Origin: a virus
Taxonomy: Duplodnaviria > Heunggongvirae > Uroviricota > Caudoviricetes
Length of the DNA stretch: 35,574 nt
Strand: one strand, 5' to 3'
IMG/VR virus record: IMGVR_UViG_2698536477_000007
Both the position numbers and the translations under genes were made by a program. Shown here in pieces: positions 1 through 35,574 of this stretch (positions are counted from its first letter, which is position 1; each line of letters opens with the position of its first letter). The notes under the pieces were generated by a model. The model was not told the DNA's origin, made no database searches, and saw only the letters and a program-made list of their open reading frames with translations.

Positions 1-993
1 CTAATCGATGGACAGTTTATGGACACTTTCAGCCAGCGGATTAAAGCTGATTGCATCCTGTAAAAAGTCCGGCGAAAAATGCGCATACGTCATCGTTTGT
101 TGAATCGTGGCATGGCCCAGGATTCGTTGTAGCGTAACGATATTTCCGCCATTCATCATGAAATGTGTAGCGAATGTATGACGCATGACATGGGTGGCCT
201 GCCCTTTCGGTAAGTCCGGCTTCACCTCCTGAAGGATCTCCCGAAATCTGAGGTAATCAGCCTGGTACAACAATCCGGTTCTGCGGGTTTTAATTAACGC
301 AAGTACCGCATCAGAAACGGGAACGGCGCGAGATTTTCCGTTCTTGGTGTTAAAGAACATCACGCGGTTACCTACAATATGTTCCCCACGTAAACCAGCT
401 GCTTCACCCCACCTTGCCCCCGTGGAAAGACACAGAATGGCAACACGCCGCGCATCTCCATCGAGTCGTTCAAGCAGTCGTTCAATCTCCTCATCTGAAA
501 GAAAAGCCATCTCTGTGTTCCTGACTTTCAGCTTACGTATTCCCCGAACCGGGTTTTCGTTATGGAACACCTCACCCTCAATCAGCGAGCTGAACATTGC
601 AGACAAGGCACACAAATCGCGGTTAATGCTGGAAGGCATTAACCCGGCCTGTAATTTGTCGGACCGGTACCCGAGCATAAATTTTCGCGTCATCTGACTG
701 GCACGAGGATCACCCATCTCACGGTTTATCTTTTCCAGTCTGACCCTGTAGGTATCCCCGTAATCTTGGTTACGACCATCAAGCAACCACCAGGCCTCTA
801 TCAGTTCGGATAACCGACGCTGATCTGCTGGCTTAGCCTGCCATGGCTTATCATGAAAATTCTGCAAAACATACTTTTCAAACTCCTGCGCCTTTGACTT
901 CAGGGTAAAAATCTTACGAATCCGCTTTCCTTCCGTCCCTTGTGGCCTTACATCAACCTTATAACGTCCGTCTTTGAGTTGCTTAATCGACAT
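1..993 (-). CDS. int: Tyrosine integrase, P2 Int-like
   Basis: Translation MSIKQLKDGRYKVDVRP...ILCLSTGARWGEA...HVMRHTFATHF...LGHATIQQTMTYAH aligns from recall to P2 Int along its length; GGAGGGG ribosome-binding site 8 nt upstream of ATG at 993 (the 1008 start in the ORF track is a longer in-frame alternative). Confidence 0.9.
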   Translation of the reverse strand: MSIKQLKDGRYKVDVRPQGTEGKRIRKIFTLKSKAQEFEKYVLQNFHDKPWQAKPADQRRLSELIEAWWLLDGRNQDYGDTYRVRLEKINREMGDPRASQMTRKFMLGYRSDKLQAGLMPSSINRDLCALSAMFSSLIEGEVFHNENPVRGIRKLKVRNTEMAFLSDEEIERLLERLDGDARRVAILCLSTGARWGEAAGLRGEHIVGNRVMFFNTKNGKSRAVPVSDAVLALIKTRRTGLLYQADYLRFREILQEVKPDLPKGQATHVMRHTFATHFMMNGGNIVTLQRILGHATIQQTMTYAHFSPDFLQDAISFNPLAESVHKLSID

Positions 994-1062
994 GATTAGC
1001 CCCTCCAACGGATAAATTAACCAAACACTCCCTGCGGGATGAAACCCGCTCGATGTGTAACG

Positions 1063-1404
1063 TCAGCCAGCATTGCGGCCTGATCGGGATGATTTTTGGG
1101 TAACGTCGATTGAAGCCTGATCGCCCTCCGACTGAGAAGATCCATCAAGAGAGAGAGCCGGGGCAATTTGCCCGGCGGCAGGTAGCGTCTTATCCTTTAA
1201 CAGCCAAAACATATACTTTTCAAATCGATCTGCCTGAAGAACCGACTCCACGATTTTAGCTCTGGCGCTCTTTTGCCCTGATTCATAATTCCTTACGGTG
1301 GCCAGAGATAACCCTGTAATTTCAGCAAATTGTTTTTGCGTTAAGCCCTCCGCCTTACGTATCTGGCGTAATTTTTCCGCGTAGTCTATTGACAAGATAA
1401 CCAT
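1063..1404 (-). CDS. C: Immunity repressor, P2 C-like helix-turn-helix protein
   Basis: 113 aa; N-terminal segment LTQKQFAEITGLSLATVRNYESG is a helix-turn-helix and ...GQIAPAL... recalls P2 C; sits between int and a divergent gene as in P2. Confidence 0.75.
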   Translation of the reverse strand: MVILSIDYAEKLRQIRKAEGLTQKQFAEITGLSLATVRNYESGQKSARAKIVESVLQADRFEKYMFWLLKDKTLPAAGQIAPALSLDGSSQSEGDQASIDVTQKSSRSGRNAG

Positions 1405-1448
1405 TTGAGTATTAACCTCTCGAAAAAGATAACCTTTCGGTTATCTTT
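1394..1448. promoter_or_regulatory. Candidate operator: three copies of AAGATAACC half-site, two forming a perfect 10-bp inverted repeat with 4-bp spacer
   Basis: AAGATAACC at 1394-1402 (overlapping the C start codon); AAAGATAACC at 1425-1434 and GGTTATCTTT at 1439-1448 seen directly in the C/cox-like intergenic region. Confidence 0.4.
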
Positions 1449-1507
1449 ACAAACCAAAACAAACCTTCATAAGGTGCAATAGGCGCACCTGTGCGAGAGG
1501 ATAACAA

Positions 1508-2032
1508 ATGCGGGACTTCATTGCCGATAAAGAGTTATCTGACACCGATCACACAACTGGAGCGGCGTACATCAACGCCGATACCAGTCAACAAGAAGCA
1601 ACAGATAACAACGACGAACAAAAGCCACAGCGCACATATAAAAAAGGGGCAACCCTGCGGCTGGATGGCCCAATAGCCGGGCTTTGCTCACTTGAAAAAG
1701 GGGCCGCCTACATCGGATTAACAAAAACAGCATTACGCGCAGCTCTCCAGCGTAACCAGATGCCAGGGCATAAAACCCGCTCAAACCCTGAAGATGAGAA
1801 TTCGGATGGTGTTTGGTGGTTTAACGTCAGAGAGTGGGACAAGCTGGCCGACGAACTCCCGGAATGCGAGCCACCAGAATGGCACAACTGGAAAAGCTAC
1901 TGGACATACGACCGCCAGAAAAGAAAGTTTACCCCGGCTGATAAGGAAGATTGCCAGACCGTCAATGGAAAACGGGTTTACAAAGGCAGAAAGTCAAAGC
2001 TGGAACAGAGCCAGGATGTAAACGAACGGTGA
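1508..2032 (+). CDS. Cox/Apl-position DNA-binding protein (putative excisionase or early regulator), 174 aa
   Basis: Divergent from C; GAGAGG ribosome-binding site; internal helix-turn-helix-like segment LTKTALRAALQRNQMPG; longer than P2 Cox so assignment is positional. Confidence 0.45.
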   Translation: MRDFIADKELSDTDHTTGAAYINADTSQQEATDNNDEQKPQRTYKKGATLRLDGPIAGLCSLEKGAAYIGLTKTALRAALQRNQMPGHKTRSNPEDENSDGVWWFNVREWDKLADELPECEPPEWHNWKSYWTYDRQKRKFTPADKEDCQTVNGKRVYKGRKSKLEQSQDVNER

Positions 2033-2038
2033 TGAACG

Positions 2039-2434
2039 ATGAGCGGCAAAAATAAATCAGAAAAAAACGCAACCGTCCTTAAGCAGTTAAGCCTCCTGAA
2101 AGAGGAACACAAGGACGCCACGATACTGATGCATCTGGAAGGCTCACCGAAAATAACAATCACAACAACCTATAGCGAGTTACACAAAGAGCTTGAAGGA
2201 TTAATTAACTTTTGTTCAAAGCTAAAAGCGAATGAAAACATTGATGACCTGATACTTAAACCAGAAGCAGAGTTCGGACACTTTTGCGAAAGTAGAGAAA
2301 ATGGATGCATCGGAATAATGCTATACGCAACCCGTGGAATAATGATTAATCTGCCCGTTGAGCAGGCTGTGGATATATTCGGAGAAATGGCACTTAATAA
2401 AACCACTATTTACAAAAGCAAAACGACGGAATAA
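2039..2434 (+). CDS. Hypothetical protein, 131 aa, in low-GC island
   Basis: ORF translationally coupled to upstream stop (2030-2032); markedly AT-rich codon composition versus flanking phage genes; no motif recognised. Confidence 0.6.
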   Translation: MSGKNKSEKNATVLKQLSLLKEEHKDATILMHLEGSPKITITTTYSELHKELEGLINFCSKLKANENIDDLILKPEAEFGHFCESRENGCIGIMLYATRGIMINLPVEQAVDIFGEMALNKTTIYKSKTTE

Positions 2435-2454
2435 CCCGGCACGAAGGAGGATAT

Positions 2455-2973
2455 ATGACGATTACACCAGAAGAAGAAGGTATGCATAAGAAATACAGCG
2501 AACACGGGAGTAAGGCTGGCGAAGTAATCGCCATTGATGAGGATTGCCTGATAACAGGAAACCCCTGGCTGGCAACAGAAAGGGATTTAGAAGGCAAAAC
2601 ATTTTTTGTCAGAGCAATAAAGCACAAAGATAGGGTTGTGGGTGGAATTATTTATTCAACCAGTACGATTATTCCTGATAATTATCTGGATATTTCTTTT
2701 AGACCTGTAAGCATTCAGGGGTGCGAGGCATACCTTAATTATGTTGCGGAGCTAAAGGAAATTAACATGGACTACATGTGGCCAATCGTACAACGCGAAA
2801 TAATGCGACGAAAATCAGAAGGCTTCAATGTGAAAATTGAGTTTTTATCGACGTTAATGGGATTTTTACAAAAACCATTGATTCTTTTCCCCTCCCTTGA
2901 CCGGAACCTGCCAGTCAAAGAAGGGGTGGAAAAATATATTGTTGAACAAGTCAGAGATCTGGTTTGTCTTTAG
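2455..2973 (+). CDS. Hypothetical protein, 172 aa, in low-GC island
   Basis: Strong AAGGAGG ribosome-binding site 7 nt upstream of ATG 2455; AT-rich; no motif recognised. Confidence 0.7.
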   Translation: MTITPEEEGMHKKYSEHGSKAGEVIAIDEDCLITGNPWLATERDLEGKTFFVRAIKHKDRVVGGIIYSTSTIIPDNYLDISFRPVSIQGCEAYLNYVAELKEINMDYMWPIVQREIMRRKSEGFNVKIEFLSTLMGFLQKPLILFPSLDRNLPVKEGVEKYIVEQVRDLVCL

Positions 2974-3273
2974 AGGCGCGAATAAAGCACGCAAGATGAT
3001 TAATACTATGAAAGCGTGTCCTTATATTCACGGCATAGGGAGCAAAGGCTTGTTGCCCCTCTATCTGACGCAAAATTTCTGACGCAGTTTTTATCAATGC
3101 ATCCCTTTTATCATCGGGAAGTTCGCTAATGAGGAGCGAAATAAGCAGATCGGACACCACTCCCACTGAGTCTCTTGGGTCGGTCAACTTATCAACAGGA
3201 GCCACAGCAAGATTAGTTGTGTAAATGCTAACCAGGTATTCAGTGATAGCGTCCTTAACGCTTTTATCAATCA
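2951..3273 (-). CDS. Hypothetical protein, about 107 aa, convergent with the 172-aa gene
   Basis: Minus-strand ORF; chosen start MIDKSVKDAITEYL at 3273 has an AAGGT ribosome-binding site; 3' end overlaps 2455..2973 by 23 nt. Confidence 0.45.
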
Positions 3274-3382
3274 TGTTAGTTACCTTTTTTCTGGTTGTGT
3301 GGAAACACCAGAATACCACGCGCCGGGCGTGGTTAAACATCCCGGCACTGATTTTCATTTAACTTAAACGGAGTTTTCCGAT

Positions 3383-3721
3383 ATGACACAGAGACGCAGC
3401 TTCCGCACTGGCACAGAACGCCACGCAGCCCGTTTCTCAACCAGCGCATCACGCAGCAACTCGCACTACAGCCTGCAGGAAACGCACGCCACACCTGACG
3501 GGCATCTGGTTAAACAAACCGGTAAACATACCTGGCTGATTAATGATGCCGGAATTGTCATTCACCGGGGCGCACGCAACCCGATTACCGGAAATACCTG
3601 TTACTCCCTGACTCGCGGAGATGAGCAGTTCGGGCAGGATTTCACCCTGCACGAAGCATTAAGAACGGCAGACCGGTTAATCAGCGGTCGCAGTTTTCAG
3701 CACCCGGAACATCGCCGCTGA
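3383..3721 (+). CDS. Hypothetical early protein, 112 aa
   Basis: ORF with ACGGAG ribosome-binding site; GC content returns to phage background. Confidence 0.55.
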   Translation: MTQRRSFRTGTERHAARFSTSASRSNSHYSLQETHATPDGHLVKQTGKHTWLINDAGIVIHRGARNPITGNTCYSLTRGDEQFGQDFTLHEALRTADRLISGRSFQHPEHRR

Positions 3722-3740
3722 TAAATAAAAGGATTCAGCC

Positions 3741-3983
3741 ATGATCGAAGCCTACAAAATACTTATTAATAATGCGTTGCAGCGTTATCACTTCGAACTC
3801 GCAAACCGGGGGGTAACCCGGGACGAAGGACTTCGTAACTCACTGCGGGGCGCAATTATGGGACTGTATAACTGCGCACTGGGCAGCGATGACCGCGAAG
3901 CACTGGAAGAATTAAAAGTTATTGTGGCCGAACTGTTTGAAGGTGAAATCGTTGAGCCTTATTTCACAGAGGTGGCAGCATGA
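3741..3983 (+). CDS. Hypothetical early protein, 80 aa
   Basis: ORF closely following previous stop; phage-typical composition. Confidence 0.55.
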   Translation: MIEAYKILINNALQRYHFELANRGVTRDEGLRNSLRGAIMGLYNCALGSDDREALEELKVIVAELFEGEIVEPYFTEVAA

Positions 3984-4105
3984 GCGTATTTCTTTCATGG
4001 GTGATTCTGATTATTTCCGTGCTTATGGCGATTGGCATTATGCGAATTATCGAAGCGCTGAAAAATATCGAATCTTTATTTACTGGCGAAGAGCGCCGTA
4101 AATAA
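3980..4105 (+). CDS. Small hydrophobic peptide, 41 aa (MSVFLSWVILIISVLMAIGIMRIIEALKNIESLFTGEERRK)
   Basis: ATG overlaps upstream stop (GCATGAG at 3978-3984); one predicted transmembrane helix then a charged tail; below the ORF-track size cutoff. Confidence 0.4.
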   Translation: MSVFLSWVILIISVLMAIGIMRIIEALKNIESLFTGEERRK

Positions 4106-4184
4106 ATAACCAACCGGACAGAAAACATTAAAACCATCCGCATCTGCGGAGGGCTTCACTCAATCCAGAAACGGAGAAACAGCT

Positions 4185-4463
4185 ATGAGCACCAATACAC
4201 CTACAGAAATAAACAAACTATTTACCGACCCGGCGCATATTGAATTGACGCAAAAAACGCTGACTGAAATAACCAATGTACTGGATGAAAGAATATCAGA
4301 AATAGATAAAGACAAGCATTTTGCCACCTACATGGCCCTGCAAATGCAAAGCATGGCAATGGTGACAGCAAAACAGACCATCAGTGAACTCTATATGAAA
4401 AACCTGCGCCTCGAGCGCGAACTGGCAGAACTCCGGGCACAGTCCGGCCAGTTTTCAGCGTGA
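4185..4463 (+). CDS. Hypothetical early protein, 92 aa
   Basis: ORF with GGAG ribosome-binding site. Confidence 0.55.
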   Translation: MSTNTPTEINKLFTDPAHIELTQKTLTEITNVLDERISEIDKDKHFATYMALQMQSMAMVTAKQTISELYMKNLRLERELAELRAQSGQFSA

Positions 4464-4474
4464 GGGGCAGAACG

Positions 4475-4726
4475 ATGAACAGCATATTTACCGCCACAAG
4501 ACGAACCCTGCTGACGCATTTCACCGATGCCGCGGGCCGCGAGTTCATGGTGGAAAGTTATTTAATCACAACGACCACGCCGTGCCCGTCAGATGCTGAT
4601 TATCTCTACATCCATCTGGCTGACGGCACACAAATCACCGCGATTGCCAGTACCGTTCGCGAAGTAACGGCCATCAGAGGGGCATGGAAATCAGAAACAC
4701 AAGCCCACGGAGAGCTGCGGCCATGA
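4475..4726 (+). CDS. Hypothetical early protein, about 83 aa
   Basis: ATG 4475 preceded by GAGGGG; in-frame part of ORF 4460..4726. Confidence 0.5.
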   Translation: MNSIFTATRRTLLTHFTDAAGREFMVESYLITTTTPCPSDADYLYIHLADGTQITAIASTVREVTAIRGAWKSETQAHGELRP

Positions 4727-4935
4727 TCAGCAAGTACACCACCAACGCACGTAAACCCGGTAAAGACGCACGCCACCACATCGCCGTACTCCGCAATCTG
4801 TTACTGGAGGAAATCGACGACTTCACGGCAACGCTGAGCGGTCCGGGCGCACCAGTAACACCGGGTGAGATCCACCGGGACCTTAAACGCCGTATTGAAA
4901 ACGCCATTGATTACATCCTGAACCCGACCGAATAA
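4723..4935 (+). CDS. Hypothetical early protein, 70 aa
   Basis: ATGA start/stop overlap at 4723-4726; in-frame with ORF 4684..4935. Confidence 0.5.
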   Translation: MISKYTTNARKPGKDARHHIAVLRNLLLEEIDDFTATLSGPGAPVTPGEIHRDLKRRIENAIDYILNPTE

Positions 4936-4961
4936 CCGGAACAGTAACGGAGGTTATCGCG

Positions 4962-5516
4962 ATGAGACTTACACCAATGGGAATACCGGGCAAAGCCCCG
5001 GCACATGTGAAGGCGTGGACACAGCAGGAAGATCGGTTACTCATCTCGCTTTATCAGGAACACAACACACATCAGATGGCTGAACGAATTCAGCGAACCC
5101 GTAAAGCAGTTATGCACCGGATTCGTTTTTTACGTAATCGTGGGCTGATTGGCCGCAAGAGAAAAGCACCACTGAGTACAGAAGCCATAGCCTTTCTTAT
5201 TAAAAACCGTCATGTAAAAACCGCACAGGAAATGGCTCTGGAAGTGGGATGCAGTGAGTGCACAGTGAGGTACACACTGCGTAAACGGGGTTACAACCTG
5301 AAAAAATGCGGTGAGAACCACCATTGCGCCAGATACAGCGATCATCTGGTTGAGCTGGTCACGGAGCTACGCGACATACACAACATGACGTTCTGCATGA
5401 TCGCTGAACACATCAACAGCACGATACAGATGCACATTAACGACGATGCGGCGTTTCATCTCTACCACCGCCGCACCGCAACTGACGCAGTGCTCTGTGA
5501 ACTGTTACCGGACTGA
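4962..5516 (+). CDS. Putative DNA-binding protein with two helix-turn-helix-like segments, 184 aa
   Basis: GGAGG ribosome-binding site; segments QMAERIQRTRKAVMHRIRFLRNRGL and AQEMALEVGCSECTVRYTLRKRGY look like helix-turn-helix units. Confidence 0.55.
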   Translation: MRLTPMGIPGKAPAHVKAWTQQEDRLLISLYQEHNTHQMAERIQRTRKAVMHRIRFLRNRGLIGRKRKAPLSTEAIAFLIKNRHVKTAQEMALEVGCSECTVRYTLRKRGYNLKKCGENHHCARYSDHLVELVTELRDIHNMTFCMIAEHINSTIQMHINDDAAFHLYHRRTATDAVLCELLPD

Positions 5517-5531
5517 GTGATCATCATGCAC

Positions 5532-5766
5532 ACACAAAAAAACCGCTTGCCAGCGTTCGCCTGGTCGGGTTACAGTTTTCCCGCACCTCATAAAACGGGT
5601 GCCGGGTTTCGCAGCCTGCTGACAACCAAAGCGCACAACCGCGCCAGCGGTTTTTTTGTGCGTACTGTATTGCCACGTTTTTTTCGCGTCAGAATTATGG
5701 CGGGGCGTACGGGGCCGACTTCGGTCGGGCCGGGTTCTTTGGTTGCCGGTACTGCGAACCCCGTAC
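5532..5766 (+). other. Structured GC-rich non-coding element (candidate RNA leader or terminator-promoter module)
   Basis: Perfect 15-bp inverted repeat CACAAAAAAACCGCT (5532-5546) / AGCGGTTTTTTTGTG (5645-5659); hairpin plus T7 run at 5636-5656; 9-bp perfect stem CGTACGGGG (5705-5713) / CCCCGTACG (5758-5766) enclosing a cUUCGg tetraloop hairpin (5714-5727); ORFs overlap in all frames here. Confidence 0.35.
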
Positions 5767-5836
5767 GTCTCGCCACCCACAGTTTCGCAGCTCTGGATGG
5801 TGAGTTTTCAAAACTTACAACCAAAGAGGCCACACC

Positions 5837-6064
5837 ATGGCAAACCGCAAGCAACAGCGCGCCCGCGCTGAGCGTCTTCACATCCGCACCGAAATCAACC
5901 GCAGACTCTGGCGCGCATCACGCGTCGCGCAAATCATGCATATCAACATGCTGCATGAGCGCACGCACGCGCTATCAAACCGTTACTGCGCTGCTGTCTT
6001 CAGCTATCTCGCCGAAGATATGGCAGAACTGCAAAGCCTCATCAACCAGCAACACCACCACTAA
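5837..6064 (+). CDS. Hypothetical small basic protein, 75 aa
   Basis: AAAGAGG ribosome-binding site 8 nt upstream. Confidence 0.5.
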   Translation: MANRKQQRARAERLHIRTEINRRLWRASRVAQIMHINMLHERTHALSNRYCAAVFSYLAEDMAELQSLINQQHHH

Positions 6065-6131
6065 ACAACATCCTGAAGCCATCCCGCCCCGTGCGCGGGA
6101 GGCTTCCGCACGTCTGTTACCGGAGGTTCTC

Positions 6132-6548
6132 ATGAAGAGCGTTAAGGGACTTTCAGATATTCAGGACTTTTTTAACTGGATGTGGGCAGTGGATCCCCGG
6201 CTGGCTTCCCGCCTGAACGACTGGCACGACTATTACCGCCGCGCCTGTAAACGGGCCGCCAGACGCGTCACCACATACGGGGATTTCTCCTTCACCGTTG
6301 ACGACCGTTACCGCGTGGACGTGAAAGGTGATGGTGATGGTTTTGGTTTATTTCACATCAACGGAACCGACAGCACCGCCATCAGCTGGTCGTCGTCAGA
6401 GATGACGCTTGTTCTGGAAATGACAAACCACAGCGTGGCCGTGAAAGGTATATACACCGCAGAAGACTTTATCGGTGAATACCAGCGCCTTCTCGTGCTG
6501 TACCGGGCAGCGTTTCAGGCGGCAACTGCCGGGGAGTGCGACGCATGA
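6132..6548 (+). CDS. Hypothetical protein, 139 aa, immediately upstream of A
   Basis: GGAGG ribosome-binding site 7 nt upstream of ATG 6132; stop overlaps A start (ATGA at 6545-6548); the 5' part of the 343-aa track ORF is judged non-coding. Confidence 0.6.
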   Translation: MKSVKGLSDIQDFFNWMWAVDPRLASRLNDWHDYYRRACKRAARRVTTYGDFSFTVDDRYRVDVKGDGDGFGLFHINGTDSTAISWSSSEMTLVLEMTNHSVAVKGIYTAEDFIGEYQRLLVLYRAAFQAATAGECDA

Positions 6549-9064
6549 GCGACCATAACGCACAACTGGCGTACCCGTGGAACGCCCCGCTGCCGGTTAT
6601 CGATCCTGAAACGTTCGGCAGAGCGCAACCAACCGCATTACGCCAGGCCATTCAGAGCTACATCAACGAAGACATTCGCACTGACGCCAGACTGGATGAA
6701 GAAACCGTCGCCTTCCTGACAACCACAGACGAAGGGAAGCGAATTAATTCGCATCTTCATCACGACGAAGAGCGTCGGATCAGACTGGAAAAACTGACGC
6801 GACACAAACGCGAAAATCCACCCACACTGGTATCTGAAGCCATGGCGGAGCTGCGCGCCCTGCCGCCGTTTCTTGCCGGTCCGCTCATCCGGGACCTGGC
6901 ACGCCTGAGCCGCAAACAGGAGAGCGCACGCCGGGAAGGGCTTAAGAACAACAGCGCATACGCGGCGGATAACTTCGTTCGTCACGGGCTGCGTGCCCGC
7001 CTGAAACGTATCGCCCGTGTGAATGAACGCTTTGCCACCCCGGCCTTTAAGGCCACCGCCGCGCGCGAACGGCTGGATGAACTGCTTATGCTGCCGCAGC
7101 TGAGCCGTGACGAAATCCAGCGCCTTGCCACCCTGACCGCCACCGCGTTTTCCACCGCACTGGAGCGCGCATGTGATGAGGTCATCGAAAAGACCGGCAG
7201 GGGTGACGATGACCTGCTCACCTGGTTACTGACCTACCAGCCACTGGCACACATGGCGTTAAAACTGGGTATCACGCCACCCTGCTGGCCGTCGCTGGAA
7301 ATCAGGCCCGACCGCCGCACCGCCCCCGACCCGGAACAGGTGCCGGGTGCGGTCATGCGCCTTTCCTGTGCGACATGGTGGAACAGTCAGTTAAGACACC
7401 TCCGGGACATCTGGCGTGAAGAACTGTTACGCGCCGCAGGTCTGGTGTCACGTAAGACATCGGTATATATCAGCCATGAAGCGTTACTGGACTGGCGCGA
7501 AAAACGCCAGCGCACCCGCGATTTTCTGAAGGCCTGGGACATCGAGAACGAAGAGGGAGAACGGTTCAGCCTTGAGGATATCTACTGGGCAGGTCTCTCT
7601 AATCCGCGTAACCGCCGTAACGAGATGATGGCCTGCGTCCGGGGGATGGAGCAGGTCGCCGAAGCACGCGGCGACGTGGCGTTTTTCGTCACCGTCACAG
7701 CCCCTTCCCGTTTTCACAGCGTGAACGATGACGGCAGTCTGAACCCGAAATACTGCGGGGCAACGGTACGTGATGCCAGTGATTATCTGGTTTACCGCTT
7801 TTTCGCCGCCGTCCGCAAGGCCATCAACAAGGCCGGGCTGGGCTGGTACGGCGTGCGCACCGTGGAGCCCCACCACGACGGTACACCGCACTGGCACATG
7901 CTGGTATTCACCAGCCCGGAAAACGAAGCCCGTATCACTGAAATCATGCGCAACGCCGCCATCAGGGAGGACCGCGCAGAGCTGGGTGATGATATATCCC
8001 CGCGTTTTAAATGCGAAAAAATCGACCCGGCAAAAGGCACACCGGCAAGCTATATCGCGACCTATATCGGTAAGAACCTGGACGCCAGCGCCTTCATGGG
8101 GAATGACCCGAAAACCGGCAAACCTTACGTCGATAAGGAATCAGGCAAAACCATGGCCGAAACCGTGGAGAACGCCATCGGCTGGGCGGCCCTTCACCGC
8201 ATCCGCCAGTTCCAGTTCTTCGGTATCCCGCCCCGCCAGGTATGGCGCGAACTCCGCCGCCTTGCCGGGCAGATGGCCCGTAACCCGACTGCCCCGCAGC
8301 GTCTGGACCATGACGACATTGACGCCATACTGGCCGCCGCCGACGTGGGATGTTTTGCCACCTATATCACCCGCCAGGGTGGTGTGCTCATTCCCCGCAA
8401 CACGTACCTGGTCCGCACCGCATACGAAACTGCCGAAGAGGCCAACGACTACGGCGAATTCCCGCAACGCATTTACGGCGTCCGCGCCCCGTCACTCGGG
8501 GAGCGCTACACCATATGCACCCACCCGGACACCTGGAAACTGGTCAGACGTAAGCCGGAAAACGAAGACCGCACGGACGAGGGTTTTGACGTTGAGTGCG
8601 GCTTTGCCGCACCTTGGACTCGTGGCAATAACTGTCCCCCTGACCAGAATCTGACCATAAACGACCCGCCAGAAAGGCAGCCGGACGGACGCAGGGAGCA
8701 GCGACTTACCCTGCCGGAAGGTGATTTGGGTGAATGGTTAAGGTCACTGACCCCTACAGAGCGAAAACAACTCACCAGGCAGCTGAAAAACCCGCCACCT
8801 GACACGGAAACCGTGAAAAACGGCGGCATCAGTGCGCCCGCTGGCGGCGTTCGCGTGAGTGTCGCACTGACCGCTGAGCCACACATCACCGCACAAATCA
8901 CCCGCGAGCTTGATGCGCTGGGCGTGCAGCTGCATGAAAGCGCCGTCGTTTCCGTCCGTCACGGTGCCCGCGTGCGCCTGGCTGACGGACGCACCGCGTA
9001 CTGGAATGACAGCACCCGCCGCATTGATATCACCCCCGCACCGAATACGGAGGCGCCACAATGA
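6545..9064 (+). CDS. A: Rolling-circle replication initiation endonuclease, P2 gpA / 186 RepA family
   Basis: 839 aa; contains ...GTPHWHMLVF... (HUH-type metal-binding motif of P2 A-like initiators); large early gene in the expected position. Confidence 0.88.
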   Translation: MSDHNAQLAYPWNAPLPVIDPETFGRAQPTALRQAIQSYINEDIRTDARLDEETVAFLTTTDEGKRINSHLHHDEERRIRLEKLTRHKRENPPTLVSEAMAELRALPPFLAGPLIRDLARLSRKQESARREGLKNNSAYAADNFVRHGLRARLKRIARVNERFATPAFKATAARERLDELLMLPQLSRDEIQRLATLTATAFSTALERACDEVIEKTGRGDDDLLTWLLTYQPLAHMALKLGITPPCWPSLEIRPDRRTAPDPEQVPGAVMRLSCATWWNSQLRHLRDIWREELLRAAGLVSRKTSVYISHEALLDWREKRQRTRDFLKAWDIENEEGERFSLEDIYWAGLSNPRNRRNEMMACVRGMEQVAEARGDVAFFVTVTAPSRFHSVNDDGSLNPKYCGATVRDASDYLVYRFFAAVRKAINKAGLGWYGVRTVEPHHDGTPHWHMLVFTSPENEARITEIMRNAAIREDRAELGDDISPRFKCEKIDPAKGTPASYIATYIGKNLDASAFMGNDPKTGKPYVDKESGKTMAETVENAIGWAALHRIRQFQFFGIPPRQVWRELRRLAGQMARNPTAPQRLDHDDIDAILAAADVGCFATYITRQGGVLIPRNTYLVRTAYETAEEANDYGEFPQRIYGVRAPSLGERYTICTHPDTWKLVRRKPENEDRTDEGFDVECGFAAPWTRGNNCPPDQNLTINDPPERQPDGRREQRLTLPEGDLGEWLRSLTPTERKQLTRQLKNPPPDTETVKNGGISAPAGGVRVSVALTAEPHITAQITRELDALGVQLHESAVVSVRHGARVRLADGRTAYWNDSTRRIDITPAPNTEAPQ

Positions 9065-9465
9065 CCCGCTTTTATTGCGCCATGCAGCGACAGCGTTTTG
9101 ACGAACTGATGCGCCAGCGCACGCCCTTACTGACCCTGAACAACATTGCCACGGGGCCACAACCTGGCGATGAGCTGGAAATCACGGTCGTCAGTCCCGA
9201 TCGCACCACCACGGCCATCATCACCGACATACTCAACGGACGACCGGACAGCACTAACCGCAGTTGGCTTGTCGCCGTTCGTCCGCGCCGTCCGCCCGGG
9301 GAGCCGGAGCCGCTCACGCCTGCCGGAAAAATCATGCGGCAGTACCACGAAGAGCAGGCACACAAACACAACGCAGAACTCACCAGAACACTGGCATCGA
9401 TTAACCGAAAAGCGGCAATTGCCCGCTATGTGCATTCGGCCGCCAACAGGCAATCACGCAGGTAA
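9061..9465 (+). CDS. Hypothetical protein, 134 aa
   Basis: ATGA overlap with A stop (9061-9064). Confidence 0.5.
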   Translation: MTRFYCAMQRQRFDELMRQRTPLLTLNNIATGPQPGDELEITVVSPDRTTTAIITDILNGRPDSTNRSWLVAVRPRRPPGEPEPLTPAGKIMRQYHEEQAHKHNAELTRTLASINRKAAIARYVHSAANRQSRR

Positions 9466-9512
9466 CAAAGACCATGAACATAACCAGAAACAGCAAACTG
9501 AAGGAGCACACC

Positions 9513-9668
9513 ATGAACGACATCAGGAGGATCAGCGACAAAGACCTGAAGAAAATGATTGAGTCGGCACAGCAGCTGCTTTCACGACAAAACCCGGTCG
9601 TGGAAGAAACGTGGTGGGAGAATTTACTTGCAGCACTGACCGAACTCCGGGAGCGCCGTCAGCAGTAA
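9513..9668 (+). CDS. Hypothetical small protein, about 51 aa
   Basis: AAGGAG ribosome-binding site 7 nt upstream of ATG 9513; in-frame part of ORF 9474..9668. Confidence 0.4.
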   Translation: MNDIRRISDKDLKKMIESAQQLLSRQNPVVEETWWENLLAALTELRERRQQ

Positions 9669-9741
9669 GGCTGCGCTGGCGCGCCTGATTTTTTCACCGC
9701 AACGCAATTTATTCGCCTGGCACACAAAGGAGAACACCACA

Positions 9742-9906
9742 ATGAACGAACTGTTTATCGCCGTTAAGGGCGCGCTGATTTTTACCATTGCATGGATTGC
9801 TTTAATGGCATTCCTGACGTGGGAAAACCCGTTTCGCCACTTCACAGCAGGCTTTATCGCCAGAATTTATGCGGCAACCGTTGCGGTTATCTGGTTGCTC
9901 TCGTGA
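9742..9906 (+). CDS. Small membrane protein, 54 aa (MNELFIAVKGALIFTIAWIALMAFLTWENPFRHFTAGFIARIYAATVAVIWLLS)
   Basis: AAGGAG ribosome-binding site; two hydrophobic helices; below ORF-track cutoff. Confidence 0.45.
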   Translation: MNELFIAVKGALIFTIAWIALMAFLTWENPFRHFTAGFIARIYAATVAVIWLLS

Positions 9907-10093
9907 CTGAAAGGAAAAAACGTGTGAAAAGAAGACAACTAAAAAAATACAACCCCATGAAATTGAGCAGCATAAAAAAGCGAACATTTAGTACAGACAG
10001 CACAAAAGTTATAAAGATCACTTTTATAGCTTTTGCTGTCTATATAGTAAATGAGATGTGGTAAAAGTTAGTCACTAACCACAAGGAAGAGAT

Positions 10094-10312
10094 ATGCCAA
10101 CACTTATTGGGAAAGTACTACGCCGATACACGGATGCGGTAGCATCACATGTTGATACAAATCTGGAGCAAACAGCAAAATACCGACTTACCGTTGATGC
10201 AAACGGTAATGCGACCCTGAACATTGACAACCCTGAAGTCAAAGCCGACATCATTCGGAAGATGAAATATCTCCAACAGATACATAACCGCACAAATAAG
10301 GATGTTGCTTAA
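10094..10312 (+). CDS. Hypothetical protein, 72 aa, in AT-rich segment
   Basis: AAGGAAG ribosome-binding site 7 nt upstream; preceded by about 190 bp of AT-rich promoter-like sequence. Confidence 0.5.
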   Translation: MPTLIGKVLRRYTDAVASHVDTNLEQTAKYRLTVDANGNATLNIDNPEVKADIIRKMKYLQQIHNRTNKDVA

Positions 10313-10371
10313 TGGCACCACTCATCATCATTTGCAAAGAAAAGCGCCAGCCGCATTCCGTTAAGAGAGCT

Positions 10372-10402
10372 GGTGAGTCGGGGCAAAAATTCTTTTTGCC
10401 CC
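10372..10402. other. Candidate cos site region with adjacent perfect 10-bp stem hairpin
   Basis: GGTGAGTCGGGGCAAAAAT (10372-10390) matches 13 of 19 positions of the P2 cohesive end as I recall it (GGCGAGGCGGGGAAAGCAC); hairpin GGGGCAAAAA-TTC-TTTTTGCCCC at 10380-10402; position downstream of Q-like gene fits P2. Confidence 0.4.
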
Positions 10403-10429
10403 GGCGAAGCAGCAGACAAGCGAAGCGCG

Positions 10430-10693
10430 TCAGGAACGCCGCGACAGAAGTTCAAGCGCATACCGGCGATCTTCCGGGCGCATGGCATCCACCAGGAACT
10501 TCACCATATTGCGACAGGAGCGGGCACCGGGGCTGAGGGTATGGGAAAAGGTCATCGTACAGACGAAGGTGTGCCCGCATTCGACATCACTGCATGCACA
10601 GTAAAGATCCGCAAGTTCAAGGGTTTTCCAGTCTGTCTTCCGGATGACAGCAGGTGCGCCACAGTCCGGACACCGGGCTTTAAAAATCCGCAT
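10430..10693 (-). CDS. ogr: Ogr/Delta-family zinc-finger late transcription activator, 87 aa
   Basis: MRIFKARCPDCGAPAVIRKTDWKTLELADLYCACSDVECGHTF gives C-x2-C-x22-C-x4-C spacing as in P2 Ogr; GGGAGGT ribosome-binding site before ATG 10693. Confidence 0.75.
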   Translation of the reverse strand: MRIFKARCPDCGAPAVIRKTDWKTLELADLYCACSDVECGHTFVCTMTFSHTLSPGARSCRNMVKFLVDAMRPEDRRYALELLSRRS

Positions 10694-10730
10694 CTTACCT
10701 CCCGATAACACGTATCCCGGGGAGGACATT

Positions 10731-11783
10731 TTACCCGACCGGCACCGCTTTTTCTTCCGCCACATGCCCGGCATCCACATCAAAACAAAGATAAAGGTGT
10801 TCCGGTATATCGGGATCGCTGTTCACGGCGTTCATGATTTTACGCTGAAGCGGTATCACCTCATCCTTGCGGTACGTTTCACGCGTCGTCTCCGGGTTAG
10901 GGATGGTGGCCCCGTTCGTGGGGATGATCCCCGCAAGACCGGCAGGAAAACGGTGTGCCGTAAACACATCCTGGGCACTGATCCCCTTGATGTTTGAAAA
11001 TTCATCCTTGGCGCTCACCTCACCAATCGGAATAATTTTCACCCCATCCGGCGAACCTTTGGGGATGTTGATGTACAGATTGCGGAAGTTTCCCAGCCCC
11101 TTAGACTCCGCCACCTTCTCGCGGATCTCATCCTCCATCTCCGTAGTGATCCCCGGGTCGTTCGTATACAGCAAAAACCCCATATGCGCCCCGTTGTTGT
11201 AGTAACGGCGACGAAAAAGGCTGGCCTCGCTGTTCAGCAGCGCCGAGTGAATGCCACCGATATAATCCGGCAGCCCGTAAATTTGCTGACGCGGATCATA
11301 CATCCGCAGAAAGATAATATCTTCCGGCGTATAGACCAGCGCGGGGCCTTCCTGAAGCACCACGAACTCACCGGTTTTGCGGCGCCGGAGATACAGCGAC
11401 GGAAGCGGCTCAAGTGCCACGACGTCGCCGAATACGTTACGCACCTTGAGCAGGGCGAGATCGCCGAACAACAGGTAGTCAAATACCGCCTGTTCCATCT
11501 GGTCCGTTGTGAGACCACCACCGGTATAGCCCCCCGCCACCATGTTACGGCGGGCATACAGCACCCCACCATGCTGGGCGTTAAGGTTCGGGAGCTGCGC
11601 CAGTGCCAGGCGGTTAATCGGCAGCTGCCAGTGGTTGTGTTCGTTGTCATACCAGATGTTATGGTAGTCCGTGCCGGTGGTCAGCACCGGTTCCGGCTGG
11701 CCAAAGGTGATTGTGCTGCCACGTGCGGGCGTGAATGCTTTTTTCGTCACGCGTGACGTTTTGTTTCTGCGTTTCTTGCTCAT
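10731..11783 (-). CDS. Q: Portal protein, P2 gpQ family
   Basis: MSKKRRNK... start; conserved ...LFRRRYYNNGAHMGF... and ...GVKIIPIGEVSAKDEFSNIKG... match P2 Q from recall; ATGA overlap with P stop. Confidence 0.9.
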   Translation of the reverse strand: MSKKRRNKTSRVTKKAFTPARGSTITFGQPEPVLTTGTDYHNIWYDNEHNHWQLPINRLALAQLPNLNAQHGGVLYARRNMVAGGYTGGGLTTDQMEQAVFDYLLFGDLALLKVRNVFGDVVALEPLPSLYLRRRKTGEFVVLQEGPALVYTPEDIIFLRMYDPRQQIYGLPDYIGGIHSALLNSEASLFRRRYYNNGAHMGFLLYTNDPGITTEMEDEIREKVAESKGLGNFRNLYINIPKGSPDGVKIIPIGEVSAKDEFSNIKGISAQDVFTAHRFPAGLAGIIPTNGATIPNPETTRETYRKDEVIPLQRKIMNAVNSDPDIPEHLYLCFDVDAGHVAEEKAVPVG

Positions 11784-13585
11784 GCGGCTTTCCCGAAGGC
11801 CCATGTGGACGGGCGTTCATAGTCATAATCTACAGGCTCATTAATCACGGCGTGCGAAATGGCAAAAAACACATCCGCATGCCCCGTAACATCCGACCGT
11901 TCCGCCACGAACGTCAGCGCGTTACCGCTTTTTGTGGTGGTGCGGCGTATGGACATGAACGACGCGGGGATCTCCGTGCGTTCACGGCTGGCCTCATCAA
12001 TGGCGTCTTTCGCCCACTCGATACGCTTATGGGCCACCACGTCTATCATTTTCATCACCAGGCGGTTTTTGCTCTCCACGCTGTAAAGAATGGCGTTAGC
12101 CTCACGTGGCGCAAAGCGACTGACGATATCAAACACCCCTTTCCCGATACCGGTGATATCTATGCCGATATAGGTAATGTTAAAGCGCTGCATCAGTTCG
12201 CGGATCTGATCGGCCTGCCAGGTGAAGTTAAACCCCTGCCACTGCCAGACGGCGAGCACACGGAACCGCTCGCCTTCATGGACAGGCGGAGCCACAATTA
12301 CAAACGTGGAATTATCCCCGGACCTTGACGGGTCAAAGCCCGCCCACACCTCACGATTGCCGAACGGACGTGCCGCCGTGGGATCGTAGTCACCCCACGT
12401 CTCCATCTCCACCTCGCACCTGACCAGTTCGGAGAACTTAAATACCGCATCCTTGCTGTCAACAAACTCGCAGCCGTACAGCATCGCATAGGTGGTCGGG
12501 TTGTAGAGGTTCCTGATACGTTCAATATCAACCCGTGCAGACAGGCCACCCGCCACCGCCTCTTCCAGCCGGATAATGTAGCGCCAGATCCCGTCAGGGC
12601 ATTCACAGCCCACACGCATCGCGCTTTCTTTCGGAAACTCAACAGCACGACGCGTCGGGTCATCCCCGCGCCAGTCGTCACCGTTCCAGACCAGATAAGC
12701 CTGGTGGGTTTTGGCGCTGGGTGTGGAAAAATACGTCGTGCGGTATTTGTCGTGGGTCGCCATTGCCGAGGCCACTTCATGCAGTCGCGTGAATTTTGGG
12801 ATCCAGAACACCTCATCGCCGTAAAGGTGGCCGTTAAATCCCTGGGCGGTACTGGCATTGGTGGACAGGAAGCGCAGCATTGCACCATTGCTCAGACGGA
12901 TATGCTTACCCGTGAGCGTGATCCCGAACTGCTGGGCGAAATCAATAATATATTCACGGAAGATTTCCGCCTGTACCCGTGACGCAGAAAAGAAAATCTG
13001 GTTATCACCGGTCACCACCGCATCTTCGAACGCCTCCCATGCAAAATACCAGGTCATGCCGATCTGGCGGCTCTTGAGGATGAAACGGCGCTCACGGTGC
13101 CGGTTCTCGCGGCAGTGCAGCTGGTAGGCATAAAGATTTTTACGCGCCCATTCATCCAGCATTTCAGCAGTCAGTCCGGAAACGTCGTTTTTCCGGTAGC
13201 GCCGCTTTTTCCCTTCTCCCCCGCCGCAGGTCCCCGCAGCCGCGCCGTCCTCATACCCTGCCGGACGCAGGGCGGAAATTTCCGCCATCCTTTCAGCGTG
13301 TTTGTTTTTCTGGGCGATGATCTTCACGTGCTGTGCGATAAGTTCACGCAGTTCGGCAAGTTCACACTCTGTCTTGCCCTCCCGTCCGGTCAGCACATCA
13401 ATACGCCGGGCGATCACGTCCTCAACGGATTCGGCGGGCAGCAGGGCGGCCCACTGCCCCACATCACACCAGTGGTAAACCGTGCGCGGCGGAATACCGA
13501 GTTCCGCCGCAATATCGCGGGGGTGCCACCGCTTCAGGTAAAGCGATCGCGCCGCCTCTTTGATTTCGTCAGAATATTTAGCCAT
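11780..13585 (-). CDS. P: Terminase large (ATPase) subunit, P2 gpP family
   Basis: About 601 aa, co-oriented with Q and divergent from O as in P2; start 13585 (MAKYSDE) or 13606 ambiguous. Confidence 0.88.
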   Translation of the reverse strand: MAKYSDEIKEAARSLYLKRWHPRDIAAELGIPPRTVYHWCDVGQWAALLPAESVEDVIARRIDVLTGREGKTECELAELRELIAQHVKIIAQKNKHAERMAEISALRPAGYEDGAAAGTCGGGEGKKRRYRKNDVSGLTAEMLDEWARKNLYAYQLHCRENRHRERRFILKSRQIGMTWYFAWEAFEDAVVTGDNQIFFSASRVQAEIFREYIIDFAQQFGITLTGKHIRLSNGAMLRFLSTNASTAQGFNGHLYGDEVFWIPKFTRLHEVASAMATHDKYRTTYFSTPSAKTHQAYLVWNGDDWRGDDPTRRAVEFPKESAMRVGCECPDGIWRYIIRLEEAVAGGLSARVDIERIRNLYNPTTYAMLYGCEFVDSKDAVFKFSELVRCEVEMETWGDYDPTAARPFGNREVWAGFDPSRSGDNSTFVIVAPPVHEGERFRVLAVWQWQGFNFTWQADQIRELMQRFNITYIGIDITGIGKGVFDIVSRFAPREANAILYSVESKNRLVMKMIDVVAHKRIEWAKDAIDEASRERTEIPASFMSIRRTTTKSGNALTFVAERSDVTGHADVFFAISHAVINEPVDYDYERPSTWAFGKAA

Positions 13586-13751
13586 GCGCCCATTATGGCG
13601 GCGCATCCGGCCCGCATTCAGGCAGAAAATTTCGGCTGTGTTCGGCTATCCCGCGTTATCCGAAGGCAGCCGAATTCAGCCAGTAGCCCCCCGCTGTAAA
13701 AATCCCGACACTCACCGGAGTTCTTCAGATTTTCACGTAAAAGAGGCCACG

Positions 13752-14801
13752 ATGCCGCAGCCAACGTTGATGACCGACTGGATATGTATCGCCACATCAG
13801 GACCGACCGTTGACGGCCGCGAAATTGATCCGCAGTGGCTGACTGATGCCGCTGAAACCTATTCCCGCAACACCTACACGGCGATGCTGTGGCCCTGGCA
13901 TGAGGAAGAAATCGGACACCGCCAGTACACCAGTAATCTGGGTGAAGTGGACTCACTGAAAGCGGAAACCGGCGAGGACGGTAAAACCCGCCTCTACGCA
14001 CGGCTGGTCCCTAACCAGTACCTGATTGAAGCCAACAGACTGGGGCAGAAGCTGTTCACATCCGCCGAGATAGTGGAGAACTTCGCCCGGAGCGGACGCG
14101 ACTATCTCCTGGGCGTGGCGGTGACGGATATCCCCGCCAGTCTGGGGACGGAAAAAATACGCTTCACCCTGAACAACGAGGAATACACGGCACAGCGGGC
14201 GAACTGCCAGACGTTCACGCTGGGCAGCCTGTCACCGGACACCTCCCCGGCCCCCCGTAAACCTGAATCATTCCTGAAACGCCTGTTCAGCGCAGGACAG
14301 ACCGACAACACCGACACCAGTAAGCCTGATACAGGCGAGGACGCAAAAATGGACGAAATTAAAGCACTGCTTGAAAAGCTGATCACCCTGGTGGAAGGCG
14401 GCAGCGCCGCTGCCACTGGCGAGGGCACAGCAGACACGCCGGAAGAAGCAAAAGCCGAAGTCGCGGAAATCGCCGCCGAAATCGCCGACGCCGCCGCAGA
14501 GGTGGCAGAGCTGGCAGAAGAAGTGAAAGCCGCCCCGGAAGACGAGGTTAAGGCCGAAGCCTTTACCGCTGCAAAAGCGAAGCTGGAAGACGCCATCAAA
14601 GCCTTCAGCACCATCACACCGGAAAAAGGCGAACGTTACCGCCGCTTTGCCGCCCGTCGCCGGGACGACACCGACAAAGAAGAAATCAAAGCCATTGCCG
14701 AAAAACTTAACGACCTGACCACGAAGCTGTCAGCCACCGGCATCACGCCACGCCCGGCTGGCACACCGGCAGAAAGCGAAAAACCGTTTGACTTTGTTTA
14801 A
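13752..14801 (+). CDS. O: Capsid scaffolding protein, P2 gpO family
   Basis: AAGAGG ribosome-binding site at ATG 13752; ...GVAVTDIPASLGTEKIRF... resembles P2 O ...GLAVTDDPASLGTEYLEF...; Ala/Glu-rich coiled-coil C-terminus. Confidence 0.85.
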   Translation: MPQPTLMTDWICIATSGPTVDGREIDPQWLTDAAETYSRNTYTAMLWPWHEEEIGHRQYTSNLGEVDSLKAETGEDGKTRLYARLVPNQYLIEANRLGQKLFTSAEIVENFARSGRDYLLGVAVTDIPASLGTEKIRFTLNNEEYTAQRANCQTFTLGSLSPDTSPAPRKPESFLKRLFSAGQTDNTDTSKPDTGEDAKMDEIKALLEKLITLVEGGSAAATGEGTADTPEEAKAEVAEIAAEIADAAAEVAELAEEVKAAPEDEVKAEAFTAAKAKLEDAIKAFSTITPEKGERYRRFAARRRDDTDKEEIKAIAEKLNDLTTKLSATGITPRPAGTPAESEKPFDFV

Positions 14802-14812
14802 GGACACGCAAC

Positions 14813-15832
14813 ATGCAACTGAACCAGAAAACCGAATCACTGCTTCGTAAGTACGCTGCCGGGCTGGGCGCGGCAAACGGGGTTGACGACGTCACACGCT
14901 ATTTTGCGCTGTCTGACCCGAAGGAGACCGCGCTGCGTGACGCCATCATGCACTCCGACGAGTTTTTATCAAAACTGCCGAACGTGCTGGATGTTGAACA
15001 GGTGACAGGCCAGGTGGTCACCACCGGCACGCCGGGCCTCCACACCGGACGTAAAAAGGACGGACGCTTCACCATTCAGCTGGGTGTTACCGGGAATGAA
15101 TACAAGCTGGCTGAAACCGATTCCGGCGCCCACCTCCTGTACACCACACTGGTCACCTGGGCGAACGCAGGAAGTGAAAACGAGTTCTTTAACCGCATTC
15201 AGAATTTTGTTAACAGACAGATCGCGCTGGATATCCTGCGCATCGCCTTTAACGGTACCAGCGTGGCCGAAAATACTGACCCGGTAACCAACAAAAACGG
15301 CGAGGACGTCAACACCGGCTGGCATGCCATCGTCAAAGCCCGAAGCGCAAAACAGATCGTGGAGGCTGGCCCGACGCTGGGCAAGGGTGGCGACTTTATC
15401 GGGCTGGATGCAGCCGTGGCAGATCTCGTGCACACCCTCATTGATGAGTCGTATCGTGGTCATCCGGATCTGGTGGTACTGGTAGCCCCCGATCTTGTGG
15501 CACAGGACAAGGTGACGCTGCTTAACGCCATCGACGCCCCCACCGAAAAAGTGGCCGCACAGCTTATCGGTCGCCAGATCGCCGGACTGACGGCATACAC
15601 CCCGCCGTTTATGCCGGAAGGCCGTCTGATTGTCACCACGCTGGCGAACCTTCACATCTACACGCAGCGCGGTACCCGTCAGCGCCGTGCAGAGTGGAAC
15701 GACGATCGCAAGCGTTTCGAAAACAACTATCTGCGCATGGAAGGTTACGCCGTGGAGCACGACGAAATTTACGCGGCCTACGACAAACTGACCATCAAGG
15801 GCGCAGAAGCCGTACCGGGCGTCGGCGGCTGA
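14813..15832 (+). CDS. N: Major capsid protein, P2 gpN family
   Basis: 339 aa; ...GKGGDFIGLDAAVADL...HPDLVVLVAPDLVAQDK... parallels P2 N ...GKGGDYASLDALVMDA...DPDLVVIVGRQLLADK... Confidence 0.9.
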   Translation: MQLNQKTESLLRKYAAGLGAANGVDDVTRYFALSDPKETALRDAIMHSDEFLSKLPNVLDVEQVTGQVVTTGTPGLHTGRKKDGRFTIQLGVTGNEYKLAETDSGAHLLYTTLVTWANAGSENEFFNRIQNFVNRQIALDILRIAFNGTSVAENTDPVTNKNGEDVNTGWHAIVKARSAKQIVEAGPTLGKGGDFIGLDAAVADLVHTLIDESYRGHPDLVVLVAPDLVAQDKVTLLNAIDAPTEKVAAQLIGRQIAGLTAYTPPFMPEGRLIVTTLANLHIYTQRGTRQRRAEWNDDRKRFENNYLRMEGYAVEHDEIYAAYDKLTIKGAEAVPGVGG

Positions 15833-15849
15833 GGACGGAGGGCGGCGCA

Positions 15850-16536
15850 ATGACACCCTGCCAGCGGCACCGGGCGAAAATCCGCACACAGGAGGCACTC
15901 GAACGCCGGGAGGCGCTAACGGCCTCCCCGGTCAGCTTCCACCTGTTACGCGCGGAGCTTGATCGCGATGTGGCACGGCTGCGCAGTCTTCCGGTCCGCG
16001 AAGAGCGGCTGGCGTTCAAGCGCGACATTCTCCTGCCGCGCTGGCTGCCCGTCGCGGAGCGCTATATCGCTGACGGAAAGCGCCACGCCTGCCCGGTACT
16101 GGTGTACTGCATCATCTGGCTGTTCGACACGGGCGACCTGAGTCGCGCCCTTGACTGGGCAGACATTGCCATCAGTGAAGGCCAGGCAACACCGGACAAC
16201 TTCCGCAGCACCCTGCCCGCCTTCGTGGCAGACACGGTGCTGCAGTGGGCCACCGACAACAGCGAGGCCGGACACAGCATAGAGCCGTATTTTTCGCGCA
16301 CCTTCAGGAACGTCACCACCTCGTGGCGGCTGCATGAGGAAATCCGCGCGAAGTGGTTCAGATTTGCCGGGCTGTATCTTCTGCGCGACGAGGCGGGCAA
16401 ACCGAGAGCCACCGCGATTAATGATACTGCCGTACTGGAAAAGGCAGACGCATACCTGGCACAGGCGGCAGCACTGAGCCGTACCGCTGGCGTAAAAAGT
16501 ATCAGGGCACGCATCAGCGCCCTTAATGCAGCGTAA
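15850..16536 (+). CDS. M: Terminase small/endonuclease subunit, P2 gpM family
   Basis: ATG 15850; ...LPRWLPVAERYIADGK...LFDTGDLSRALDWADIAI... parallels P2 M ...LPFWLPWVNGVLELGK...RLDTGDIAGALEIARYAL... Confidence 0.85.
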   Translation: MTPCQRHRAKIRTQEALERREALTASPVSFHLLRAELDRDVARLRSLPVREERLAFKRDILLPRWLPVAERYIADGKRHACPVLVYCIIWLFDTGDLSRALDWADIAISEGQATPDNFRSTLPAFVADTVLQWATDNSEAGHSIEPYFSRTFRNVTTSWRLHEEIRAKWFRFAGLYLLRDEAGKPRATAINDTAVLEKADAYLAQAAALSRTAGVKSIRARISALNAA

Positions 16537-16643
16537 ACGACTACCCGCAGGGCCGGGCGGGCGCGGGAGGAGGCATCAGTGACGGAAACTGTATGGCCGT
16601 GGAATCCCGGACAGCCCGCCTTTTTATTCATATGAGGCACGTC

Positions 16644-17117
16644 ATGAGCGAACCGAGCTTCAGCGTCAGCGGTAAACCGCTGAAATCCACACCGCAGACG
16701 GTGACAAACGGCGAGCCGTTCTGGCCGGACCTTGATCTGGCTGAGCTTCAGGGGTCACGCACGCTTCCGGCTGATTTACCCGACGACACGGCGGCCATGG
16801 CGCTGCTTGCCGCAGTGGCCGAGGTGAACACCACGCTGGCGCCGGTTGTGGCGCACTGGAAGGCGCAGGGGCATGAACGCGCCGCAGACGTACCGGGGGC
16901 CAGGCTGGGCGATGAAACCCAGCTGGTCGCACAGTACAAAAAGGCCGTTTATGCCCGTGCCAAGGCCGATCTTATGGGCGAGTTCGCCACCATTGGTCGC
17001 CGTGAAACCTATCCGGGGCAGGAAAGCGAGGACACACGCGCCACCTTACTGGCTGAAGCCTCGCTGGTCATGCGTAACATGCTGGGGCACAGACGCGCGG
17101 GAGTGCACATCATATGA
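16644..17117 (+). CDS. L: Head completion/stabilisation protein, P2 gpL-like
   Basis: Position after M and size match P2 L; start 16644 (GAGG 6 nt upstream) or 16632. Confidence 0.7.
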   Translation: MSEPSFSVSGKPLKSTPQTVTNGEPFWPDLDLAELQGSRTLPADLPDDTAAMALLAAVAEVNTTLAPVVAHWKAQGHERAADVPGARLGDETQLVAQYKKAVYARAKADLMGEFATIGRRETYPGQESEDTRATLLAEASLVMRNMLGHRRAGVHII

Positions 17118-17587
17118 ACCAGCTGGAAAGCCTGACCGCCTTCATTACCGAAAATCTGCCGTCTGACGCCATGCAGTTCTTCATGAGCAGTCAGGAAGAC
17201 GCGCAACTTATCCGAAGTCAGAAGGCACTGGGTAACGACCAGATCCGCATGGGCGTGATGACGTACACCGGCGTGATTGCATGGGATAACTTCCCGTTCC
17301 GCAAATACTCACCGGGGCTGGTTTACGCGCTGGTCATGGCCTGGCTGGAAGAGCACGCGGACCCGCTGAGGGAGGAATTCCGCCCGGAGGATGTGAACGT
17401 CGACCCGCAGTTTAACGATGAGGACTCGTGCCTTCTCGATATCACGGTGGGACTGGCTGACCCGCTGATCATCCGGGTGCAGAAGGACGGCCCCGTTCCG
17501 TACAGGGGGAAACGCTGGACACTGGTTAACCCTGAAATCTGGACGGCGGAAACCATGGATCTGTTTGTCAGCAGGAGCCGCGAATGA
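17114..17587 (+). CDS. Putative tail completion protein (gpR-like), 157 aa
   Basis: ATGA overlap with L stop; size and position; family assignment tentative. Confidence 0.5.
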   Translation: MNQLESLTAFITENLPSDAMQFFMSSQEDAQLIRSQKALGNDQIRMGVMTYTGVIAWDNFPFRKYSPGLVYALVMAWLEEHADPLREEFRPEDVNVDPQFNDEDSCLLDITVGLADPLIIRVQKDGPVPYRGKRWTLVNPEIWTAETMDLFVSRSRE

Positions 17588-18294
17588 TAAGCGGCCAGCT
17601 GAACCCGCAGCAGCTGGCAGAAGCGCAGGCGATGCTTCAGTCGCTGGATCTGCCCCCGAAAAAACGCCGTCGCCTGTTATGGCGTATTGCCCGGCACGGC
17701 ATTATCGCCGCAGCCAGACGCCATCAGCGCGATCAGACCGCGCCGGACGGCACAGCATGGGCACCCCGGAAACGCGGCAAGGGGAAAATGTTCAGAAAGC
17801 TGCCGCGTCTTCTGGCGGTCCGTGAGATGCCCGGACAGGATGCCGTAAAGGTTTATTTCCGTAACGGCAATCACACCAGTGGCAGGAGCCGCATCAGTGC
17901 CGGTGCCGTGGGCTGGGTTCACCACAACGGCGCAGAAATCCGGGTCAGTGCTGACAGCTTCAGCGGTCAGGACCAGAGCGGGCAGACCGCCACCCGCCGA
18001 CAGGCAAAACGACTGCGGGAGCTGGGCTTTAAGGTACGTCAGAAGGGGCGCTGGCGGAAAGCATCCATGAAATACCTGTTAACGCTTTCGCGGGCGCAGG
18101 CCGGGTTGCTGATCACCGTTATGGAGGATCAGATTATCGCCGGACCACGTCAGCAGAAGGCCAGGACATGGACCATTACCCTTCCGTCGCGCGTCTTTCT
18201 GGGGGTAACAAACGAAGAGTTTTCACACATCCTGGCACGCCAGATGAACGCAATGGGCTACGGCCTGGACGTTGACGCACAGGATATCAGATAA
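17584..18294 (+). CDS. Putative virion morphogenesis / tail completion protein (gpS-like), 236 aa
   Basis: AGGAG ribosome-binding site; overlaps previous stop; basic protein in the tail-completion position. Confidence 0.5.
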   Translation: MISGQLNPQQLAEAQAMLQSLDLPPKKRRRLLWRIARHGIIAAARRHQRDQTAPDGTAWAPRKRGKGKMFRKLPRLLAVREMPGQDAVKVYFRNGNHTSGRSRISAGAVGWVHHNGAEIRVSADSFSGQDQSGQTATRRQAKRLRELGFKVRQKGRWRKASMKYLLTLSRAQAGLLITVMEDQIIAGPRQQKARTWTITLPSRVFLGVTNEEFSHILARQMNAMGYGLDVDAQDIR

Positions 18295-18305
18295 GGAGTC
18301 ACACC

Positions 18306-19451
18306 GTGAGCTGGCCGAATGTAACCGTAAGCCATCAGAACCGTTTCAACGGTGCCACCCGTGAAGTGGAGCGCACGCTGCTTTTTGTGGGCTATGGCAA
18401 AAAGAACACAGGTAACACCCTTTCCGTCTCCCCTGAGACCGACCTGGACGACGTGCTGGGACCGGATGAAAGCCTGCTTAAATCCACGCTTACCGCCGCA
18501 ATCGCCAACGGTGGCCAAAACTGGTTTGCCTATGTTCACGTTCTGTCTGAACCCAAACCCCCGACACCGGAGGGCGGCGACGCTAACGCCGCATGGGTGG
18601 ACGCGGTGAAAAAAGCGCAGACCATTGCTTCTGCCGAAGGCGTGGTGATTGCCATTGACATCACGGCTAAAGATGCCGTTAACCGCGCCACCGAAACCCG
18701 CGCCCTGCTTCAGTCCGCTTATGGCCGTTTTGTCTGGTTCATGCTGTGCGTGGCCGGACCGGGCAGGGATGAGGCATGGGCGGCATACGTCACCCGCATC
18801 AGTGCCATACAGGACGGCGTGGCAGCACCTGGCGTGATGGTGGTTCCCCGCTTATGGGGAAATGAGCCCGGCGTACTGGCGGGCCGTCTCTGTAATCCTT
18901 CTGTCACCGTTGCGGACAGCCCGGCACGCGTGGCAACCGGTGCTCTGGTGGCGATGGGTAACGATGAGATCCCGCAGGACGGCAAGAAACAGCCCCTTGA
19001 GCTGGCCACGCTACGCTCGCTGGAAGGCAAACGCTTCAGCGTGCCCATGTGGTATCACGATTTCGACGGGCTCTACTGGTCAGACGGACGCACCCTTGAT
19101 GTGGAGGGGGGCGATTACCAGGTCATCGAAAACGTGCGCGTGGTGGATAAGGTCTCCCGCCGTGTACGTCTGCGTGCCATTGCCCGCCTTGCGGATCGCG
19201 CGCTCAACAGCACACCGGGCAGCATTGCCGCCAGCCAGACATATTTCAGCCGCACGCTGCGTGAAATGGCGCTCGCCACAGAGATTAACGGCGTACCGTT
19301 CCCCGGCGAGGTTAAACCGCCACAGGACGGGGATATCACCATCGTCTGGACCAGCAGTACACACGTGCAGATTTACATTGTGGTACGCCCCTACGAGAGC
19401 GCAAAAGCCATTGGCGTAAGTATTGAACTCGACACAGCACTGGAGATCTGA
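18306..19451 (+). CDS. Tail sheath protein (non-P2-FI type), 381 aa
   Basis: GTG start with AAGGAG 8 nt upstream; large protein immediately preceding a tube-sized gene. Confidence 0.65.
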   Translation: MSWPNVTVSHQNRFNGATREVERTLLFVGYGKKNTGNTLSVSPETDLDDVLGPDESLLKSTLTAAIANGGQNWFAYVHVLSEPKPPTPEGGDANAAWVDAVKKAQTIASAEGVVIAIDITAKDAVNRATETRALLQSAYGRFVWFMLCVAGPGRDEAWAAYVTRISAIQDGVAAPGVMVVPRLWGNEPGVLAGRLCNPSVTVADSPARVATGALVAMGNDEIPQDGKKQPLELATLRSLEGKRFSVPMWYHDFDGLYWSDGRTLDVEGGDYQVIENVRVVDKVSRRVRLRAIARLADRALNSTPGSIAASQTYFSRTLREMALATEINGVPFPGEVKPPQDGDITIVWTSSTHVQIYIVVRPYESAKAIGVSIELDTALEI

Positions 19452-19452
19452 C

Positions 19453-19914
19453 ATGGCCGGAAATGAACGTATCAGCGGCGGCGCGTTTGATATCAACTAC
19501 GACGGGATCATGATCCACGTGGAAAGCGCCACCGTCACCATCACCGACAACAGCGCCGTGGCACAGACGCGCGGTGTGCCGAACGGCTACACCCGTGGTT
19601 CTGTTTCTGCCGATGTGGAGGTGGAAGTCGACGCGCAGAACTTTAAAAAGTTTGGTGCTGTGGCCCGCTCTGCGGGGTCGTGGCGTGCCATTCCTGAAAA
19701 GGATTTTCTCTTTTATGCCAACAACGGCAGCGAGGAGGAAAAAATCGAGGTATTCGGCTGCGTCCCCATGTTGTCGGACGTGGTGAACATCAGCGCAGGC
19801 GAAGCCGGAAAGACCACGAAAAAAATCAAGTTCATGGTCACAAGCCCGGACTTTATCAACATTGACGGCGTGCCCTACCTGTCAGCCCGTGACACCCGCG
19901 ATCTGAAGGGGTGA
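19453..19914 (+). CDS. Tail tube protein, 153 aa
   Basis: ATG 19453 two nt after sheath stop; size and position typical of a contractile-tail tube protein. Confidence 0.6.
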   Translation: MAGNERISGGAFDINYDGIMIHVESATVTITDNSAVAQTRGVPNGYTRGSVSADVEVEVDAQNFKKFGAVARSAGSWRAIPEKDFLFYANNGSEEEKIEVFGCVPMLSDVVNISAGEAGKTTKKIKFMVTSPDFINIDGVPYLSARDTRDLKG

Positions 19915-19918
19915 TGCC

Positions 19919-20224
19919 ATGCCGGACGGTCAGACTTCACTCCTGGCAAAACTGATTATCATCGGTGCTGCCATCGGGCTGGGGCGTCTCATGGTGAGCC
20001 GCGATCGCATCACAGCCCGTCTGCTTATCGGGCGAATGATTATGGGCTCTGCCGTGGCACCGGTTGCCGCCATTCCGCTGTTTAAATTTCCGGACATGCC
20101 GGAGCTGGTTGTGGTCGGTCTGGCGTGCGCGCTGGGCATTATGGGCAGCGCCTTTATTGAAGAATGCTTTTGCCGTCTGGCAGACCGCTACCTGAAGCAG
20201 AAGGAACGCAGAAATGACCCATAA
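19919..20224 (+). CDS. Putative holin, three transmembrane helices, 101 aa
   Basis: Three hydrophobic segments and a charged C-terminus (RLADRYLKQKERRNDP); in same operon as endolysin and spanins. Confidence 0.5.
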   Translation: MPDGQTSLLAKLIIIGAAIGLGRLMVSRDRITARLLIGRMIMGSAVAPVAAIPLFKFPDMPELVVVGLACALGIMGSAFIEECFCRLADRYLKQKERRNDP

Positions 20225-20966
20225 GCCTTACATTTCGCCTTCCCTGAGCCTGTATCACGCGCAGGCGCATGACGTTCTGCGGATGCTGCCGGAAAACAGT
20301 GTGGACGCGCTCATCACAGACCCGCCATACAGTTCAGGTGCCACACACAAGGCGGGGCGGACATGCCAGGGCAGCCACGCCAAATACATCAACGATGAAG
20401 ATCTTCACCGCTTTGAAGGCTTCGAAGGCGAGAACATGGACGCCCGTTCATGGGAATACTGGACGCATCTGTGGATGACACAGGCATGGCGCACGGTACG
20501 ACCCGGTGGTTACGCCCTGGTCTTCACCGACTGGCGGCAGTTGCCCGCGCTGACGGACGCATTCCAGGCCGCCGGCTTTACCTGGCGGGGGATCGTGGCA
20601 TGGAACAAGGGACGGGCCTCAAGAACACCGCATACCGGTTATTTTCGTCACCAGTGCGAATATGTGGTCTGGGGCAGTAAAGGCGCGCTGGGCAAATCCC
20701 CTTCCGGGCCGTTCGACGGCTGCACCACGCACCACACACGCCCACAGGAGAAACAGCACCCGACAGGTAAACCGGAATCGTTGATGGATGAGCTTGTGCG
20801 CGTGTGTGAACCCGGAGGGCTGATCCTCGATCCGTTTATGGGGTCCGGCACCACGGGCGTGGCCGCCCTTCGCCGGGGCTGCCGTTTTACGGGTATTGAA
20901 CTGAACGCCCACTATTTCAGCGTGGCACAGGCGCGCCTTACGGGGACGGAACAGAGGAGTGACTGA
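20214..20966 (+). CDS. Orphan beta-class DNA amino-methyltransferase (N6-adenine or N4-cytosine)
   Basis: Motif IV DPPY (ALITDPPYSSG) near the N-terminus and motif I LILDPFMGSGTTGVAA near the C-terminus, the beta-class order; no restriction endonuclease gene adjacent. Confidence 0.85.
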   Translation: MTHKPYISPSLSLYHAQAHDVLRMLPENSVDALITDPPYSSGATHKAGRTCQGSHAKYINDEDLHRFEGFEGENMDARSWEYWTHLWMTQAWRTVRPGGYALVFTDWRQLPALTDAFQAAGFTWRGIVAWNKGRASRTPHTGYFRHQCEYVVWGSKGALGKSPSGPFDGCTTHHTRPQEKQHPTGKPESLMDELVRVCEPGGLILDPFMGSGTTGVAALRRGCRFTGIELNAHYFSVAQARLTGTEQRSD

Positions 20967-21304
20967 TGAAACTGAGCGAAAAACAACAGCTGTTTGCCGT
21001 CATGATTGCCGACCTTATTCACTGGGCGCAGGAGCACGGCTATCGCCTGACCTTCGGTGAGGCATACCGCACGCCGGAGCAGGCAGCACTAAATGCGAAA
21101 ACCGGAAAAGGCATCCGCAACAGCCTTCACACCCTGCGCCTCGCGGTGGACTTCAACCTGTTTATTAACGGCGAATACCAGACCGACACCGACGCCTACA
21201 GGCCGCTGGGGGAATACTGGGAATCCATCGGCGGCACATGGGGCGGGCGCTTCAGTCGGGCGGACGGCAATCATTTCAGCCTTGAGCACAACGGGATGAA
21301 ATGA
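20966..21304 (+). CDS. Endolysin, peptidase M15 (Zn-dependent peptidoglycan peptidase) family
   Basis: 112 aa; H-x6-D motif (SLHTLRLAVDF) and downstream DGNHFSLEH histidines as in M15 peptidases; ATGA overlap with methyltransferase stop. Confidence 0.8.
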   Translation: MKLSEKQQLFAVMIADLIHWAQEHGYRLTFGEAYRTPEQAALNAKTGKGIRNSLHTLRLAVDFNLFINGEYQTDTDAYRPLGEYWESIGGTWGGRFSRADGNHFSLEHNGMK

Positions 21305-21687
21305 TGAAACAGCTGGCGGGCTGCCTGGTGCTCCTCTTTGCCGCCATGTGGGCGGGCTGGCTGGCCCATGACTGGCATGACGCCAGGGTGGCGCTTGCCG
21401 AACAGGAAGCCATGGAAGCCACGCGACGTGCGGTGACAGAAGCCGGGCAGCAGTCCGCCCGCATACTGGAAAAACGGCTGGAGGCGTTAAAGGGCAATGA
21501 AATTCACACTGAACGCGTTATTCACACGGAAACCGTCCGCCCGGTATTCCGCAATGTGTGCGCTACTGATGATTACGTCCGGCTGTTCAACGCCCGTGCT
21601 GAAGCCGCTGAGCGTACCCTGGCAGGAAAACCAGCTGACGGAATGCCCGAAGACACTGCCGAGACTGGCAGGCCCGACGGGCGCTGA
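21301..21687 (+). CDS. i-spanin (Rz-like)
   Basis: N-terminal transmembrane helix (LAGCLVLLFAAMWAGWLA) followed by charged coiled-coil-like region; directly downstream of endolysin. Confidence 0.7.
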   Translation: MMKQLAGCLVLLFAAMWAGWLAHDWHDARVALAEQEAMEATRRAVTEAGQQSARILEKRLEALKGNEIHTERVIHTETVRPVFRNVCATDDYVRLFNARAEAAERTLAGKPADGMPEDTAETGRPDGR

Positions 21688-21790
21688 TTTTGATGCGGCA
21701 CTGCGAACCCTCACGAGCCGCTACACCGAATGTGCCGCCAGGCATAACAGCCTGGTGGAAACCATACGAAACACGGAGAAACTGCAATGA
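21497..21790 (+). CDS. o-spanin (Rz1-like outer-membrane lipoprotein), +1 frame overlapping i-spanin
   Basis: Lipobox MITSGC followed by Pro-rich mature region; overlaps 3' end of i-spanin and extends past it; start 21497 or internal 21554. Confidence 0.65.
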   Translation: MKFTLNALFTRKPSARYSAMCALLMITSGCSTPVLKPLSVPWQENQLTECPKTLPRLAGPTGADFDAALRTLTSRYTECAARHNSLVETIRNTEKLQ

Positions 21791-22062
21791 CCACGAAGAA
21801 CACCGGCACCATCATCCTGTCCGTTGCGGGCGTAACCCTGAGCTTTGAACCGAACAAAACGGCATTTAACAACCTCATCAACGAAATCACGATGACCAAC
21901 AAGGTGGCGCCGATGAGCACCTATCTTAACCGCATCGTGACGCCTGCCAGCCGCGACGCACTGGCTGACCTGATTGCGCGTTATCCGGGCTGTGAGATGC
22001 AGATCGTCGAGAAGATTAACGAGGTTTACTCCCCGAAACTGGAGATTGAGTTAAAAAACTGA
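21787..22062 (+). CDS. Tail assembly chaperone (short product, P2 E-like role)
   Basis: 91-aa ORF immediately upstream of tape measure gene, ends at slippery heptamer. Confidence 0.7.
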   Translation: MTTKNTGTIILSVAGVTLSFEPNKTAFNNLINEITMTNKVAPMSTYLNRIVTPASRDALADLIARYPGCEMQIVEKINEVYSPKLEIELKN

Positions 22063-22250
22063 CCGCGCGGGTCGAAAGCATCCGCCGCAATCCCCTTGAG
22101 CAGTATCTGGCATTGCGGCGTCACTACCTCCCCGGAGAGCCGGACGACGAAGAGAGCATCGCCCGGGCCATCTGGCTGGATGAATATTTTGCCCGTACCC
22201 GCGCCAACAAGACCGCTGAAGGTATAGCGATCGCATTTAACGGAAGGTGA
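21787..22250 (+). other. Tail assembly chaperone long form made by programmed -1 ribosomal frameshift at A AAA AAC (22053-22059)
   Basis: Zero-frame codons tta-aaa-aac-tga; -1 frame is open from the slip site for 63 codons to TGA 22248-22250, has no start codon and is closed just upstream by TGA 22047-22049; ends 1 nt before tape measure ATG. Confidence 0.65.
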
Positions 22251-22251
22251 C

Positions 22252-24438
22252 ATGGCCAGCCAGCTGGATTTCATTATCAATCTGACAGACCAGCTTACCC
22301 GCCCGCTGCGGCAGGTTCAGGAATCCGTGACGGGATTCGCCGAACGCTCGCAGGGCGCGTTCGCGCGTATCGGTGTGGGTGTGGCCGGACTGTGGGGTGT
22401 GGCTGAAGGTATCCGCGCCGCAATGGATCCGGCGTGGGAGATGCAGAAGGCGCTGAGCGAGCTTGAGGCCAAAGGCGTCGGAGCGCAGGCGCTGACCGCC
22501 CTCACCACGCAGGCCATGAAACTGGGGACCGCATTCGGTCAGTCTTCCACGGAGATCATCCGTTCCGCATGGCATATTCGCGGCGCACTGGACGGGCTGA
22601 GCGACGGGGATTTACCCCGTGTGACGGCAGCAACCAGTACCCTGGCCGTGGCTGCCCGCGTCAGCAGTGAAGAGGCGAGTACTTACCTTGCCGCCATGGG
22701 TGCCCGTTTCCGCAGTGAGTTTTCTGCCATGGGTGCCGTGGGTTTTGCTGAAGATCTGGCTGGTAAAACCGCGTGGATGGTTCAGCAGTTCGGCGTGGAA
22801 ATGAGCACCATGCAGGAGCTTATTGAGGGCACCAAAAACGCTGGCGCGGATTTTGGCGTCAGCATGGCAGAGCAGTTTGCCATACTGGGCACCCTGTCAC
22901 GGACCATGGGCACCGAGGCATCAGGCATCTATGAGGAGTTCCTGCGCAGTGCCCCCGCTGCCGCACAAAAAATGGGGATGAGTTTCGTCGATGCCACCGG
23001 GAAGATTTTACCCATGGGTGACATCCTCGACCGTCTGCAGGCGAGGTTCGGCAGGAACATTGAGGGTAACGTGGCGGCACAACAGGCGCTGGATGACGCC
23101 TTCGGCAGTGGCGCGGACGTGATTAAAAAACTCTGGGGACAGCAGGAAATGCTTAACCGGAGCATATCAGCGCTGGGGCGTAATGACGGCATGAAGCGTG
23201 CCACGGAAATGGCGGAAGCCATGACCGACCCGTGGGACCGCCTTGTGGCCTCCTTCTACAACATCCGGGCCGCCATCGGTAACGCCCTCTACCCCATTCT
23301 CGCACCACTGGCTGGCCGTTTTGCCGATATCGGCGCGACGTTCGTGCGCTGGCTGAACATGTTCCCGAACATCGCCCGCTGGCTGGGTTACATCACGCTG
23401 ACCATGCTGGCGCTGGGCGCAGCCGGTGCGGTCACGAACATCGTGCTGGGTGTGTTCAGCTTCATCATGGAAGGCCATAAGGCCATCATAAAGGGCGCCA
23501 GGGCCGCCTGGAGTCTGTACACGCTTGCACTCACAAAAGTACGCAGCGTCATCATTGCCACCAGTCTTGCCGCGCGTCTGGCGGGCGTGTCGTTTCTGAC
23601 CATGAGCGCCCCGGTCCTCCTGGTTGCCGCCGCCATCGCCGCTCTGGTGGTGGTGGCCATTAAGTTCTGGCAGCCCGTCAAAGCCTTTATTCGCGGCTTT
23701 ATTGATGGTTTTACCGGCGCACTGGACGCCATGAGCCCGGTGACTGCCGCGTTCGGCGACATTGCCCGTGCGCTGACCCCGGTATGGCAGGGCATAAAAA
23801 CCCTGTTCGGTGCCTTCTCCGATCTGTTTGCACCGGTACAGCTGACCACGGGACAGATGAACAGCGTCACCCGTGCCGGAGAAACATGCGGTCGCGTGGT
23901 GGCCGCAGCGGTAAGCCTGATATCCCCCGCGCTGGAGGTGGTTATCAGCGTGATCAGAACCCTGGTCGACATCTTCGCCATCGTCATCAGAGGGTGGCAG
24001 GACGTGGTGGCTGCATTTGACCCGACTGCCCCGGTCGAATCCTTCCGGAAAATGGCGGGGATCATCGGTAACGTCTTCGGGGACTTATGGAACGTCATTA
24101 AAAACTCGTTTAACCGGACGTGGAACTGGCTTGCGGAAAAGCTGAACAAAATCCCTGGTATCAGTATCGACATGAAGCCCACGGAGCAGGTGAACACCAT
24201 GACGCGGGGCGCAACAGGCAGCACCGTACCTCCGCAGATTGCAGAAACCGCCGTCCCGACACTGGCAGGCAACCGCATCAGCGCAGAGCTGCCACCCGGA
24301 GGCATACGCAACCAGATACGCACGGACACCTCAACCCGTATCGACAACAGCCGGACGTTCGGCAATCTGACAATCAACACGCAGAACCCGATGACGCCGG
24401 GGCAACTGGATGAATGGACGGAGCTTTACGCGGGATGA
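22252..24438 (+). CDS. Tail tape measure protein
   Basis: 728 aa, Ala/Gly-rich with hydrophobic central segment; follows the frameshifted chaperone pair. Confidence 0.85.
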   Translation: MASQLDFIINLTDQLTRPLRQVQESVTGFAERSQGAFARIGVGVAGLWGVAEGIRAAMDPAWEMQKALSELEAKGVGAQALTALTTQAMKLGTAFGQSSTEIIRSAWHIRGALDGLSDGDLPRVTAATSTLAVAARVSSEEASTYLAAMGARFRSEFSAMGAVGFAEDLAGKTAWMVQQFGVEMSTMQELIEGTKNAGADFGVSMAEQFAILGTLSRTMGTEASGIYEEFLRSAPAAAQKMGMSFVDATGKILPMGDILDRLQARFGRNIEGNVAAQQALDDAFGSGADVIKKLWGQQEMLNRSISALGRNDGMKRATEMAEAMTDPWDRLVASFYNIRAAIGNALYPILAPLAGRFADIGATFVRWLNMFPNIARWLGYITLTMLALGAAGAVTNIVLGVFSFIMEGHKAIIKGARAAWSLYTLALTKVRSVIIATSLAARLAGVSFLTMSAPVLLVAAAIAALVVVAIKFWQPVKAFIRGFIDGFTGALDAMSPVTAAFGDIARALTPVWQGIKTLFGAFSDLFAPVQLTTGQMNSVTRAGETCGRVVAAAVSLISPALEVVISVIRTLVDIFAIVIRGWQDVVAAFDPTAPVESFRKMAGIIGNVFGDLWNVIKNSFNRTWNWLAEKLNKIPGISIDMKPTEQVNTMTRGATGSTVPPQIAETAVPTLAGNRISAELPPGGIRNQIRTDTSTRIDNSRTFGNLTINTQNPMTPGQLDEWTELYAG

Positions 24439-24785
24439 ACACGCCATCGCTTTACATCGACCTGCTTATCACTGACGGCAGTTTTACGCTGAACAGCGGC
24501 AACGAGCCACAGCGATGTGATAACCGGGTCAGCATCGGCCAGGACGTGGTGCACAGCATTATCGAAAGCGGGATCGCCGCCCTGCTTATCGGCGAACGCA
24601 GCCCGACTCTGCGCAGCGACATCATTACCCGGCTTATCCTCCTGGTTGAGGATGATGAACGGCTGGTTCCGGGGACGGTGTTCATTAACGAAGAGGCACC
24701 GGGCAGGCTGCATGTGACGGCAGAGACACAGGATTTTGGACGCATAAACACCAGGGTGAACTATGAAAGGGAAACCGGACGTTGA
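24435..24785 (+). CDS. Baseplate wedge protein, gpW/gp25-like
   Basis: About 116 aa; ATGA overlap with tape measure stop; ...SIIESGIAALLIGERSPTLRSDI... resembles the gp25-like GER motif. Confidence 0.55.
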   Translation: MNTPSLYIDLLITDGSFTLNSGNEPQRCDNRVSIGQDVVHSIIESGIAALLIGERSPTLRSDIITRLILLVEDDERLVPGTVFINEEAPGRLHVTAETQDFGRINTRVNYERETGR

Positions 24786-25947
24786 TTTTAATCAGGTATT
24801 CCGTGAAAGCGGTATGCCGGAAACAGAAGAAGAGATCGCCACCCTCTTTCATGAGGATGTACAGAAAACCGGACTCATCACCAACACCTCGCCCATGAGT
24901 CCCTTCTGGCGGCTCATTCTGACCATTGTCATACGACCCGTTCAGTGGCTGCGTGATGCACTGGTTGACGTTGTGCTGCCCGGTATGTTTGTCGCCACGG
25001 CTGACCGGTCACTTCTTCTGCTTCATGCGCACGACGTCAACATCACCCCAAAACCGGCCAGTAAGGCCCGTGGCGTGATCTGGTTTGCCAAAACCAGGGC
25101 AAATGATGACGTCCTCATCCCCGAAGGGACCATCGTCCAGACCGCCAGAATCAACGGCGTGATACACAGCATGGCCGTCACGGAGGAAACGCTTATCAGC
25201 AGCGGTAAAAGCGGCGCATCCGTTCCCGTGGAAGCCACCACCGAAGGCAGCGGGCACAACCTCGCGCCGGGGTACTTCCGTATCCTTCCCGTTGCCATTC
25301 CCGGCATTGCATCCGTGGTGAACCGGGAGGACTGGCTGACCGTACCGGGTGCCGATGAGGAAAGCGACGACGAACTGCGCGACAGAATACGCAACCAGTT
25401 TAACCTCGTGAGCAGTTACCACACGGACGCCGTCTACCGGGGACTTATTGCCAGCGTGGCGGGCCTGAGCATCGACCGGATCTACTTTCAGCACGACGCC
25501 CCGAGAGGACCGGGAACGGCCAACGCCTACCTGTTACTGGACAGCGGCGAGGCCTCTGCCCCTTTCATTGAAGCAGTCAACCGCTACATCAACGAAGAGG
25601 GGCACCACGGACACGGGGATGATTTGCAGTGTTTCGCCATGCCGGAGACGCGTCACCGTCTGGAGGTCACCGTATACATCAGAAGTTCAACCACCCTGCC
25701 ACCGGACGGCGCGGAAGGGCTGAAACAGGATATCGACGACCTGATACGCTGCGCTTTCAGGGAGAACGCCCGCTTTAACGTGAAAAAAGTCTGGCCCTAT
25801 TCGCGCTTTTCGTTTTCCACGCTGGGCAAGGAAATTCATCAGACCTTCCCGATGGTGGCTTCGGTTCAGTTTTCACTGGAAGACATCATCAGCGATCTGG
25901 CCGTGCCACGGCTCGAATCCCTGACAGTGGAGGTGGTCATTGAATAA
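24763..25947 (+). CDS. Baseplate J-family protein
   Basis: 394 aa in wedge position upstream of I-like and fibre genes. Confidence 0.75.
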   Translation: MKGKPDVDFNQVFRESGMPETEEEIATLFHEDVQKTGLITNTSPMSPFWRLILTIVIRPVQWLRDALVDVVLPGMFVATADRSLLLLHAHDVNITPKPASKARGVIWFAKTRANDDVLIPEGTIVQTARINGVIHSMAVTEETLISSGKSGASVPVEATTEGSGHNLAPGYFRILPVAIPGIASVVNREDWLTVPGADEESDDELRDRIRNQFNLVSSYHTDAVYRGLIASVAGLSIDRIYFQHDAPRGPGTANAYLLLDSGEASAPFIEAVNRYINEEGHHGHGDDLQCFAMPETRHRLEVTVYIRSSTTLPPDGAEGLKQDIDDLIRCAFRENARFNVKKVWPYSRFSFSTLGKEIHQTFPMVASVQFSLEDIISDLAVPRLESLTVEVVIE

Positions 25948-26488
25948 CTTTTTGCAGCGGCTTCGCTCGCTGAAACTGCCCTCCTGGATGGACAGGGGGG
26001 AACCCGACAAACTGCTGCGGGCCGCGCAGGCTTTCTGGTCCCGCGTATGGGAATGGATCACCTGGCCCGTGCGCCAGTTTGACCCCATGACATGTGCAGA
26101 GCCTGTACTTGATTTGCTGGCATGGGAGCGGGACATCACCCGCTTTAAAGGGGAACCCACGGAGATCTACCGCCGCCGCATCAGTTACGCCTTCATCAAT
26201 GCACAGGAGGCTGGCGAGGTGGCGGGCTTTATCGCCATTTTTGAACGGCTGGGCATCGGCTACGTGGAGTTACTCGAGCGCCAGCCCGGCGTGGACTGGG
26301 ATGTGATCCTGGTGCGGGTGACAGACAGCCAGATAGCCGACAACAGCGATCTTCTTCTGGAGATCATCCGCAAATATGGCAGGACATGCCGCCGTTACCG
26401 TTTTGAGGTGGAAACCCTTAACCCCTTCATCATCCATTATGGCGCATACGAAGGGGAGTATATCTGCTGGACGGCCAGGGCAGAGTGA
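25940..26488 (+). CDS. Tail protein I-like (baseplate), probable TTG start
   Basis: 182-aa ORF; GGAGG 6 nt upstream of TTG 25940; alternative ATG at 25988. Confidence 0.65.
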   Translation: MNNFLQRLRSLKLPSWMDRGEPDKLLRAAQAFWSRVWEWITWPVRQFDPMTCAEPVLDLLAWERDITRFKGEPTEIYRRRISYAFINAQEAGEVAGFIAIFERLGIGYVELLERQPGVDWDVILVRVTDSQIADNSDLLLEIIRKYGRTCRRYRFEVETLNPFIIHYGAYEGEYICWTARAE

Positions 26489-26510
26489 ATGACTGAAGGA
26501 GTATGACTTT

Positions 26511-28571
26511 ATGGCGAAATCTGTAATTACCAGCGCCTTTATCCGGCTCAAGGCACAGCAGGCGGTGGAAGGCACCCCCGTTGTGCTGGATGAGTTTATT
26601 TTTGCAAACGTCCCGGACCTCAACCCGGAAACGCCGGTATCCCCCGACGAAATCCTGCCGCCTGAAGATCAGATTGTTCACCGCCAGGCCGTTGGTAAAA
26701 CCGGCGTGGTGAATGAGAATGCCGTGGTTTATTCGGTCACCCTGGGGGCAGAGCTGGGTGATTTTGAATTTAACTGGGTGGGACTGGTCAGCAAAGCAAC
26801 CAGCACGCTGGCCATGATTGTTCATGCACCCACACAGAAAAAAATCAGAACCCACAACGGTAACGAAGGTAATGTGCTGGTTCGTTCCATGCTCATGGAG
26901 TACAGCGGTGCGAAAGAAGCCACTGGTATCACCACCCCGGCGCAGACCTGGCAGATAGACTTCACGGCACGCCTGGCATCCATGGACGAACGCCAGCGCC
27001 GCGAAAACGTCGATATCTACGGGAAGGCAACTTTTTTTGATGACGGGTGGCTGGTTAAGAAAGGCGAAACCTGGACAGTCAACAAAGGGGTGGGTTACGT
27101 GGAGGGGCTACGCGCAGAGCTGACCGAAGACACACCAATGGTCACGCCCACCTCCCCGTCCCGTATCTGGCTGAATGTGTGGTGGACCGGCACGCTCACC
27201 AGTGAATGGGCGACAGAGCACGAAATCATAACAGCCGACCCGGACGTTACGGAAGAGCGTTTACGGAAAACGTATCCGAGGGACGGCATTCAGCAATATT
27301 TTTGTGCCATCGCTGAAATTGATGAAGACGGCAACGTGACTGACCTCCGCCCCAGAGGAACCCCGGAAGAGCGCCGCAGTCTGGACGCCCTGAAAAAACA
27401 CGAGAGATCACGTAATCACCCGGACGCAACGCTGAAAGAAAAGGGCTTCACACAGTTAAGCAGCGCCACCACCAGTACATCAGAAACACAGGCAGCCACG
27501 CCAAAAGCGATAAAGATCGCCATGGACAACGCCGATGGTCGGCTTGCGAAAAACCGCAATGGTGAGGACATCCCCAACAAGGAATTGTTTATTATCAACA
27601 TCGGTGCTCCCCGGGTTTATGATGCTGACGGATACGTGGGTAAAGCAGGGCAACGCTGGACAACAGAACAGTTCGTGGAATGGCTGAATGAGCGCGGTGC
27701 ATTCAGAACGGGGAGCTGGGTATTAAGGGCCAATATTTCACTGTCACAGCACAGCGTGCTTACTGACACGGGGTATGGCGATATCTGCCTGGGTGGCTGC
27801 CTGATTGAAGTGTTTGGCGAACTCATCGGTGGAATAGTCAGGATCACCACAGGTCTGGAAGATTCAGATCCGGCCACAAAAGAACACCGGGCACAATTTA
27901 CCGGGGTGATACTGGATCGGGGAAGAAAAACCACCTGGTACCGCACTTACACGGATAAAAACAAACCCACACCACAGGACATCGGCGCACTGCCTGCAAC
28001 TGAGGCATTACCGGCTGGTATTCCTTTTCCGTGGCCGTCAGACACCCCGCCTGACGGTTACGCCATCATGGTGGGGCAGACATTCGATAAAGCGCAATAC
28101 CCCCTGCTGGCAAAAGCCTGTCCGGACGGTCGCATCCCGGATATGCGCGGCTGGACAATCAAGGGGAAACCCGCCAGCGGTCGTGCGGTATTGTCACAGG
28201 AGCAGGACGGTATCAAATCCCACACCCACGGGGGGAGCGTCTCAAACACTAACCTTGGCACGAAAACGACCTCATCCTTCAATTACGGCACAAAAACAAC
28301 AGGAAGCGCGGGTTCAGGCTCTGCAAGCATAGCACTGAGAACCGCCACCGCGTCACCGGAAGGCAGCGGTGACTGGACCGCATACGGGCCGGGTTCAGGG
28401 GCAAGCCTGACGGTTAACTTTCCGGCACACACGCACCCTGTAGGCATTGGCGAACACGCCCACACGATCGCACTGGGTTCACATGGTCACGGCCTGACCA
28501 TTAACCCCACCGGTAATGCCGAAAACACCGTTAAAAACATCGCATTTAACTACATCGTGAGGCTTGCATAA
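26511..28571 (+). CDS. H: Tail fibre protein, P2 gpH family N-terminus with His-rich C-terminal tip
   Basis: ...[35 protein letters not shown]... nearly matches the conserved P2 H segment ([35 protein letters not shown]); C-terminal [23 protein letters not shown]. Confidence 0.88.
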
Positions 28572-29167
28572 TGACCTTTAAAATGAGCGAACACCCGCAG
28601 ACAATTAAAATCTACAACCTGTCAGCCGGAACAAATGAATTTATCGGCGAAGGCGATGCATGGATCCCTCCGCATACCGGACTGCCTGCGCACTCAACGG
28701 ACATTGCCCCGCCTGACATTCCTGAAGGACACGTGGCTATCTTTGATGAGGATGAAAACACCTGGCACCTCATGGAAGATCACCGGGGTAAAACCGTCTG
28801 GCGTCTGGAGTCGGGAAGCGCCTTACTGATTACTGAGCCGGGCCCGTTACCGGAAAACGTGACCATAATAAAACCGGACGGGGAGTTCTGCCGGTGGGAT
28901 GGTTCATCATGGGTTAAGGATGAAGCAGCAGAACAGGCTTACCGGGTGAGCGAGGCGGAGAACAAAAAACGGGAATTAATACAGGAAGCAACAAATACAA
29001 TAAACATCCTCCAGGATGCCGTGGATTTAAATATGGCGACCGACGATGAAAGCGCCCTGCTTCCCCTGTGGAAAAAATACCGGGTATTACTGAACCGGAC
29101 AGACACGGGCAACGCGCCGGATATTGTCTGGCCTGAATCTCCTTCGCCGGATCATCACGCAGGCTGA
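28571..29167 (+). CDS. Tail fibre assembly protein (Tfa/gpG-like)
   Basis: Start overlaps fibre stop; C-terminal ...[27 protein letters not shown]... is typical of fibre assembly chaperones. Confidence 0.75.
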
Positions 29168-29178
29168 CCGGAGGCACC

Positions 29179-29904
29179 ATGACGTGGACAAGAAAAACAA
29201 TCAGCGTCAGCGCTGACATGCCCCCGCTGAGCTGTTCCGTCATCCCCGTCACACCGTGGACTTACGGGCTGGGACGATATGAAGAATCGGGGGTATATTT
29301 AAGCCCTCCGAACGCCATAAACTGGCTGGCCGGGAAAATGGCCGGAAGCCGTGCATCCGGCGACGTGACCATTATCATGATTGCCGAAAACACCCACGAT
29401 CTTTTTATACAGTCAATGGCGGCACTGACCGCCGTTCTGCCCGTGCCGGTATTCACGCAGGCACAGCGCATGGCACAGGCTGCCGCCAGTCTGAGCACTG
29501 ACAAAATGCAAATCCCGATCACCACCGACACCCTGCCCGCACCTGTGCATCTTTCCGTTGCCACAATGCGCAACGCAGTCAGCGCCGCCCGTGCAGCACA
29601 GGCCAGGCAGCTGGCAGCACAACGCCCGGATGCCGCAGGGCTTCGCCGCCAGATAAGCCGCTTTATCAGCAGACGGGCTGGCGCACTTGCCGGACTGGAA
29701 GAGGGGATCAGAACACTGGCAGAACAGAAGGCGCAGGCCTGGGTATTTCAGTACCGGGGGTATCACCGCGCCGCAGCGGCGGCCATGGTGAAGGATATCC
29801 CGGCACCGACCGCCGTACATACTGTGGCCGCACTCCTGGCGGCAGACTCATTAACTGAACTGGGGAAAATGATCCATGAGCCAGACCGCACTGCTCGCCC
29901 TTGA
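29179..29904 (+). CDS. Hypothetical protein, 241 aa (tail-associated or cargo)
   Basis: GGAGG ribosome-binding site; no motif recognised. Confidence 0.5.
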   Translation: MTWTRKTISVSADMPPLSCSVIPVTPWTYGLGRYEESGVYLSPPNAINWLAGKMAGSRASGDVTIIMIAENTHDLFIQSMAALTAVLPVPVFTQAQRMAQAAASLSTDKMQIPITTDTLPAPVHLSVATMRNAVSAARAAQARQLAAQRPDAAGLRRQISRFISRRAGALAGLEEGIRTLAEQKAQAWVFQYRGYHRAAAAAMVKDIPAPTAVHTVAALLAADSLTELGKMIHEPDRTARP

Positions 29905-30418
29905 TGGTGAGGGTATTTTCATGCAGAACATGGTTATTTCGCCCTCGATGCAGTTCCAGGAAAAGGACCAGTCCGGTCAGACATCGAGCACCGCGAACGC
30001 CGAGCAGGGCATCAAGGCCAAAGAGCTTCGCGTAACCGGGATGATCACCTTTGACAATGAGCGGGCCCTTCAGCGCATTTTCCAGCTGGCCTCTGCCACC
30101 ACCGGGGACGGTGCCCTGAAAGTTTACCGTATCGCAAACGCCACCGCTGCCGCCATTAACTTTCGTGAAGGGACATTCTCCGGGCAGATAGACGCACAGC
30201 AGCAGACCGACCGCCTCGCCTGGCAGGTCAGCTTCACATTACGCGAAAGACGAAGCGTACCGGAAAAACGCCAGGCACGCGCCACCCCCGGCAGCAGCCG
30301 TAAACAGACACCGCAGACGCCCGGCGCAAAAGGCGGGACCGTGGCCGACGAAACACCGGAGAAAATGACCTGGTTCGAAGAAAAGGTCCTCAAACCCGTC
30401 AATGATGCGCTGGAGTAA
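29876..30418 (+). CDS. Hypothetical protein, 180 aa (tail-associated or cargo)
   Basis: ORF overlapping previous by 29 nt; no motif recognised. Confidence 0.5.
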   Translation: MSQTALLALDGEGIFMQNMVISPSMQFQEKDQSGQTSSTANAEQGIKAKELRVTGMITFDNERALQRIFQLASATTGDGALKVYRIANATAAAINFREGTFSGQIDAQQQTDRLAWQVSFTLRERRSVPEKRQARATPGSSRKQTPQTPGAKGGTVADETPEKMTWFEEKVLKPVNDALE

Positions 30419-30420
30419 CC

Positions 30421-32094
30421 ATGAACCCCACTAAACGTCTGTTACTGGGTAACGACACCATTCAGCTGGTCAGTTGTTCCGTCATGCTTGAGCTGAACGC
30501 GTGCGGACGCGGATTTATCACGGCCAGAACAGAGCAGAACTACACCGGGCGCCCCGTTCGTCTCGATATCGGATACGGAAACGACCTGGTGCGCTGGTTT
30601 ACCGGATACGTTGAACGCAGCCAGCCCGCTGAAAACGGCTCGGTGCGGCTTCTGATTCGTGAAATGGCGGGGATCCTTGATCACCCCTTCCCCTGTTCAT
30701 TTCAGCACCCGACAATGCGCACGGTCACACAGTGGCTGAGTGAGGCCAGCGGGCTGGAAATCATCCTGCCGGACAACGCGGCTTACACTGACAGACCCGT
30801 TCCGCATTTCACACACAGCGGCACGGGCTACGAACTGCTGGCCAGTCTGGGGCGTATTTTCTCCGTACCGGATTACATCTGGCATCCGTTACCGGACGGC
30901 GGCATTATGGCCGCTGCTGCCGCGCAGGGGATGTTTTCCGGTCGCCCCGTCACCATCCCGCACGAGTTCAGCCAGGCATCAACGGGCGGGCACAGTATGA
31001 CCCTCCCGATGATTCAGACGCTGCGACCGGGTGTGGAGGTGAACGGTCAGCGCCTGACGATGGTCATGCTGGAAGATGACAACATGACCATCACGTGGAC
31101 ACCGCGCAATAAAGCCACCGGCGCTCCCCTCCAGAAGTCCCCTTTCCGTCGCCAGGCTGAAAAGGCCTTCCCTGAGCTGGCATCAGGGCTTCACCTGCCC
31201 AAACTGGCACGTGTTGAGGCACCGACCGAAGCCGTCAGCGCGGGCAATATTGCCGACCCGTTCAGACCCCGCTACGCGGTGAATCTCCAGCTGCTTGACG
31301 AGAACGGCAACCCGGCAGCAGATACGCCCGTCTATAACGCCGTTCCCCTCCCCGTTCCCATGGCGGGCAGTGAGTCCGGCATGTTCCAGTTCCCGCCACC
31401 CGGAACCCTGGTGGAAGTGGGATTTGTGGAAGGCCGGGCGGATAAGCCCTTCATCCGCCAGATAATGGCAGAGGGCCACAATCTGCCCGACGTGAAGCCG
31501 GGCGAGCAGTTGCAGCAACAGCGCGACGGCGTATCGCAGCGCGTGACGGTCGCCGGAGACTGGGAGCGCCAGACAGACCAGCGGATACAGGAGACATCAC
31601 GCGAGCGCGTGGTGAGTGCAGACGAGGAAAAGCGGAGCCTGACCAGCCGGGAGACCACCATACAGGCAACCGACACAACCACCGTCCTGGGCGTATCCAC
31701 GCTTCAGGCTGGCGCGGTCACCCATATCACTGAAGAGAACTACAGCATCAGCACGGGCGGGCACATGATGGTGGTTGCCGGTACCTGTGAGCGCGACGTG
31801 GAAGGCGACACCCAGGACACCGTGGGCGGCAGCCTTACCGAAAAGATTAAGGGCGTCCGTCACAGTATTGCGCTGGCGCAGAAGCTGGTTGGCGATACGG
31901 TGAAGCTGGGAAACGAGGGCATTAATGTACTGACCATGCTGACGGACCTTGCCGATGTGGTGGAAGAGCTGGCCGATATTACAGCATCACATACCCACCC
32001 AAAAACGGGCACGTCTCCGCAGGCCGCACAGTTCAGCCAGGTCGCTCAGGAGTGCCGCCAGCTTAAAAATAAATATTCACCAATAATCGAATAA
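30421..32094 (+). CDS. Baseplate hub/spike protein (gpD-like N-terminus with gp5/VgrG-type fold segment)
   Basis: 557 aa; ...FPPPGTLVEVGFVEGRADKPFI... resembles the conserved gpV/VgrG spike motif; last gene of tail operon. Confidence 0.6.
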   Translation: MNPTKRLLLGNDTIQLVSCSVMLELNACGRGFITARTEQNYTGRPVRLDIGYGNDLVRWFTGYVERSQPAENGSVRLLIREMAGILDHPFPCSFQHPTMRTVTQWLSEASGLEIILPDNAAYTDRPVPHFTHSGTGYELLASLGRIFSVPDYIWHPLPDGGIMAAAAAQGMFSGRPVTIPHEFSQASTGGHSMTLPMIQTLRPGVEVNGQRLTMVMLEDDNMTITWTPRNKATGAPLQKSPFRRQAEKAFPELASGLHLPKLARVEAPTEAVSAGNIADPFRPRYAVNLQLLDENGNPAADTPVYNAVPLPVPMAGSESGMFQFPPPGTLVEVGFVEGRADKPFIRQIMAEGHNLPDVKPGEQLQQQRDGVSQRVTVAGDWERQTDQRIQETSRERVVSADEEKRSLTSRETTIQATDTTTVLGVSTLQAGAVTHITEENYSISTGGHMMVVAGTCERDVEGDTQDTVGGSLTEKIKGVRHSIALAQKLVGDTVKLGNEGINVLTMLTDLADVVEELADITASHTHPKTGTSPQAAQFSQVAQECRQLKNKYSPIIE

Positions 32095-32108
32095 TCATTC
32101 ACTTTAAC

Positions 32109-32133
32109 AGGCCGCGCAATGTGGCCTTTTTTA
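32109..32133 (+). terminator. Rho-independent terminator of the late tail operon
   Basis: Stem GGCCGC (32110-32115) / GTGGCC (32121-32126) with 5-nt loop, followed by TTTTTT (32127-32132). Confidence 0.55.
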
Positions 32134-32219
32134 TTCCCGGACGATAAAAAATATTCATCAACGGACATCACCCACCACGAAAAACCGTCCGCAGCAGAAA
32201 AAAAGATGGACGAAACGCC

Positions 32220-32790
32220 CCACGTAATCCCCGCGTAAAACGTCACGTAACGCCACGTAACGAAGAGATAACCCCGCCGGCCCGATTCGATCCCCTGACA
32301 TCAGAAAACGATTTCTGCGCCCCAGAATCGCCGCAAATGGCCGGAAATTTTCGGGGGCGACGTAACGCGTAAAGTGACGTAATCGGCGCTACCCCGCACA
32401 CGCCTCCGGTATTTGTGTACGATAAATTTTGCAAATCGAAATGGGTGCAAAACACCCCGCCAGGGCGCGCCATTACTGAGGTTTTCCCTTCTGAATGGTT
32501 TTGCACTTTGTGCAAGGTTTTGCAAAAGTGTGCAAAAACTCCGGCTTTCTGAGGATCCCGAAAAAATTTAATGCACTGAATAACAAGAGATTTTTAAAAT
32601 TACGTCACGATCGAAGATCTGAAAAAGGATCCGACGACGAAAACGAAAAAATCAGGAAAGCCAGAACTGGCGCGGCCTGGCGGGGAGTGGCAGCAAAAAT
32701 CACTTTTGCACACTTTTGCACAACTGCTCCGAAAAAGGATGGCGAAGGGGAAGGAAAAACAGCCACGTCATCCGTTGCACGTAACGGACG
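32220..32790. repeat. Non-coding region dense in short repeated motifs (CACGTAACG-type and TTTTGCAC/GTGCAAAA-type)
   Basis: ACGTAA at 32222, 32245, 32255, 32360, 32377, 32780 plus inverted TTACGT at 32600; TTTTGCA/TGCAAAA clusters at 32427-32450, 32498-32540, 32701-32723; no credible ORF. Confidence 0.5.
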
Positions 32791-32955
32791 TAAAAGGTAA
32801 ATTACGCGCGGGTGCCTTTCGGCTGACGGCTGGAAGGAATACCTGAAGGCCGGATGTGAAAAGGCCCCGAGTCAACTAACGTTAACCCGAGGCCCTGACA
32901 CTTCCTACCTGACAAGTGGAAGGTTAGCGCCTCCCTGTAAAAGGAGTCAAGCGCT

Positions 32956-33096
32956 ATGCCGCAAAAAACGATCATAGTGAGCATTTTATGCATAACTATT
33001 TTGATGATTGTCTGGATGATACACACGTCACCGTGTGAGTTCAGGCTTAACATCATGTGGTCAGAATTTGCGGCGTTCTTGCAGTGTAAACAGTAA
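32956..33096 (+). CDS. hok: Hok-family type I toxin peptide, copy 1 (46 aa)
   Basis: MPQKTIIVSILCITILMIVWMIHTSPCEFRLNIMWSEFAAFLQCKQ: single transmembrane helix, conserved LCIT, C-E and E-x-AAF spacing of Hok/Gef; AAGGAG ribosome-binding site 10 nt upstream. Confidence 0.75.
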   Translation: MPQKTIIVSILCITILMIVWMIHTSPCEFRLNIMWSEFAAFLQCKQ

Positions 33097-33185
33097 GAAA
33101 CCGCAGCGGGGGTGAAAGCCCCCGCTATCCGGTTGCCGGGTTCGGCTGATATGGCACCCTTTTGGGTTAGCGTACTGACTTCATT

Positions 33186-33210
33186 GCCCGCAATATGCGG
33201 GCTTTTTTTT
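33186..33210 (+). terminator. Rho-independent terminator at end of hok unit 1
   Basis: GCCCGCA-ATA-TGCGGGC followed by T8. Confidence 0.6.
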
Positions 33211-33427
33211 GCCGTCTCCCCTCAACAGCTTCAATACTGAGCATTGCGCACACAAAGGGAAATCAGTAAATTACATGCGGGTGCCTTTCGGCTGACGACT
33301 GGAAGGAATACCTGAAGGCCGGATGTGGAAAGGCCCCGGAGTCAACTTTAATGTTAACCCGAGGCCCTGACCATCTACCCTAAGCAAGTGGAAGGTTAGC
33401 GCCTCCCTGTAAAAGGAGTCAAGCGCT

Positions 33428-33568
33428 ATGCCGCAAAAAACGATCATAGTGAGCATTTTATGCATAACTATTTTGATGATTGTCTGGATGATACACAACT
33501 CACCGTGTGAGTTCAGGCTTAACATCATGTGGTCAGAATTTGCGGCGTTCTTGCAGTGTAAACAGTAA
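33428..33568 (+). CDS. hok: Hok-family type I toxin peptide, copy 2 (46 aa)
   Basis: Identical to copy 1 except T24N (MIHNSPCEF). Confidence 0.75.
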   Translation: MPQKTIIVSILCITILMIVWMIHNSPCEFRLNIMWSEFAAFLQCKQ

Positions 33569-33658
33569 GAAACCGCAGCGGGGGTGAAAGCCCCCCGCTA
33601 TCCGGTTGCCGGGTTCGGCTGATATGGCACCCTTTTGGGTTAGCGTACTGACTTCATT

Positions 33659-33683
33659 GCCCGCAATATGCGGGCTTTTTTTT
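33659..33683 (+). terminator. Rho-independent terminator at end of hok unit 2
   Basis: Same hairpin and T8 run as unit 1. Confidence 0.6.
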
Positions 33684-33900
33684 GCCGTCTCCCCTCAACA
33701 GCTTCAATACTGAGCATTGCGCACACAAAGGGAAATCAGTAAATTACATGCGGGTGCCTTTCGGCTGACGGCTGGAAGGAATACCTGAAGGCCGGATGTG
33801 GAAAGGCCCCGAGTAAAACATTTGTTTAACCCGAGGCCTAACCCTTCCTACCCTAGACAAGTGGAAGGTTAGCGCCTCCCTGTAAAAGGAGTCAAGCGCT

Positions 33901-34041
33901 ATGCCGCAAAAAACGATCATCGTGAGCATTTTATGCTTAACCATGTTGTTGACCGTCTGGATGATACACCGTTCTCCGTGTGAGTTCAGACTTAACATCA
34001 TGTGGTCAGAATTTGCGGCGTTCTTGCAGTGTAAACCGTAA
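33901..34041 (+). CDS. hok: Hok-family type I toxin peptide, copy 3 (46 aa, diverged)
   Basis: MPQKTIIVSILCLTMLLTVWMIHRSPCEFRLNIMWSEFAAFLQCKP; several substitutions relative to copies 1 and 2. Confidence 0.7.
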   Translation: MPQKTIIVSILCLTMLLTVWMIHRSPCEFRLNIMWSEFAAFLQCKP

Positions 34042-34132
34042 GAAACCGCAGCGGGGGTGAAAGCCCCCGCTATCCGGTTGCCAAAGGTTCGGTCGAAAGT
34101 CGCACCCTCACACAAAAGTCACAAAGAAAAAC

Positions 34133-34170
34133 AAAGCCCGCGGCGTAAAAAAACTGCGGGCTTTTTGTTT
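34133..34170. terminator. Bidirectional rho-independent terminator (serS on minus strand, hok unit 3 on plus strand)
   Basis: AAGCCCGC...GCGGGCTT stem with A/T runs on both sides, about 110 nt past serS stop. Confidence 0.6.
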
Positions 34171-34281
34171 CAAAGATGGACGTTATCTGGACACATGAAA
34201 ATAAAAAATCTTTATTTTCAATATGTTAATCTCCCACTAAAACCACCCGCAGGCGCTTTTTAGATTCAGAAAAATTGGGTA

Positions 34282-35574
<1,293 letters not shown>

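Follow-up and report, generated by a model that had tools for sequence, protein, structure and literature searches.

What do three near-copies of a small toxin locus do at the right end of a P2-family prophage, and does each carry the regulatory parts of a type I toxin-antitoxin module? The window examined here, meaning the whole stretch of DNA analysed (35,574 nt, from the Caudoviricetes virus record IMGVR_UViG_2698536477_000007), had been described in a first-pass annotation as containing three tandem hok-like loci, each with its own ribosome-binding site and terminator. The loci are real: three direct repeats are spaced 472 and 473 bp start to start, share a 227-nt core of 94% identity between copies, and each retain an intact 46-aa ORF. 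AAGGAG sits 9 nt 5' of the ATG in every hok ORF, units 1 and 2 end in a terminator-like hairpin followed by a T-run, and a terminator for unit 3 is located from the RNA fold (Table 1). Because the latter falls beyond position 34080, previously taken as the end, the array bounds are corrected from 32798-34080 to ~32775-34168. We consider it probable, from comparative sequence analysis, that the region comprises three tandem, apparently intact hok/sok-type type I modules, carried as P2-family prophage cargo at attR and working in an R1-like manner apart from the lack of mok. A 700-bp stretch upstream of the array, considered as a degenerate fourth unit, was rejected on examination.

Table 1 Elements of the hok/sok array and the adjoining prophage boundary, in positions of the window.
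Feature	Position	Strand	Details	Basis
hok promoter, unit 1 (predicted)	32775..32803	+	TTGCAC - 17 nt - TAAATT; predicted +1 at 32810	Sequence reading, between-unit conservation
hok promoter, unit 2 (predicted)	33244..33272	+	TTGCGC - 17 nt - TAAATT; predicted +1 at 33279	Sequence, conservation
hok promoter, unit 3 (predicted)	33717..33745	+	TTGCGC - 17 nt - TAAATT; predicted +1 at 33752	Sequence, conservation
hok mRNA, unit 1 (predicted full length)	32810..33210	+	tac 32810-32826; fbi 33142-33159; terminator 33186-33210	Rfam, terminator, tac-fbi pairing
hok mRNA, unit 2 (predicted full length)	33279..33683	+	fbi 33615-33632; terminator 33659-33683	Rfam, terminator, pairing
hok mRNA, unit 3 (predicted full length)	33752..34168	+	tac 33752-33770; fbi 34087-34107; terminator ~34134-34168	Rfam, MFE fold, covariation
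hok ORF 1	32956..33096	+	46 aa, MPQKTIIVSILCITILMIVWMIHTSPCEFRLNIMWSEFAAFLQCKQ	Pfam HOK_GEF 28.4 bits; RefSeq WP_032209947.1 'Hok/Gef family protein'
hok ORF 2	33428..33568	+	46 aa, T24N relative to ORF 1	HOK_GEF 29.4 bits; RefSeq WP_032209945.1
hok ORF 3	33901..34041	+	46 aa, MPQKTIIVSILCLTMLLTVWMIHRSPCEFRLNIMWSEFAAFLQCKP	HOK_GEF 27.8 bits; RefSeq WP_001135720.1; ~80% identity to preprint construct 82_1289
Sok1 promoter (predicted)	32945-32950 and 32921-32926	-	TTGACT - 18 nt - TAACCT	
Sok1 (predicted)	32859..32914	-	56 nt; ends predicted	Conserved promoter, antisense-favoured hairpin
Sok2 (predicted)	33328..33386	-	59 nt	Conserved promoter, antisense-favoured hairpin
Sok3 (predicted)	33801..33859	-	59 nt	Conserved promoter, antisense-favoured hairpin
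att core (inferred)	34239..34261	.	AAAACCACCCGCAGGCGCTTTTT, overlapping the serS terminator; right prophage boundary	Prophage-free and zapB-site alignments

All three peptides align to the Hok/Gef family model (Pfam PF01848, HOK_GEF), covering profile positions 7-42 of 42 at 27.8-29.4 bits against a gathering score of 22, and RefSeq already carries the three genes as Hok/Gef proteins. Residues 5-22 of the 46 aa form a hydrophobic N-terminal segment, followed by positions that are invariant in the subfamily alignment: C27-E28, R30, E37 and A39-K45 (AAFLQCK). The peptides do not reach the cut-offs of the more specific NCBIfam models, scoring 37.9-40.7 bits with the HokA equivalog NF007290 (cut-off 89) and 27.3-30.5 bits with the Hok subfamily NF007279 (cut-off 73); because these scores, like those from Rfam, fall below threshold, we assign the 46-aa peptides to a divergent subfamily and not to HokA-E. 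They are 80-87% identical to 82_1289 and among themselves, and 48-57% identical to cluster 72. Both 82_1289 (~80% identical) and the Stx-phage homologue 72_1589 are cloned test constructs in a preprint (10.1101/2025.08.07.668861) in which 3 of 45 tested Hok homologues were non-toxic, and neither is among those three.

To place the RNA elements, we used a comparative set of viral contigs and E. coli records, with 31 members in the alignment, because a scan of genome contigs gave only 6 loci, several of them with implausible organism labels. A consensus promoter scan of 32700-34300, requiring at least 4/6 matches in each hexamer, returned no sigma-70 site, since neither -10 box is strong enough for that rule; TTGCAC/TAAATT on the hok strand and TTGACT/TAACCT on the opposite strand were found only via the comparative alignment and are treated as predicted promoters. 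TTGC.C and TAAATT are kept between units while the surrounding upstream sequence differs by 67%, and family-wide the hok -10 box reads TA[ACG]A[TA]T. Downstream of it, the sok/hok leader model Rfam RF01794 matches each unit over its full length, though below its gathering score of 59, at 32810-32967 (35.8 bits, E = 8e-6), 33279-33439 (44.0 bits, E = 5e-8) and 33752-33912 (51.3 bits, E = 6e-10).

The minimum free energy fold of unit 3 pairs the extreme 5' element, tac, with the 3' element, fbi. Across the 31 family mRNAs, 94% of tac-fbi cells are paired, compared with 33-52% when the partners are slid by 1-3 columns, and 6 of the 8 pairs in fbi helix 2 show compensatory changes. In an alternative local stem formed by tac, 95% of cells pair, and covariation links column 10 to each of its two partners; for tac-fbi and the local stem together, the slid-partner controls pair 25-68% of cells. 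The comparative pattern thus supports a 5'-3' fold-back with a mutually exclusive local tac stem.

A Sok-like antisense RNA had been anticipated on the minus strand around the hok 5' region, and the computational evidence bears this out: the promoter is conserved, and the terminator hairpin is strand-specific. The minus-strand TTGACT-18-TAACCT promoter shows no difference among the three units, and across the 31 sequences neither TAACCT nor the TTG of the -35 box varies, the spacing being 17 or 18 nt. Every member has a 12-17 bp hairpin and U-run, built from 26 distinct hairpin sequences, and in all 31 the antisense-strand version folds more stably than the sense one (mean -22.6 vs -13.2 kcal/mol). 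From the Sok alignment, RNAalifold retrieved the invariant lower stem alone and missed the upper stem because the latter shifts register between subgroups; the hairpin was assessed instead by per-sequence folds, the strand-asymmetry test and a chimera test, in which own halves pair better by 3.2 kcal/mol on average, a modest effect. On the target side, a YUNR motif ends 0-1 nt before a conserved CAAG in 29/31 members (shuffled sequences: mean 4.0, maximum 11). These features support a predicted cis-antisense Sok in each unit, transcribed from its own promoter and composed of a single-stranded 5' tail followed by a terminator hairpin.

The upstream reading frame mok, needed for hok translation in R1 (PMC9841398), had also been sought earlier without success, correctly so: no ATG, GTG or TTG frame reaching the hok SD occurs in any of the three units, and none is conserved in the subfamily, where a mok-type frame is found in only 19 of 46 members, at start positions that are not conserved. 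The R1 mechanism cannot simply be carried over because mok is absent, and Sok must therefore act on hok without translational coupling. The textbook Sok acts through mok, while a widespread phage-borne subfamily, Stx phages included, apparently works without it, so a different control step must exist. One candidate is an anti-SD switch, in which CCUCC would be freed to cover the hok SD. In 30 of 31 members the modelled change runs in the expected direction, though by very little (0.08 to 0.03); the hok SD is mostly sequestered in all modelled states, with unpaired probabilities of 0.03, 0.08 and 0.03, and the models consequently argue only weakly for the switch, which we keep as a hypothesis.

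Comparison of the three units shows where they differ. Copies 1 and 2 had been called nearly identical and copy 3 diverged, which holds for the CDS (2 nt between copies 1 and 2, 13 nt for copy 3) and fails for the whole units, which have a mosaic make-up: no difference separates units 2 and 3 in the upstream spacer (0/57) or units 1 and 2 at the 3' end (0/78), and one ~45-nt leader patch is strongly different in all three. Successive duplication, as first proposed, is too simple an account of this recombinant pattern. A simple unequal crossover, with the middle copy made of the left of B and the right of A, was also rejected, since it fits the shared spacers and not the differing tails of units 2 and 3. 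The divergent patch is the Sok tail and its target, which differ by 33-51% where the flanks differ by 0-5% (Fisher's test, p = 6e-7 to 1e-13). Among unit pairs whose CDSs differ by no more than 2 nt, divergence is 15.3% in the tail patch vs 4.5%, and in 11/11 within-array pairs the tail patches are at least 5 edits apart, the antitoxin recognition patch evolving ~30 times faster than the toxin CDS.

Since the units differ mainly in this patch, each is likely to have a partly insulated antitoxin of its own, as judged from sequence divergence. Predicted Sok-target pairing weakens the case for insulation, non-cognate combinations still reaching -35 to -39 kcal/mol vs -60 kcal/mol for cognate ones. 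In the literature as far as we found it, copy-specific antitoxin recognition in hok arrays is neither described nor tested, and the divergence bears on how cross-talk between repeated type I modules is avoided or put to use. As a tentative proposal, the 46-aa Hok subfamily may be mok-independent, with Sok covering the 5' arm of the target hairpin and the resulting refolding freeing CCUCC to clamp the hok SD, and with Sok 5' tails and target loops under diversifying selection that would keep the antitoxins of tandem and co-resident copies from cross-reacting; if true, a single prophage could carry several kill switches that act independently.

Homology with R1 hok/sok, together with the elements conserved in the array, suggests the following sequence of events. 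The promoter of each unit would yield a ~400-nt hok mRNA, in which pairing of the extreme 5' end (tac) with the 3' element (fbi) would lock the full-length RNA in an inert state until slow 3' trimming frees the 5' end into the alternative local stem. The conserved minus-strand promoter in the leader would meanwhile produce the 56-59 nt Sok, presumably unstable, whose single-stranded 5' tail would pair with the YUNR-containing leader loop and so neutralise the mRNA, the probable means being cutting of the duplex by RNase III and/or release of the CCUCC anti-SD to clamp the hok RBS. Should transcription of the locus stop, Sok would decay first, allowing the 46-aa Hok to be made and the inner membrane to be depolarised.

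Such a module most likely benefits the prophage, by retention and/or by killing when an infecting phage shuts off transcription, and possibly also helps with lysis on induction. That lysis is instead the main role, as for hokW-sokW of the Stx phage Sp5, where SOS induction lowers Sok and Hok aids lysis and progeny release, strikes us as unlikely, though well short of negligible. A prophage hok/sok has been shown to act in this way, phage release being halved without the module (Takada et al. 2021, PMC8621323), and a copy of the 46-aa family also occurs in Stx phages. Yet hokW is a different locus, of 51 aa and with mokW, and nothing found links the present array to SOS or late transcription: its predicted promoters are its own and look constitutive, the late operon lies 700 bp away, and the need for three copies is not obvious.

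Alternatively, duplication could have left non-functional copies that are now decaying and have no current activity, comparable to several K-12 chromosomal hok pseudo-loci. Some chromosomal hok loci have degenerated according to a passage in PMC2887945, the absence of mok could represent the loss of a required element, and the modelled SD remains sequestered. The ORFs, SDs, both promoters, tac, fbi and terminators are, however, intact in all three units; the mok-less layout is common to the whole subfamily, including members that were cloned and are not listed as non-toxic; compensatory changes maintain the structure; and no member has lost the antisense-strand Sok hairpin. Decay is accordingly quite improbable, and three apparently intact modules remain the preferred reading.

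The genomic setting identifies their owner. The prophage, whose P2-family annotations include int, Cox, replication endonuclease, ogr, portal, GPO scaffold, P2-family capsid and gpM, is inserted in E. coli between dmsA and serS, with the array at its attR (right) end. Thus the array lies inside the prophage next to attR, and not between the prophage end and serS as first described. Comparison with prophage-free strains, raised earlier as a way to tell host from prophage DNA, shows that empty sites align only from 34239 onward, while strain OkiPb01677 carries the same prophage and the same array adjoining zapB, in a copy that aligns up to 34261. Other P2-like prophages have related arrays of 1-2 copies after ogr, Stx phages have a single copy of the 46-aa family, and viral contigs give 307 hits. 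On these alignments, the array is prophage accessory cargo (a moron), not host DNA. A host origin, with the array as chromosomal DNA that marks a recombination-prone junction by serS and adjoins the prophage by chance, might be suggested by its position, flanked by the final phage structural gene and serS, and by hok copies beside serS in other strains, but this is already contradicted by the alignments and has almost no probability left, since the identical array moves with the prophage to zapB, strains without a prophage at serS lack all of the sequence left of 34239, and serS-linked hok copies always come after phage genes such as ogr.

As prophage cargo, the array can be compared with better-known systems. 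R1 hok/sok/mok (parB) likewise combines a small Hok/Gef membrane peptide and a ~400-nt mRNA with tac-fbi fold-back and an alternative tac stem, together with a short cis-antisense RNA from a leader promoter, which has a terminator hairpin and a single-stranded tail at its 5' end and targets a YUNR loop (summarised in PMC9841398, with the U-turn reference cited in a passage of PMC1635323). It differs in its Hok of 52 aa, only weakly similar to the 46-aa peptides, in its mok with translational coupling and in its plasmid location, whereas the array has no mok ORF, occurs as three tandem copies on a prophage and scores under the curated Rfam and NCBIfam thresholds. Hok clusters 72 and 82 (Escalera-Maurer et al., bioRxiv 10.1101/2025.08.07.668861) belong to the same 46-aa subfamily, are phage-borne like the array, share its mRNA architecture across the 31-sequence alignment and include representatives reportedly toxic when induced; that preprint analysed coding sequences only, not mok, Sok or RNA structure. 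Their Stx-phage copy is single and sits downstream of lom in lambdoid phages (933W, VT2-Sakai), in contrast to three copies at a P2-family attR.

Triplicated hok loci beside a prophage had been thought unusual, which overstates the case. Hok islets of 2-6 copies arise by local duplication and account for 10% of Hok genes, 13.5% on Escherichia chromosomes, and hok is enriched in prophages (10.1101/2025.08.07.668861); tandem duplication is, in a passage of PMC2887945, a recognised property of type I systems. The array is an ordinary, already catalogued kind of element, and it adds little to the catalogue, given that its genes are annotated and tandem prophage-borne hok loci documented; its mok-less architecture and fast-diverging antitoxin recognition region add modest interest. 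In E. coli, ibs-sib and ldr-rdl also have whole toxin and antisense units tandemly duplicated within one intergenic region, although their toxin families are unrelated and they belong to the core chromosome. Sib RNAs reportedly tell cognate ibs mRNAs apart via variable recognition domains, a finding ascribed to Han et al. in 2010, and by analogy the Sok tails may behave like such domains.

Experiments have assigned a role to just one prophage hok, hokW-sokW of Sakai prophage 5, also a prophage-encoded hok/sok type I module, in which sokW neutralises HokW, RNase III and Hfq contribute, and lysis is aided after induction (PMC8621323). Unlike the array, it represents another locus and subfamily, being HokD-like, single-copy and accompanied by an annotated mokW. 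The Stx-phage annotation 'MokW-like host killing' was rejected as a mok, being the 141-nt Hok ORF itself, with hokW/mokW elsewhere; in 933W, hokW is at 58463-58615 and the 46-aa copy at about 45.5 kb.

Direct repeats resolve the array into three tandem hok-type units (within window 32797-34170; start-to-start spacing 472 and 473 bp; overall extent ~32775-34168), each with an intact 46-aa ORF and an AAGGAG motif 9 nt 5' of the ATG, which confirms the three units of the first-pass annotation. The location it assigned (32798-34080) falls short of this extent, and the unit 3 terminator lies past its end coordinate. All three peptides pass the gathering score of the Pfam HOK_GEF model (27.8-29.4 bits versus 22), which bears out their assignment to the Hok/Gef family, and they score well under the cut-offs of the NCBI HokA and Hok-subfamily models, which marks the 46-aa array peptides as a divergent Hok subfamily. 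The window is E. coli DNA with 100% identity to O22:H8 strain 154, in whose RefSeq record the three genes are already labelled 'Hok/Gef family protein'. The unit 3 peptide is ~80% identical to 82_1289, a 46-aa test construct in a Hok-diversity preprint (2025-26; 10.1101/2025.08.07.668861) that also includes 72_1589 from the same 46-aa group. Both constructs represent high-abundance clusters and are absent from the 3 of 45 tested homologues reported non-toxic (10.1101/2025.08.07.668861), which lends indirect experimental support to toxicity of the subfamily, via relatives rather than these exact copies.

Coordinates of the hok ORFs, terminators, predicted antisense RNAs and two related phage loci
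Feature	Location	Strand	Description
hok ORF 1	32956-33096	+	intact, 46 aa
hok ORF 2	33428-33568	+	intact, 46 aa
hok ORF 3	33901-34041	+	intact, 46 aa
Terminator, unit 1	33186-33210		hairpin and T-run
Terminator, unit 2	33659-33683		hairpin and T-run
Terminator, unit 3	~34134-34168		own hairpin and T-run; 3' end unlike units 1 and 2
Predicted Sok1	32914 to 32859	-	start ~7 nt past -10 box
Predicted Sok2	33386 to 33328	-	start ~7 nt past -10 box
Predicted Sok3	33859 to 33801	-	start ~7 nt past -10 box
Related locus L092	phage 933W, AF125520.1, ~45492-45869		46-aa-subfamily hok locus; unannotated in original 933W record
Related locus L091	TL-2011c, 1669-1809		RefSeq label 'MokW-like host killing'; CDS is the Hok ORF

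A phage integrase beside dmsA lies at one end of the window and serS at the other; the genes between include Cox, a replication endonuclease, ogr, portal, terminase, GPO scaffold, P2-family capsid, gpM, and tail and baseplate genes. Next to zapB in strain OkiPb01677 is the same prophage, again with these three hok genes, and its homology to the window extends to ~34261. Strains that have no prophage at serS align to the window only from 34239. The 23 bp common to both sets of alignments (34239-34261), which overlap the serS terminator, are the likely att core. Together the zapB-site copy and the prophage-free alignments indicate that the array is prophage cargo directly inside attR; it had been placed between the prophage end and serS, but it lies within the prophage and travels with it. 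Direct repeats just inside attR (ATGGACG...CTGGACA, 34176-34193) and at the integrase end (ATGGACA...ATGGACA, 8-27) are candidate integrase arm-type sites, presumably flanking the att core as in P2 attP. The ogr gene adjoins the portal gene here and lies at the right prophage end in the P2-like prophage of the related locus L003; one hok and attR-arm module is therefore common to two P2-family phages of different organisation.

The minus strand of every unit carries the same putative promoter, TTGACT-18-TAACCT, and none of 31 family sequences departs from TAACCT or from the TTG of its -35 box. With the start set ~7 nt downstream of the -10 box, the predicted antisense RNAs are 56-59 nt long, each comprising a single-stranded 5' tail of 18-20 nt, a 15-bp hairpin (-22 to -27 kcal/mol) and a U-run. 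A Sok hairpin of 12-17 bp is kept in 31/31 members, in 26 distinct sequences. In all 31 the antisense strand forms the more stable hairpin (mean -22.6 versus -13.2 kcal/mol for the sense strand), which argues that the hairpin functions in a minus-strand transcript. In the target loop, a YUNR motif lies 0-1 nt ahead of a conserved CAAG in 29 of the 31 members (mean 4.0 and maximum 11 after shuffling); YUNR is a U-turn feature of antisense targets (Franch et al. 1999, as cited in PMC1635323). A generic promoter scan reported none of these promoters, which, like the RNA ends, are predicted. The conserved promoter and strand-biased terminator hairpin favour the Sok-like RNA that had been anticipated near the hok 5' region.

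The Rfam hok/sok leader model matches every unit's leader over its full length (E = 8e-6 to 6e-10), below the gathering score. Across a non-redundant alignment of 31 family mRNAs (A3), the -10 box and 5' end GGGTGCCTTTCGG are conserved, and a GGCACCC element lies at a constant distance 3' of the stop codon. In the minimum-free-energy fold of unit 3, 33752-33770 pairs with 34087-34107. The proposed 5'-3' fold-back and 3'-UTR hairpin are 94% paired in the family alignment, versus 33-52% when the partners are slid by 1-3 columns, and a second helix of fbi (the 3' element that pairs with the extreme 5' element, tac) shows compensatory changes in 6/8 pairs. Pairing reaches 95% in an alternative local 5' stem that is mutually exclusive with the fold-back, and co-variation links column 10 to both of its alternative partners. 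This architecture agrees with the fold-back description of plasmid R1 hok mRNA (summary in PMC9841398).

In units 1-3 no frame opening with ATG, GTG or TTG spans the hok start or extends as far as the hok SD, consistent with the earlier failure to find a convincing mok, the overlapping leader frame of R1; such a frame occurs in just 19 of 46 family units, at scattered start positions. The 'MokW-like' CDS of some Stx phages was rejected as mok, being simply the 141-nt Hok ORF; hokW/mokW proper lies elsewhere, as a 51-aa locus. As mok translation as far as the hok SD is mandatory in R1 (PMC9841398), this comparison implies that control of the 46-aa subfamily must differ. In one possible scheme suggested by the structure, Sok would bind the target hairpin along its 5' arm, GAGGC included, and would thereby free GCGCCUCC for pairing with the hok SD. 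Partition-function modelling gives the expected direction in 30/31 members, with the SD mostly sequestered in all modelled states (0.03, 0.08, 0.03), and we propose this anti-SD switch only as a hypothesis. An equally plausible route would be duplex cleavage by RNase III, which operates in R1 and partly in hokW (PMC8621323).

The units differ chiefly in a leader patch of ~45 nt, by 33-51% as against 0-5% in its flanks (Fisher p = 6e-7 to 1e-13). This patch is complementary to the predicted Sok 5' tail and hairpin loop. Among 155 family unit pairs whose hok CDSs differ by at most 2 nt (0.5%), divergence is 15.3% per nt in the tail and 4.5% in the remaining leader. Neighbouring tails are at least 5 edits apart over ~29 nt in all 11 within-array comparisons, and such differences hold even for one array with two identical coding sequences. 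The pattern would fit selection for copy-specific antitoxins; mosaic recombination among hok loci fits equally well, because particular variants of tail and loop turn up again in other combinations. Tail duplexes are predicted at ~-60 kcal/mol for cognate and -35 to -39 kcal/mol for non-cognate pairs, and some cross-talk between copies may occur.

The near-identity first noted for copies 1 and 2 applies to their CDSs and to their 3' ends, which are identical, but not to the leader patch, and it is units 2 and 3 that share an identical upstream spacer. The two-copy relative L013 resembles unit 1, followed by a copy that joins a unit 2 leader to a unit 3 body. Successive duplication, as originally proposed, oversimplifies this history, the units being recombinant mosaics: unequal crossing-over between repeat units explains most of the array pattern, and the differing tails of units 2 and 3 require a further event.

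The array is real, of a kind already catalogued, and its genes are already annotated. Type I loci are known for tandem duplication (PMC2887945); 10% of Hok genes (13.5% on Escherichia chromosomes) sit in hok islets of 2-6 copies, and hok is ~4-fold enriched in prophages, with three copies in 0.2% of hok-carrying phages (10.1101/2025.08.07.668861). Triplicated hok loci beside a prophage are accordingly less unusual than first supposed. What interest remains attaches to a regulatory layout without mok and to the rapid divergence of the Sok recognition patch, and we found no description of either in the literature searched; the preprint states that mok, Sok and RNA structure are outside its analysis (10.1101/2025.08.07.668861). 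We infer that the array may act as a kill switch benefiting the prophage, set off when the array ceases to be transcribed; candidate benefits are retention of the prophage, exclusion of infecting phages and help with lysis. The hokW-sokW locus of Sp5, the sole prophage hok/sok with an assigned role, helps lysis after induction (PMC8621323), and T4 exclusion by R1 hok/sok is cited in PMC10305079.

Related copies, one or two per prophage, also follow ogr in other P2-like prophages at serS, and a viral-contig scan yielded 307 confirmed relatives, including more two- and three-copy arrays. Stx-converting phages carry a single copy just 3' of lom as a second hok locus, belonging to the 46-aa subfamily; the characterised hokW/mokW of 933W is a different locus (58463-58615). 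E. coli-type units of the subfamily also occur in genome_contigs assemblies labelled Xanthomonas pisi (857-bp contig), Planococcaceae MAG and Vagococcus sp. (L005, L007, L008), probably reflecting contamination or mislabelling, not true host range.

The last structural gene (30421-32094) encodes a 557-aa protein with a sub-threshold match to PF04717, the phage baseplate/T6SS spike OB domain (18.6 bits; cut-off 23.8). Between it and unit 1 lie ~700 bp of non-coding DNA dense in short repeats (32100-32796), in which an annotated 'hypothetical protein' had no match in a Pfam search. This stretch holds 8 of the window's 23 ACGTAA motifs (7 on the + strand; the window-wide total exceeds all of 100 shuffles), 8 of its 14 TTTTGCA motifs and several inverted repeats of 20-27 nt, and looks like a putative cluster of protein-binding sites; the ACGTAA copies at 32779 and 32788 fall within the unit 1 hok promoter spacer. 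In the prophage early region, Rfam matches above the gathering score identify the Hfq-binding RNA isrK (5583-5657; 65.9 bits) and, directly after it, C4 antisense RNA (5693-5780; 87.1 bits), a pair known elsewhere from immunity regions of the P1/P7 type and from Salmonella islands.
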